Of a stretch of 57,898 nt of DNA, positions 1 through 57,898 are shown piece by piece. The DNA comes from Methylococcaceae bacterium TMED69 (GTDB lineage Bacteria; Pseudomonadota; Gammaproteobacteria; Ga0077536): NCBI GenBank assembly GCA_002170535.1, contig NHDW01000001.1, positions 1 through 57,898 of the forward strand. Direction: 5' to 3'. Positions within the stretch are counted from its first letter, which is position 1. The number at the start of each line of letters is the position of its first letter. The notes under the pieces are model-generated. The model saw only the letters and a list, made by a program, of their open reading frames with translations. It did no database searches and was not told the origin of the DNA. The position numbers and the translations under genes were made by a program.

Positions 1-1
1 C

Positions 2-91
2 CGCGCAGGGCGGCTTGCATATTTAGCGGGAAGAATGGAAAAGAAATATAACGCTGAGCCTTCATCACCAAATGAGGGTAAAATTGATTGA
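2..91 (+). CDS. thiG: Thiazole synthase ThiG, C-terminal fragment (cut by window start)
   Basis: Not in ORF track. Manual translation of 2..91 gives RAGRLAYLAGRMEKKYNAEPSSPNEGKID*, matching the ThiG C-terminus (AGRLAYLAGR...SSP); thiG-trmB is a familiar gammaproteobacterial gene order. Confidence 0.85.
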   Translation, partial: RAGRLAYLAGRMEKKYNAEPSSPNEGKID

Positions 92-794
92 AAGAATAGA
101 ACAACAACATATTGGTGGTAGTTCCACCAATAAAATTAGAAGCTTCGTGGTACGCTCAGGAAGGATAACAATTGCTCAAAATAGGGCTTTAGAACAGTTG
201 CTTCCAAAATATGCTAACCTCACAGAAATCCGAGAGCGCATTGAACATATTAAATCTACTGGTAATCAGGTAAACCTTGAAATCGGTTTAGGTGACGGTA
301 AAAATCTAATTCATATGGCTAAAGAAAATCCTAACAGCATATTTTTAGGGAGTGATGTTCATTTACCCGGTATTGGATCTACGCTTAACAGTCTTGAACT
401 GCACAATATAAATAATGTCAGGGTTTTAGTAGGGGACATAAATGACACTTTATTATCATTTGGACGGATATTTCAAAATATATTTATTTTTTTCCCGGAC
501 CCTTGGCCAAAAAAACGCCATAACAAACGGAGGCTTATAAACAGAGAGTTTTTAGATTTAATTGCAAAAAAAATAAAAGTTGATTGTAAGATTTATATAG
601 CAACAGATTGTAAGGATTATGCTACATCAATATTAAATGTGATTGAAATATCGAAAGAAATTGAAAATAGCGAAGGTTCTTGGCGGGTTTCGAAAAGGCC
701 GTCTTGGAGACTTTTGACAAAATTTGAGCGAAGGGCATTACAAGCAAACTCAAGAGTTTATGAAATTTGTTGTATCCCCAAAAATATTGATTAA
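72..794 (+). CDS. trmB: tRNA (guanine-N7)-methyltransferase TrmB
   Basis: IRSFVVRSGR, LEIGLGDG SAM motif, FFPDPWPKKRHNKRR, ATD, TKFERR. True start may be slightly downstream. Confidence 0.95.
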   Translation: MRVKLIERIEQQHIGGSSTNKIRSFVVRSGRITIAQNRALEQLLPKYANLTEIRERIEHIKSTGNQVNLEIGLGDGKNLIHMAKENPNSIFLGSDVHLPGIGSTLNSLELHNINNVRVLVGDINDTLLSFGRIFQNIFIFFPDPWPKKRHNKRRLINREFLDLIAKKIKVDCKIYIATDCKDYATSILNVIEISKEIENSEGSWRVSKRPSWRLLTKFERRALQANSRVYEICCIPKNID

Positions 795-1459
795 CATAGT
801 AATTCTCGAAAGTTATTAATCAGTAAATAACAGCACAACTCTGTTGGCAGTGCTTCTGAGTTCGGTTTTGATATCCCTCTCAGATACTTAATACCGGAGT
901 TCTGTGCCGCTTTAAGTATCTGCAAGTTATCGTCAATTAATAGAGTTCGACTAAAGTTCAGGTTGTATTTTGTGCGTAATTTTTGCCAGAACAGGCCTTC
1001 TTCTTTAGCATAATTTAAGTCATGACTACATACTATATTTCGAAAATATTTTTCTATACCTGTAGCATTTAGTTTTCGATTTAGGCCCTTTCTATCTGCA
1101 TTAGTCACTAATATTGTTTGCCTTGCTTTAACCAATTTGCTTTTTAAAAATAATGAAGCATCTTCTCTGAATTTAATTCGGTGTTTAAATTTTTCTTCTA
1201 TCGAATCAATATCAATATTGAGTTTGTTTTCCCAGTAATCAAAGCTGTACCAGTTTAAAGTCGATTTAACCGCTGTCATTTTTTGTCTTAGGATTGATCG
1301 AGCTTCATTTAATTCAAGATTTCTAATTTGAGCTAAATTTTCTGGTACCTTTTTACTCCATATATAGTCGTCAAAAGATAGGTCAAGAATAGTACCGTCC
1401 ATATCAAGTAAAATGTTATCAATATCGATCCAATTAATTTTTCTTAAATTATTTTGCAT
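791..1459 (-). CDS. yrfG: HAD-family hydrolase, GMP/IMP nucleotidase YrfG-like
   Basis: LLDMDGTILDL motif I, LVTNA, KE, IDDN; TLNWY..DYW segment typical of YrfG. Confidence 0.85.
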   Translation of the reverse strand: MQNNLRKINWIDIDNILLDMDGTILDLSFDDYIWSKKVPENLAQIRNLELNEARSILRQKMTAVKSTLNWYSFDYWENKLNIDIDSIEEKFKHRIKFREDASLFLKSKLVKARQTILVTNADRKGLNRKLNATGIEKYFRNIVCSHDLNYAKEEGLFWQKLRTKYNLNFSRTLLIDDNLQILKAAQNSGIKYLRGISKPNSEALPTELCCYLLINNFRELLC

Positions 1460-1560
1460 TATAAATGTAGGTTCTGGTCTCTACGCTAAAAAAGAATTAC
1501 CGGGTTTCTATGAAAAATGTTTGAGTTTTGTTAATTTACGCCGTAAATCAGGGCAATTCC

Positions 1561-2691
1561 TTATAATAGGAAATGTATCATCACACCAGCCGCTACTGCA
1601 GAACCTATCACTCCTGCAATGTTTGGACCCATTGCATGCATTAGCAAATGATTATTTTTATTAGACTCCAGCCCGACTTTGTTGACTACTCTGGCAGCCA
1701 TTGGAACCGCGGATACTCCCGCAGCTCCAATTAGTGGATTGAGAGGTGTTTTAGAAATCGCATTCATAAACTTAGCAATTAAAACACCTGCAGCAGTGCC
1801 TATAGCAAAAGCGAACATGCCTAAAAAAAGAATCGCAATTGTGCTGAATGTTAAAAATTCAGACGCCTCTAACTTTGCACCAACTCCAAGTCCTAACCCA
1901 ATAGTAACTATGTTGATTAAAGAGTTTTGAGCAGTATCAGACAGACGTTTTACCACACCAGATTCTTTCATTAGGTTACCGAAGCAGAACATACCAAGAA
2001 GTGGCGTAGCACTAGGGAGAAGCAAAGCAACTAGGCCTAATAAAAGCAAAGGGAAAATGATTTTTTCAGTCTGACTTACGTCTCTTAACTGAAGCATAAC
2101 AATTGACCTCTCTTTTTCCGTAGTTAAAATTTTCATGATTGGTGGTTGTATCAGTGGTACTAACGCCATGTAAGAATAAGCCGCCACTGCAACAGCCCCT
2201 ATTAACTCAGGAGCGAGCACACTTGCAACATATATTGCGGTCGGCCCATCGGCACCTCCAATAATTCCGATGGCAGCGGCATCTTGTAGTGTAAAAGAGA
2301 GTATTCCTGTCTCGTTTAGCAAGATCGCTCCTATGACTGTCAAAAAGATCCCGACTTGAGCTGCAGCGCCCAAGAATAAAGTTCTGGGATTTGCCAACAT
2401 GGGACCGAAATCAGTCATTGCTCCGACCCCCATAAAAATTATGAGTGGGAATACTCCTGTGTCAATGCCAATCTCCTGGACGAAGTAAAGAAGCCCACCT
2501 TCTGCGGCTATTTGGCTCCCTGGAATATTTGCTAGAAGCCCTCCAAATCCGATCGGTAACAAAATAAGCGGTTCGAATGATTTAGCTACTGCTAAATAAA
2601 TCAGCAAACAAGAAATTAAAAGCATTATGAAAGTTGGAAGGGTAAGCATCGCTAGTCCAGAGCCTAGCCACAATTCGTGCATGAGATCCAT
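1561..2691 (-). CDS. oadB: Na+-translocating oxaloacetate decarboxylase beta subunit
   Basis: [64 protein letters not shown]. Confidence 0.97.
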
Positions 2692-2693
2692 TG

Positions 2694-4493
2694 TTAATTT
2701 TCTTTTATGAATTCTATCAAATTTTGCCCTTGAGTAACTTTATCACCAATTGCGACCGGTATTTCAAGAATTTCAAGATCTTCTTCTGCCAATACTTCGG
2801 TTTCCATTTTCATTGCCTCAAGGATTAATATCACCTGACCAGATTTTATTTTGTCTCCAGGTTTACATTTGATGTCAGTAATGCTCCCAGATAACGGGCA
2901 CTCGATAGTTGACTGGTTTGAACTTTTTCTACCTGCTATATTTTTGGCATTTTCTACTTTGAGTTCAAGATTATCCATTACCTCGACTTCAAAAATTCGT
3001 CCATTGACCTTAATATTATATTTTGATTGTTTCTGAAAATTGTTATTCGAATCATTAGTGATATTTGAATCTTTTGATTTTGAATCAGGGACTGGTTCAA
3101 ATGCATTTGGATTTTTTTTATTTTTAAAAAAATAAAGGGCTACTTGGGGAAAAAGAGCATAGGTTAGGATATCGTCAATTTTATCAGAGGATAAATTAAA
3201 ATTATTTCTCTCTTTTTCACTTAATAATTCGGTTTCTATTTTTTTGAGTTCTGGCTCTAGTAAGTCTGCGGGTCTACACGTGACTGGTTTGGCATCCCCT
3301 AGAACCTTGGCTTGGAGCGAGGAATTTACGGGTGACGGTGTAGCCCCATATTCCCCTTTTAATATTCCCTCAGTTTCTTTAGAGAGTTTATTATAGCGAC
3401 CCATCATAACATTCAACACGGCTTGTGTGCCTACGATTTGTGACGTAGGCGTTACTAACGGAATATTTCCTAAATCTTCTCTAACCTTAGGAATTTCTTT
3501 TAATACTTCGTCTAATTTATCTGATGCTGATTGTTCTTTAAGTTGATTTTCTAGATTCGTAAGCATGCCGCCTGGTACTTGGGCAACCAGTATTCTTGAG
3601 TCAACGCCTTTCAACGAGCCTTCAAATTTTTCATATTTTTTTCTGACCTTTTTAAAATAATCTGACACTTCCTCAATTAGTTGTATATTAAGGCCTGTGT
3701 CTCTTTCTGTGTTTTCTAATATTGAGACTAGAGATTCTGTAGGGGAGTGTCCATATGTCATACTCATGCTTGATACTGCGGTGTCTACATTATCTATACC
3801 TGCTTCAATACTTTTAAGATAAGTTGCTGTCGATAATCCAGTAGTGGCATGACTTTGCATGTGAATCGGTATACTGAGTTTTTCTTTAAGTTTACTTACT
3901 AAATCGAAAGCTACATATGGTTTTAATAAGCCAGCCATATCTTTTATACAAAGTGAATGAGCACCCATATCTTGTATTTGCTCTGCTAACGAGACCCATA
4001 AATCAATTGTATGAACCGGTGATACTGTATAGGAAATGGTCCCTTGAGCATGTTTTCCCATTTTTACCACTGCTTTAATGCTACTTTTCAGATTTCGAAG
4101 ATCATTAAGTGCATCGAATATTCTAAAAATATCTACTCCATTTGTTGCTGCTCGTTCAACGAATTTTGTTACAACGTCATCTGCGTAGTGTCTGTAACCT
4201 AAGATATTTTGCCCTCTGAACAACATTTGTTGAGGGGTTTTTGGCATCGCTTTTTTTAGTTGCCTGATTCTTTCCCAAGGGTCTTCACCTAGAAACCGAA
4301 TACAGGCATCGAAGGTGGCCCCACCCCAGCTCTCGATAGACCAGAACCCTATTTCATCTAGTTTTGAAGCAATTGGCAACATGTCTTCAGTTCTCATTCG
4401 GGTAGCAAAAAGAGACTGGTGAGCATCTCTTAACACTAACTCCGTTAGTCCTAATTTATTTTTCTTTTTCGATTTTTGCTCAGTGCTATTCAT
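2694..4493 (-). CDS. oadA: Oxaloacetate decarboxylase alpha subunit (carboxyltransferase + biotin carrier)
   Basis: [50 protein letters not shown]-terminal EAMKM biotinylation motif. Confidence 0.97.
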
Positions 4494-4701
4494 GATTTTT
4501 TGTTTCTCGAAATTTTGTGATGGCTAATGTAATCGCAGCTATAGTATCCAGATCTGTAGAATCATTAGATTGTTTATAATAGAGTTTTGAAGAGGTCGTT
4601 ATGATAAAAACCAAAAAGGTAAGGAAAAAACCGACCATACCCATTCCTGCTACTGCTAGTTTTATACCCTCGATAAGTATTTCTGCATTATCTGACTGCA
4701 T
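4486..4701 (-). CDS. oadG: Oxaloacetate decarboxylase gamma subunit
   Basis: Single TM helix (GMGMVGFFLTFLV) and IAAITLAI motif, directly upstream of oadA. Confidence 0.9.
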   Translation of the reverse strand: MQSDNAEILIEGIKLAVAGMGMVGFFLTFLVFIITTSSKLYYKQSNDSTDLDTIAAITLAITKFRETKNHE

Positions 4702-4711
4702 AAGTTTATTT

Positions 4712-5875
4712 TTACCCCAGTTTGTGTTGCACTAAGTTAACCCAGTAATTTATTCCCTGCGGAATGATTGTATCGTTAAAGTCATAGGTGGGGCTATGAA
4801 GCATACAGCCCCCTGTGGTATCTCCGTTACCTATTAATGCATAACAACCTTTTTTTTCTTCCAGCATAAAACCGAAATCTTCCGAACCGGTAACGGGCTC
4901 ACAATCTTCTTGTCCAGCGGCTGACCCATTTAACTTAGCAGCGACTTCCTTAACCATTTCGCTTTCTTTTTTTGAATTTATTGTAGGAGGGTATCTTTCT
5001 TCATATTTTAAATCAATGGTACAGTTGTTTGAAGCAGCGATAGCATTAGCTATATCTAACATTCTGCTTTTTACATATTGTTGATTGTTTTTGGAAAAAG
5101 TCCTTACAGTCCCACCAAATGATACAGTTTTAGGCATAACAGCCCAAGTATTACCTCCGATGATTTTAGTTACACTTAGGACAACGGAGTCAATTGGGTC
5201 TATGTTTCTTGACACGATGGTTTGCCAATTAAGAATTATAGAAGCGCTAGTTGTAATCGCATCATTTGAGAGATGGGGTAGCGCAGCATGCCCACCGTTC
5301 CCATTTATTGTAAGTTCGAATGTGTCAAAACCAGCCATGATTGGCCCTTTTCTAGTTTTTAGAATGCCAGATTTAAGATGAGGCCAATTATGAATTGCAA
5401 ATATGCTATCAATATTAAATTTTGCAAATAAGCCATCATCTATCATTGCTTTTGCTCCCGCCTCACCTTCTTCAGCGGGTTGGAAAATAAAAAAGACGGT
5501 ACCATTAAAAGCTTTAGATTTTGATAAGAATTCAGCTGCTCCAAGTAACATTGCTGTGTGTCCGTCGTGACCGCATGCATGCATGCATCCTGAATTTCTT
5601 GATTTGTGTGCAAAATTATTTTGTTCCAATATGGGGAGTGCATCCATATCTGCTCTTAAAGCAATATTATTCTGTCTCGTGCCAGTCTGAAGCACGCCTA
5701 CAACGCCAGTTTTACCTAGACCTCTATATGTTTTTATGCCAAAAGACTCGAGTTTTTCAGCTACAAAATTAGATGTTTCAATTTCTTTAAAAGCAAGTTC
5801 AGGAAATGAATGTAATTGTCGGCGCCATACTATGATTTTATCGATATTTTTTTCTATATACTTTTTTAATTCCAT
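4712..5875 (-). CDS. M20D family amidohydrolase (hippurate hydrolase-like)
   Basis: RRQLHSFPEL, LRADMDAL, MHACGHDGH, FQPAEEG, GSEDF, LHSPTYDFND. Confidence 0.93.
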   Translation of the reverse strand: MELKKYIEKNIDKIIVWRRQLHSFPELAFKEIETSNFVAEKLESFGIKTYRGLGKTGVVGVLQTGTRQNNIALRADMDALPILEQNNFAHKSRNSGCMHACGHDGHTAMLLGAAEFLSKSKAFNGTVFFIFQPAEEGEAGAKAMIDDGLFAKFNIDSIFAIHNWPHLKSGILKTRKGPIMAGFDTFELTINGNGGHAALPHLSNDAITTSASIILNWQTIVSRNIDPIDSVVLSVTKIIGGNTWAVMPKTVSFGGTVRTFSKNNQQYVKSRMLDIANAIAASNNCTIDLKYEERYPPTINSKKESEMVKEVAAKLNGSAAGQEDCEPVTGSEDFGFMLEEKKGCYALIGNGDTTGGCMLHSPTYDFNDTIIPQGINYWVNLVQHKLG

Positions 5876-5894
5876 TACTTAATCTTGCTCCAAT

Positions 5895-7140
5895 TTAAAA
5901 TTTTTGTCTATTTAATATAATGCTAGTCAAAAATCCAATTAAAGATATTATCCCTAAAAAATAAAAATAAAAACTATGTCCAGTAGTGCTCTCAAAAGAA
6001 TCGAGTATTCTCCCAGCTATTGGAGCGAAAAAAATATCTGGTGCAAATCCAACAACTGAAATCAATCCTACCAAGAAACCTGTATGTGCCATCGGCATTT
6101 TGGTTTCGCTTAATAGTGTAAAATAAACTCCTCTTAAGCCGAAGACAACTAGGGCAGAACTAGAGAGTGCAATCAGTATTATACTAATATTATGAGAATT
6201 ATCAGTTCCTAAACCAATCAAGAAAAAGTTTACTGATATAAAAAAGAAAGACAAGATAAGCACGATCGAGGGCTTTAATCTATTGGATAATAGACCGGCA
6301 AGAATTGCCCCTATAACCCTCAAATACGCGATTTTTGCTGCAATGCTCGCTGAATCTTGTGCGCTATAATTGTGTACTTCGTAAAGGTATAGCGAGAAGT
6401 GGTCAAGTCCCTTGTAACAGGCGTAACTTGATGCAACTATTAAGGCTTGCAGCCAAATAATTTTTTTTTTTCAATAGTTGAACCCTTTGAGGCAACTTAC
6501 TTATAGAGTCGTTTGTTTTAGTACTTGCGATTGCTGGAAGAAACAAATAAACAAAAAGTGCTGCGATAAAAGTCATAAAAATGTAAAAAATAATTACTTG
6601 TTCGATAGGTTGAAAGGATGAATATGGTTCGCTTAACTCAGCTACGTAGTTGCGAGAGAAAATTAAAACTCCCATTGATGCAACCAATGCCGCACATAAT
6701 CCCCTACCTCCATCTAAAAAGCCAAATGCTGTCCCTTGGTTTTGGCTTCCACCAATAAAACGAGTGCTTTTTATTAACGGTGACCAAAAAAGACAGATCG
6801 TACTTAAGCCCCAAAAACTATAAAGGGTTTTTAAATAAGTGATACTGGGATCTATCAATAAGACGAATCCTCCCGTTCCTGTAAGAACCAGCGATATAAT
6901 AATAAGGGTCTTTGGTTGAAATTTATCTGTAATTAGCGCCCCTAAAAAATATCCAAGAAATGCAGAAATTCCATAATAAAAAAAAACATCTCCTAACTCG
7001 GTATTGGATAGCCCATATGAAGATAAAAAAGAGGGTCTGAAGTATCTGGCAATATGAAAAGGAAGGCTAAAAATCATTTCACCCGCGATTATTAAGCTTA
7101 TGATTCCTATGAGCGATTGAAATTTTCTAGAGGATACCAT
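5895..7140 (-). pseudogene. MFS transporter split by a frameshift in an A11 homopolymer
   Basis: Two hydrophobic ORFs (6403..7140, 5895..6323). Removing one base from the run at 6461-6471 gives a continuous frame (...LLKKKIIWLQALIVASSYACYKGLDHFSLYL...AYLRVIGA...), ~414 aa. Could be a sequencing error in an intact gene. Confidence 0.85.
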
Positions 7141-7146
7141 TAATTT

Positions 7147-7563
7147 TTAAGAAACGTGCATTAATCCCGGATAAAGAGCGCGTAATTTGGCTGCTCTTGA
7201 TTTTGCCTCGTTTTCTGTTTGAAACTTTTCATTCTCAAATAAGCAGACGGGGATATTGGAGTCAACACATAACTGCCCAACAACATATTCTTTGTTATTT
7301 GGTCTCACCACCACATACCAGCCTTTCACTGGCCCTGTTTTATAGCTATTTAATTTATATAACAATTTAGCGAATTCACTATAGGGTCCATCTTCGTCTA
7401 TGAGTGGTGGAAACTCAATTTTATTAATTTCTTCTGAGTTAGACCACTGCCATTTCATAGAATCTGCGAAGTTCTTTTCTAGAGCTTGTCCGCCCCTGAG
7501 TTTTGGATGAATCCACCAGTAGTGGTCTTTCCCTTCGTGCTTATTTTTTTTATCCTCTGTCAT
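7147..7563 (-). CDS. Hypothetical protein; divergent paralog of the DMFase small subunit
   Basis: ATGA overlap with the large subunit stop. C-terminal ~70 aa align by eye with 9982..10416 (EYVVGQL/EYSIGLL; EKFQTENEAK/EKYPTREEAE). Confidence 0.65.
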   Translation of the reverse strand: MTEDKKNKHEGKDHYWWIHPKLRGGQALEKNFADSMKWQWSNSEEINKIEFPPLIDEDGPYSEFAKLLYKLNSYKTGPVKGWYVVVRPNNKEYVVGQLCVDSNIPVCLFENEKFQTENEAKSRAAKLRALYPGLMHVS

Positions 7564-9968
7564 GGAAGTTTCTTATATTTTAGGAACCCATCAATTATAT
7601 TCGTCATCATTGTTGATACATTATTATTGTAATTATTGTGTTGGAGAGAACCACACCACGTCATTGAGCCTACTGAGAAAACTGCGCCTTCGTTAGGCGT
7701 TTTAAAATAAACTATATCAGAACGGGTCCATGGATTGGTCTCACCTGTTCCGCCAGCGATATAGCCCCTAGCATTAAAAGTAACCTCCTCAGTTACTGAA
7801 ACATAGATGTCATTATGGCCTTCTGAGTGTGCTAGGAGAAAGGCGTTATGTGGTGTACCAAGTTCGAGATCGGCTCTGTCCAATTCTAGGCCCGCCGCGC
7901 CACCTCCAACCAGACCGAAATCACCTATTGGTTCATTCTTACCTATGCCTTTAAATATCCATCTACATTGTGGTAATTGACTATCGGGAGAGCGTCTGTA
8001 ATAAGACGAATAAGTTAATCCAAACGATGAAAAAGTATTACCCAAGAGTTTACTCATTACTCTTCCTCTGACTCTCCATAAACCGCCGTGCTTTCCGTCA
8101 AAGGCATTACAATATTCGCCTGGTGAGATCGTCCACGCTCGGGTTCCATTATCACCTTTACGTACTTCAATAATATTTGGGTTGTCTGGATGAGGAACAC
8201 AAATCCAATAAAATCCGTTTGCCGCGAGGTACATGAATCTTCCACCATGCATTTGATAATCATGATATGCAGTCATTTGTTCTTCGGACATATATTCTGG
8301 ATGGTGTCCCGTTAATACTATTTTATACTTATTTAAAAGCGAGGCGCCTTGTTGATGCACATCTTCATCGGTAAGAATATCTACTTTATATCCTTTCTCG
8401 TATAACCAATCTACTAAATGAAGATCAGCATTAAATTGCCAAAGAGAAGGTGATAGTACATGTAAATATTTCGGACGCATGTTGAGTATTGGTCGAAGTC
8501 TGGAAGAAACGTTGACTCCCCATCCGTCTCGATAACTCGTATAGGTTCCTAAACCATAGCCACGTTCTTTGTTGAGTAATAGATCTTCTGGTTGTAGTAA
8601 AGGTATTTGACCGGTCAAAAGTTCAGCGATAACTGAGTTTACACTTAAGTTATCATTAGCGTAAGCCATGTAACTATGAGTTGCCATTACCAGAGCAATC
8701 TCAGCAGGTTGATCGTCGGGAGAGGGTTTGACAAAGAATGGAATATAATCCTCATGATCGGGGGTCGATTTTCCTTTAACTCTGATTCTTGCCGCGTAAA
8801 CCCCGCTTTCTAAATTTTTTGGGATTTTAAAACTAAAAGATGGTGACCATCTAGCATCATCAACGGATTCGTCATGGAAATGAATTGCTCCATATTCTTG
8901 AGGACCGTGCGTAAAGCTCATATAATCGGATGACCAATTAAAACCGGGGGTTCCCCTAACCGGCATGTTGACCCCTATAGCGTGTAGCTTATTAGGAGTC
9001 ATTTCTGGGACATGAGTTGACGCAGCATTTTTTCCAATATTTTCAGAAAAGTCCCAGAAAGCTGTAAGTAATTCCTTTATTTCATTTGGAAGGGACTCTA
9101 TTTTTTGCTGTCCTAAAACCATGTTAATAGTTTCTTCTCTGACTGCTGAGTTAAATAATCTAGGCCTTTCTATTTTTCCGTTGTATTTTTGAAAATGTTC
9201 AGGTATTTCCACAGGGCTATCGAGTTGCTTGAAATGGTCTCCATGGATGGTTCGTCCAGAGCTAATATTTAAAGTATTAGCTGCCATTAAGAGCGGGGCT
9301 TTGTTTGTTCCTAAAGCCTGCTTGGATGTTTTGAAAATTTTGCTGTCATTTGTATCTTCTTTTGGATGAAGCATACTCATACCGTGTCCGCCATTTGTAA
9401 TACTTACATAGGCTTGCTGGCTAACTGAAACTTCACCGGTTTTTGAGTTAAAACTTGCATAAACTCTATACCAAACTTTTCTGAAGAGAGGTTTTGATAG
9501 GGAAAAAATTTCTGTTTTACCCTTGCCTCTGCCAACTTTGAATTCTAAAGATCCAGACTTGTTTATGAACAGACCGAACCCCATTTGTTTCTTGTTATCC
9601 CATTTTGTGATTAGTCCCTGCTCTCCAACTTCTACTCCCTCAACATCGGTAATAGGAGTGGTTGGATAGATATAAGCGCACACGGTAATATCGTCACAAT
9701 CTAGCTTTTTGTTGTGAGGGACTATTAGGTAACTTCCGGCCATTAATGGTTGATGTTTTCCCTTGTAAACCTTATTGGCTTTGTTTCTAATTATCTTTTC
9801 TTTTAATCCCGGTCCTTCTGGATTCGTATCGCCATTAATTAATCGGACAATATCTGATTTATAACTTTCCCCGAATTCTGAGTGAACAAAAAAAGTGATT
9901 TCTTCATCTTTTGTTACAGCGGTTTTGTCGGTATATCCAGTAACCCTTAGTATCTGCTCCTGTTTCAT
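7560..9968 (-). CDS. dmfA2: N,N-dimethylformamidase-family large subunit
   Basis: N-terminal ...GDTNPEGPG, LamG-like insert, YGAIHFHD, SGVYAAR, SYMAYAN, RPILNMRP, GHHPEY, ANGFYW, AAGLELDR, GAVFSVGS; 802 aa. Confidence 0.92.
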   Translation of the reverse strand: MKQEQILRVTGYTDKTAVTKDEEITFFVHSEFGESYKSDIVRLINGDTNPEGPGLKEKIIRNKANKVYKGKHQPLMAGSYLIVPHNKKLDCDDITVCAYIYPTTPITDVEGVEVGEQGLITKWDNKKQMGFGLFINKSGSLEFKVGRGKGKTEIFSLSKPLFRKVWYRVYASFNSKTGEVSVSQQAYVSITNGGHGMSMLHPKEDTNDSKIFKTSKQALGTNKAPLLMAANTLNISSGRTIHGDHFKQLDSPVEIPEHFQKYNGKIERPRLFNSAVREETINMVLGQQKIESLPNEIKELLTAFWDFSENIGKNAASTHVPEMTPNKLHAIGVNMPVRGTPGFNWSSDYMSFTHGPQEYGAIHFHDESVDDARWSPSFSFKIPKNLESGVYAARIRVKGKSTPDHEDYIPFFVKPSPDDQPAEIALVMATHSYMAYANDNLSVNSVIAELLTGQIPLLQPEDLLLNKERGYGLGTYTSYRDGWGVNVSSRLRPILNMRPKYLHVLSPSLWQFNADLHLVDWLYEKGYKVDILTDEDVHQQGASLLNKYKIVLTGHHPEYMSEEQMTAYHDYQMHGGRFMYLAANGFYWICVPHPDNPNIIEVRKGDNGTRAWTISPGEYCNAFDGKHGGLWRVRGRVMSKLLGNTFSSFGLTYSSYYRRSPDSQLPQCRWIFKGIGKNEPIGDFGLVGGGAAGLELDRADLELGTPHNAFLLAHSEGHNDIYVSVTEEVTFNARGYIAGGTGETNPWTRSDIVYFKTPNEGAVFSVGSMTWCGSLQHNNYNNNVSTMMTNIIDGFLKYKKLP

Positions 9969-9981
9969 TTACAGTCTCCAA

Positions 9982-10416
9982 TTAGTCGGTGATTCCATAT
10001 TCTCTACAGAGGGCTTTGACCCTTTTTTTAAATATTGCATGCTCCGCCTCTTCTCTAGTTGGATATTTCTCTCTCAATATCTTTACTACTCCTCCTCTTC
10101 GTCCGGGCAATAAACCAATTGAATATTCTGCCCAAGGAATTGTTTCAACAATAGTGTGTTTTCCGGTCTGAGGTCTAGTTCTCAGAAAATCAACTAGTTG
10201 AGCTAATACGCTACTTTGCAGTGGCGGCGGAGTGCCAGGTAAAGTTGGCCCGCCTCTTGGGAAGCGTTGGTGTTCATCGATCAAGGCTTGTCTTTTTTGT
10301 TTATTTCTGAGGTGTTCAAGCAGATAGGTTCTAACATTGTAGTCATTTACTGCATTAAAAGAATAGTTTTGCTTTATGTCAGCTCCCTGCGATTTTCCAT
10401 TATTGGATTTTGCCAC
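9982..10416 (-). CDS. dmfA1: N,N-dimethylformamidase-family small subunit
   Basis: LIDEH..., S..LAQLVDFLR, GKH, PWAEY, GRRG, TREEAEHAIFKKR; immediately upstream of the large subunit; GTG start with AGGGG RBS. Confidence 0.85.
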   Translation of the reverse strand: MAKSNNGKSQGADIKQNYSFNAVNDYNVRTYLLEHLRNKQKRQALIDEHQRFPRGGPTLPGTPPPLQSSVLAQLVDFLRTRPQTGKHTIVETIPWAEYSIGLLPGRRGGVVKILREKYPTREEAEHAIFKKRVKALCREYGITD

Positions 10417-10554
10417 GACACTGTCCCCTCTTTTGCACTATTTTGAGATTTAGTCTGATTGTGTTCTATAGACAATTATAAAATAAATTAACTAGAATAT
10501 CTTCATCAAGATGAATGTTAACTGGTATTTAGTTCGCCGTGAGATCGACGTATA

Positions 10555-11808
10555 ATGATTAAGATAACAAAAACGTCCAATGATAGATCGAGAAATTTTA
10601 TGAATTATGCAAATATCAACGAAAAACCAGAACATATTAAGAAACGGTTACTTGATTTTATGGAAAAATCAATTTACCCGAATGAACATAACTATACCGG
10701 TCATTTGAAAAATGCTGAAAATCGATTTTCAGCCGTACCGATAGTCGAGGATCTCAAAACGAAAGCCAAAGAACAAGGTTTATGGAATCTTTTCGTTCCT
10801 AAGCAATTTGGAGGTCTTTCAAACTTTGACTATGCTTCATTAGCAGAAATTATGGGAAGAGTTCTATGGAGCTCGGAAGTGTTTAATTGTAATGCGCCAG
10901 ACACAGGAAATATGGAAGTGTTTATGAAATACGGCGACCAACAACAACGCGAGACGTGGCTAAAACCCTTGCTAAACGGAGAAATTAGGTCGTCCTATGT
11001 GATGACAGAGCCGGATGTCGCATCTAGTGATGCTACTAATGTAAGGACGACTATTCTAAGGGAAGGCGATGAATATGTTATAAATGGGAAAAAGTGGTTC
11101 ATCACCAATGCGATGTATGAAAAGACAGAAATATTCATTGTAATGGGGAAATCCGACCCCGATAACGAAAACAGGCACTTACAACAAAGTCAGATTTTAG
11201 TTCCTAAAAACACTAAAGGCATAAAAATTATAAGAGCTTTGACCACACTTGGATATGATGATGCTCCTCATGGACATGCTGAAGTTCACTTCGAAGATGT
11301 AAGAGTTCCGGTTGAAAATATGCTGCTTGGCGAGGGCAGAGGCTTCGAAATTGCCCAAGGTAGGTTAGGGCCTGGTAGAATTCATCACTGCATGAGATTG
11401 ATTGGGGCTGCGCAACGAGCAATGGAATTAGCTTGTAAGCGTGCAGTTTCGAGAGAGACTTTTGGCAAAAAACTTGCTGACCATCAATCAGTTAAAGAAG
11501 ATATTGCTTGTTCCTATGCGGAATTAGAGCAAGCGCGTCAATTGACGCTTTTAACGGCTAAAAGGATGGACGAAGTAGGTCCTAAAGAAGCGCGGGACCT
11601 AATTGCTGCCGCTAAGATAGCTGTGCCAATTTCTGTCCAAAATATAATAGACCGATGCATGCAGATACATGGAGCTGGAGGATTAACAGAAGATTATTTC
11701 ATGGCAGATGCGTTCAATTATGCCAGATACTGCCGCCAAGCTGATGGCCCTGATCAGGTTCATATGATGTCACTTGGCAAACAGATTATAAAAAGATATG
11801 GCAGTTAG
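10555..11808 (+). CDS. Acyl-CoA dehydrogenase (ACAD10/11-like)
   Basis: GLWNLF, FNCNAPDTGNMEV, MTEPDVASSDATN, GRLGPGRIHHCMR, ADGPDQVH. Start is probably the ATG near 10600. Confidence 0.93.
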   Translation: MIKITKTSNDRSRNFMNYANINEKPEHIKKRLLDFMEKSIYPNEHNYTGHLKNAENRFSAVPIVEDLKTKAKEQGLWNLFVPKQFGGLSNFDYASLAEIMGRVLWSSEVFNCNAPDTGNMEVFMKYGDQQQRETWLKPLLNGEIRSSYVMTEPDVASSDATNVRTTILREGDEYVINGKKWFITNAMYEKTEIFIVMGKSDPDNENRHLQQSQILVPKNTKGIKIIRALTTLGYDDAPHGHAEVHFEDVRVPVENMLLGEGRGFEIAQGRLGPGRIHHCMRLIGAAQRAMELACKRAVSRETFGKKLADHQSVKEDIACSYAELEQARQLTLLTAKRMDEVGPKEARDLIAAAKIAVPISVQNIIDRCMQIHGAGGLTEDYFMADAFNYARYCRQADGPDQVHMMSLGKQIIKRYGS

Positions 11809-11819
11809 TCGAAATAAGG

Positions 11820-12341
11820 TCAATCTGCTTTTAATAACTCTTTATTAAATCTTTTAAAATTTAATATATAGTTAGAAGCTGATTTTTTTAAGCCAGTTAT
11901 TTGTTCATCGGTTAGTTGCCTAATAACTTTACCGGGGCTACCCATAACGAGGCTTCTATCGGGAATGCTCTTACCTTCTGGAATCAACGTGCAGGCGCCA
12001 ATAAGACAATCATTACCAATAGTAGCGCCATTTAAAATTACTGAATTGATACCAATTAGGCTATTATTTCCTATGGTACACCCATGTAGCATTACTTTAT
12101 GCCCTATAGTACACCCTTTCCCTACTTTTAATGGAAAACCAAAATCAGTGTGGAGGACAGAAAGGTCTTGTACATTTGTTCCTTCGCCTATGCTGATTGT
12201 TTCGTTATCTCCCCTTAGAATACTCCCGAACCATATGCTAGCGTTTTTCTCGAGTATTACTTTACCAATTACCACTGCAGTTTCGGCTATAAAACAGTCT
12301 CCTTTTATCACAATATTGTCTTCATTGAGTCGATACTTCAT
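11820..12341 (-). CDS. Gamma-carbonic anhydrase family protein (YrdA/PaaY-like)
   Basis: Hexapeptide repeats; [24 protein letters not shown] (three His ligands). Confidence 0.93.
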
Positions 12342-12429
12342 TCAGTGATGAACCTCTTGTTGCCGGAAATTTTAAAGTCGTAATTTAACATGATAGATTA
12401 GTATTGATAATAGTAGCTTAAAAAATTTT

Positions 12430-13593
12430 ATGTTTTACAATTTTTTGAAGACTGATTTCGGAACTTTCAGCCTGATTTGGTCGAGAAATCATCTATATGC
12501 ATTAGAATTACCGCCTTTTACGCCTACGTTCTTAATCAACAACTGTAAGAATAAGTATAAGAATATAGAAAACAAAAGTTTTAATAGATACATTCAATCT
12601 GTAGCTGAACAATTAGTGCGATATCTGGAGAATCCCAAGGCTGTAAATCTTGAACTCGATCAAGACGTTGGTACTCAATATACTGATTTTCAAAAGGATG
12701 TCTTCACCGCCGTAAAAAAAATCCCCTCAGGACAAACTAAATCTTATCAAGACCTCGGCCATGAGATAGGGCTATTAAATGGAGGTCGCGCTATAGGTCG
12801 TGCTTTGAGTCAAAATTTGACTCCTTTATTCATTCCCTGTCACAGAGTAATAAGTTCGAATAAAAGCATAATTGGGTACTCACCAGAGGGCGGCAAATTT
12901 TGGCAAGAATTACTTCTTTATCGGGAGTCTGGAAGAGTTTTTTCAAATAATGCAATAGAAGAAATTATTAAGGGCTCAATTTATCTGGCCAAACATGACA
13001 GAAAGTTAAGAAAAATAATACATTTTCATGGCCCTGCTGCTCTCGCGATCGGGAAAAAACGAACTCTTTTTCAAATGTTAGTAAGAACTATAATTGGACA
13101 ACAATTAAGTGTAAAAGCTGCTCAGTCAATATATCAAAAACTCTCTAGTCTTCTAATTGGTAGGGTGAATCCTAAGCGGTTTGTCAATTTAAATAGAGAG
13201 CAACTAAGACAATGTGGTCTATCAAGGAATAAGATAGAGACGTTAATAAAAGTAGCACGGTTATTTCTCGAAAAAGGGTTTCCAAGTGAAAGCTTATTAG
13301 AATCGTTTTCTGATGAAGAAGTGGAGTATTTGTTGATCCAAATTAAAGGCATAGGTAAGTGGACTTGCGATATTGTGAAATTATTTCATTTGCGCCGGTT
13401 TGATACCTTTCCTGCAGGCGACTTGGGTGTAAGAAATGGTTTTAAAAATTACTATGGGTTTGATATTGATTCTAGAAAAGCGAAGAAAATAACAAACACT
13501 TGGTCTCCATTCAGAGGAATAGCTTGTTGGTATTTGTGGAGGTTGGCTGAATATACCGTTTCTGATTTAGAGTTTATTGACAAATTAAACTAA
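12430..13593 (+). CDS. Fusion: O6-methylguanine-DNA methyltransferase (Ogt) + AlkA-type 3-methyladenine DNA glycosylase
   Basis: N-half: TDFQKDVF, IPSGQTKSY, RAIGRAL, IPCHRV. C-half: IIGQQLSVKAA, HhH IKGIGKWT, FPAGDLG, WSPFRG. Confidence 0.88.
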   Translation: MFYNFLKTDFGTFSLIWSRNHLYALELPPFTPTFLINNCKNKYKNIENKSFNRYIQSVAEQLVRYLENPKAVNLELDQDVGTQYTDFQKDVFTAVKKIPSGQTKSYQDLGHEIGLLNGGRAIGRALSQNLTPLFIPCHRVISSNKSIIGYSPEGGKFWQELLLYRESGRVFSNNAIEEIIKGSIYLAKHDRKLRKIIHFHGPAALAIGKKRTLFQMLVRTIIGQQLSVKAAQSIYQKLSSLLIGRVNPKRFVNLNREQLRQCGLSRNKIETLIKVARLFLEKGFPSESLLESFSDEEVEYLLIQIKGIGKWTCDIVKLFHLRRFDTFPAGDLGVRNGFKNYYGFDIDSRKAKKITNTWSPFRGIACWYLWRLAEYTVSDLEFIDKLN

Positions 13594-14799
13594 ATTATTT
13601 TCGATCTGCACCCTAAGAAGATTAAGTGCAGTGATTACGCTAAATTGCGATACTCTCACTCCATCTCCAGGTAATTTCATTGCTTCTTCAATTAGAATGT
13701 TGTTACTTGAAATTGCGAGATAATTGACTCCTTCCTTCTCAGAATATGTTATTGCTAAACCGATGTCTGAATCGAAAAAATTTCTTACTGCATCTGCTAG
13801 TCTCTTTGTCTCAGAAAAATCACTTTCTTTTTGGGTATGTTGTAATAATTGATGTTTAGATAATTGAGATTTCGGAATTATACAGCCTTTAAAATACTTT
13901 CCAAGAGAATCAACCTTACCCAATCTGGTTGACGCAAGACCATCTGTTGCGATTTCTACGGCCGAGAGTGTAAGGTTTTTATCTTGAAGGTTTTTTAAAA
14001 TCCTTTGTTCAATAGTTTCACTATTAACGCCGAAAACAACATCACCGATGATAGATCTAATATGTTTCTCTTCATTGTCTAATTGCTGTGCAATTTCTTC
14101 TTCAGTTTCTCCCTTCACTGTTATCCTAAGTTTCAGTCCCTCTATGCCAGATGCTAGAAAAGCGAGAGTGGTATTTTGGGATTCATTAAGTTGCTCGATT
14201 TTAGGTTCTAGTAATTCAGCAAGTTTAGATTCTGTGTGACCCCAGGTTCGAAGGGTTCGGCTTTTAATTATTGTGGTTGAGCCTGATCTTTTTTTCAGGT
14301 CTGGCAGTATAGTTGACCGCATTATTTGTTTTAATTCATAAGGAACTCCTGGAACTGCGTAAATCACTTTATTTTTAAAAGGGAAAAGGATTCCCGGCGC
14401 GGTCCCAGGTTGATCTTCTATAGCAATACCTCCTTTTGGTATCATTGCTTGCTTAAGGTTGTTTTGGGTCATATGTCTTCCGCGTGACGAAAACATATAC
14501 TCGATTTTCTCTGCAACTTTTTCATTTAAAATTAATTTCGAATCAGTGGCCTTGGCTATAGCCTCTCGAGTGATGTCGTCTTGAGTTGGACCAAGGCCGC
14601 CACAGCAAATGATTGCGTCACTTCTTGATAGAGCCAATTTAAGAGCGTCGACTATTCTTTCTTCGTTGTCACCAATTTTCGATTGATAATAATTATCAAC
14701 TCCTATTAAAGCCAAATTCTCCCCGAGCCAGGAAGAGTTCGTATCTTGAATTTGACCTAATAATAGTTCTGTACCAATAGCAATTATTTCACACTGCAC
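13585..14799 (-). CDS. cinA: CinA family protein (MoCF/COG1058 domain + degenerate PncC-like domain)
   Basis: IAIGTELLLG, DTNS, GGLGPTQDDIT, GTAPG, PGVPYE; C-terminal domain lacks AESCTGG. Confidence 0.9.
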   Translation of the reverse strand: MQCEIIAIGTELLLGQIQDTNSSWLGENLALIGVDNYYQSKIGDNEERIVDALKLALSRSDAIICCGGLGPTQDDITREAIAKATDSKLILNEKVAEKIEYMFSSRGRHMTQNNLKQAMIPKGGIAIEDQPGTAPGILFPFKNKVIYAVPGVPYELKQIMRSTILPDLKKRSGSTTIIKSRTLRTWGHTESKLAELLEPKIEQLNESQNTTLAFLASGIEGLKLRITVKGETEEEIAQQLDNEEKHIRSIIGDVVFGVNSETIEQRILKNLQDKNLTLSAVEIATDGLASTRLGKVDSLGKYFKGCIIPKSQLSKHQLLQHTQKESDFSETKRLADAVRNFFDSDIGLAITYSEKEGVNYLAISSNNILIEEAMKLPGDGVRVSQFSVITALNLLRVQIENNLV

Positions 14800-14837
14800 A
14801 ATTGATTCTCTTTAAAGTTTTTGCTGAATAAAGTCTG

Positions 14838-14866
14838 AGTATATAATTTTTTTTTTTTTTAGACCA
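14838..14866 (-). promoter_or_regulatory. Putative cinA sigma70 promoter with A14 tract in the spacer
   Basis: Minus strand TGGTCT (14866-14861), 17 bp, TATACT (14843-14838); T14 run at 14847-14860 on the plus strand. Confidence 0.4.
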
Positions 14867-14994
14867 TGGGTAATCGATTTATTTAAAGTTGGATAACTAC
14901 TGTTTTTGCCGGTTGCCCGTCTGGCTATTGATATATGTAATGTTAATTTTACAACTACGAATTTTCATCACATAATAAAGCTAAATTATGATTT

Positions 14995-16800
14995 TTGGTA
15001 AAGGAGCGTGGCTTGTCAGTTTACAAAACACCGTTGCAGGACACTCTATTTATATTTAATGATGTCCTAAATCTAAATAAATATCTTGGGAGGGGCGCTT
15101 TTGCTGACTTATCAGTTGAGGATGTTTTAATTATCTTGGAACAAGGTAGTAAATTCGTTGAGGATAAAATTTACCCTTTGAATAAACTTGGTGATCACCA
15201 CGGTTGTGTTTTGAATCAGGACCATAGCGTTTCCACTCCTCCTGGTTTCAAGCAGGTTTATCAAGAGTTTTGTAATGGAGGATGGAATAAACTTAGTGCG
15301 CCTCAAGAATTTGGTGGACAAGGCTTGCCGACTATCATATCAACTGCATTTGAAGAATATAGTATTTCAGCAAACATGGCCTTTTCTATGTATCCAGGTT
15401 TAACACAAGATGCGGTTTTAACGATTGCAACAGTTGGCGATCCTTTACAGAAAAAGACTTATTTGCCAAAAATGGTAGAAGGTGTCTGGTCGGGCACTAT
15501 GAATTTAACTGAACCACAATGCGGTACAGATCTCGGTTTGACGAAAACTAGCGCGGTTTTGCAAGAGGATGGGACTTATAAAATAACAGGTAGCAAAATT
15601 TTTATATCATCTGGAGAGCATGACTTAACCGAGAATATCATCCATCTAGTATTAGCCAGAATTCCCGATTCACCTGCTGGTACGAAAGGTCTTTCAATGT
15701 TCATAGTGCCGAAATTTATCGTTGATGAGAATGGGAACTTGGTGTCACGCAATAATTTGAAATGCATGAATGTTGAGAAAAAAATGGGCATACATGGTAA
15801 CGCAACTTGTGAGATCTTATATGATGAGGCGCAAGGTTTTTTGATTGGAGAAAAGAATAAAGGTCTTAACTCAATGTTTGTGATGATGAACATTGCGCGA
15901 CTTCAGACAGGTATGCAAGGTCTCGCTATTTCTGAACTGGCTAGGCAAAAAGCAATTGATTATAGTCGGTTGAGGAAGCAAGGAAGGGACAGAAGTGGGG
16001 CGGGTGGATCAATACCCATCATTGACCATGCTGACATAAAAAGGATTTTAGCTGGTATCAGTGCGTTCACGGAAGGAGCAAGAGCTGTTGCTTTGTGGAC
16101 TGCTTTCTTAATGGACCTAGAGGAAGAAAATTTTGAATCAGTGACAAATGCAGAAGCTAAACAGTTGGTGGGGTTTCTTACACCAATAATTAAAGCTTAC
16201 TTTACGGATAATGCTTTTTTTAAAGCGAGTGATGCACTTCAATGTTTTGGAGGGTACGGTTATATAAAAGATTATGAAATAGAGCAATTAGTACGCGACG
16301 TTAGGGTAGCAATGATTTATGAAGGAACAAATAGCATCCAAGCTATGGATTTAGTTTTTAGAAAAGTACTTTTGGATAATGGTGAGTCTATAGAATTGAT
16401 CGGTCGATTAATAGAAAATCTGGCCGCTGATAGTTATTCAGTCAAAAATAGAAAAATTTTTGATTTGCTTAGTTCTGCACTTATGCATTTGAACGAAGCG
16501 ACGACTTGGCTCAGAGAAAAATCTGCTCAAAATGAGATGAAGTTAATTGAATCCACCGCAGTGTATTTTCTTAGATTGTGCGGGCATGTGATATTTGGCT
16601 ATATTTGGTTGCGAATTATGATAGCCGCCTCAAAGCTCGATACTGTTGACGAAATAAATAACAGATTTGCCAAAAAAAAATTGGCTACCGGCGAGTTTTT
16701 CTTTTATCAAGTTCTATCCGAATCTGGTTTCCTGCTTAAAAATATAAAGAATAGTAACGCTAATCTTCTCGGAGATGTTATTTCAGATGGAATCGCCTAG
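14995..16800 (+). CDS. Acyl-CoA dehydrogenase, DmdC-like long family
   Basis: GTMNLTEPQCGTDLG, KIFISSGEHDLTENIIHLVLAR, EKKMGIHGNATC, IYEGTNSIQAMDL. Start is probably the TTG near 15013 after AAGGAG. Confidence 0.9.
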   Translation: MVKERGLSVYKTPLQDTLFIFNDVLNLNKYLGRGAFADLSVEDVLIILEQGSKFVEDKIYPLNKLGDHHGCVLNQDHSVSTPPGFKQVYQEFCNGGWNKLSAPQEFGGQGLPTIISTAFEEYSISANMAFSMYPGLTQDAVLTIATVGDPLQKKTYLPKMVEGVWSGTMNLTEPQCGTDLGLTKTSAVLQEDGTYKITGSKIFISSGEHDLTENIIHLVLARIPDSPAGTKGLSMFIVPKFIVDENGNLVSRNNLKCMNVEKKMGIHGNATCEILYDEAQGFLIGEKNKGLNSMFVMMNIARLQTGMQGLAISELARQKAIDYSRLRKQGRDRSGAGGSIPIIDHADIKRILAGISAFTEGARAVALWTAFLMDLEEENFESVTNAEAKQLVGFLTPIIKAYFTDNAFFKASDALQCFGGYGYIKDYEIEQLVRDVRVAMIYEGTNSIQAMDLVFRKVLLDNGESIELIGRLIENLAADSYSVKNRKIFDLLSSALMHLNEATTWLREKSAQNEMKLIESTAVYFLRLCGHVIFGYIWLRIMIAASKLDTVDEINNRFAKKKLATGEFFFYQVLSESGFLLKNIKNSNANLLGDVISDGIA

Positions 16801-17632
16801 TTCTCAGGTTTACTATTCGCAAAGATTAAGGCTCCAATATGTTGAATGGGGTAAAAAAACAAATCCACCAATCATACTTGTACATGGTGGCCGCGACCAT
16901 GCAAGAAGTTGGGATTGGGTTGCTCGGAGTTTGTCCAAAGATTGGCGTGTGCTTGCTCCTGATCTCCGTGGTCATGGAGACAGTGAATGGGTAAATGATG
17001 GAAACTACCAAATGGCTGGTTACTTGTACGACTTAGATCAGTTGATTTGTCAACAGTTATCTACCCCGGTCAACTTAGTGGCCCATTCTTTAGGGGCAAT
17101 GATCGCTTTAAGATATGCAGGATTGTATCCCTCAAAAATCGGCAAGCTTATAGCCATTGAGGGTCTAGGGTTACCGAATGAAAAACCTTTAATAAATCGC
17201 CTAGACACGTGGATTTCTCAAAGACACTTGTTATCAAGCAGGAATGAAAAAAGATATGAAAATTTTGACGACGCGGTTAGTCGTATGATGGCCGCGAATT
17301 CGCATTTGTCCTACGAGACAGCTGAGCATTTAACACGACACGGCGTCAGACAAAACGAAGATGGGACTTATTCTTGGAAATTCGATAACTACATTCGGAG
17401 TTGGCCAGCATATGACATGCCACAAGAGTTGATAAACAAGCTTTGGTCGCAAATAACTTGCCCCACACTTTTAGTAGGTGGTAGAGATAGTTGGCATGAA
17501 GATCCCTCCATAACTGGCCGCACTAAGTTTTTCAAAGATGTGAAAGTGAAGCTTTTCGATAAAGCCGGACACTGGGTGCATCATGATAGACGTGAAGATT
17601 TTATCATGTTAGTCCAAGATTTTCTCGGATAG
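16775..17632 (+). CDS. Alpha/beta hydrolase
   Basis: HGGRDH, DLRGHGDS, AHSLG nucleophile elbow, AGHWVHHD. Confidence 0.92.
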   Translation: MLFQMESPSSQVYYSQRLRLQYVEWGKKTNPPIILVHGGRDHARSWDWVARSLSKDWRVLAPDLRGHGDSEWVNDGNYQMAGYLYDLDQLICQQLSTPVNLVAHSLGAMIALRYAGLYPSKIGKLIAIEGLGLPNEKPLINRLDTWISQRHLLSSRNEKRYENFDDAVSRMMAANSHLSYETAEHLTRHGVRQNEDGTYSWKFDNYIRSWPAYDMPQELINKLWSQITCPTLLVGGRDSWHEDPSITGRTKFFKDVKVKLFDKAGHWVHHDRREDFIMLVQDFLG

Positions 17633-17638
17633 AGATTT

Positions 17639-17670
17639 AAAAAGCCCCGCCGTCACTAAGACAGCAGGGC
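17639..17670 (-). terminator. Rho-independent terminator of the sRNA
   Basis: GCCCUGCUGUC-UUAGU-GACGGCGGGGC (11 bp including two G-U) followed by UUUUU. Confidence 0.85.
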
Positions 17671-17727
17671 GAGGAGGGGAGGTACCAAAGTTAGGATTCA
17701 GGGGAGGAGAATTGCCTAACGTTGATG
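17639..17727 (-). ncRNA. Putative trans-acting small RNA with two anti-SD motifs (MmgR/suhB- or AbcR-like architecture)
   Basis: Minus strand: stem GUUAGG-CA-AUUC / GAAU-CCUAAC with loop UCCUCCCCU; linker UUUGGUACCUCCCCUCCUC; 11-bp terminator plus U5; sigma70 promoter directly upstream. GC-rich island within AT-rich DNA. Confidence 0.75.
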
Positions 17728-17733
17728 CAATGC

Positions 17734-17762
17734 AGTATAACCAACGGAATGCGGCGGTGCAA
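17734..17762 (-). promoter_or_regulatory. Sigma70 promoter for the sRNA
   Basis: TTGCAC (17762-17757), 17-bp spacer, TATACT (17739-17734). Confidence 0.7.
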
Positions 17763-17828
17763 CATTATTTCGTTATAACTATATAACCGAACAGAATGTA
17801 CAAGTTATTTTCTTATTCAAAAAGGTTT

Positions 17829-19193
17829 TTATAAGACAAGGTTTTCGGAAATTTTGAACTTTGCTTCCGTGTATTGTTTTATCTTTTCCAAATCAGACGA
17901 TGGCATAACTTCAGTTAATAAAAGCCCGGCATTGTGTGGTAGAACTTTAAAAACGGCTAAATCAGTTATAATTAAATCCACCACGCCTTTCCCAGTAAGA
18001 GGTAATTTGCATTGTTTTAAGATTTTGCTTGCACCGTTTTTTGAACGATGTTCAAGGAGAACCACTACTTTCTTTACGCCAGAAACTAAATCCATAGCCC
18101 CACCAGGGCCTTTGACCATTTTGTTAGGGATCATAAAGTTTGCTAAATCTCCAGTTTCACTGACCTCTAATCCTCCTAGGATGGATATATCAATATGACC
18201 GCCTCTTATCATCGCAAAGGAATCTGCGCTAGAAAAAAAGGAGGAACCTTTAGCAGCACTTATGGTTTGTTTCCCTGCATTGATTAGATCCGCATCCAAA
18301 TCCTCTGGTTTAGGAAACGGACCAATCCCTAGAAGTCCGTTTTCTGATTGGAATACAATGTCCTTATTATTTTCGACGTAATTTGCTACTAATGTGGGTA
18401 TACCAATACCGAGATTTACGTAGTTTCCATCTTTCAGCTCTAGCGAGGCTCTTTTAGCCATATTTTCTCGTGCTGGGGTAATACCACTCATTTCATGGCC
18501 AAAAGTAGTAGGGAACTCGATGGTTTTTTCATAATGGTTATCGATTAAGATAGAGTCAATATATATGCCTGGAACATGTACATCATCGGGATCCATGAGG
18601 CATTCAGACATGAATTCTTCGCACTCCACCACGCAAATTTCACCACAAGTGGCGATCATAGGATTAAAATTGCGCGCTGTTTTTCTAAATCGCAGATTTC
18701 CAGCCTCATCACTAATATGGGATTTTATGATGGATAAATCTGCCTTTATCGAGTGTTCTAAAACGTATTCAGAACCATCAAAAGTTTGAGTCGGCTTATT
18801 CTTAGCTAGCACTGTTCCTAGAGCTGTTTTAGTAAAAAAAGCAGGAATACCCGCACCACCAGCACGAAGTTTTTCAGCTAATGTTCCTTGGGGACACAAC
18901 TCCAACTCCAAAAGACCCTCAAGTACTTGCCGTTCGAATTCTTTGTTATCACCGACAAAAGATGCAACTACTTTAGACACTTGATTGTTTTTTAGCAGTA
19001 AACCCATGCCTTTATCATCCGTTCCCATATTATTTCCAACAATTGTTAAACCTTTAATTCCAGAATCTGCAATTGTTCTTATTAAATTTTCAGGAATCCC
19101 GCATAAACCAAAACCTCCTGCAGCTATTGTCATTCCATCCCTTAATTTGCCTGTTAATAGTTTATTGCTGTCCGACGAAATGTTTTTTCTCAT
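17829..19193 (-). CDS. Succinyl-CoA:3-oxoacid CoA-transferase, fused A+B subunits
   Basis: GGFGLCGIPENLI, PQGTLAEKLRAGGAGIPAF, TARNFNP, then VNLGIGIPT, QSENG (catalytic Glu), GGAMDLV in one frame. Confidence 0.93.
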   Translation of the reverse strand: MRKNISSDSNKLLTGKLRDGMTIAAGGFGLCGIPENLIRTIADSGIKGLTIVGNNMGTDDKGMGLLLKNNQVSKVVASFVGDNKEFERQVLEGLLELELCPQGTLAEKLRAGGAGIPAFFTKTALGTVLAKNKPTQTFDGSEYVLEHSIKADLSIIKSHISDEAGNLRFRKTARNFNPMIATCGEICVVECEEFMSECLMDPDDVHVPGIYIDSILIDNHYEKTIEFPTTFGHEMSGITPARENMAKRASLELKDGNYVNLGIGIPTLVANYVENNKDIVFQSENGLLGIGPFPKPEDLDADLINAGKQTISAAKGSSFFSSADSFAMIRGGHIDISILGGLEVSETGDLANFMIPNKMVKGPGGAMDLVSGVKKVVVLLEHRSKNGASKILKQCKLPLTGKGVVDLIITDLAVFKVLPHNAGLLLTEVMPSSDLEKIKQYTEAKFKISENLVL

Positions 19194-19304
19194 AGTTTCA
19201 CCAATACTAAGTTTTTATTTACGGCTTGAGTATAGTTGGTTAGTGCTTCAACAAACAATGAAAAAATGATAATTTAATTCTTATTATGTGAAAGGACAAT
19301 TGTT

Positions 19305-19931
19305 ATGAATGGAATTCACGACCTAGGCGGTCTCCAATGTTTTGGTAAAATTGATAACAAAGACGTAGATGTAAAATTTGTAGATGACTGGGAGAGGCGG
19401 TTGTTTGCCTCAACTCTTTGCTCCTTTGGTGCTCTTGGCCCTATAGACGCGTTCAGGCATGCTATCGAGAAAATGGATCCCGTACATTATTTGTCAAGTA
19501 GTTATTACGAGCACTGGTTAGAAGCTGTAGAGGCTCGCATAAAAGAACTTAATTTTACCCAATCAGATATTGGCGTTCCCTTAACGCCAACAGATATAGA
19601 ATCTATTGTTGCTACTGGGGCGCATTATGCCCGCGAAAGTGTTCCTGAAAATGAACCACTTGCAGTCGGTTTAGAGGTAAGGGCACTGCCACATAGTCCT
19701 GAGGGGCATACCAGGCTTCCGAATTATATAAAAGGTAAAAAAGGAATTATCACAGAATTGCGTGGCACTTTTGTGTTCCCTGATACACTCGCTCATGGTT
19801 TGGGTGAATGTGAACAGCCGTTGTATTCCGTAAGGTTTAGTTCGAGGGAATTATGGGCTGGTCGCGACCCAACCAATGATGCGGTACATATCGATCTATG
19901 GCATAGCTATTTGGAGGTGTGTGATGTCTGA
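19305..19931 (+). CDS. nthB: Nitrile hydratase beta subunit
   Basis: [48 protein letters not shown]. Confidence 0.95.
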
Positions 19932-20550
19932 TCATCATGACGCTCCTTCCAATCCTTATCTTAAAAAAAGACGCGATTCTGGAGAAACGGAAAAACTCAC
20001 AAAAAGAGTGCAAAAAATTGAACAGTTATTGATTGATAAAGGAGTAGTAACTAAAGAGGCTCTTGATCGGATAATAGAAATCTACGAGACTGATATAGGT
20101 CCTCTAAATGGCTCTCAGGTTGTTGCAAAAGCCTGGGCTGATGAGGACTATAAACAACGTTTGAAAACAGATGCAACGAAGGCTATTGCGGAATTAGGTT
20201 TTAGCGGATTACAAGGGGAACATATGGTGGTAGTTGAAAACACCCCAAGTGTTCATAATGTCGTTGTTTGTACATTATGTTCTTGTTACCCATGGCCTGT
20301 TTTAGGATTGCCACCGAAATGGTACAAGGAAGCACCATATCGGTCACGAATTGTCATTGAGCCCAGAGAAGTACTTAAAGAATTCGGGACTAATATTCCT
20401 TCTGCAACAGAGATTAGAGTATGGGATAGCAGTGCTGAAATTAGATACATGGTTCTGCCGCAACAACCTAATTACGCAAAAAATATGAGTGAGGAGGAAT
20501 TGGCCAAGATAGTAACGCGAGACTCAATGATTGGGGTCGAAACACTATAG
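19924..20550 (+). CDS. nthA: Nitrile hydratase alpha subunit, cobalt type
   Basis: VCTLCSCY metal motif (Thr/Tyr indicate Co-type), [29 protein letters not shown] at 19924 after GGAGG. Confidence 0.96.
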
Positions 20551-20563
20551 AGAAATAAGAATA

Positions 20564-20872
20564 ATGCGTGTGGACCAAAAAATTTTCAATATGACCGATG
20601 TAGAAGAGTTACCACGGAAAAGTGGAGAGTTAGTTTTTCATGATAACTGGGAAAAACGGATTTTTGGGATGGTGGTTTTACTTCATCAACAAGGTCATTT
20701 TGATTGGGATGAGTTTAAAGATCTATTGATTGAACAAATCAGATTAAGTGGAGAAACACCCGAAAAACCGGATCTAGCTAAACCCGGCTACTATGAGTTT
20801 TGGATAAAGAATTTGGAACAGATACTGAATAGAAAAAAACAGACCACAAGAAATGATAGCACAAGGGGATAA
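20564..20872 (+). CDS. Nitrile hydratase accessory/activator protein (P14K/NhlE-like)
   Basis: LPRKSGELVF..WEKRIFGM, WDEFK..LI, YYEFW; follows nthA. Start taken at ATG 20564. Confidence 0.88.
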   Translation: MRVDQKIFNMTDVEELPRKSGELVFHDNWEKRIFGMVVLLHQQGHFDWDEFKDLLIEQIRLSGETPEKPDLAKPGYYEFWIKNLEQILNRKKQTTRNDSTRG

Positions 20873-20875
20873 AAT

Positions 20876-21310
20876 ATGAGCAACAAAACACTTGAAGAAA
20901 GAGTACAACGGTTAGAGGATATAGAGTCAATTAAGCAACTTAAGGTTAGGTATAGTCACATTTGCGATGATGATCATAATCCCGATAAAATTGCTTCTTT
21001 GTTTGTAGAAGATGGAATTTGGGAAAGTCCAGATTTTGGTGTTGCTAATGGGCATGCAGAAATCGAAACTCTCTTCCAAAATTTTAAAAAGATGTTTTCA
21101 TTTTCGCAGCATAATATGATGAATCCTTTGATCAATGTGGACGGTGATTTTGCAACTGGCACTTGGTATATAATGGGTCCTTGGGATATGCGAGCGGAAA
21201 ATGAGAATAAATGGTTTGCTCTAAGGTACGACGATGACTATGTAAGAGTTGAGAACGGCTGGAAATACAAACATCTACGAGTTGTCTTAAGGATGTCCCA
21301 TGAACGATAG
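20876..21310 (+). CDS. NTF2/SnoaL-like protein (BaiE/LinA-like)
   Basis: LEERVQRLEDIESIKQLKVRYSHICD, SQHNMMNP, YDDDYVRVENGWK. Confidence 0.85.
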   Translation: MSNKTLEERVQRLEDIESIKQLKVRYSHICDDDHNPDKIASLFVEDGIWESPDFGVANGHAEIETLFQNFKKMFSFSQHNMMNPLINVDGDFATGTWYIMGPWDMRAENENKWFALRYDDDYVRVENGWKYKHLRVVLRMSHER

Positions 21311-21359
21311 TTTGCATTGAGGTCAATTTGACTCCTTCTTTGTTAGCTAAAAATTTAAT

Positions 21360-22184
21360 TTGGTTGTTAGGCATGTGAACTCAGGCGATCTAACGTTTTC
21401 GGTTTGTTTGACTAATTTTGATCCGTATTTATCAAGTGGTTTGCTTTATAAAACCATTGAAAGACTTGGGTTTTATGCGTTGTTCCTCCCTGAGAATAGT
21501 CATGTTCCTATTGATCGTTCCAAAACTTTAAAAAAGGATGTCGATCCTGAAAGAATACGTGGATTTTGTGATCCTTATCCAGTGTTATCGTCGTGCGCGG
21601 CTGCGACTAAGCGGTTAATGTTAGGAACAAGCGTGACATTGCTTACCCAAAGAGATGCACATTTTCTTGCTAGAAGCGTAAGCTCTCTACAAGTTCTCTC
21701 AAATAATAGATTTATTTTAGGTATAGCAGGTGGATTTATACGCGAAGCGATGGAAAATCATGGAAGCGAGTTTAATGCACGTTGGGATATTGTTAAATCA
21801 AGGGTTTTACAAATGAAGGGGGATTGGCGAGAGGCTAATAGTTGTCTATCTAGGTTTCAAATGCCTCCGATTTTTATAGGGTCAAATTCTTCTAAGGTTC
21901 CACTTCGGGTTGCTGAATATGCAGATGGTTGGATGCTGCGAAAACAAATATATAAAGGTGATGCACTTTCTGATCTAAGAGTTGCGTGTCAACGCCGGGG
22001 GAGGCCTTATTCATCAGTAAAAGTAATACTAATGGGTGCCCCCCAAGAAAGAAGCGAGATCGAGCAAGAAATTTTTTATGGGATCAACAATTTTTTATTT
22101 TTTTCTTCTGGAGAAGATATAAGTGCCCTGGAAGACGAACTATATAAACTTGGTGAGTTGATTAGTAATTTCAAATCGAATTAA
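21360..22184 (+). CDS. LLM-class (luciferase-like) oxidoreductase, Rv2161c-like
   Basis: LPENSHVP, DPYPVLS..AAATKRLMLGT, LSNNRFILG, EAMENHG, RVAEYADGW. Confidence 0.82.
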   Translation: MVVRHVNSGDLTFSVCLTNFDPYLSSGLLYKTIERLGFYALFLPENSHVPIDRSKTLKKDVDPERIRGFCDPYPVLSSCAAATKRLMLGTSVTLLTQRDAHFLARSVSSLQVLSNNRFILGIAGGFIREAMENHGSEFNARWDIVKSRVLQMKGDWREANSCLSRFQMPPIFIGSNSSKVPLRVAEYADGWMLRKQIYKGDALSDLRVACQRRGRPYSSVKVILMGAPQERSEIEQEIFYGINNFLFFSSGEDISALEDELYKLGELISNFKSN

Positions 22185-22196
22185 TAATATCTCCTG

Positions 22197-22715
22197 TCAC
22201 ATGTTTTCTAATACATATTGAGGCGCTGAAACAGTATAGGGATCTTGCCCATGATTATCAGAAAATCCTGGTTCTTCAAACCAATGAGTGATTATTTGGT
22301 CTTTGATAATTGCTGCATACCGCCATGATCTCATGCCGAATCCCAAATTGTCTTTTGCGATTAGCATTCCAAGCTTCCTACTAAATTCACCTGATCCGTC
22401 AGGAATTAGTTGTACGTTTTCTAAATTTTGCGATTTTCCCCAAGCGTTCATAACGAAAGCATCATTGACGGAAAGGCAGTAAATCGCATCTATTCCTTTA
22501 TCGTAAAATTGACCAGCAAGTTTTTCAAAATCAGGCAGTTGATAGGTCGAACATGTTGGCGTAAAAGCTCCAGGTAAAGAGAACAAGATTGCAGTCTTGG
22601 ACTTGAAATATTCTTCTGTGGTTTTATCTTCCCATTTAAAAGGATTGTCCCCGCCAATTGATTCATCACGGACTCTTGTTCTAAATACTACCTGCGGCAC
22701 TTTGACATTTATCAT
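22197..22715 (-). CDS. Peroxiredoxin (Prx5 type)
   Basis: SLPGAFTPTCS, SVNDAFVMNAW, GFGMRSWRY, EEPG. Confidence 0.95.
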   Translation of the reverse strand: MINVKVPQVVFRTRVRDESIGGDNPFKWEDKTTEEYFKSKTAILFSLPGAFTPTCSTYQLPDFEKLAGQFYDKGIDAIYCLSVNDAFVMNAWGKSQNLENVQLIPDGSGEFSRKLGMLIAKDNLGFGMRSWRYAAIIKDQIITHWFEEPGFSDNHGQDPYTVSAPQYVLENM

Positions 22716-22799
22716 TTTTAAGCTCCTTATTTATTAATGTATGTCTAAAATTTTTACGAGTAACACCCATTGAGCGGTTTTCCCGATAGTGTAATTTTC

Positions 22800-23300
22800 T
22801 TAATGAATGGTTTTATTGTATGGGAAGAGCAAGCGCTGGTAATGCTCAAGTGTTACCCAACTATCTTTGTCAAGGTTCACTATTAGACCAGCATATCGGA
22901 AGCCTAAAGAAAGCACCTTTATTCGTTTCTTGAGATCTAGTGCTTTGTCAGTCTGCCAAAATACGTCAACTATTTTATCGCATACTGGTTGATTGTTTGA
23001 GTGATGAAGACCAAAAAATAGAGTAAGGTCTCCAGTTAATGTTTTGGTTAGATTTGCCGGGGCGGAGCAAGAGCAACCTGGGGAACACCTTGTGAGTGAC
23101 TCGTGCAACAGGGACAATGTTCCGGATAGGAGCTCGGATGACCCCGGCAAAAACTTTTCGACGCCTATTTCCTCAAGTATCATGGCTAAATCAATTGTTG
23201 AGTGCCGTAAATTTCGGCACCAACTATTGACTAAAAGTTGGAGCATTTTACCTGAAGTGCTAAAGCCAATACTATTTCTATCTTTATTAATTATTTCCAT
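22800..23300 (-). CDS. Hypothetical protein, probably iron (Fur) regulated
   Basis: 166-aa ORF filling the gap; Fur box ~20 bp upstream; CSPGCSC cluster. Confidence 0.6.
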   Translation of the reverse strand: MEIINKDRNSIGFSTSGKMLQLLVNSWCRNLRHSTIDLAMILEEIGVEKFLPGSSELLSGTLSLLHESLTRCSPGCSCSAPANLTKTLTGDLTLFFGLHHSNNQPVCDKIVDVFWQTDKALDLKKRIKVLSLGFRYAGLIVNLDKDSWVTLEHYQRLLFPYNKTIH

Positions 23301-23318
23301 TTCTCGTCGATTTTTATC

Positions 23319-23338
23319 TGATAATGATTCTCATTTAA
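23319..23338. promoter_or_regulatory. Fur box
   Basis: TGATAATGATTCTCA (one mismatch to the 7-1-7 core TGATAATnATTATCA), within GATAATGATTCTCATTTAA. Confidence 0.8.
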
Positions 23339-23362
23339 GATCACTTTAAATGATTGTTAATA

Positions 23363-23385
23363 TAAATGCAAATGATCTGCATTTA
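23363..23385. promoter_or_regulatory. Second Fur-like inverted repeat
   Basis: TAAATGCA-AATGATC-TGCATTTA, perfect 8-bp arms, upstream of the porin. Confidence 0.55.
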
Positions 23386-23477
23386 GAATCAATCAAGGAT
23401 ATGATTGCCAGCCAGGTAGAGTTAAATGCTTTTTTTGGTATTTGGCTTTTCGTTGTATTAATAATTAGAAAAACCTT

Positions 23478-24641
23478 TTGGGGGTAATTGTGAAAATTAA
23501 GAACTTATGGTCGGTAGCTTTTATAGCACTGATATTTGGGAGTAGCTCAGCGATTGCTGATGGTCATAAAGGTAAATCTCTCGAGGATGTAATTAAGATG
23601 CTGGAAGAGCAGCAAGAGGAAATTGCTGAACTTAAAGCTCAATTAGGTGAAGCTGGTGCGGAAACAATTAATACGCCTCAATCTCCTGATGCCGTTGGAG
23701 CTCAACGTTCTCGTTGGTCGCCAACCGGAGGTAAGAAAAAGATTTCAGCAGGTTCGTGGGCTGCTAAAACCTCTGTCGGAGGGTATGGGGAATTACACTC
23801 AGAAATGCTTAACGGTAAAGATGGTGCTGGTGATCTCAACAGAAACGACATCCATCGATTCATTTTTTTTACGGGGCATGAATTTAATGATTGGATCAGA
23901 CTGGCAACTGAGTTGGAATTTGAGCATGCACATGTGCAAGATACCGATGATGGCACCGGACAAGGTGATGTGGTTCTTGAACTTATGTGGTTAGAGATGG
24001 ATATTAACTCCAATCACCACGTTAGGGCTGGTGCTGATATTTTGCCTATTGGACTTCTTAATCTGACCCATGAGCCTACTACATTTTATGGAGTCGACCG
24101 TAATAATGTTGAAGCAGAAGTCATTCCAACCACATGGACGGAAGCCACACTCGGCTTATGGGGAAGTCTTGCACCGGGTTGGAACTATAACTTAAATGTA
24201 CACAGTGGACTGGTGATTCCAACCACCGGCTCGAGCGCTATGCGTCCAAGGAGTGGAAGACAAAAAGTAGGTAATGCGGAAGATCAAGACTTAGCAATAA
24301 TGGGTAGAATTCTCTACAACGGAATACCAGGTTTGGAAGTAGCGTATACCTTTGACTATCACGCTGATTATACCGGAACAGATGACACGATTGATGCCGA
24401 TGCGTGGTTGAATGAATTTCACGTCGATTATGCGCACAGAAGCGGTTTTGGAATTAGAGCACTTTATGCAAGATGGGATTTTAGTGCTGATAATGGTTTT
24501 GATCCAGAAGCTTTTGATGCGGATGACATAATGGGATGGTATATAGAGCCCTCGTATAAAACCGATATCATGATTGGACAGCTCGGTGTCTTCTATCGAT
24601 ATTCAATAGTTGAATATTATTCCAGTTACCTTCATCACTAA
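23478..24641 (+). CDS. Outer-membrane porin (OprO/P-like, iron-cluster type), C-terminally truncated
   Basis: Signal peptide, N-terminal coiled coil, GGYGELH, HRFIFF, ELEFEH, HEPTTFYGVDRN, IPTTWTE, RSGRQK, GWYIEPSY. Ends abruptly (IVEYYSSYLHH) without a terminal aromatic beta-signal. Confidence 0.8.
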   Translation: MGVIVKIKNLWSVAFIALIFGSSSAIADGHKGKSLEDVIKMLEEQQEEIAELKAQLGEAGAETINTPQSPDAVGAQRSRWSPTGGKKKISAGSWAAKTSVGGYGELHSEMLNGKDGAGDLNRNDIHRFIFFTGHEFNDWIRLATELEFEHAHVQDTDDGTGQGDVVLELMWLEMDINSNHHVRAGADILPIGLLNLTHEPTTFYGVDRNNVEAEVIPTTWTEATLGLWGSLAPGWNYNLNVHSGLVIPTTGSSAMRPRSGRQKVGNAEDQDLAIMGRILYNGIPGLEVAYTFDYHADYTGTDDTIDADAWLNEFHVDYAHRSGFGIRALYARWDFSADNGFDPEAFDADDIMGWYIEPSYKTDIMIGQLGVFYRYSIVEYYSSYLHH

Positions 24642-24975
24642 ATGTGAATCCATGGTCAGGAAGCTTTTTTTGTTTAACCATTAATCCTGCACAAGCAATA
24701 TCGAATGTGCCATTAGATATTTTGCTGATTTCAAGCGCGGTACTAATTACTTTCAACGTATCAGTCGATATTTGAATGGCCTTCTCGGAAGCACCTAAAT
24801 TAAGTTTGGTGATTTCACTGTTTGGTTCATGAAATGACATTAACCTGTGAATTCTATAAATTTCTTTGTAACCGGCTTCAGTAACTTCAATAAGTTTCTC
24901 AAGAGTAGTTTTGGCAGCAACCGTAATCGTAACGTAAGTGCCGAGGATGGGCTTCATGCGGGTTAATCTTTCCAA
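24568..24975 (-). pseudogene. apbE: ApbE FAD:protein FMN transferase, N-terminal fragment
   Basis: PILGTYV, MSFHEPNSEITKLN, SNGTFDI present; DLGGIAKG and ATSG motifs absent; overlaps the porin 3' end tail-to-tail. Confidence 0.82.
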
Positions 24976-24981
24976 TCTGTA

Positions 24982-25320
24982 TTAGACCTTATCATAATGC
25001 TCCGGTATAAAAATTATAGGTTTGGGTGTTGTCTGTTTTTCTTCAATGTGTCTGTATGACAAAATGATCACTAAATCGCCAACAGTAGCCAATCGGGCTG
25101 CAGCTCCATTAATTCCGATTTTTTTGGTTCCTTTTTCGGCTTTTATTGCATAAGTAGTGAATCTATTACCGTTAGTAATGTTTAAGACGTCGACTTGTTC
25201 ATATTCTCGAATTTCCGCTAATTTTAACCACGCTTCATCGACAGAAATAGAACCTTCATAGTTGAGGTCGCATTCCGTAACAACAGCACGATGGATTTTA
25301 GATTTTAATACTGAGATCAT
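24982..25320 (-). CDS. panD: Aspartate 1-decarboxylase
   Basis: KSKIHRA, YEGS self-cleavage site, NGNRFTTY, INGAAAR, GDLVII. Confidence 0.96.
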   Translation of the reverse strand: MISVLKSKIHRAVVTECDLNYEGSISVDEAWLKLAEIREYEQVDVLNITNGNRFTTYAIKAEKGTKKIGINGAAARLATVGDLVIILSYRHIEEKQTTPKPIIFIPEHYDKV

Positions 25321-25787
25321 GAAGTTTTATATATTTTTTACCAACGTCTTTTAATTATAAATGAAATTGATTGGTATCGTAAGGGTTACTGCAGAGAAAT
25401 ACGCTATCAAAAGTCCAAGCGATTATTTATTTTTTCTAGAAATATTGGCTTATTTTTTTATTTAAAATGTTAGTCAATTGATATTTTTTTGGTCTAATTT
25501 ATGGTGAAAAAAAGGAAATTAATAATGCAGATGACTTGAGGCATAAGTTTTTTAAAAAAATGATTTGAAGAGGAAATTATCCTATGTTCACGGCGGAGCG
25601 ACGCGGGGAAGAACGCTTTTGAGAAAAAAGTATTTATCTCTAGGTTTAATTTTACTTTTACAGATTGTATTTCTGCTGTAGGTTATGACACCCCTTTCTT
25701 ACTGTGATGCTGTGGATTTTTGAAAAGTGGAATCATGAATAAAATTAATCTACAACTAATTTCATTCCTATGGTTTATGACTCTGCA

Positions 25788-27611
25788 CTAATCCAAGTCT
25801 AGGCCCTTTAAATCACCATCCTCGCGCCATTGGCGTAGCAATTTGATATATGCTCCAACTCCTTTGCCGTAGGTCTCTCGTTTAACATTGCGATAGCGCT
25901 TTGCTGTGCCCTCCTGATTATAATATCCAGGCGTGCACGTATCAGGTGATCCTCCAAGAAAGATGCCTGAACCGCTGGCTTGGAGTTGATCCGCTATCCA
26001 ACGTTCTTCGGCATCAATAGAAACGTTTGCCGACTTGATGCCACGATTACATAATTGACTTATTGTGTAGGCTATATGGCCTGCTTGTACATCAATGCCA
26101 TGAGCATAGTTAGCCCCTAATTGAAATACAAAGCCACCACCGCATAGATACAGATTTGGAAAGCCGCTTACCATTAGGCCATGCATGGTACGCATGCCTT
26201 CCTGCCAATGTTCGTAAATCGATTTGTTATCAATTCCGAAGATTGGAATACCTAATCGTCTTTCATAGCTCGAAGTAATTTCGAAACCGCTAGCATAAAT
26301 AATACAGTCTAATTTGTATCCTTTCCCGTTAGCAATAATCCCTTTTTCATTTATAGCTTCCACACCTTGGCTGGAGCTTACATCGATAAGTTCAACGTTT
26401 GGGCGATTAAAGGTATTCAGGTAAAAGTCATTAAAGGTCGGTCGCTTGCAGAACTGATTATAGTAAGCTTTTAATTTGCCAGCGGTCTCGGGATTTTTGA
26501 CTGTATCATCGACAAGATTTCTAATTTCCTCCATTGTTTTGAAATCAGCAAGCTGTATGAGATCATCAATTTTCCCCTCGGCCTTTTTAGTTAAATCAAG
26601 CAGATTACGCGTTAGTCGTGTCCAGCCATCATCTATAAAAGCTGGATCAATCGAGCCACCTAAGAACGCCTCACCGAATTTCTTTTGCCGTTCTTTCTGC
26701 CATCCTGGTTTAAGACTAGCCGCCCATCTCTGATCAGTTTCTGCATTATTGCGAGCATCTACTGATGAAGGCGTGCGTTGAAAAACGTAAAGTTGTTTAG
26801 CCCACTCACCCAAGGCAGGAATGCACTGGACTGCCGTTGCGCCTGTTCCAATAATGCCGACAGTTTTGTCAGCTAGACCTATCAGCCCACCCTCTGAGTC
26901 TCCACCTGTGTATTCATAGTCCCAACGACATGTGTGAAATGAATGGCCTTTAAATTTTTCGACACCAGGTATACCAGGCAAACGCGGGCGGTTCACCGGC
27001 CCGGTGCCAAGGCAAATATGACGAGCACGCATCTCATCCCCGCGGTTAGTCGAGACGAGCCACATTGAATCTTCCGCAAGCCAGCGTAATTCGGTCACCC
27101 ACGTTTGAAATACCGCGTCTTTATAAAGATCAAAATGTTTGCCAATCCGTTGTGCGTGCTCATATATCTCGGCCGCATAAGAAAATCTAAGCCTTGGTAT
27201 GTATCCGGTCTCTTCCAAAAGCGGCAAATAACTGTAGGACTCGATATCACATTGAGCCCCTGGATAACGATTCCAATACCAAGTTCCACCAAAATCACTA
27301 CCGCTCTCAATGATACGTAAATCACGGATGCCGTTTTGAATCAGCCGCGTCGCGGTTAACATACCTACCCAACCGCCGCCAACTATAATAACCTCTCGTT
27401 CATCCTTCAATGGCGCGCGCTCAAGTTTTTTGCTGTATGGATCTTCTTCTAAATATTTGTTGGAAAAAGGAGAATCATTTGATATCTGCAGGTACTGGGC
27501 CTCGGCATCTGGACGAATGCGTTTTTCTCGCTCTTTTTCGTAGCGCTGGCTGAGTTCATTGGGATCAAATCCTAGTGATGTCTTAGAGCGAGTTTGATCG
27601 AGTTTAGCCAT
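25788..27611 (-). CDS. Type I Baeyer-Villiger monooxygenase (PntE/PtlE-like clade)
   Basis: GGGWVG, GGTWYWNRYPG, DIESYSY, FKGHSFHTCRW fingerprint, GTGATA, QRTP, CTPGYYNQEG. Confidence 0.93.
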   Translation of the reverse strand: MAKLDQTRSKTSLGFDPNELSQRYEKEREKRIRPDAEAQYLQISNDSPFSNKYLEEDPYSKKLERAPLKDEREVIIVGGGWVGMLTATRLIQNGIRDLRIIESGSDFGGTWYWNRYPGAQCDIESYSYLPLLEETGYIPRLRFSYAAEIYEHAQRIGKHFDLYKDAVFQTWVTELRWLAEDSMWLVSTNRGDEMRARHICLGTGPVNRPRLPGIPGVEKFKGHSFHTCRWDYEYTGGDSEGGLIGLADKTVGIIGTGATAVQCIPALGEWAKQLYVFQRTPSSVDARNNAETDQRWAASLKPGWQKERQKKFGEAFLGGSIDPAFIDDGWTRLTRNLLDLTKKAEGKIDDLIQLADFKTMEEIRNLVDDTVKNPETAGKLKAYYNQFCKRPTFNDFYLNTFNRPNVELIDVSSSQGVEAINEKGIIANGKGYKLDCIIYASGFEITSSYERRLGIPIFGIDNKSIYEHWQEGMRTMHGLMVSGFPNLYLCGGGFVFQLGANYAHGIDVQAGHIAYTISQLCNRGIKSANVSIDAEERWIADQLQASGSGIFLGGSPDTCTPGYYNQEGTAKRYRNVKRETYGKGVGAYIKLLRQWREDGDLKGLDLD

Positions 27612-27741
27612 GTTTATTTCTCTATAAAGCTAGTTCCTTAGGTATAACTTAATTAAACGGACATTGGTTTTGTGACTTATCCGTCAAGTTGTATTTTATA
27701 CTTATAGTTTCTATTGATAAAGAAAATCATCCCATTTTTTT

Positions 27742-28512
27742 CTAAGGCAGTGGATCATGAGGCTCTTGGTTTAATAATTGATCCAAAGTTTGAAGGAGAT
27801 CCAAATCTCTCGCTAAAGGAGTACATAATTTTCTTACTGCCTTCATCCAGAGAGGTAATTGAGAGGCCTCTATAAAAGTGTTTTGTGGTTTAACGGAGCG
27901 ATCATAGCGCTTATCAGAGAGAACTTTAACAGGGTTTGAAAGAAGTAAGGGAGTACCGTTTATCGTCTCCACTAAGGCAAAATTAAGGATGGAATTAAGG
28001 TATCTCATCGCCTTGTTTGTCTGAGCTTTACAGCCCTTTTTAAGGGCCATATCACAGTATCTTTTCTCTATATCTTCTCTGGTTAGAGACCTTACCGGTC
28101 TATCGAACCAATCTCCAAATACTCTTCTAGTTACCTGTCTATAATCTGCCTCGCTTTTCAAGGAGCGAGAGGACAAATAGCAATTAATAGTCTCCTCCAA
28201 GGTGAAGTTACTGACTGTTTCTTGAGCAGTTTTAATCTCTTCTGTTTCCGTATCGATACCGATGTACCATTGGTACAGGAGTTCTCTGGCTTTTGCCCTA
28301 GCTTTATCCAAGGGGACAATAGGATAACGTCCTAAAGAACGTCTTTTAGTTTGACGGCTTCTATTGAAGTTTCCTTCCGCAAAGAAGGTCTTGGTTCCTG
28401 AAGGACTAATTCTCACACCGAACCCTTTTAGTTCGGTATCTCTAAGGAGTAATTCTTTAGTATTGGGAGTAGAAATAGATTCAATTATTCTCTTGGTAAT
28501 CCGTTTGTGCAT
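27742..28512 (-). mobile_element. Truncated tyrosine integrase (arm-binding + core-binding domains only)
   Basis: DTELKGFGVRI..SGTKTF, LGRYP, ARAKAR arm-binding domain; homology stops at ...PLARD, before the catalytic Arg; lies downstream of tRNA-Phe. Confidence 0.88.
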
Positions 28513-28585
28513 CTCGCGTTCCTCTTAAGATTAAGTAACGCGATGCTTGGTGAAAAAATGTAGGCCATACGAAGGTCAGATAATG

Positions 28586-28599
28586 GGCCAGGTAGCTCA
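28586..28599 (+). repeat. 14-bp inverted copy of the tRNA-Phe 5' end
   Basis: GGCCAGGTAGCTCA on the plus strand equals tRNA nt 1-14 (28741-28728, minus strand). Confidence 0.85.
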
Positions 28600-28641
28600 T
28601 TTCGGTCTAACGCAGTGGACGAAACTTGTTGGTAGAGTTTT

Positions 28642-28654
28642 TAAGTTATTGATT
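28642..28654 (-). promoter_or_regulatory. IHF binding site in att region
   Basis: Minus strand AATCAATAACTTA matches WATCAANNNNTTR; between the tRNA 3' end and the integrase. Confidence 0.7.
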
Positions 28655-28668
28655 TAGGTGAGAACATG

Positions 28669-28741
28669 TGGCCAGGGACAGAATCGAACTGCCGACACAG
28701 GGATTTTCAGTCCCCTGCTCTACCGACTGAGCTACCTGGCC
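28669..28741 (-). tRNA. tRNA-Phe (GAA)
   Basis: GGCCAGGTAGCTCAGTCGGTAGAGCAGGGGACTGAAAATCCCTGTGTCGGCAGTTCGATTCTGTCCCTGGCCA; 73 nt cloverleaf; CCA not encoded. Confidence 0.97.
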
Positions 28742-28785
28742 AACAAAGTTGTATTATATAATACAAGTTTAAATTAATGTAATTT

Positions 28786-29055
28786 TTATTCTGGTTCTTG
28801 AAATTCGGCAGGTCTTTGGGAGCCTTCCCCAAAGAAAAACTTTTCCATTTCTGCTTCAAGAAATTTTCTATCTTTCTCCTCAATAGGTGTCAAACGATAC
28901 TCGTTTATTAGCATGGTTTGGTGTCGCAACCAGTTTCCCCAAGCTATTTTGCCTATGGTTTCATAAATTTTTTTCCCCAGTTCTCCAGGATATGGTTGTC
29001 TATCAAGACCCTCTGTTTGTTCTCCTGTTTTTGCACATGTTAGTTGTTTTCCCAA
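28786..29055 (-). CDS. yggX: Fe(II)-trafficking/oxidative damage protection protein YggX
   Basis: C..., EGLD..PYPGELGKKIY, AW..W..HQTMLINEYRL; follows mutY. Confidence 0.93.
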   Translation of the reverse strand: MGKQLTCAKTGEQTEGLDRQPYPGELGKKIYETIGKIAWGNWLRHQTMLINEYRLTPIEEKDRKFLEAEMEKFFFGEGSQRPAEFQEPE

Positions 29056-29057
29056 CT

Positions 29058-30122
29058 TTATTCTCCTTGATCTAGTAGCTCACTTGTAATTTTCGAAGCT
29101 ATTCTTTTTACTAAACTTGAGGTTCCTATATTCTTGATTTCTAATAAATCACACCACATATTACCATTTTTTGGTGAGCCTAGCTTATCTTGTTGTCCTT
29201 TTACAATTGTTATATTGACATGACATTCTTTATTCGAAACCCTATAGATAAATGAAGTCAATTCTTTTTCAACAAAAAGGGTTAGAAATAATTTTTTTGA
29301 GCGCTTAAGAATCTGAGTTCGACTTTTAGACTCTGGCAGGTGCCACAGACCGCCCCAAAGCTGACTTTCTTTTTGTTTTTCTAATAATATCTGATTCTTT
29401 TGGTTTATAAATGCTGTTAGCCTCAAGATAATTTTTTTTGGGGGTTTTGTTTTGTTCTTTTTTGGAATAATGTCAGTTATATCCTCTATTCGTGCTCTAC
29501 AAGAACTATGAAGCGGACATATTTCACATTTAGGGTTTGATTTAAAGCAGATTGTAGCACCTAAATCCATTAGTCCTTGGTTGTAATGACGAAATTCTTT
29601 GTTCGGTAAAGACGCCGTTGCAAGCTCCCAAAGTTTCTTTTCTGTTCCTTTTTCATTTAACGCGGACTTGATACCGAAAAAGCGGATTAAAATTTTTTTT
29701 ACATTAGCATCTAAAATTACGGCTTCTTTATTTAATGAAAGAGAGACTATAGCGCCAGCGGTAGAACGACCGATTCCAGGTAATTCCATTAATCCTTCAA
29801 CAGTAGAGGGGATTCGACCATTGAGTTTATTGATAATCATTTGAGCAGCCTTGTGCATTAGTCTAGCTCTTCGGTAATAACCTAAACCTGACCACTTGTG
29901 TAGAATTTCATCTATGTGCTCGTTTGCTAGAGTTTTTACATCCGGGAAACTGAAAATAAATCGATTATAATATTTTAATACAGTAGCAACCTGGGTCTGT
30001 TGTAACATGATCTCAGAGACCCAAACTCGATATTTATTAGGATTTTGTTGCCAAGGAAGATGTTTTCGACCCTTAAGTTTTTGCCATTGTATAACATGAT
30101 CAGAAAAGGATGGTTTTTTCAT
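29058..30122 (-). CDS. mutY: A/G-specific adenine glycosylase MutY
   Basis: VWVSEIMLQQTQV, WSGLGYY, LPGIGRSTAGAI, MDLGATIC...C..C.....C iron-sulfur motif. Confidence 0.96.
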   Translation of the reverse strand: MKKPSFSDHVIQWQKLKGRKHLPWQQNPNKYRVWVSEIMLQQTQVATVLKYYNRFIFSFPDVKTLANEHIDEILHKWSGLGYYRRARLMHKAAQMIINKLNGRIPSTVEGLMELPGIGRSTAGAIVSLSLNKEAVILDANVKKILIRFFGIKSALNEKGTEKKLWELATASLPNKEFRHYNQGLMDLGATICFKSNPKCEICPLHSSCRARIEDITDIIPKKNKTKPPKKIILRLTAFINQKNQILLEKQKESQLWGGLWHLPESKSRTQILKRSKKLFLTLFVEKELTSFIYRVSNKECHVNITIVKGQQDKLGSPKNGNMWCDLLEIKNIGTSSLVKRIASKITSELLDQGE

Positions 30123-30127
30123 CTTTT

Positions 30128-30673
30128 TTATCGGATTTTTCTTTCAATATTTTCCACAGTTTCAGTTATTTGCTCTTTAAATACTTTGTCTAAAAAATAG
30201 ACTCCAATAATGGGAGGTATCCAAAATCTAGGTTTCAATTGACCTGTAACAGATAATTTAGTTTGATTTATCGATATTTCTTGGACAATCCATTCTGACT
30301 TTCCAAAATAAAAGCTACTTTTATCACCTATAATTGTTGAGCTTATTTTATTTGATTGGATCTTTATTTCCTCTTCAAAGTTTAAATCGAAGCAGAAGTT
30401 TAGTATACATTTCTCCAGCTTGAAGACCCTTATAGTTTTTGTTCCTCTGGACTTTTGAGCACTTGACTTTATATGTTTGTTCAGGTGTGGTAGATATTTA
30501 TAATCAGACAGGATGCTGAACACTGCGTTTGGCGTGGCATTGACGCTTGCGTTAAACTGATAATTAATTATCCCGTTTTTCAAACTAATTTCTGAGTCTA
30601 GAATTTCTGCTCCATTCACAGGTATCTGAGAAATCCCTATCAAAAGAGATGTAATAATCGTAAAGAAAATCAT
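30128..30673 (-). CDS. Exported SRPBCC/START-like hypothetical protein
   Basis: Signal peptide; VFSILSDY..LP; C-terminal PRFWIPPIIG helix pattern. Confidence 0.6.
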   Translation of the reverse strand: MIFFTIITSLLIGISQIPVNGAEILDSEISLKNGIINYQFNASVNATPNAVFSILSDYKYLPHLNKHIKSSAQKSRGTKTIRVFKLEKCILNFCFDLNFEEEIKIQSNKISSTIIGDKSSFYFGKSEWIVQEISINQTKLSVTGQLKPRFWIPPIIGVYFLDKVFKEQITETVENIERKIR

Positions 30674-30693
30674 TTAATAATTAAAAGGTATCT

Positions 30694-33009
30694 TTAAAAG
30701 TTAAATATTTTTTTCAGACTTTCTCCAGCTTCTTTACCTATACTCTCTTTAATCTTGTCGCTTAATATTCCTTTGATTTTGTCTGTTGTTTGATTTTTTA
30801 TAACAGATTTAACCAATGGCTGAACATTTGGACGACATTTCGGTTTTGAAATACTACCTTTACAGTTTATAGGGATTGTAACACTCTTACGTGTTGCCGA
30901 TCCTTCTGAATCTATCATCGATAAGGTCAGCTTGTAACGAGAAAAATCTTTCATCCCATCAATATAGCCATCACCCTTAATTAAAAAATTTGCTCCTTGT
31001 ACATTTAAATCGAGAGTGGTATCTAATTTGGGGTTAAGCGTTAGGGACGCCGAAGCGGTTTCAAATACTGTGACGCCTTGCTTTGGTAATGGTTGGAGGC
31101 ATCTACATTTTACAATTGTTTGAACAGTATCTATTAAGCCGGTCGCATTAAAGTATCTTAAAGCGCCCGAATTGAGCTCGACTAGTGCTTGTCCTTTTGC
31201 CGATTGTAATAATTTCCCTGAATCTGAGCCTAAAGCCTCTAATTGACCCTCGAAATTTAATCTTCCAATAACGTCGATTGTTTTATCAATTCTGCTCAAA
31301 TCTATATCTTTTAGTTTTGAATTAACATTTATCTTTGGAATGGATTCTCTGGAATCAATTATCAAAGAACTAGTGTAAGTGCCATCTAAAATTTTAGCTT
31401 CAGCAGGTTTTATTGTAATGACCGCATTGTTAGCTAGTAATCCTATAACTATGTCTTCAATGGTAATTCCAGAGGTCAGAATTTTATCAATTTTGATTTC
31501 ACCTTTGCCTTCTAAAGACGATAAAAGCTCAATTGGTAATTGCACAATACCTACTGCAGCCGTTTCTGGTGTTATTGGTTTAGGGTTTTCAGAGTTTATA
31601 TATCTATCTAAATCAATTTGGTTAACTGACATTACAAAATCGAATTTATTTTTTTTTCGAAAAACGGAATTAAATTCAATATTCGCCTTTACGTCATCGA
31701 AATTCAGACTTGTTTGGGATAGATTAATTTGATCGTCATTTAATTTTGCTAGTCCAGTTATTTTTACGTCTTTAAACGTTGATTCTTTTATTTCCAATGC
31801 GTGCTCTAACCCAAATAATTCTATCCATTTTTTTAAACTTTTAATATTGGCACTATACTTAATATCAGCGGACATCTCTTTGTTAAATCCAAGAACCCCT
31901 TCCACATTGATATTGGAATCTAGGCCTGAAGCGCTAAGTTGATCGATCGTAAAAGTACCTTTAGATAGATTAAATTCAGAAATTTTGTTTTTTATAATGA
32001 TAGTAGGGTTTTGTTGTATATTTTTTTTGAAAAAGTTAATTGTTGAGTCCAAGTTTAAATTTGTTTCGCTTCCACTGACTGAAGTTTTCAATTGCCCAAA
32101 TTTAAACGGCATCGAGAAGTCTGCTCTAGTAAACTTTTGTAATCTAGTTAGGTTTACTTTGTTAATCTCGAAGGAACTTGTTAAGTTAAATTTTGTTTTT
32201 TTGAAAGAAATGTTTTGTGCTTTCAGCTTTCCTCGTAAACTTACGCCAAGCATACTTAAATTTATATCATCAAAATTTACTGTATTGTTTTCATCAGTAC
32301 TAAAAGTAGTGCTGATTTTAAGTTGGCGATCTTTTTGATTCAGAGCAGTAGAGTCTATATCAAGATTGATATTGTATATATCCGAAGCTAATTTCAGGAT
32401 TGGTAGAATATTTGAAGCATCTATTTTAACGTTACCTGATAAAGAGGGTGTTTTTGATTTATAATTATCGATTTCTGCCACGCTGTTTACTCTTAGCCCA
32501 AAAGGCGAGGCTTTTAAGTCCTTTATTATGAGTGAGATTGAGTCTCCTGTCTGTTGGTGCTCTACTTGGGTTAGAGTGACTAAGCTCTCTTGAAGTCCAA
32601 TTTTTGTAAAAAGTTCTGCCAGAGGTGTATTTTTCTCAACAGTTTTGTCAGTAATTTTTATCGATGCATTTACTTCATTAATTTTAAAATACTCTGGCAT
32701 ATAAGAGCTATTTATTAAATTAAGAATTGGAATTGAAAAATTAATGCTTTTTACTCTTAAGTTTTCTTTGTTGGGATTCTCTTCCTTGCTCCTAATGGTT
32801 AAATTTTCAACTGAAATAGTAAGTCTAGACAAAAGATTTAAATTGAAATCGCCATCAATAGATGCGAGATACTCGGTGTTCTTGGCGACGTAATTAGAAA
32901 TAGCATTTTTGAAAAAGTTGCTACTTAAGTTATTGATTAAGATGATTCCTACTACCGGAATGGTAAATAAAAACAGCAAAATTGATATAGCTATCCTATT
33001 TTTTTTCAT
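30694..33009 (-). CDS. asmA: AsmA family protein
   Basis: N-terminal anchor, IDGDFNL, IDLDRY, C-terminal beta-rich region; upstream of mutY-yggX. Confidence 0.8.
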   Translation of the reverse strand: MKKNRIAISILLFLFTIPVVGIILINNLSSNFFKNAISNYVAKNTEYLASIDGDFNLNLLSRLTISVENLTIRSKEENPNKENLRVKSINFSIPILNLINSSYMPEYFKINEVNASIKITDKTVEKNTPLAELFTKIGLQESLVTLTQVEHQQTGDSISLIIKDLKASPFGLRVNSVAEIDNYKSKTPSLSGNVKIDASNILPILKLASDIYNINLDIDSTALNQKDRQLKISTTFSTDENNTVNFDDINLSMLGVSLRGKLKAQNISFKKTKFNLTSSFEINKVNLTRLQKFTRADFSMPFKFGQLKTSVSGSETNLNLDSTINFFKKNIQQNPTIIIKNKISEFNLSKGTFTIDQLSASGLDSNINVEGVLGFNKEMSADIKYSANIKSLKKWIELFGLEHALEIKESTFKDVKITGLAKLNDDQINLSQTSLNFDDVKANIEFNSVFRKKNKFDFVMSVNQIDLDRYINSENPKPITPETAAVGIVQLPIELLSSLEGKGEIKIDKILTSGITIEDIVIGLLANNAVITIKPAEAKILDGTYTSSLIIDSRESIPKINVNSKLKDIDLSRIDKTIDVIGRLNFEGQLEALGSDSGKLLQSAKGQALVELNSGALRYFNATGLIDTVQTIVKCRCLQPLPKQGVTVFETASASLTLNPKLDTTLDLNVQGANFLIKGDGYIDGMKDFSRYKLTLSMIDSEGSATRKSVTIPINCKGSISKPKCRPNVQPLVKSVIKNQTTDKIKGILSDKIKESIGKEAGESLKKIFNF

Positions 33010-34405
33010 TTAACTTTTTCAATCTTTTTTTGATCCTAGTGCATGCAGAAATAACTTCAGAAGGCGCTGTTCCCCCGATATGATTTCTGATGTTAACGGC
33101 TTGCTGTAAAGACAGAACTTGATATATCGACTCGTCAAAAACAGTGCTGATATCTTGAAATTCCTTCAGTGTAAATTCCTCTAATTTTTTTGATTCTTTG
33201 ATAGCTTTTCGGACAATTCTTCCAGTTAACTCATGGGCGTCTCTAAACGATGTCCCCTTACGAACTAGATGATCGGCAATATCCGTTGCTAAAATAAATC
33301 CATCTTTCGTAGCATCTAATAGATTTTGTCGTTTTATTTCTATTCTAGGAATTAGGTTGCTCAGTATTTGTGCTGACTGTTTAGTAGTGACGACCGCGTC
33401 AAATAAAGGTTCTTTGTCTTCTTGATTATCTTTGTTGTAGCAAAGTGGTTGGCTCTTCATTATGGTCATGATAGCAACCAAACTACCTAGCAATCTCCCA
33501 CTTTTACCTCTTATTAGTTCGGGTACATCTGGATTCTTTTTCTGAGGCATCATGGAAGAACCTGTACAGTATTCATCGCTAATTTCAATAAAATTAAATT
33601 GTTGTGAGGACCAAATTATCAACTCTTCGCACATTCTGGAAAAATGGATCATCGTAAGAGTTAAGCTAGAAATGAACTCTATTACGAAGTCGCGGTCGCT
33701 TACAGCATCCATAGAATTTTCGCTCACATGCTCAAATTCAAGTAATTTTGCAGTTATTTTTCTGTCGATTTTAAATGTTGTTCCCGCTAGAGCCCCAGAG
33801 CCCAGGGGCAGAACATTAATTCTTTTTCTACAATCGCGAAGTCGTTCAATGTCACGTAAAATCATTTCAGCCCAAGCTAGCAGATGATGACCCATCGTAA
33901 CCGGTTGAGCAACTTGTAAATGCGTAAATCCAGGCATGATAGAAAAGGCCTCTTTTTCCGCTAAAGCCACAATTTTATGGATTAGATTGGCGAGAATCGT
34001 TATCAGTTCATCGACTTGAGTCCTTGCGTATAAGCGCAGATCTGTGGCTACTTGATCATTTCTTGAGCGTGCGGTGTGTAATTTTTTGCCTGTTTCTCCG
34101 ATTATTTCTACTAGTCGATTTTCAATATTCATATGAACGTCTTCGAGGCTTATGTTCCATGCGAACTGACCATTGTTGATCTCTTCCTCAATACTCTCCA
34201 GTCCCGCAAGAATGTCTTTGCATTCTTGGCCGTTAATAATTTTGCATTCTTTAAGCATGGTAGCGTGGGCTTTTGAGCCCAATATGTCATAAGGAGCTAG
34301 TGTTCTGTCAAAGGTTACCGAAGCGGTAAATTCTTCCACCATTGGTTCGGTATTTGATTGAAATCTACCTTTCCACGGTTTATTTTTCTTAGGTTCGGTC
34401 GACAT
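32996..34405 (-). CDS. argH: Argininosuccinate lyase
   Basis: WKGRF, EDVHMNIE, HTARSRNDQ, PGFTHLQ, GSSMMPQKKNPD, YNKDNQEDKE. Confidence 0.98.
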   Translation of the reverse strand: MSTEPKKNKPWKGRFQSNTEPMVEEFTASVTFDRTLAPYDILGSKAHATMLKECKIINGQECKDILAGLESIEEEINNGQFAWNISLEDVHMNIENRLVEIIGETGKKLHTARSRNDQVATDLRLYARTQVDELITILANLIHKIVALAEKEAFSIMPGFTHLQVAQPVTMGHHLLAWAEMILRDIERLRDCRKRINVLPLGSGALAGTTFKIDRKITAKLLEFEHVSENSMDAVSDRDFVIEFISSLTLTMIHFSRMCEELIIWSSQQFNFIEISDEYCTGSSMMPQKKNPDVPELIRGKSGRLLGSLVAIMTIMKSQPLCYNKDNQEDKEPLFDAVVTTKQSAQILSNLIPRIEIKRQNLLDATKDGFILATDIADHLVRKGTSFRDAHELTGRIVRKAIKESKKLEEFTLKEFQDISTVFDESIYQVLSLQQAVNIRNHIGGTAPSEVISACTRIKKRLKKLNEKK

Positions 34406-34486
34406 TTGATTACTTTTTTGTGTAAATTTGAAGTTTAACTCAGCCTATATCAAGGTACAACTGTGCAAGAGAGCGACGAAACATTT

Positions 34487-35218
34487 TTAATGATCTCCCC
34501 AAACTGTTTGAATTGAGGAAATGGCACTGATAGCAGCTGTTTCAGCCCGAAGTGTCCGCGGGCCTAGTCGAAGATTTCTAAAACCTTTTTGCGCCAGAAT
34601 TTCGACTTCTGATGCATCGAAACCCTTTTCGGGGCCGCAACAAATAGCAACTTTACGTTTAATTTTTTTTTGGTCTAGCAATCTTTTGCCATCTTTTGAG
34701 TTAAGAACAAAGCAACTCGCAACATTGTTTTCAACAAAAACTTGGTCTAATTTGATGGGATGATTTAATTTTAACAACTTTATTCGACCGCACTGTTCTG
34801 TCGCATGCCTGCTTATTTCAAACCAGTGTGCCATTTTCTTTTCTATCTTATTTGATTGTAATTTAACCAATGCATTTTTTGATAAAATTGGTGTGAACTC
34901 GGTGGCTCCTAACTCTGTGATTTTTTGAATTACTAGATCCATGTTTTGATTTTTTAGAATACATTGAAAAAGATGTAGTTTTACCGCTGGTTCTTTAATA
35001 ACCGCAAGTTCTTTGTTTGCGATGATTTTGATTCTGCCCGTTTTTAACTCCAAAATTGTCGCACTAAATTCTTTATTCTCATTAAATATTCTAATTTTAT
35101 CCCCTTGCTTCTGTCTGAGTGTATTTACTAATTTATTGATTACATAATTAGGTAACTCGATGACTTGTCCTGTAGAAATCGGGGTAGGAATAAAAAAACG
35201 ATTGTAATTCGAATTCAT
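34487..35218 (-). CDS. rsmE: 16S rRNA m3U1498 methyltransferase RsmE
   Basis: IQKITELG, EQCGR, GPEKGF, LGPRTLRAETA. Confidence 0.95.
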   Translation of the reverse strand: MNSNYNRFFIPTPISTGQVIELPNYVINKLVNTLRQKQGDKIRIFNENKEFSATILELKTGRIKIIANKELAVIKEPAVKLHLFQCILKNQNMDLVIQKITELGATEFTPILSKNALVKLQSNKIEKKMAHWFEISRHATEQCGRIKLLKLNHPIKLDQVFVENNVASCFVLNSKDGKRLLDQKKIKRKVAICCGPEKGFDASEVEILAQKGFRNLRLGPRTLRAETAAISAISSIQTVWGDH

Positions 35219-35232
35219 TGGATAGAATAGTA

Positions 35233-35256
35233 TAAGATTAAGATTAAGATTAAGAT
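35233..35256. repeat. Tandem hexamer (TAAGAT)x4
   Basis: Four perfect copies in the divergent rsmE/TerB-family intergenic region. Confidence 0.9.
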
Positions 35257-35305
35257 CATACTACTTGATCATATAATTATTTGTAACCAGTTTAGGAAGC
35301 ATTCT

Positions 35306-35755
35306 ATGTTAAACAGAATAAAAAGTTTATTAAGTAATCGCGACAAGGTTGAAGAAGGAATTGAAGCCCAACAGATAGCCGTAGCAGCCGGAGTTCTTTT
35401 GATTGAGATTGCTAGAGCAGATGACGATATAGCGGATGACGAGATTGATATCGCTGTCAATCATTTGGAACATTCGTTTCAAGATAACTCGTTTAAAATC
35501 GATGACGTTTTCAAGGAAACCATAAAGGATAAGTCAGAAGATGCCATTTCTTTGTTCGAATTTACAGACTTGATCAACAAAGAATGGGATAAGGAAAAAA
35601 AAATTAAATTATTGCAAGCCCTTTGGGAAGTGGCAAACGCTGACAATCAAATTGATAAATATGAGGAATATTACATTCGTAAAATTAAGGATTTATTATA
35701 TTTATCGGATAATGACTTTATTAAAGCAAAAATAAAAGTTTTAGATGACCAATGA
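35306..35755 (+). CDS. TerB family protein
   Basis: LLIEIARAD, SLFEFT..IN, LWEVANAD..IDKYEEYYIRKI. Confidence 0.88.
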   Translation: MLNRIKSLLSNRDKVEEGIEAQQIAVAAGVLLIEIARADDDIADDEIDIAVNHLEHSFQDNSFKIDDVFKETIKDKSEDAISLFEFTDLINKEWDKEKKIKLLQALWEVANADNQIDKYEEYYIRKIKDLLYLSDNDFIKAKIKVLDDQ

Positions 35756-35802
35756 ATAGTTCTCTAATCTAATTTAGATAGTTCATAAATTTAGGGTAAG
35801 CA

Positions 35803-38271
35803 ATGTTGAGCCAAAAAAATTTAGAAATAGTGCCGGATCTAGCAAGCCTAAAACTACGACTTAAAACTTTAGAAACCCAGCTATTGAGTAAGAGAAAAGT
35901 AGCTTCGTTTCCAAGAGTAAGGACAATAGATGATTTTTTGCGCGAATCTTTTTGGGATCAGTCATATGCTGGAAAACAGATGCAACACATAAAATTTATA
36001 TTAGACTCAAATCAAGAAGAATTTTTATGGGGGAATTTAGTTAAAAAAAATAATAAATTTGATACGAGATACGCGTTTGAGTTGGGTTCGAAAGCCAAAC
36101 ACACTTATTATCTGGCCACAAAGATTTTTTATGATATTAAATATTCAAAGCAGTTGAACGAAGATCAAGAAAATTTCTTTCATTTAAGTAAGCAATATCA
36201 AAATTTTCTAAAGCATCATGAGATTGTTGATGTAAATCTACTGCTCCAGAATTTTACAATTTACTTTAACAAAAAAAAATTTCAAGCATTAGGTTTCGAC
36301 CTGCCACTTCCTCTCGAAAAAAAAATTATTTCACTAGCGGAATTTACCCAGCCAAATAACATTCGTAAATCTGATTATCAACTGTACGTATTTTCATCTT
36401 TTGAAGATGAAATTCGTGAGGCATTTAGGTGGGCCGAGGCCTTAAGTTTAAAGAGGCCAGATTCGCGAATTGCTATTGTAGTAGATAAACAGGATATAGA
36501 ATATGCGACGATAATCGGAAAGCACATGAAAATGAGTTTCTATTCATTAGCCGCGCAAGAAAAAATTTGTAAACAGTCTATGGTTCGGTTACCTCTAGAA
36601 TTATTAAAATTGGATTACATTTTTACTTGGGAACATCTGAGCTTCCTTTTGACTAATCGCAATCTTTTTGGAGCAAGTGAAGAGTTTTGTAACCGCTCTT
36701 CATTTGATGCCGAATTTCGATCATCCGGTATTTATCAAATGTCATTAAAGGATTTGCTTAGCAATAATAAACTTTCTCAGTCATGTCCTTTATTTATTAA
36801 GTTTTTGCAACGATTTAATCTGTTTACTAAGCAGAGACAGGGCGAAAAAAATTTTACGTTATGGGTTAGGATAGTAAATGATTTTCTTCAGGATATCGAT
36901 TGGTTAGGCGACAGAGCAAATAGCTGGTTGCAGGATAAAGTTTTTCAAAGTTGGTCATCTGTTTGCGATTCACTTTGTTCGTTGGATGCTTTATGTACCG
37001 GAGAAATAAGTTTCCAGGAATTCTCTTATCACCTAAGTAGAAAGCTTGAGGTAATAGAAATGAGATATGCCTTAGAATCCAGTAATGTTTTTGTTTTGGA
37101 TCCAGACCAAGTTTCTCCTGTTCAACCTACGCATTTATGGTTAATTGGTATGAGTGGCGGTAAACCTCGTCTTAAGAATAAGATCTCAAATTTTTTGCCT
37201 TTGGATCCTCAGATAAAAGCAATGGTTTCGGGGATTGACTCAAGGGTGGATTTTCAACTCAGACAAAAACTTTTTGACTCATTTTCAATTAATAAGGAAG
37301 AAATTATTATCAGCTATAGTGCGTACACAAAGGGAATTAAAAACCTCAAATCTTCGCTTTTGGACTCTGACCCCTTGATACGAAAGGGGGACGAAAAGGT
37401 TAAGACTCAAAAGATTCTTACAAGTCCGGTTGATTATGAAAACCTTTATGGTGCTCGTTTTAAAAAAGATAATCAAAGTTGCGGCTCTGTATCTTTTTTT
37501 GCGGACCAAGCAGCTTGCCCTTTTAAAGGTTACGCAATTCATCGTTTAGGTTCTAAAGCCATTGAGGAACCTAATCCTGGTATTAGTAAAAAATTACAAG
37601 GTATTTTAATTCATGAAGTTCTTGCAAATCTTTGGGCTAATATTAGTAGTTTGGAGAATCTAAAAACAAAAAATACTGATGAATTAGCCCACATGATCCT
37701 TACTAGTATTGAAAATGTGTTCGAAAAAACTGAAAACCTTGTGAACTGTGAAGTTCCGATTGTGGATATCGAAAAAAACAGAATAAAAAAGTTGGTTTTA
37801 AATTGGCTTGAATTTGAAAAAAAAGGCGAAAATTTTAAAGTTGTGGGCATAGAAAAAAAAGTTCGTGGAAGAATTTTCAACACGATGGTCTCGTGTAGAA
37901 TTGATCGATTAGATCGGTTAAGTAACGGTTCCCTTCGAGTGATTGACTATAAGACAGGTTTGTTTACCAAAGGGGATTTGGAGCCGCCCAGAATAAACGC
38001 TCCTCAATTATATTTATATTCTATGCTGCTTGGCCTGAACAAAGTAAGCGGATTTTCGGTCGCTAAGATTAACGTGAAGACAGCAAGCTTAATTTCAAAG
38101 ATTATACAGACTCACGACAATCATGCTTGGCACGATGATTTGGAGGAACTCAGTCATGAAATAGATAATGGATATGCAGCAAGAAGACCAAAGAAATCCG
38201 AATCTACTTGTAAGTTTTGTGACCAGAAGCTTTTTTGCAGGAAAAAAACCTTTGAAAATAGTAAAAAATGA
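35803..38271 (+). CDS. addB: AddB/RexB-like subunit (inactive helicase + PD-(D/E)xK nuclease with Fe-S staple)
   Basis: DQAACPF, GILIHEVL, RIDRLD, VIDYKTG, PQL, CKFCDQKLFCR; ATGA-coupled to the helicase. Confidence 0.8.
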   Translation: MLSQKNLEIVPDLASLKLRLKTLETQLLSKRKVASFPRVRTIDDFLRESFWDQSYAGKQMQHIKFILDSNQEEFLWGNLVKKNNKFDTRYAFELGSKAKHTYYLATKIFYDIKYSKQLNEDQENFFHLSKQYQNFLKHHEIVDVNLLLQNFTIYFNKKKFQALGFDLPLPLEKKIISLAEFTQPNNIRKSDYQLYVFSSFEDEIREAFRWAEALSLKRPDSRIAIVVDKQDIEYATIIGKHMKMSFYSLAAQEKICKQSMVRLPLELLKLDYIFTWEHLSFLLTNRNLFGASEEFCNRSSFDAEFRSSGIYQMSLKDLLSNNKLSQSCPLFIKFLQRFNLFTKQRQGEKNFTLWVRIVNDFLQDIDWLGDRANSWLQDKVFQSWSSVCDSLCSLDALCTGEISFQEFSYHLSRKLEVIEMRYALESSNVFVLDPDQVSPVQPTHLWLIGMSGGKPRLKNKISNFLPLDPQIKAMVSGIDSRVDFQLRQKLFDSFSINKEEIIISYSAYTKGIKNLKSSLLDSDPLIRKGDEKVKTQKILTSPVDYENLYGARFKKDNQSCGSVSFFADQAACPFKGYAIHRLGSKAIEEPNPGISKKLQGILIHEVLANLWANISSLENLKTKNTDELAHMILTSIENVFEKTENLVNCEVPIVDIEKNRIKKLVLNWLEFEKKGENFKVVGIEKKVRGRIFNTMVSCRIDRLDRLSNGSLRVIDYKTGLFTKGDLEPPRINAPQLYLYSMLLGLNKVSGFSVAKINVKTASLISKIIQTHDNHAWHDDLEELSHEIDNGYAARRPKKSESTCKFCDQKLFCRKKTFENSKK

Positions 38272-41200
38272 TTGATAGTTCTGATAGAAAACAAACACGT
38301 GATCTAACTAAGTCTTTTATTATTCAAGCCGCTGCTGGTTCTGGAAAGACTACGCTTCTGATTAACAGGTTTATTCTGGCTCTGGCTTCATCTGAAAGGC
38401 CCGAAAAAGTGCTCGCGATAACATTTACGAAAAAAGCAGCCGAGGAGATGCGTGTAAGAGTTATCTCCTTTCTGAATACTACTGAAGACGAGTTAGAAGA
38501 TGATCTAGCTTTGGCATTAAAAATCATTAAAGAAAAGTCGCAAAGTAATAATTGGAATTTGCTTAAAGATCCATCGAGATTATCAATAATGACAATAGAC
38601 GCTTTTTGTATTTGGTTAAAATCAAGAGTGCCTTCGAGCAAAACTGGCTCTTACGCATATTCTATTGAAGAGTTTCCAGAAAATTTATACAAAAAATCAG
38701 CGCGTAATGCGATAAGACAGTTTGTCTTACGGGAAGGAAAAATAAACGAGAACCAACTAATGACCAATCTAGACAATGATTGGACGCGCTTGGAAAAATT
38801 TATTGTTGAAATGCTTTCTCACAGACAGCACTATTTGATGGATGTTGGATTAGATTTGGACAAAGACAACATAAATAAAAGTTTTAGAACATATGCAGTT
38901 CAAAAACTATCGGCTGTGAAGGCGTCTCTTAGTTCTGGGTTTTTTGAACAATTAATTTCTTTATATAATTATTCTTGTTCTAATTTTAACGAAGAAAAAA
39001 TACCAAATTCTTTAGCCTTTAACTTTGAGAATATTGTACTTTGGCAAAAGATTATCAAACGGCTTATTTTCAATCAAGACTTGTCATTAAAAAAAAGAAT
39101 AACCAGCTCCTCAGGATTTCCCAGTACCACCAAAGATGACTATACAGCTTTAAAAATGAAACAGGAGTGGAAGGATTTTATTGAGCGCATAAATAAAAAT
39201 GAAGATCTGCGTGATGGGTTGTTTGAGTTAGTCACTTTGCATCCTACTGGGTTGTCAAATTTTGAGGGAAATCTGTTAAGAGAGATTAGCACTATTTTTA
39301 AATATGCTACTGCATATCTTAGTTTAACTTTTGTTGAACAAAGAAAAATTGATTTTAGTCAACTCTTGATTGACGGGATTAATCTATTGGATGAAAGAAT
39401 AACTACTGAATACTTTTCTGACAACCTAGGATTTTGGTTTACCCATATCTTAGTTGATGAAGTACAAGATACTTCCGCAGCACAATTAGCTTTAATAAAA
39501 AAGGTCATAGCATATTGGGATGGAGATGAGAGAAATTCATTGTTTATGGTTGGCGATTTTATGCAATCTATTTATAGATTTAGAAAAGCATTGCCAGAAC
39601 ATTTTAGTAAAATATTAGAGACTGGAAAATTTGCTAATATCCATTTGGATTTAATAATTTTAAAATCTAATTTTCGTTCCCAAGCAAATCTTGTCAAATG
39701 GGTTAATGACGTAATGCCTAAAATAATTCACGCGAACGGTAGCAATAACTTGAATTTTCAGTTACAACTCGCCACTAAAAAAAGCGAAGGTAACCCAGTC
39801 CTTTTTTTTAACACTAAAAAATTTGGAGAAGGTTATGAGGCTAAGATTGTTTTAAATATCGTTAAAAATATCTCGGCAAGTGCTGACCGTAAAGGAGAAA
39901 TTATTACGGTTGGTATTCTTGCTCGAAGCCGCTCACACCTGAGCGAGATAATTCAACAACTAAACCTATCAAATGTGACATTTATTACTTCTGATATCCG
40001 AACGGTTAAGGATTTTGCCGTTGTTAATGAACTGCTCGCTATTACCAGATCCCTTCTTCATCCAGAAGACAAAGTAGCATTTCTAGCTTTTATATCAGGT
40101 CCTTGGATGGGAATGTCTTTAGCTGATATTCAAGATTTTACAGATTATTTTTTTTCTGACGATTTTGTTAATTCGGTTCGCAATAATTCGAGATTCAGTG
40201 GCTACCTTGACCTAATAGACCTAATTGACAAAGGAAGAAGGGAGCTCCAATATCTGACTTTAAGTTCCGTTGTTATGAAGATATGGGATGCGCTGAACGG
40301 CGGACAGTATTTTGCCGATCCAGATTCACTTTTAGCAGTTAATATTTTCTTTAAAGAACTTAGTTATTTGGAAACTGAAGAAAAAGTAATTACGAACGGA
40401 AAATTGGAGAGTCGGTTAAATGTCCCGTTTTCTGAAGCTGACCATAGTAGGAATATTAAAATCCAGCTAATGACCATTCATAAGTCTAAAGGACTTGAGT
40501 TTGATTACGTTATTTTACCAGGACTTAATAAGAGACCTAGGTATGACGAGCCAAGCATTATTGCCTCAAAACTTTTTAAGACAAAAAAAAATCAGCCTAT
40601 AGGCTTAGTAGCACCTTTTGTAAAAAATGATAAGGATTCCTTTTATAATTATTTAAATAATTTTGAAAAACAAAATCGGATGAATGAGGTTATTAGGCTT
40701 CTCTATGTTGTTTTAACACGTGCTAAGAAGAAAATCTTTATCTTGGGTGAGTTTGAAGAAAGTAATAGTTCTGAAGATTGTTTTTCTTCTCAACCAAATT
40801 CTCTTCAGTCCCTTCTAGTAAGTGCTTTAGGGCGCCCTCAGATAGAAGAGCCAAAATCTCCCCTTAAAGATTTCGTTGAAAAAAATAAAGAAATTCAAAA
40901 AAAAGCTGTTTCAACCAAAAATGCTCCCAAGCCCTTTCATTATGAGTTATATAAAGAACCCGAATCACACAAAAATAATTTGGAGTTTGATTGGGCGACT
41001 AATATAGCTCGCTGTGTTGGGGTAATCATCCATGAGATACTAGAAAGAATAGATGGTTCATCCTTTGAATTAGATAGAGATAGATGGAAGTTTGATTGCA
41101 GAGGTTATGCCCAGCAAAGAATTTGCTCTCTAGGCCTTTCAAGGTCGAAAGAGGAAGATGCCTTATTTAGAATTGATACTTGTCTGGAAAATATAAGCAA

Positions 41201-41531
41201 TAGCGGCAGATGTGATTGGCTATTTTCTAGTGGTCATCGGTTCATTCAGACGGAATATCAAGTAATGACTACCATTCGCGGGTCAAATGAGACCCTAATG
41301 ATGGATAGGATCTTTGTAGACCCAGAAAAAGTAAATTGGGTTGTGGACTTTAAAACCGGTTATCATCAAGGTAAGGATCTGGGAAATTTCTTACAAGAGG
41401 AAGTGAGGAGGCATCAGCCACAGTTAGATTTCTATGGTCAAATTATTTCGGAGCTAAGAGATGGGCCTTTAATGTTAGGCCTGTACTTCCCGCATTATGA
41501 TTTCTGGCATCAATGGCCTTACTCGACTTAA
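38268..41531 (+). CDS. addA: AddA-like UvrD helicase with C-terminal nuclease
   Basis: QAAAGSGKT, AITFTKKAA, LVDEVQDTS, VGDFMQSIYRFR, MTIHKSKGLEF, LYVVLTRA, MDR..VDFKTG. Confidence 0.88.
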   Translation: MIDSSDRKQTRDLTKSFIIQAAAGSGKTTLLINRFILALASSERPEKVLAITFTKKAAEEMRVRVISFLNTTEDELEDDLALALKIIKEKSQSNNWNLLKDPSRLSIMTIDAFCIWLKSRVPSSKTGSYAYSIEEFPENLYKKSARNAIRQFVLREGKINENQLMTNLDNDWTRLEKFIVEMLSHRQHYLMDVGLDLDKDNINKSFRTYAVQKLSAVKASLSSGFFEQLISLYNYSCSNFNEEKIPNSLAFNFENIVLWQKIIKRLIFNQDLSLKKRITSSSGFPSTTKDDYTALKMKQEWKDFIERINKNEDLRDGLFELVTLHPTGLSNFEGNLLREISTIFKYATAYLSLTFVEQRKIDFSQLLIDGINLLDERITTEYFSDNLGFWFTHILVDEVQDTSAAQLALIKKVIAYWDGDERNSLFMVGDFMQSIYRFRKALPEHFSKILETGKFANIHLDLIILKSNFRSQANLVKWVNDVMPKIIHANGSNNLNFQLQLATKKSEGNPVLFFNTKKFGEGYEAKIVLNIVKNISASADRKGEIITVGILARSRSHLSEIIQQLNLSNVTFITSDIRTVKDFAVVNELLAITRSLLHPEDKVAFLAFISGPWMGMSLADIQDFTDYFFSDDFVNSVRNNSRFSGYLDLIDLIDKGRRELQYLTLSSVVMKIWDALNGGQYFADPDSLLAVNIFFKELSYLETEEKVITNGKLESRLNVPFSEADHSRNIKIQLMTIHKSKGLEFDYVILPGLNKRPRYDEPSIIASKLFKTKKNQPIGLVAPFVKNDKDSFYNYLNNFEKQNRMNEVIRLLYVVLTRAKKKIFILGEFEESNSSEDCFSSQPNSLQSLLVSALGRPQIEEPKSPLKDFVEKNKEIQKKAVSTKNAPKPFHYELYKEPESHKNNLEFDWATNIARCVGVIIHEILERIDGSSFELDRDRWKFDCRGYAQQRICSLGLSRSKEEDALFRIDTCLENISNSGRCDWLFSSGHRFIQTEYQVMTTIRGSNETLMMDRIFVDPEKVNWVVDFKTGYHQGKDLGNFLQEEVRRHQPQLDFYGQIISELRDGPLMLGLYFPHYDFWHQWPYST

Positions 41532-41538
41532 AGAAAAT

Positions 41539-42171
41539 CTATCTGTCATCTCGAAACTGTTTTTGTAACATCTCCCTTCTTTCTTGAGCATCAACAGTAA
41601 GGGTAGCTGTTGGCCTTGCTTCTAATCGGCGTAATCCTATTTCTTCACCTGTCTCCTCACAATAGCCGTAAGTTCCGTCGCCTATTCTTCTCAAGGCGGA
41701 ATCGATTTTTGACAATAATTTTCTGTATCTATCTCGGGTTCTTAACTCGAGAATATTGTCACTTTCCCTGCTTGCCCTCTCAGCCTCATCGCTAACATCT
41801 CGTGATTCTGTTTTTAAATTATACAAAGTTTCTTGAGATTGACTAATAAGTTCATCTTTCCAGTCTATTAATTTACCTTTAAAGTAAGCAAGCTGTTTCT
41901 CATTCATGTATTCTTCATTATCACTAGGTTTGTAATTGACATCAAGACTAGCATTTTCTAATTTTGTTAATGAGTTCAATTTTGACTTGCTGGTGTTTTT
42001 ATTAACACTGGATCTTTTCTTAGTAATCTTTTTCTTCTTTGAGGTCATCGATTTTTGAGGTTTATTTTTGGTCGACTTGGCCTTCGCTATAACAGTTTTT
42101 GATGACTGAGCTGAGGTCTTCGGTTTGGTTGTTTTTTTCTTGCTAGAAGAGATTACTTTTTTCTTACTCAT
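41539..42171 (-). CDS. dksA: RNA polymerase-binding protein DksA with Lys-rich N-terminal extension
   Basis: EEYMNEKQLAYF, ELRTRDRYRKL, YGYCEETGEEIGLRRLEARPTAT. Confidence 0.95.
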   Translation of the reverse strand: MSKKKVISSSKKKTTKPKTSAQSSKTVIAKAKSTKNKPQKSMTSKKKKITKKRSSVNKNTSKSKLNSLTKLENASLDVNYKPSDNEEYMNEKQLAYFKGKLIDWKDELISQSQETLYNLKTESRDVSDEAERASRESDNILELRTRDRYRKLLSKIDSALRRIGDGTYGYCEETGEEIGLRRLEARPTATLTVDAQERREMLQKQFRDDR

Positions 42172-42503
42172 AGGCTTCCACTACAATGAAATTAAACTTT
42201 ATCTTTTTAAAAAAAATTTGACGCGAAACAATAATCATTTTCTACGATAAGCGCAAGTAAAAACTATATTTTTTTAAGGTTTTTGTAAAATTTGTCAACT
42301 ATTTAAGCATTTGATCGAAAATAATAGGGTATTTCCATAATTCACTAAATTAAATCACTTAATTCAAAATGGTTGGCAAAACGCCTTATTTATAGGTGTT
42401 TTCTCCTTTGTTAAATTGAAAAAAGGCAATTTCATTGTGGTATAATCTAGGTTGTGGTCAATTTTTGGGCAACATACGTATTATTAATTTTGTAGGATTT
42501 TAT

Positions 42504-42824
42504 ATGTCTCGGACACTTTGGATTATTTTAGGTTTACCCTTTTTAGTCTTTAATAATCAAATATTTGCGATAGAGGGAAATCCGGCACTCGGGAAAAAAA
42601 AGTCGGAAACATGTCTAGGTTGTCATGGTGTGACAGGCTATTCTAATGTTTATCCATCTTATAAAGTCCCCAAAATAGGGGGACAAAACAAAGATTACTT
42701 AATTAGTGCATTGAAAGCATATAAAGCTGGCGATAGAAAACATGGGACAATGCAAGCAAACTCTTACAGGTTGTCCGAAGAGGATATGCACGACATCGCT
42801 GCCTATTTGTCTTCGGTTAAATAA
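42504..42824 (+). CDS. Class I cytochrome c (c553/c4-like, monoheme)
   Basis: Signal peptide, CLGCH, VPKIGGQ, R.HGTM axial Met. Start at ATG 42504. Confidence 0.92.
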   Translation: MSRTLWIILGLPFLVFNNQIFAIEGNPALGKKKSETCLGCHGVTGYSNVYPSYKVPKIGGQNKDYLISALKAYKAGDRKHGTMQANSYRLSEEDMHDIAAYLSSVK

Positions 42825-42853
42825 GTAAAAAATGCCTTCAGGGAGCAGTTAAA

Positions 42854-43204
42854 TTGGTAATAGATAAAAGATATTTTTGGCTAACTATGGGTTTGAGTTC
42901 AATTTTTTTACTTTTTTTTAGTTTAAATGCTCCGGCAAACAGCATGACTTATGAACAAAAACTGAATGCCTGCGCCGCCTGTCATGGAGTTAATGGCGAT
43001 AAACCTGTTGTACCAAGCTATCCAATATTGGCAGGTCAGTACGAAGATTATTTAGTTAATTCCCTCCAAGCCTATAAAAGTGGAAGAAGAATACACCCTA
43101 TAATGAATGCTCAGGTAAAACTCCTCGGTTTAACCGACTCAGATATAAATCGGTTAAGTCGACACTTTTCGAAGAAGAAAAGTTTAAAAGGACTGGCGGA
43201 GTAG
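42854..43204 (+). CDS. Class I cytochrome c (c553/c4-like, monoheme)
   Basis: CAACH, YPILAGQYEDYL, R.HPIM. Confidence 0.92.
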   Translation: MVIDKRYFWLTMGLSSIFLLFFSLNAPANSMTYEQKLNACAACHGVNGDKPVVPSYPILAGQYEDYLVNSLQAYKSGRRIHPIMNAQVKLLGLTDSDINRLSRHFSKKKSLKGLAE

Positions 43205-43258
43205 GAATTAACCACTCCTTTATTTTTTACCGTGTACTTCTGTTAGGACCAATTAAAG

Positions 43259-44647
43259 TTGTTTAGTTCAATGAAAAAAATTATATCTTTCTTTACTAGC
43301 CATACTGTTTGGAAAACTTTAATAAATCGAATCGAGGGAATTAAAAAAACCTCTTTCGGTGATTTGGTAATCAATCAAACTGTTAAATTGAAAAAAATTC
43401 CATTGGCTTCAGCCATAATTTTTTTCAGCGTTTTGATATCTATCTTAATCGTAAAAACCAGACCTGAAACACAGGCTCAACCAAAAATTGAAAAAATTTG
43501 GCCAGTCGCAGTTATATCTGCCGAATCAATAGATATGCAACCCAAGATAACGATATACGGTGAAGTTAGAGCATCTCGAATGGCTTTGATAAGAAGTAAG
43601 CTTAGAGGAAAAATAGTTTCACTTAACCCTGCATTCAAGGATGGCAATTTTGTTGAATCAGGAATTGAATTACTGACCATAGAGCGGGCTCGGTACGAAC
43701 ACCAGACTGCAGAAAAGAGAGCTGATCTTTTCCATTCGGAAGCTATTTTAGAAGAATTAAAAAAAGAGCTTATTTTTGAAGAAAAACTCAAAATTGTTGC
43801 GAAAAAGCAGTTAGATATATCTAATAGAAATGTGGATAGAATTTCTGCACTTGTTTCGCAAGGTCGAGAGAGCAAGCAATTAATTGATGACACCAAGTCT
43901 AAATACGCGACTCGCGAGCAGGATTATTTATTGAAGGGTCAGAGAGTCAGTAAGTTAGAAGCAAAGATCAAACAACAAGAAGCCCTTTATGATAAAAAAG
44001 CGGCAACTTTGGCGATAGCGGAAACTGAATTGTCCGAAACCGTCATTCGAAGCCCACTCAATGGGTTCGTATCAGACGTCTCCCTGGCTTTTGGGCAGCT
44101 TCTAGAGAGTGGCGAAACAGTAGGCCGTATCTTATCATCCAAAGAATTAGAAGTTAGGTTTGAGTTACCCGAAGCAGATTACGGACGCTTCACTAAAAAC
44201 TCGGCATCAAAAGAAAATAAAACTGAAGCCAAGGACCTAATAGGCAGAATCTTAACAATCAATTGGAACCTGGGTTCTGAGCAGCTCTCATTTAACGCCA
44301 AGTTAAGTAGGATAGGGGCAGAAATGAATCCAGAAACTGGAGGCGTTGAGATGTTTGCTTCATTGCAAAATGATGCATCAGAACTTGGTCTTAGAGCAGG
44401 CGCTTTTGTAGAAGTGGTTTTTCCAGATTTTATATACAGAAATGTTTATGAATTACCTGAAAGAGCTGTAACGGACGAAAACTATATTTATGTGGTTAGG
44501 GATCAGAGACTCGTCCGGTTGCCAATTGAAGTTGTAGGTCGATCTAACAATAATTTTTTGATTCGGTCTAAGATCAATTCAGGTGAGTTGATAGTTTCGA
44601 GATTATTCGAAAATATTAGTCCAGGGTTGCGTGTCAAAGTACTGTGA
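43259..44647 (+). CDS. RND efflux periplasmic adaptor (membrane fusion protein)
   Basis: TM anchor, lipoyl-like halves, long helical hairpin, IRSPLNG, GAFVEV; 4-bp overlap with the permease. Confidence 0.9.
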   Translation: MFSSMKKIISFFTSHTVWKTLINRIEGIKKTSFGDLVINQTVKLKKIPLASAIIFFSVLISILIVKTRPETQAQPKIEKIWPVAVISAESIDMQPKITIYGEVRASRMALIRSKLRGKIVSLNPAFKDGNFVESGIELLTIERARYEHQTAEKRADLFHSEAILEELKKELIFEEKLKIVAKKQLDISNRNVDRISALVSQGRESKQLIDDTKSKYATREQDYLLKGQRVSKLEAKIKQQEALYDKKAATLAIAETELSETVIRSPLNGFVSDVSLAFGQLLESGETVGRILSSKELEVRFELPEADYGRFTKNSASKENKTEAKDLIGRILTINWNLGSEQLSFNAKLSRIGAEMNPETGGVEMFASLQNDASELGLRAGAFVEVVFPDFIYRNVYELPERAVTDENYIYVVRDQRLVRLPIEVVGRSNNNFLIRSKINSGELIVSRLFENISPGLRVKVL

Positions 44648-47600
44648 GTCGTGGTCTGTTTTTTAAGTCCCTAATTACTCTTTTCGCTAGGCATCCTACT
44701 GCGCCTAATCTCATTTTAGTTTTGATGATAGCCTGCGGCATAGTTGCTTCAACCAGTATAAACAGACAATTCTTCCCTGATTTTGGCTTAGATTACATAA
44801 CGATATCGATAGCGTGGCCCGGCGCTTCTGCCAATGATGTTGATGCAACCATCGTACAAGCCGTTGAGCCTTCTGTACGCTTTCTTAATGGAGTAAAAAA
44901 CGTTAGCTCGGTTTCTTATGAGGGCTTGTCTTCAACAACCGTCGAATTTTTTGCTGATCATGATATGCAATTAGCACTGTCGGAGGTTGAGTCGGCAGTA
45001 AGCCAGTTGCAGACGTTGCCCTCCGGTAGCGAAAGGCCACTTATAAAAAAAGTACAGAGGTATGAAACTGTTTCTAAGCTAGTTATTTGGGGTGAGGTTC
45101 CAGAAGGAGAAATTAAAAAAAATGCAAAGCTGATTAGAGATCAATTTCTCTCCTTAGGAGTTGAAAATGTTACGTTAAGAGGCCTTAGAAAGGATCTAGT
45201 TCTGGTTGAGATTAGCCCCGATGCTATCCATAAATATAAGTTATCGATTGATGAGATTGCAGATAGGTTGCGAATGCTTTCGATTGATATGCCTGCCGGA
45301 GAAATATTAGGCGGACAAAAGCAAATCAGAAGTGTTGGGCAAAAAACTCAAGCGAGGGAGTTCAAAGAATTAGAAATTAAATCCTTACCGAAGGGTCAGA
45401 AGCTTTTGCTAAAAAATTTAGCCAAGGTTTCGGAATCAGTTGAAGAAGACGCTGTTCAATACTTCAGAAATGGATTCCCGGCTATTGAGATTGATATTCA
45501 GCGTTCAACTAAGACTGACGCCCTTAAAATTTCCGATCTTGTAAAAAAGGAATTAATTGATTTACAGAGAATGATGCCCCCCAACGTTAATTTGGAAGAA
45601 TACGATGTTAAGGCTGAAAGCATTAAAGAGCGAATCAATCTGCTGATTTTCAACGGTGTAAGCGGTCTCTTACTTGTACTAGTTGTTCTATTCTTATTCA
45701 TGCGATTTAGAGTGGCTCTCTGGATTGCGGTCGGAATTCCTGCGTCATTGCTAGCTACAATTGCGATGATGCAGATAAGTGGCCAAACCATTAATATGGT
45801 CAGTTTATTTGGGATGATAATGGCGATTGGCATCGTGGTAGACGATGCAATAGTAGTAGGTGAGCATGCCGACTACCACAGTAGTAGTGGATTAGAACCG
45901 ATGGATGCCGCTATATTGGGAGCCTCTAATATGGCAGTTCCTGTAATCAGCTCAACCTTAACTACTATTGCTGCCTTTATCCCTTTATTCATTATTTCTG
46001 GAATAATGGGGCAGATAATTTCAGCTATCCCATTTGTGGTAGTTACCGTTTTAATTGCTAGTCTACTGGAATGTTTTTTGGTTTTACCTTTTCATCTAGG
46101 AAATAGTTTTAGAAAACCAGAAGATACCTCTTTTCTTACCAAGGTAACTAATAAAACCAATAAAAAATTTCAAGAATTTAAGAGTGACAAGTTTAAATTT
46201 TGGGTTAGGACATCTGTAGAAAATCGATATTCAACCCTTGCCATTTCGATTTCTTTGTTCATTTTGTCACTTTCTCTGATTATTGGCGGAAGAGTTGGCT
46301 ATCAGTTTTTTCCTTCGCCTGAGCCTAATATGATTTATGCAAATTTAAAAATGCTGCCCGGCTCCTCTAGAGCAGAAACCAAAGCTGTTGTTTTAAGACT
46401 AGAAAAATCATTATTAGATGCTGTCGTTACGATGGGTCATCAACCCGATGCTTTGAAGATGTCATTAGGTATAGTGGGGGCTAACGTAAGTAATAATAAA
46501 CAGAGTTCGAGTAGCACGGATGTACTTGGCGGAGTGATCGTAGAGCTAATCTCCTCCGATAAAAGAAGTTTTAAATCAGATGAGTTAATTAAAGAATGGA
46601 GAAACCAAACTGGCTGGCCGGAGGGAATTGATAACTTGACTTTTGTGGGTCAGAGGTCGGGTCCACCAGGAGGTGATCTAGATATCCGTATATCTGGCTC
46701 CTCCGAAATTGAAACGCGCCGATTAAAAAATATTGCTATAGAAGTAGCTGATTTAACTAAGCGTTATCCAGGAATTTCAAATGTAGATGATGATTTACCA
46801 TTCGGTAAACCAGAAATCTTGGTTACAGTTTCTGAGCGAGGTCTATCCATGGGATATTCAACAAGTCTTGTTGCAAGACAAGTTAGAAGTCATATCGATG
46901 GTGTTATTGCGACAAGATTCGCAAGATCAGACGAGGAAGTGAACGTAAAACTAAAACTAGAATCAAAAAACATAGAAAATGATTTCCTTCAAAATATTTA
47001 TCTTAAAAGTCCCGACGGAACAATTAGCACACTAAAAACAGTTGTTGACCTAGAGCAAGAAAGTGGCTTTCTTAGAATTAAGAGAGAAAACGGTATAAAG
47101 GAAGTGTCGATTACCGCAGATATTGATGAGTCTGTTACAAGGCTTGATTATATTAGGGACGCTTTGGTTAAAGATGGATTAAATGAGATTGCAGACTCAA
47201 ACAATCTAAAATTAAGATATGATGGACGGGCCAGAGAACAAAAAGAAACATCGGAAGATATGAGAAAAGGAGCAATATTAGGGCTAATACTGATATATAT
47301 TATACTTGCTTGGGTGTTCTCAAGTTATACCAGACCGCTCGTTGTGATTTCTGTAATTCCCTTCGGATTAATTGGAACAGTTCTAGGACATTTAGTATTG
47401 GGTTTTGATCTTACTATCTTAAGTTTTTTTGCGATACTAGGACTTTCTGGGATATTAATAAACGATTCTATAGTTCTAGTACGGAGGATAGACGAAAGAG
47501 CTGAGCATGAGTCACTTGAGGATGCGGTAGTCAATGGTAGTTGCGATAGGTTAAGAGCTGTTGCGTTAACTTCGGCTACTACTATTGGAGGTCTTACCCC

Positions 47601-47757
47601 TCTTTTATTTGAGAAAAGTTTACAAGCTCAATTTCTGATCCCTATGGCCATTACTATGGTTTTTGGAATTGCATTTGCGACTCTGATTATTTTATTCATA
47701 ATTCCATCCTTAATACTAAGCGTAGAAGATCTTAAAAAGGTAATATCACGTAGCTAA
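44644..47757 (+). CDS. RND efflux permease (AcrB/AcrD/AcrF family)
   Basis: 1037 aa; WPGAS, GIVVDDAIVVGE, GILINDSIVL, RLRAVALTSATT. Confidence 0.95.
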   Translation: MSRGLFFKSLITLFARHPTAPNLILVLMIACGIVASTSINRQFFPDFGLDYITISIAWPGASANDVDATIVQAVEPSVRFLNGVKNVSSVSYEGLSSTTVEFFADHDMQLALSEVESAVSQLQTLPSGSERPLIKKVQRYETVSKLVIWGEVPEGEIKKNAKLIRDQFLSLGVENVTLRGLRKDLVLVEISPDAIHKYKLSIDEIADRLRMLSIDMPAGEILGGQKQIRSVGQKTQAREFKELEIKSLPKGQKLLLKNLAKVSESVEEDAVQYFRNGFPAIEIDIQRSTKTDALKISDLVKKELIDLQRMMPPNVNLEEYDVKAESIKERINLLIFNGVSGLLLVLVVLFLFMRFRVALWIAVGIPASLLATIAMMQISGQTINMVSLFGMIMAIGIVVDDAIVVGEHADYHSSSGLEPMDAAILGASNMAVPVISSTLTTIAAFIPLFIISGIMGQIISAIPFVVVTVLIASLLECFLVLPFHLGNSFRKPEDTSFLTKVTNKTNKKFQEFKSDKFKFWVRTSVENRYSTLAISISLFILSLSLIIGGRVGYQFFPSPEPNMIYANLKMLPGSSRAETKAVVLRLEKSLLDAVVTMGHQPDALKMSLGIVGANVSNNKQSSSSTDVLGGVIVELISSDKRSFKSDELIKEWRNQTGWPEGIDNLTFVGQRSGPPGGDLDIRISGSSEIETRRLKNIAIEVADLTKRYPGISNVDDDLPFGKPEILVTVSERGLSMGYSTSLVARQVRSHIDGVIATRFARSDEEVNVKLKLESKNIENDFLQNIYLKSPDGTISTLKTVVDLEQESGFLRIKRENGIKEVSITADIDESVTRLDYIRDALVKDGLNEIADSNNLKLRYDGRAREQKETSEDMRKGAILGLILIYIILAWVFSSYTRPLVVISVIPFGLIGTVLGHLVLGFDLTILSFFAILGLSGILINDSIVLVRRIDERAEHESLEDAVVNGSCDRLRAVALTSATTIGGLTPLLFEKSLQAQFLIPMAITMVFGIAFATLIILFIIPSLILSVEDLKKVISRS

Positions 47758-47956
47758 ACTGGATAGTCCTTTTTTTTTTAACAGAGGTTATTTTAAAAAA
47801 AAAATTAAATATCTAAACTAAAGCTCTGAATATGATACATTTTTCTTAAAAAAAAAGAATTTGAAAAATGAAAATCAAAAAAATACCTTGGTTTCCCTTT
47901 TTAGAAAAACTAAAATTATAAGTATTAGGTTATATAGACATAAAGGCAAAATTAGT

Positions 47957-49258
47957 GTGAGTAAAAAAGAAAATTTAAATACAGCGGGATTAAATATCAA
48001 AAATGAAAGTTATGGCTTTGAATTGAAAGATGGAACTCTTGGTCCGAGTGTTATCGATATTTCTTCTCTTTATGGTGAAACGGGTCAGTTTACTTATGAC
48101 CCCGGTTTTACATCTACAGCTAGTTGTGAATCCAAAATTACATATATAGATGGTGAAAAAGGCATCCTTCTATATAGAGGGTATCCAATAGATGAGTTGG
48201 CAGAAGAAAGTAACTTTGTAGAGACGGCCTATTTATTACTAAGCGGTGAGTTGCCGACAAAAGAGGAATATCAAGAGTTTGAGTTAGCTATTACTCACCA
48301 TACAATGGTGCATGAGCAATTGATTAAATTCTATAATGGTTTTAGAAGTGACGCACATCCCATGGCCATCATGTGCGGAGTAGTAGGGGCCTTGTCAGCC
48401 TTTTATCACGATTCTACTGACGTGAATGACCCCCACCAAAGAATGATAGCTGGTCGCAGATTGATTGCTAAAATGCCAACGATAGCAGCTATGGCTTTCA
48501 AATTTTCGCTCGGCCAACCCTTCGTTTACCCAAACAACGAATTGGATTATACCGCTAATTTTTTAAATATGTGTTTTGCCGTTCCTGCCGCGAAAAATCA
48601 AATATCACCTACCATCGCACGAGCATTGGACAAAATTTTCATTCTTCATGCCGATCATGAGCAAAACGCGTCTACATCTACGGTTAGACTTGCAAGCTCA
48701 TCTGGAGCGAATCCTTTTGCTGCGATAGCCGCGGGAATTGCTTGTTTGTGGGGACCCGCACACGGGGGCGCAAACGAAGCAGCGCTTAATATGCTCATGG
48801 AAATAGGCTCCGTTGATAAAATTCCTGAATTTATAAAAAAAGCTAAAGATAAAAATGATCCTTTCCGGCTAATGGGATTCGGTCATAGGGTATATAAAAA
48901 TTATGATCCTAGGGCAAAGGTTATGCAGGCAACCTGTCATGAGGTTTTAAAGGAGCTAGGGATCGTCGATGATCCATTACTCCAAGTAGCCTTAGAACTC
49001 GAAAAAATCGCACTTAATGATGATTATTTTGTGGAGAAGAAATTATACCCTAATATTGATTTTTATTCGGGTATAACGCTCAAAGCAATGGGGTTTCCTA
49101 CAACCATGTTTACCGCTCTATTTGCGCTAGCAAGGACTGTAGGCTGGGTCGCTCAATGGAATGAGATGATCGAGGATCCAAGTCAAAGGATAGGTAGACC
49201 GAGACAATTATATACTGGATATGATCGACGAAAATATTCAAAACTCGATGTGCGTTAG
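47957..49258 (+). CDS. gltA: Citrate synthase (type II)
   Basis: [54 protein letters not shown]. Start taken at in-frame GTG 47957. Confidence 0.97.
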
Positions 49259-49287
49259 ATAAAAGATGTTTAGAGAGGGATTTTACG

Positions 49288-49764
49288 ATGATGAGCGGTG
49301 ATAATTATCTGTGGTCGGCTAATGTTATTTGGAAGAAAATGGGTAACTATAAAGGATTTTCATATAAATTATTGAATGTGGATCCTGAAACTAAAATAAT
49401 CGAAATGCTATTTCGTTTTGAACCAAACCAAAAATGCTTTTTTCACCGACACTATCACCCTACCTCAACTCTTGTTATAACTGGAGAACAACGTATTTAC
49501 CAAAAAGATGTAGATGAAAATAAAACAACTCTATCAAAAATTCGAAAAGCCGGTGAGTATGTTATTTCAAAAGATGAAGACACCCATATCGAGGGAGGTG
49601 GGCCCCGAGGTGGAATAATCTACCAAAATATCCAAGCTCAAACAGAAATAGTTTATAGTATTCTCAATGAAAAAGATCTATCTGTAAAAGTCGACGTAAC
49701 TTTTGATAACTTTTATAATGATTTCTCTTCTGATAATAATATTACTGATAAGGTTGCTATTTAG
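49288..49764 (+). CDS. Cupin-fold protein (ChrR-like)
   Basis: FHRH...LVITGE...THIEGGG metal-binding pattern. Confidence 0.65.
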   Translation: MMSGDNYLWSANVIWKKMGNYKGFSYKLLNVDPETKIIEMLFRFEPNQKCFFHRHYHPTSTLVITGEQRIYQKDVDENKTTLSKIRKAGEYVISKDEDTHIEGGGPRGGIIYQNIQAQTEIVYSILNEKDLSVKVDVTFDNFYNDFSSDNNITDKVAI

Positions 49765-49787
49765 GACTATCTGGCGGACGACAAATA

Positions 49788-50588
49788 TTGAGTCGAAAAA
49801 TCGCAAATATCATCGAGAAATTAATTAATGTTTTCGGCGTTATGCAAAGCAAACGTCAGAGACAACGCACTATTTCAAGATTAGTTGAAAAACTAACGCA
49901 AGATGATTTGGCAGTAATTGAGGCTCCTTTGGGGGTACTGAAGGTAAATAAAAGCAGAAGTCCTCATGTCGCAAGCGCTGCTTACCATTTTTTTAAAGAC
50001 GAACCCGAGACTTTGGAATGGATTGAAACAATGAGACCCGGCGATATTTTTTATGATGTCGGGGCTGCTTCTGGAATTTACTCTCTATATGCTTGTCTCA
50101 AACCTGAAATCGAAGTTATTTCGATTGAACCCAATGCCCTCAGTTTTGCACTTCTAATCGAAAACATAAAAACTAATAACTTTCGAAATATCAAAGCCTT
50201 TTGTTTAGCTTTATCAGATGATACTAAATCCACTTCTTTAACTATGGAGAATTTTTCGGCAGGTGCTGGTGGCAACTCTCTCGGTCAGATGGATGTTACT
50301 TCGAATATTTTTCATCAACCAATTTTGACTTATAAATTGGATCATTTGATATCTGAATTTGGTCTTCCTAAGCCAAATTATCTAAAGATTGATGTTGATG
50401 GACTAGAACCACTTGTCCTTAAGGGCGCGACCTCTACAATGAGAAATGTTGAAACGCTATTGATAGAAATTGAAAAAGAGGTATTGAGTTCGCATAAGAA
50501 AGAGTTGATTTCCTTTCTTGATTCACTGAATTTTCGATGTGAAGATGAGATTAACGATAAAAAAAGAAATTATATTTTTAAGAAATAG
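49788..50588 (+). CDS. FkbM family methyltransferase
   Basis: EPETLEWI, FYDVGAASG, IEPN, PNYLKIDVDGLE. Confidence 0.9.
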   Translation: MSRKIANIIEKLINVFGVMQSKRQRQRTISRLVEKLTQDDLAVIEAPLGVLKVNKSRSPHVASAAYHFFKDEPETLEWIETMRPGDIFYDVGAASGIYSLYACLKPEIEVISIEPNALSFALLIENIKTNNFRNIKAFCLALSDDTKSTSLTMENFSAGAGGNSLGQMDVTSNIFHQPILTYKLDHLISEFGLPKPNYLKIDVDGLEPLVLKGATSTMRNVETLLIEIEKEVLSSHKKELISFLDSLNFRCEDEINDKKRNYIFKK

Positions 50589-50589
50589 T

Positions 50590-50964
50590 TTATCTTAGCT
50601 GAAGACATCTGCCTTCGAATCCAGCAATAATACATTCTTCGGTGCCGTCACAGTCCTCGGTCGAATGGCATTTATGCCCAATCTTGCCATTTGGTGATAT
50701 AGACCGTAAGTTTTCTTCGGGTGTTCCAAAAAAGTCAATTACCTGTTGTTTTCCTTCTATTTCTAGAATTTTAGGTTTCTTACTACCGTCCCCATGATTG
50801 CTTTTTTTTTCAGAAAATTTAACGCAAATGCCATAGGCATTCTTCTCTCTTTTGAAGCATTGTTCATCTTGTTTACAATCAGCATTTAACATGCAAGCGA
50901 GCGCGTATTGTGATTGAAGAAGAAAAAACAGACCGAAGGCAACTGATTTAGTAGGAAATATCAT
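50590..50964 (-). CDS. Small secreted cysteine-rich protein with two 4-Cys modules
   Basis: Signal peptide (ALA-C); CMLNADCKQDEQC..GIC and CHSTEDCDGTEEC..GRC. Confidence 0.7.
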   Translation of the reverse strand: MIFPTKSVAFGLFFLLQSQYALACMLNADCKQDEQCFKREKNAYGICVKFSEKKSNHGDGSKKPKILEIEGKQQVIDFFGTPEENLRSISPNGKIGHKCHSTEDCDGTEECIIAGFEGRCLQLR

Positions 50965-51084
50965 AATAAAAAAAGTTAAAAATATAATAAGAGTTTTCTA
51001 ACAATGTTTTTTTATTGTTCATAAGAATAATCTAATTTTGATTTTATATTAAGAATTTTGTTTTTAGTTTGCTAGAATATATCA

Positions 51085-51861
51085 ATGGTAAGCTTAAGAT
51101 TTAACAATTATATAGGAATAGATTACTCAGGAGCAAAGACTTCTTTATCTAGACTGGCTCAATTACAAATATATACTACCAATCCTGAAGGCAACCCAAG
51201 AAGAATAAATCCCCCAGAAAAAAGAGTTAAAAATTGGTGTCGGAAAGAGTTAACTTTTCATCTCAAAGAAATTCTAAAATCAAAAAAAAAGACAATTATT
51301 GGCATAGATCATGGCCTTTCTTTTCCCTATAGTTTTTACAAAAAAAATAAATTAAAAAACTGGGATCGAATGCTAGCTTTTGTGTCAAAGACTTGGAAAA
51401 CAAGTAATGATTCTGTTACCGTCGAGGATGCACGTAAGGCAGTCGGCTCCCCGGGTCAAGCCACCGATTATAGACTCACAGAAAAATGGATGCCTGCAGC
51501 CAAAAGTGTATTCCACTTTGACGTACAGGGTTCTGTAGCCAAGTCAACACACGCGGGCATACCATGGATCTATGAGATCATACAAGATGTAGAAATAAGA
51601 AACCGGACCCATTTCTGGCCTTTTGATGGACTCGAGGTCCAGCCAGATCAGAATGTGATAGCGGAAATATTTCCTTCATTGTTCAGAAGAAGATATAAAA
51701 AAGGACAACGCTCTGATGATCAGCATGACGCATTCGTAGCAAGTGCTTGGCTGAGAGATATGGATAAACGAGGGCTTTTAAATTATTATTTTAATCCCAT
51801 GCTAAGTGATAGTGAAAAGCAATTGGTATTTTTGGAGGGTTGGATTTTGGGAGTACTTTGA
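51085..51861 (+). CDS. Conserved hypothetical protein, DUF429-like (RNase H-like fold)
   Basis: IGIDYSGA, IGIDHG..FP, RLTE, AEIFPS, HDA, EGWI acidic motif layout. Confidence 0.6.
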   Translation: MVSLRFNNYIGIDYSGAKTSLSRLAQLQIYTTNPEGNPRRINPPEKRVKNWCRKELTFHLKEILKSKKKTIIGIDHGLSFPYSFYKKNKLKNWDRMLAFVSKTWKTSNDSVTVEDARKAVGSPGQATDYRLTEKWMPAAKSVFHFDVQGSVAKSTHAGIPWIYEIIQDVEIRNRTHFWPFDGLEVQPDQNVIAEIFPSLFRRRYKKGQRSDDQHDAFVASAWLRDMDKRGLLNYYFNPMLSDSEKQLVFLEGWILGVL

Positions 51862-51862
51862 A

Positions 51863-52342
51863 TTAACGCGCATTAAAACATTGACCCACTTGTTCTCTTT
51901 GGGCACCTGATGCATCATCACTGCAAATACTACCCGAGCTTCCAATAATACATTTCCTTGATGTATTGCTTAGGGTAAGTGTTCCACAAGTGGTGTCATC
52001 GGCAAGTTGTCCTCCCGTCGGAGTTGATGTTAGTAAATACGTTGAGGATGTTGGTGAAGCTAGGGAGATCGTGTATTTAGCGTTTCCTGTACGAGGAGAA
52101 TTAGAGAAGGGTAAACTTGGCATAGACGCATTATCGTATGAGCCGAATATCGTATATTGCCTTTCAAGCCAGCTGGCTAATTCAGAAAGGTCAGCAACTG
52201 CTTCAGCTCGACTAGCTCTAACAACAAAATTACGATATGAGGGTAGTGCCACTGACGCCAAAAAAGCAACTATTGCTACAACAATCATAAGCTCTATTAA
52301 AGTAAATCCCTTTGATTTCTTAGTAAGACTTTGCATAATCAT
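51863..52342 (-). CDS. pilE: Type IV minor pilin PilE
   Basis: KG-FTLIELMIVVAIVA prepilin site, PSY, R.EA...L, CGTLTL. Start at ATG 52342 or 52336. Confidence 0.9.
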   Translation of the reverse strand: MIMQSLTKKSKGFTLIELMIVVAIVAFLASVALPSYRNFVVRASRAEAVADLSELASWLERQYTIFGSYDNASMPSLPFSNSPRTGNAKYTISLASPTSSTYLLTSTPTGGQLADDTTCGTLTLSNTSRKCIIGSSGSICSDDASGAQREQVGQCFNAR

Positions 52343-52343
52343 T

Positions 52344-52847
52344 TTAGTAGGAGCCGTAATTAGATTTGTATTGGTCTGCTTTTTCGCGCTTGTTAGATTT
52401 AAGACTTTTGTTTTGATTTTTCTTCGTTTTATTTTGAAGATGAATGCGTTTGGCAAGCAGCCCTTCAGGTGATATCTCAAAATCCATTCTAATTGGCATA
52501 CCTTTTTTCAAGTTTCTAAAACGTATTTTTTTCTCGTTGTTCGACAGGAATTCAACTTTACTATCACAAATAAAGATATCATCATTAATTATGATCTGTT
52601 TATTTTTTTTATCGATCCTCTGAATTTTCCCTTCAACTTGATTTTTTATTGTAATATCGCTTCCAAACTCAAGAGACAAACCATCTGGTAGGGTGCCGTT
52701 AACCCTTCCTAGTTCTAATTTTTCCGATCGCTTATTTTTTTGGGGTTGTTTGTAGGATTCATAGCTTACGGCTGTAAAACTGATCAAAAGAATGAAAATA
52801 AAAAACGGATTTATATATAAATTTCTTTGTGTTTTGTTTCTGCTCAT
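52344..52847 (-). CDS. Hypothetical exported protein in the PilY2 position (DUF5666-like)
   Basis: Hydrophobic N-terminus; EGKIQRID..., LKKGMPI...LLAKRI pattern; sits between pilY1 and pilE. Confidence 0.55.
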   Translation of the reverse strand: MSRNKTQRNLYINPFFIFILLISFTAVSYESYKQPQKNKRSEKLELGRVNGTLPDGLSLEFGSDITIKNQVEGKIQRIDKKNKQIIINDDIFICDSKVEFLSNNEKKIRFRNLKKGMPIRMDFEISPEGLLAKRIHLQNKTKKNQNKSLKSNKREKADQYKSNYGSY

Positions 52848-55800
52848 TGTAGTTGTCTCCAAGATTGACGACCAAGACTTATCGTTGCTCCTGCTACTGT
52901 GCTTATTGAAGGGCTTACGGATTGAGTGCTAGATTCAACTACAAAGCTCTCAGTAGCGTCTCCGCTTGAGACTACCGTTACGGCGGAGACTGACTGTCGG
53001 TTTATACGACCGTTAACAGCAAAGCCCGTGCTTGACTCTTTATCATTATCTGTTATCTCGCCGTCGTTGTTTAGGTCGAATACAGAGAATGGGGTGCGGC
53101 TTCCTGTTATTGCATCGAATACCATCAAGGCTGAAAATCCACCGATACTTTCGCAGGATCCACCTGGCACAAATGTATTGAATAGAACAGATGTTGAACT
53201 ATTAACGTTTCGGAGTTGTGGATCTGCGATGACCCTTTCTCCTTCAGCTCCGTTTATTGGCGAGATAAGATCCATATACCCCCCTTGTTGCGGGGCTTTT
53301 CCGCCGCCGCCTGTAAAATCTACAGGGTTACTAGAAATGATTCTAATCGTATTTGTAACACCTGATGAAACTTCGATTTCTTCAGTCACAATTGATTGCG
53401 GTTGTAAAATGGTATCAGGTTGTATGCTGGGAGGAAGATTTCTGGAACCTACTGACGGTACGGAAGTTCCTAAATCTCTTATGCCATAGAAAGTGTTTAT
53501 ATTTGGTCCTTCCGCTGGGATGATCTCGTCTCCTTGAGTAAAAAACCTTCCTGTTCCAAACACCACCATAAAGCCTCCTTCAGGATGTTTTGCAATTACT
53601 GGCTTAGAGGTTATTGGTTGAGTTGTGCCAGAGGGTGCTAAAGCAGTATAGAGTGGTGAGTCAGCAAATTCGGTATTCCAAGAGTCTATCGAGCTAGAAT
53701 TTACATTAAATTTCCAGAGATTACCTTTAAGATCCCCAGCATAAACTAAGTCTGAAATAAAATCGCCATTCGTGTCCACCACTAATGGGGTAGATAGTCC
53801 ATTATTACCTGCGAATGTCTCATTGCCTGCAGTTATTTTTTTTGTAAGATTTCCTGTTTCAATATCGATAATAAAAAGTTCTGGTTTTTCTGATGATGAG
53901 TTATAGCCATTTCCTATTATGATTGACCATTTCCCATTTAATAATCGAACTATTTGTGGCTTACCTAGAACAACCCCAAGCTCAGGATGGGTAAATTCCC
54001 ATAAGATTTTTGTCTCATCGAAACTAGTCATATCTGTAACATCGATAGCAAAGATAGTATTACCACCTCTACCGAGACTACCGATTAGTACGGTTTTCCA
54101 ACCGCCATTTATAAAAACATCACCAGATGCTAAGACACCATCCACGAAGAACGCATGGTCATATGTCGTATCAGTAAGAATAGAAAGCTTATTAAAAATT
54201 CCTTCCGGAATATAACCCATTACTTCTTCGCCAGTATTAGCATTAAATGCATGGAGGATCCCATTATTACTTCCCACAAATACGGTCTCTAAAATTCCAG
54301 ATTTAGTACCTTGAAATGCTTGATAGCTCTCACCTTCAATTCCTGGAAGTTTATTGAAAGGTGGGCTGGCCTGATTGCGTGTTACGGCAACCGGAGTTGA
54401 ATGAACAATATCGCCAAGAAGGGTATTTCTATTCCTAAAAGAACCTCCATTTTTTACTTCACCTGCTTGGGCACTCGATGGAACTTGTATTCCTCGAATA
54501 TACCCAATCACTTTATCTGCTTCTGCTCCTATCACCGATTTTTGAGAAGCTGATATTGATGATGTTGTAAATTCAATACCTTCAGGAGGGGTTCCATTTT
54601 TATTAAAGCTATATAGCTTTCTCTGGCTTGCTTGCGGTATTAAAGTTGACGCTTCCCACTGAGCAGCTCCAAGTACCCCCTCTGTAGATAAGGGAAATGC
54701 AGAAAAAGTTCCTGACCAATCTTCGCTATTAAAAGTGCCTTGGAATATAAGTGCATTGCTTTTGACGGATTGCGATGTTGATGCAGCTGCTGAAGCCGCC
54801 CCAGTCCGACTACCGATATCGGCAAGAGCTGCGGTTAAAGTATCAATGAGTTGTTGAGGATTTTGGCCAGGTAAGTAGAGTCCTCTTGCATTAAATGCAG
54901 CGTGTCGCATGTCATCAACCGTTGTTAAAGTATTGGCAAATGGAGTGGGCCAAGGTGGAGAAGGGGTTCCAGGGTTTCGATTAGCTGGTACGGCACTCAA
55001 GGAGCCATTGAGTCCGTAGGATATTGTGTAAGTCACCATATGTTGCGCAGAATTCTCATCAACTCCAGTTATAGTAGGAACGTTGTTTGAAAGAGGTGAT
55101 AAGTCTTTTTCATAATATTTCATGGCAACATCAGCTAATGTTTTCGAAACTGAGTCGGCGTGAGGACCCCCATCAAAAGCAGAGTTGTTATCTCCGTCCT
55201 CGTTAAAGATATCTCCTGGGTTATTACCGTTCCAAAATCCATCTGAAAACAGAACTGTAAAATTCTGTTGACATTCGCCTCCTTCTGACTGAGGTAAGAT
55301 TGGACTCGTATTGTCAAATCCAAGAGAGGCATGACTTGCTCCATCATTTTGATCAAAATATCTTCCCACATTTCTTAATGTCGTTCGAAGAGGTGTCAGC
55401 CCGGAGGGAAAAATTTGAAATAACCGAGACAGTAAATTGTCCTTATTAGACTGATTTGTCATATCTGCCACAGGCGTTCCGACGCCGAAGTTATTTTGTA
55501 GCGTTGCTAACCCCATTCTAGCTTGCGAGGTTGTTATTAATTGCGACAGAGCTCTTTTCATTACATATTCTCTTTTTCGATAATACGTAAACCAGTTCGC
55601 GTAATTTGTCTGTTCGGTATCAGTTATACTATCAACTCTGAAAAATCTGGGATCTCCATCGTTTGCAATAAAATCAAATCTCACTCGATAGTTTACTCCA
55701 AAACCTACGCCAGCTGGTGCACTAAGGCACTCGCATAGTTGCATTTTTCCATCATTATTTCTCGCTTGGTTTAGAGAGTTAAAGCCGTTGTCCCAGAATA

Positions 55801-56356
55801 AACTTGTATTGCAAAGACCATTGTCCGTAAATGTACTGTACCAAGCTGGCCTATTGGAGAATTGTCCTGTCCTTTGATCAAAAATATTTAGAAGGTTTGT
55901 AGAACCTTCATTAGGGTTAAAGGGGTTATTCAGCGCGCTCGTGATTGATTGATTGCTATAGGGTTGACCAAATATATCTTTACCTTGCCAAGGAGTATAA
56001 GTTTGTGCTGGATCATATGCCATGAGGTTATAAGCTGAACACAAATCAAGATCTTCGTTAAAGCCATCTGGAGATAAATCAATGTCTCTTATGTCTGATT
56101 GGTTTAGAATGGCCTGGAAAACTGAATTAAATGGAATTAGTGATATTAGCGTGTTATTTGCATCATCTGTGTTCAGGACTTCAGAGTCCATTGAACCTGA
56201 ATCATCTAATGCAAAAAATATATTTGCTTGAACGTCATTTGCTAAAAACAATGGTTTAGGTGGTATCGTTAAAGCCGCTGAAGAAATATTAGTTACTAGA
56301 ATTAAAATAAATGCCAAGTGTTTTAATTTATGTTTTATAGCCATATTCAACCTCAA
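52844..56356 (-). CDS. pilY1: Type IV pilus tip adhesin PilY1/PilC
   Basis: DDSGSM MIDAS-like motif, NYANWFTYY, TPLR, CQQNF, LGDIVHS, HAFN, Ca-loop DTNGDFISD, YAGDLKGNLWKF, FGTG, GRQSWRQL. Confidence 0.95.
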   Translation of the reverse strand: MRLNMAIKHKLKHLAFILILVTNISSAALTIPPKPLFLANDVQANIFFALDDSGSMDSEVLNTDDANNTLISLIPFNSVFQAILNQSDIRDIDLSPDGFNEDLDLCSAYNLMAYDPAQTYTPWQGKDIFGQPYSNQSITSALNNPFNPNEGSTNLLNIFDQRTGQFSNRPAWYSTFTDNGLCNTSLFWDNGFNSLNQARNNDGKMQLCECLSAPAGVGFGVNYRVRFDFIANDGDPRFFRVDSITDTEQTNYANWFTYYRKREYVMKRALSQLITTSQARMGLATLQNNFGVGTPVADMTNQSNKDNLLSRLFQIFPSGLTPLRTTLRNVGRYFDQNDGASHASLGFDNTSPILPQSEGGECQQNFTVLFSDGFWNGNNPGDIFNEDGDNNSAFDGGPHADSVSKTLADVAMKYYEKDLSPLSNNVPTITGVDENSAQHMVTYTISYGLNGSLSAVPANRNPGTPSPPWPTPFANTLTTVDDMRHAAFNARGLYLPGQNPQQLIDTLTAALADIGSRTGAASAAASTSQSVKSNALIFQGTFNSEDWSGTFSAFPLSTEGVLGAAQWEASTLIPQASQRKLYSFNKNGTPPEGIEFTTSSISASQKSVIGAEADKVIGYIRGIQVPSSAQAGEVKNGGSFRNRNTLLGDIVHSTPVAVTRNQASPPFNKLPGIEGESYQAFQGTKSGILETVFVGSNNGILHAFNANTGEEVMGYIPEGIFNKLSILTDTTYDHAFFVDGVLASGDVFINGGWKTVLIGSLGRGGNTIFAIDVTDMTSFDETKILWEFTHPELGVVLGKPQIVRLLNGKWSIIIGNGYNSSSEKPELFIIDIETGNLTKKITAGNETFAGNNGLSTPLVVDTNGDFISDLVYAGDLKGNLWKFNVNSSSIDSWNTEFADSPLYTALAPSGTTQPITSKPVIAKHPEGGFMVVFGTGRFFTQGDEIIPAEGPNINTFYGIRDLGTSVPSVGSRNLPPSIQPDTILQPQSIVTEEIEVSSGVTNTIRIISSNPVDFTGGGGKAPQQGGYMDLISPINGAEGERVIADPQLRNVNSSTSVLFNTFVPGGSCESIGGFSALMVFDAITGSRTPFSVFDLNNDGEITDNDKESSTGFAVNGRINRQSVSAVTVVSSGDATESFVVESSTQSVSPSISTVAGATISLGRQSWRQLQ

Positions 56357-56358
56357 GC

Positions 56359-56880
56359 CTATTTTCGTGACAATATTGTCGATTGTACTGTTGTGAGAGT
56401 ATCATTATTTTGCCCTTTCCCCTCAGCTGTTACTCTATAAGTGTATCGCCAACAGTCTTGGTTGGCGCTAGCCTCTGCATCTAGCGCACAACTATCGTCT
56501 CTGGGAATTGAACCAGTAAACTCCATTACGTACTGTGGCTGCTCTACGACGTTTGAAATTGTTCCGCTTGGCAAAGTAATCCATGATGATTTTATAGAAT
56601 CGTTAAGCCATCGAGGGCTGGCTGGATCCGGTAGCCAGAGTCCGATGGAACCATCGGTTGCTGCACCGATCGATATCGTATCGGCATTTGTTTCACCGAA
56701 TCGTAAGGCGGCCTCACTGCTATCGAAGGATATTTGCTTATTCCTAGTTAAGCCCGTAGCTCTTTCTTGGACAATTGTTGTTTTTATAGCGGAACTACCC
56801 AAAATTGCGAGTATTAACATTATTATCAAGCAAATTGCGAGAACCATTCCGCTTTCTTGCGGGTTTGTACTAGGGAACAC
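56359..56880 (-). CDS. pilX: Type IV minor pilin PilX
   Basis: QESG-MVLAICLII, SEAALR, YRVTAEG, VQST. Start probably GTG 56880, overlapping the pilW stop. Confidence 0.88.
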   Translation of the reverse strand: MFPSTNPQESGMVLAICLIIMLILAILGSSAIKTTIVQERATGLTRNKQISFDSSEAALRFGETNADTISIGAATDGSIGLWLPDPASPRWLNDSIKSSWITLPSGTISNVVEQPQYVMEFTGSIPRDDSCALDAEASANQDCWRYTYRVTAEGKGQNNDTLTTVQSTILSRK

Positions 56881-57898
56881 GATTTCGCAACCCAATTGTG
56901 GTAAACATTTGAAGTCTAAGTCTCCTATCACCATTATTAAAGCTATCACCCATAAACGTTACTGGAATTGGCGCATCTGTCAAGAAATCTTGTTCGCTTT
57001 TTAGCAGAATTCCAATCCGAAGACTGACAACTTTTGTAAAATCAGATACCGTAGCTGCTGAATCTCTGTAAACGTCTGCAAACTCGTCCCCTTGAGTATT
57101 TTCTCCATATTGAATCTGTATGGATTCAACCCCCCTTGCGATTGGTATAGCTGCAGGCGCGACGTTCTCGTCGAATATTCCAATTCGGTAGAGCGTTGCT
57201 ATTTCATCTGGCTCGCCATCTCCGTTCTTATCTCTGTTATCGGTAGCAACGAAGTAGGTTGCTCCAACAACTGGCATAATAAAGCTGTCTGATGCATAGG
57301 CTTTTTGTAAATTGGCATTCGGCGTCAAGCTTGTTGATGATATTGCATTTGTCCTAAAAAGATCTGCTTGTTGACAATCTGTGATAACTACTAAATCTTC
57401 CTCGTTCGGTGGCGTACCGTTGGTGTTAACTGAGGGTTGTAAAGAGTTCATATCAGCCAAACTAACATTGATGGGGTCACTTGGAGAGGACATTGCGCTA
57501 GTAGTTACCCCTATAGTCTCTGCTCCTCTAATTAGTTGAAGGATATCACTTATACGACATGCATTTATATTTCCTCTTGCATCGCTACACAAGGTTAGTG
57601 GTCGAGCTCGGCTATCAACAATTGAAGCTCCGATTGAATTGAAACCGGTCCCACCGTCAAAGCCAACAATATGTTGGGCTGGGGTCATGTCAGGTGGGTT
57701 GCTAGAAGCAACAGAATTGATTGTGATCTGCTGTCTACTAGCGCATCCGAAAAATCCTGCCATACGAATATCCCTTGCTAATTCATCTAACGCTAACCGT
57801 CCATTTTCCTGCATTCTGGAAAAAGCGATACTAAATCTGAAATTTTGCGAATTTGCCGAAAAAATTTGAATTACTGCTAGCATCAGAAAAAGACTCAA
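56870..57898 (-). CDS. pilW: Type IV minor pilin PilW (5' end beyond window)
   Basis: MQENGRLAL..LARDIRMAGFFGC, GVESIQIQYG, VVSLRI.ILL, C-terminal LRN. Confidence 0.9.
   Translation of the reverse strand: MSLFLMLAVIQIFSANSQNFRFSIAFSRMQENGRLALDELARDIRMAGFFGCASRQQITINSVASSNPPDMTPAQHIVGFDGGTGFNSIGASIVDSRARPLTLCSDARGNINACRISDILQLIRGAETIGVTTSAMSSPSDPINVSLADMNSLQPSVNTNGTPPNEEDLVVITDCQQADLFRTNAISSTSLTPNANLQKAYASDSFIMPVVGATYFVATDNRDKNGDGEPDEIATLYRIGIFDENVAPAAIPIARGVESIQIQYGENTQGDEFADVYRDSAATVSDFTKVVSLRIGILLKSEQDFLTDAPIPVTFMGDSFNNGDRRLRLQMFTTIGLRNRVP

Follow-up and report, generated by a model that had tools for sequence, protein, structure and literature searches.

A diverged small-subunit paralog encoded beside DMFase-type genes is a putative third subunit of a marine iron amidase

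The window, that is, the whole stretch of 57,898 nucleotides analysed here from Methylococcaceae bacterium TMED69 (contig NHDW01000001.1, positions 1 to 57,898), contains three adjacent genes that are read in the order small subunit, large subunit and third gene (Table 1). The original prediction, in which a DMFase-like large-subunit gene is flanked by a small-subunit gene and by a 138-aa ORF coupled to it through an ATGA overlap, holds for all three genes. The junction between the large and the third gene reads ...CTT CCA TGA, with the ATG of the third gene beginning one base ahead of the large-gene stop and thus a 4-nt overlap. Further along the strand, the gene for an MFS transporter changes frame near 6463-6470 in the window and is intact (414 aa) in a 91–95% identical locus (L006). 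A scan for promoters and terminators returned counts no higher than those of shuffled sequence, and hence was not used.

Table 1. Position of the cassette, its parts and its neighbouring genes in the window.
Feature	Position	Strand	Description
Small (alpha) subunit gene, canonical DMFase type	9982..10416	minus	144 aa, GTG start
Large (beta, catalytic) subunit gene, DMFase type	7560..9968	minus	802 aa
Domain-II insert of the large subunit	9192..9263	minus	about residues 236-259, consensus SGRxxxGxHFxxLxxPxEIPxH
Overlap of large-gene stop and third-gene start (translational coupling)	7560..7563	minus	ATGA
Third gene, diverged small-subunit paralog	7147..7563	minus	138 aa
Trp-rich N-terminal motif of the third protein	7489..7527	minus	residues 13-25, DHYWWIHPKLRGG
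C-terminal small-subunit-like domain of the third protein	7165..7386	minus	residues 60-133; helix, three strands, long helix
MFS transporter gene	5895..7140	minus	Pfam MFS_1; starts 6 nt past the third gene; frameshifted here
M20-family amidohydrolase gene	4712..5875	minus	Peptidase_M20 2.3e-43, TIGR01891 2.4e-106

The large ORF matches the large subunit of the Paracoccus DMFase (6lvb_A) over its whole length (E 6.8e-162), as well as Pfam PF20254 (DMFA2_C) above the cut-off (7.3e-87). Taking the residue list of the Paracoccus enzyme, with its 2-Tyr-1-Glu iron ligands, from PMC7686228, residues Y436, Y476 and E558 of the window protein align with the ligands Y399, Y440 and E521, while H556 and N584 correspond to the catalytic residues H519 (His) and N547 (Asn); all five are invariant or near-invariant across 29 relatives. 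The small ORF has been matched by phmmer to 6lvb_B (residues 36-136, E 5.4e-5), precomputed PF26354 (DMF_alpha) assignments are found on 25 of its 27 database homologs, and a conserved E-H...P motif (E48, H49 and P53) is invariant in the small-family alignment. The closest characterised relatives of this pair are the dmfA1-dmfA2 genes of Paracoccus aminophilus pAMI2 and of Paracoccus sp. DMF (alpha2beta2 or (alpha2beta2)2), in which the small gene is likewise located upstream; however, the large subunits are just about 38% identical, and pAMI2 was searched and has neither a third-gene homolog nor the domain-II insert. That the Paracoccus DMFase is a two-gene alpha2beta2 enzyme, as had been assumed from the start, agrees with the pAMI2 annotation and with PMC7686228, according to which the active, iron-containing protein was purified with subunits of two kinds, the large subunit by itself shows no activity and has lower stability, and the small subunit, besides being required for both, contributes to the active-site entrance. 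The same source describes in the N-terminal half of the small subunit a long helix wedged between two large subunits (PMC7686228).

The third gene is a true, strongly diverged paralog of the small-subunit gene. Its alignment with the small subunit, originally made by eye, represents real remote homology, since hhalign returns the identical register, residue for residue. With broad alignments, residues 60-122 of the third protein were matched to residues 67-126 of the small subunit at 93.0% (E 3.4e-7, 60 columns), and a local rerun gave 94.4%. The score of the real pair (48.8–49.3) is to be compared with 16.1 (P 0.067) for a control with the reversed small-subunit alignment and with 13.2 (P at least 0.2) for the best of 20 column shuffles. 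Shallow profiles gave marginal results (P 0.035, then P 0.0013), and BLASTP of the third protein against the small subunit found no alignment at E ≤ 100. The relationship is also seen with family HMMs: among 1,217 ORFs, the sole match of the small-family HMM beyond small subunits was a type-B third protein (E 9.2e-4); the extra matches of the third-family HMM at E ≤ 0.02 were small subunits only; and a 103-aa small subunit from another genome was matched by both models (1.2e-10 and 2e-8). The signature common to the two families is D/N-x2-R/K-x2-P-x2-G ... Y/W-x-I/V-G-x-L ... Y/F-x-T ... A.

This homology is limited to the C-terminal 65 residues or so. The N-termini are unrelated, and when the two N-terminal halves were compared by hhalign (P 0.6) no similarity was seen, E48, H49 and P53 being without counterpart. 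Compared with DmfA1 of Paracoccus sp. DMF (PDB 6LVB chain B, PF26354), the third protein has in common the C-terminal helix, strands and long helix, and both are encoded beside the large subunit. On the other hand, the third gene lies downstream of the large gene and the DmfA1 gene upstream, the third protein has an N-terminal half of its own and coexists with a true DmfA1 in every judgeable locus, and it has not kept K86, H126, F129 and R132, which are invariant in the small subunit, so that the known small-subunit interface cannot be assumed for it. Precomputed PF26354 assignments are found on none of the 13 third-protein homologs obtained by database search, and the local Pfam copy was silent even on the true small subunit and therefore cannot test membership in PF26354; in the ESM Atlas, the nearest clusters of the third protein (25 of 30 hits, score 0.90) carry PF26354 DMF_alpha, which is taken as a lead only. 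Two other matches of the third protein were discarded as chance: those to immunoglobulin CH3 domains (phmmer against PDB sequences, best E 0.0035), because the family profile failed to reproduce them, and one to the OB-fold family PF21189 of Pfam (E 0.0077), which was below the cut-off.

In the predicted model of the third protein, a helix (residues 62-71) is followed by three strands (77-86, 93-100 and 106-114) and a second helix (117-130), and pLDDT is below 50 at residues 1-33. The resemblance to the DMFase small subunit that had been anticipated at the level of structure was recovered by VIA-align for two independent models, both of which place 6lvb_B first among 48,161 chains. The values were Z 4.1, rmsd 4.1 and 57 aligned residues for the window protein (76..136 on 74..131 of 6lvb_B), and Z 7.3, rmsd 2.6 and 58 aligned residues, with a next best Z of 5.7, for a type-B paralog (26% identical, pLDDT 86.5). 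Foldseek, proposed for the same comparison, gave no significant small-subunit match for either model; nothing appeared at E ≤ 0.001, dsRNA-binding domains and RelE/HigB-type toxins headed the lists (E at least 0.1), and 6lvv_B was first seen at rank 29 (E 0.91). As to the Trp-rich N-terminus pointed out in the original prediction, it is a real feature of type-A members, in which each of D13, W16, W17, H19 and P20 reaches at least 90% conservation (25-row alignment) and D101 and E117 are conserved as well, and it is missing from type-B members. Across the whole 66-row family the conserved set consists of N72, G77, A65, L68, Y83, V95, Q97, P105, A120 and A124, and at no position does a His, Cys, Asp or Glu reach 90% conservation. 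The family comprises 52 clusters at 50% identity (1.84 billion representatives searched); all 52 representative matches are of 231 aa or shorter, and none is fused to a large subunit, a small subunit or a transporter. A separate search for fusions in proteins of 383–2000 aa also found none, which is weak evidence.

The linkage of the third gene to DMFase-type genes was examined in a survey of homologous neighbourhoods, as had been suggested, and the homologs proved to be linked. In each of the 40 related loci the third gene follows the large gene directly, and the large gene always ends in TGA and overlaps the third gene by NTGA, with ATG (17), GTG (15) or TTG (8) as the third-gene start and CTG in no case; all 31 loci that extend far enough upstream contain the canonical small subunit. 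These loci were found using the third protein as query, and because of this, unlinked copies missed by the search patterns are undetectable. The source genome itself holds a second small-large-third cassette. In a plasmid collection, both third-gene matches were located just downstream of a large-subunit match, each on an Aminobacter niigataensis plasmid, and the one region opened (plasmid p1 of strain DMFA1) has the order small-large-third; the name of the strain suggests a DMF degrader, and no paper on Aminobacter DMFA1 was found in the literature. Apart from the Aminobacter plasmid, the clade is distributed mainly in uncultured marine and freshwater Gammaproteobacteria and also in some Alphaproteobacteria. 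Each of the three genes is covered in part by contigs from seawater RNA libraries (99% identity or more), which indicates presence and is no proof of transcription; none of these contigs bridges the large/third junction or covers 6300-7300, and a single one enters the third gene by about 10 nt, so that they are uninformative on the junction either way.

On the large-subunit tree the third gene arose once, the large subunits that come with it forming one side of a branch with SH-aLRT 99 in a quick tree. The same division is seen in the length of domain II: between window residues 194 and 263 there are 69–71 residues in 33 of 33 large subunits with a third gene, compared with 36–51 residues in the 11 without (10 from a class sample, plus pAMI2). 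The insert is a clade marker, and a role as docking site is only a lead. Insert and third gene go back to a single clade event, so that their correlation counts as one observation. Across the same loci, identity is 35–50% for the third protein, 50–69% for the small subunit and 64–74% for the large subunit; that is, the third protein evolves faster than both partners.

Outside this constant core the neighbours vary. The MFS gene is next after the third gene in 13 of the 40 loci, and 12 loci carry genes for enoyl-CoA hydratase and EthD at the place of the transporter. A sodium:solute symporter adjoins the cassette in one genome, and an ABC system and a flotillin gene do so on the Aminobacter plasmid. 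The M20 amidohydrolase gene, which in the window belongs to the same tightly packed string, is found in 12 of 40 loci and is likewise a variable neighbour. A C-terminal extension of the symporter encoded upstream of a type-B large gene (L050) was considered as a fused small subunit and ruled out.

The original interpretation of the third protein has held in part: a divergent paralog is tied to a DMFase-like enzyme by sequence, structure and synteny, and its use as an alternative small subunit is disfavoured. According to this last proposal, the third protein would replace the canonical one in some complexes and thereby change specificity or regulation, for which the common C-terminal domain and the location of the Paracoccus small subunit, described in PMC7686228 as lining the substrate entrance, could be invoked. 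It is nevertheless very improbable, because the genes of small subunit and third protein share an operon in all 31 judgeable loci, so that the two proteins would be made together and not used alternatively, and because the third protein is without the half that in Paracoccus bears the wedging helix (PMC7686228) and without the invariant residues of the small subunit. A different proposal takes the small-subunit fold as a reusable docking handle, so that the third protein would be an adaptor whose C-terminal domain sits on the amidase and whose basic, Trp-rich arm would anchor the enzyme at the membrane or at a neighbouring importer, coupling uptake and hydrolysis. The arm is conserved in spite of its disorder in the model, a transporter gene adjoins the cassette in several clades, as noted above, and a DMFase gene is listed in flotillin-rhodopsin clusters in PMC10308929. 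However, the kind of transporter changes from clade to clade or gives way to the enoyl-CoA hydratase and EthD genes, type-B members do without the Trp-rich motif, and neither a predicted transmembrane or lipid-binding element nor a transporter fusion was found, all of which makes this adaptor role doubtful. If it were true, widespread marine iron amidases would be uptake-hydrolysis machines for some natural amide.

More room has to be given to a transient assembly or maturation factor, that is, a small-subunit mimic that would hold the new large subunit until iron or the small subunit is loaded and would not be part of the mature enzyme. DMFase does face an assembly problem, because in Paracoccus the large subunit on its own has no activity and reduced stability (PMC7686228). 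A homolog of a structural subunit encoded immediately downstream would fit such a factor, D13, H19, D101 and E117 of type-A members could bind metal, and the fast divergence of the third protein would suit a transient factor equally well. Small proteins of this kind are known from cobalt nitrile hydratases: the activator gene directly follows the enzyme genes, and its product is similar to a structural subunit and acts by subunit swapping. The third protein is likewise small, subunit-like and encoded just downstream; it has no sequence relation to those activators, and the common domain of its family is without conserved metal-ligand residues, the His-containing N-terminal motif being confined to type A. 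Moreover, the two-gene Paracoccus enzyme is active with iron (PMC7686228) and no third-gene homolog was found beside dmfA1A2 on pAMI2, which argues against a general need for a chaperone in the DMFase family. Taken together, a maturation factor appears possible but rather unlikely.

The reading that fits best, given the obligate co-occurrence with both genes and the conserved translational coupling, is that the third protein is a putative third, non-catalytic subunit (gamma) of an alpha-beta-gamma iron amidase, to which a probability of about 0.5 is assigned. The gene is an ancient small-subunit duplicate that has retained only the domain of helix, three strands and long helix, with an unrelated arm, Trp-rich in type A and predicted to be disordered when alone, in place of the N-terminal half. 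Translation would proceed by reinitiation at the large-gene stop codon, so that the third protein would be made together with the catalytic subunit. It may then dock on the large subunit through its small-subunit-like domain, at a surface different from that of the true small subunit and possibly at the clade-specific domain-II insert, and it may act as the small subunit does, lending stability to the assembly or influencing how the buried 2-Tyr-1-Glu iron site is reached. We infer physical binding here, together with its stoichiometry, its site and its effect on activity; two runs of complex prediction for the large and third proteins, with a separate alignment for each protein, both scored 0.00 and speak neither for nor against binding.

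DMFase has so far been described as a two-protein iron enzyme acting on a man-made solvent, and no description of the third-gene family was found in the literature, as far as its text was available. Since the third gene is a copy of the small-subunit gene that always travels with the enzyme, it is proposed that the marine branch of DMFases probably needs three proteins and not two. In an entire clade of DMFase relatives a small-subunit derivative is present as an obligately linked third component, and work on these enzymes with only two genes, be it expression or characterisation, may be unsuccessful or misleading. This also bears on the natural substrates of proteins reported as DmfA in ocean metaproteomes (PMC9477243). 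Finally, the small-subunit fold emerges from this comparison as a docking module that can be duplicated.

The small, large and third genes of the window form one tightly packed string on the minus strand with the genes that follow them, first one for an MFS transporter and next one for an M20 amidohydrolase, and the locus had been described correctly in the original prediction: the three ORFs are in place and the third ATG lies one base ahead of the large-gene TGA. The large protein is related over its full length to the large subunit of Paracoccus N,N-dimethylformamidase (DMFase; large and small chains 6lvb_A and 6lvb_B of PDB 6LVB). In the alignment, its Y436, Y476 and E558 stand at the positions of iron ligands Y399, Y440 and E521, and its H556 and N584 at those of H519 and N547, as published for Paracoccus (PMC7686228, available text); all five are invariant or nearly so among 29 relatives. 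The MFS gene is broken by a frameshift near 6463-6470 into ORFs of 245 and 142 aa, which makes it a pseudogene or else reflects a misassembly; at 414 aa it is intact in locus L006, which is 91–95% identical. Further along the string, the 599-aa protein looks like a carboxyltransferase of the oxaloacetate-decarboxylase-alpha or pyruvate-carboxylase-B type with a biotinyl domain; biotin-dependent carboxylases near DMFase genes have been reported in marine clusters (PMC10308929, available text). On the other side, the acyl-CoA dehydrogenase gene is kept in 11 of 40 related loci.

Features of the DMFase-like locus and its surroundings in the window
Feature	Position	Strand	Evidence or remark
Small-subunit gene, 144 aa	9982..10416	-	ORF; 6lvb_B match E 5.4e-5
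Large-subunit gene, 802 aa	7560..9968	-	ORF; 6lvb_A E 6.8e-162, PF20254 7.3e-87
Third gene, 138 aa	7147..7563	-	ORF; start overlaps large-gene stop
MFS transporter gene	5895..7140	-	begins 6 nt past third gene; then M20 amidohydrolase gene
Genes for 71-aa membrane protein and 599-aa protein	2694..4701	-	gap-free continuation of the string
Acyl-CoA dehydrogenase gene	10555..11808	+	divergent from small-subunit gene

The third ORF is evidently a gene, because its protein has 13 homologs in a collection of 5.8 billion proteins and a profile of these matches 52 clusters among 1.84 billion representatives, every one of at most 231 aa. The conserved core of the family is formed by the C-terminal ~75 residues (FAKxLYKLNGYRPGPVxGWYVV...WAVGQLxADP..PVQLF...E..AR..A..LR), whereas conservation of the further motif DxxWWxHPxxRGxQ is limited to the main clade. 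Neither the 52 representative clusters nor a search of longer proteins gave any fused form. The third proteins of the Alphaproteobacteria and of some metagenome members (L030, 5914..6564; L038, 5962..6615; P0012; P0043) carry a conserved C-terminal extension of 40–90 residues (...ERK..E.IELERQYR.RLAGF...). Four seawater RNA libraries, taken from two studies, contain contigs of at least 99% identity that cover parts of the small, large and third genes, a coverage to be read with the caution that such libraries can contain DNA; one contig falls within the third gene (7388-7533), two bridge the small/large junction and none bridges the large/third junction.

Linkage to the enzyme is strict. When the third-protein alignment was scanned against one genome per species, 40 loci were obtained, mostly from uncultured Gammaproteobacteria and including one Rhodobiaceae and one Rhodospirillales record. 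The large-subunit gene lies directly upstream in all 40, and in all of them it ends in TGA with the in-frame third start one base earlier (ATG in 17, GTG in 15, TTG in 8, CTG never). A canonical small subunit is present in 31/31 loci whose contig extends past the large-gene start, the remaining nine contigs ending within the large gene. Since the third protein was the query, what follows from these loci is a dependence of the third gene on the enzyme and not of the enzyme on the third gene. Neighbors beyond the three-gene core vary by clade: an MFS gene occurs in 13 of the 40 loci, and M20, enoyl-CoA hydratase with EthD, and SDR genes in 12 each, while the Aminobacter cassette has a flotillin gene and an ABC system beside it. 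This cassette comes from a cultured strain, on conjugative plasmid p1 of Aminobacter niigataensis DMFA1 (L046, NZ_CP132959.1, 5739..17759), where the flotillin gene lies upstream, the ABC system downstream is an importer of the branched-chain type, and the annotation of both small genes is hypothetical protein only. A second cassette lies within 6 kb at seven loci. The window's genome also holds a second one, ~74 kb off on the same contig (L005, G000:C10:76000-92000, 5579..8796, minus strand), which belongs to type B, the other of the two clades of third-bearing cassettes (small 136, large 785, third 130 aa); its third gene follows the large gene after a 14-nt gap in place of the overlap, and its third protein is without the Trp-rich N-terminal motif. 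In another type-B locus (L050, G304:C152, 587..5462), a 646-aa sodium:solute symporter gene and no small-subunit gene precedes the large gene, while at the contig end the third gene is followed by the start of a small subunit with 57% identity to type B across 37 residues; therefore, the gene order of the cassette can differ.

The C-terminal part of the third ORF had also been claimed, by eye, to align with the small subunit. BLASTP gives no alignment between the two, and the profile-profile signal rises steadily with the diversity of the alignments, from P 0.035 (14 third and 20 small rows) to P 0.0013 (66 and 20) and finally 93.0%, E 3.4e-7 and score 49.3 (66 and 28, the added rows being type-B, Aminobacter and Paracoccus small subunits); as null controls, reversing the small-subunit alignment gives a score of 16.1, and the best of 20 column shuffles reaches 13.2. 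The register proposed by eye, small residues 67-126 against third residues 60-122, was recovered in every comparison, and the N-terminal halves show no similarity (P 0.6). Among the 1,217 ORFs in the loci compared, the small-subunit HMM finds a single protein beyond its own family, namely the third one of the second cassette in the window's genome (E 9.2e-4), and a third protein from another genome matches it at 2.9e-5; the extra matches of the third-family HMM at E <= 0.02 are small subunits only. A 103-aa small subunit (L048, G361:C31, 3979..4287, minus strand) matches the small HMM at 1.2e-10 and the third HMM at 2e-8 and is, by this double match, an intermediate sequence linking both families; it lies upstream of a 745-aa large subunit without a third gene. 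Structural comparison points the same way, with VIA-align ranking 6lvb_B first for both third models; neither had a significant Foldseek match. For the window's third protein, the AlphaFold model (pLDDT 71.9; helix, three strands, long helix) matches 6lvb_B best of 48,161 solved chains (residues 76..136 against 74..131; rmsd 4.1 Å, 57 residues), at a Z of 4.1 that is weak and tied with the rows below. The type-B paralog, 26% identical to it, is modeled much more confidently (pLDDT 86.5) and matches 6lvb_B best over 58 residues (Z 7.3 against 5.7 for the runner-up; rmsd 2.6 Å). As a lead only, the window's protein adjoins clusters named DMF_alpha in the ESM Atlas (score 0.90, 25/30 matches). 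The conclusion drawn is that the third protein and the C-terminal half of the small subunit are true paralogs, though very distant ones.

The third gene is restricted to part of the enzyme family. PF20254 matches occur in 17 of 401 sampled genomes of the class, a tally that takes in the window's own genome and one unpublished genome, the latter left out of everything else, and third genes in 2 of 15 other PF20254-bearing genomes searched; a third, weak match proved to be a small subunit. Within the plasmid collection, the third protein was found only on two of Aminobacter niigataensis, whose large subunits are 62–64% identical to the window's. It was not found on Paracoccus pAMI2 (large subunit 38% identical), where an unrelated hypothetical gene and an IS element come after dmfA2. 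A quick maximum-likelihood tree built from 44 large subunits (midpoint root, rows chosen by the analyst) puts the 33 with a third gene by themselves on one side of a branch (SH-aLRT 99) and divides them into type A (26 rows, window included) and type B (7 rows). All 33 carry a conserved domain-II insert of ~20 residues, SGRxxxGxHFxxLxxPxEIPxH (window large residues 236-259), which is absent from the 11 enzymes without a third gene. Since the third-bearing enzymes form one side of the branch and all have the insert, gene and insert arose once, ahead of the A/B duplication; their pairing being one evolutionary event, the insert is therefore only a candidate docking site.

According to the available text of PMC7686228, the Paracoccus small subunit is non-catalytic, wedges its N-terminal helix between two large subunits, contacts mostly domain III and helps form the active-site entrance, and the large subunit by itself is inactive and less stable. 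The third protein has the C-terminal domain of this fold in common with it, whereas its N-terminal arm is different and disordered in the model, and the invariant K86, H126, F129 and R132 of the small subunit are lost. It is always produced together with the large subunit and a true small subunit. The most economical reading, with a probability of about 0.5, is that of a third structural subunit, which would dock on the large subunit at a surface different from the small subunit's. A role as a transient assembly or metal-loading factor is less likely: the third protein evolves faster than both partners, as a transient factor might, and D13, H19, D101 and E117 are conserved in type-A proteins, although no His, Cys, Asp or Glu reaches 90% conservation across the whole family. 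An adaptor to a membrane or transporter is improbable, and an alternative small subunit slightly more so. No mention of a third gene or subunit was found in the dimethylformamidase literature searched, which lay largely outside subscription journals and took in the available text of PMC7686228, PMC10308929, PMC9477243 and 10.1101/2021.03.18.435917. Within the DMFase family, the window cassette belongs to a branch with three genes.
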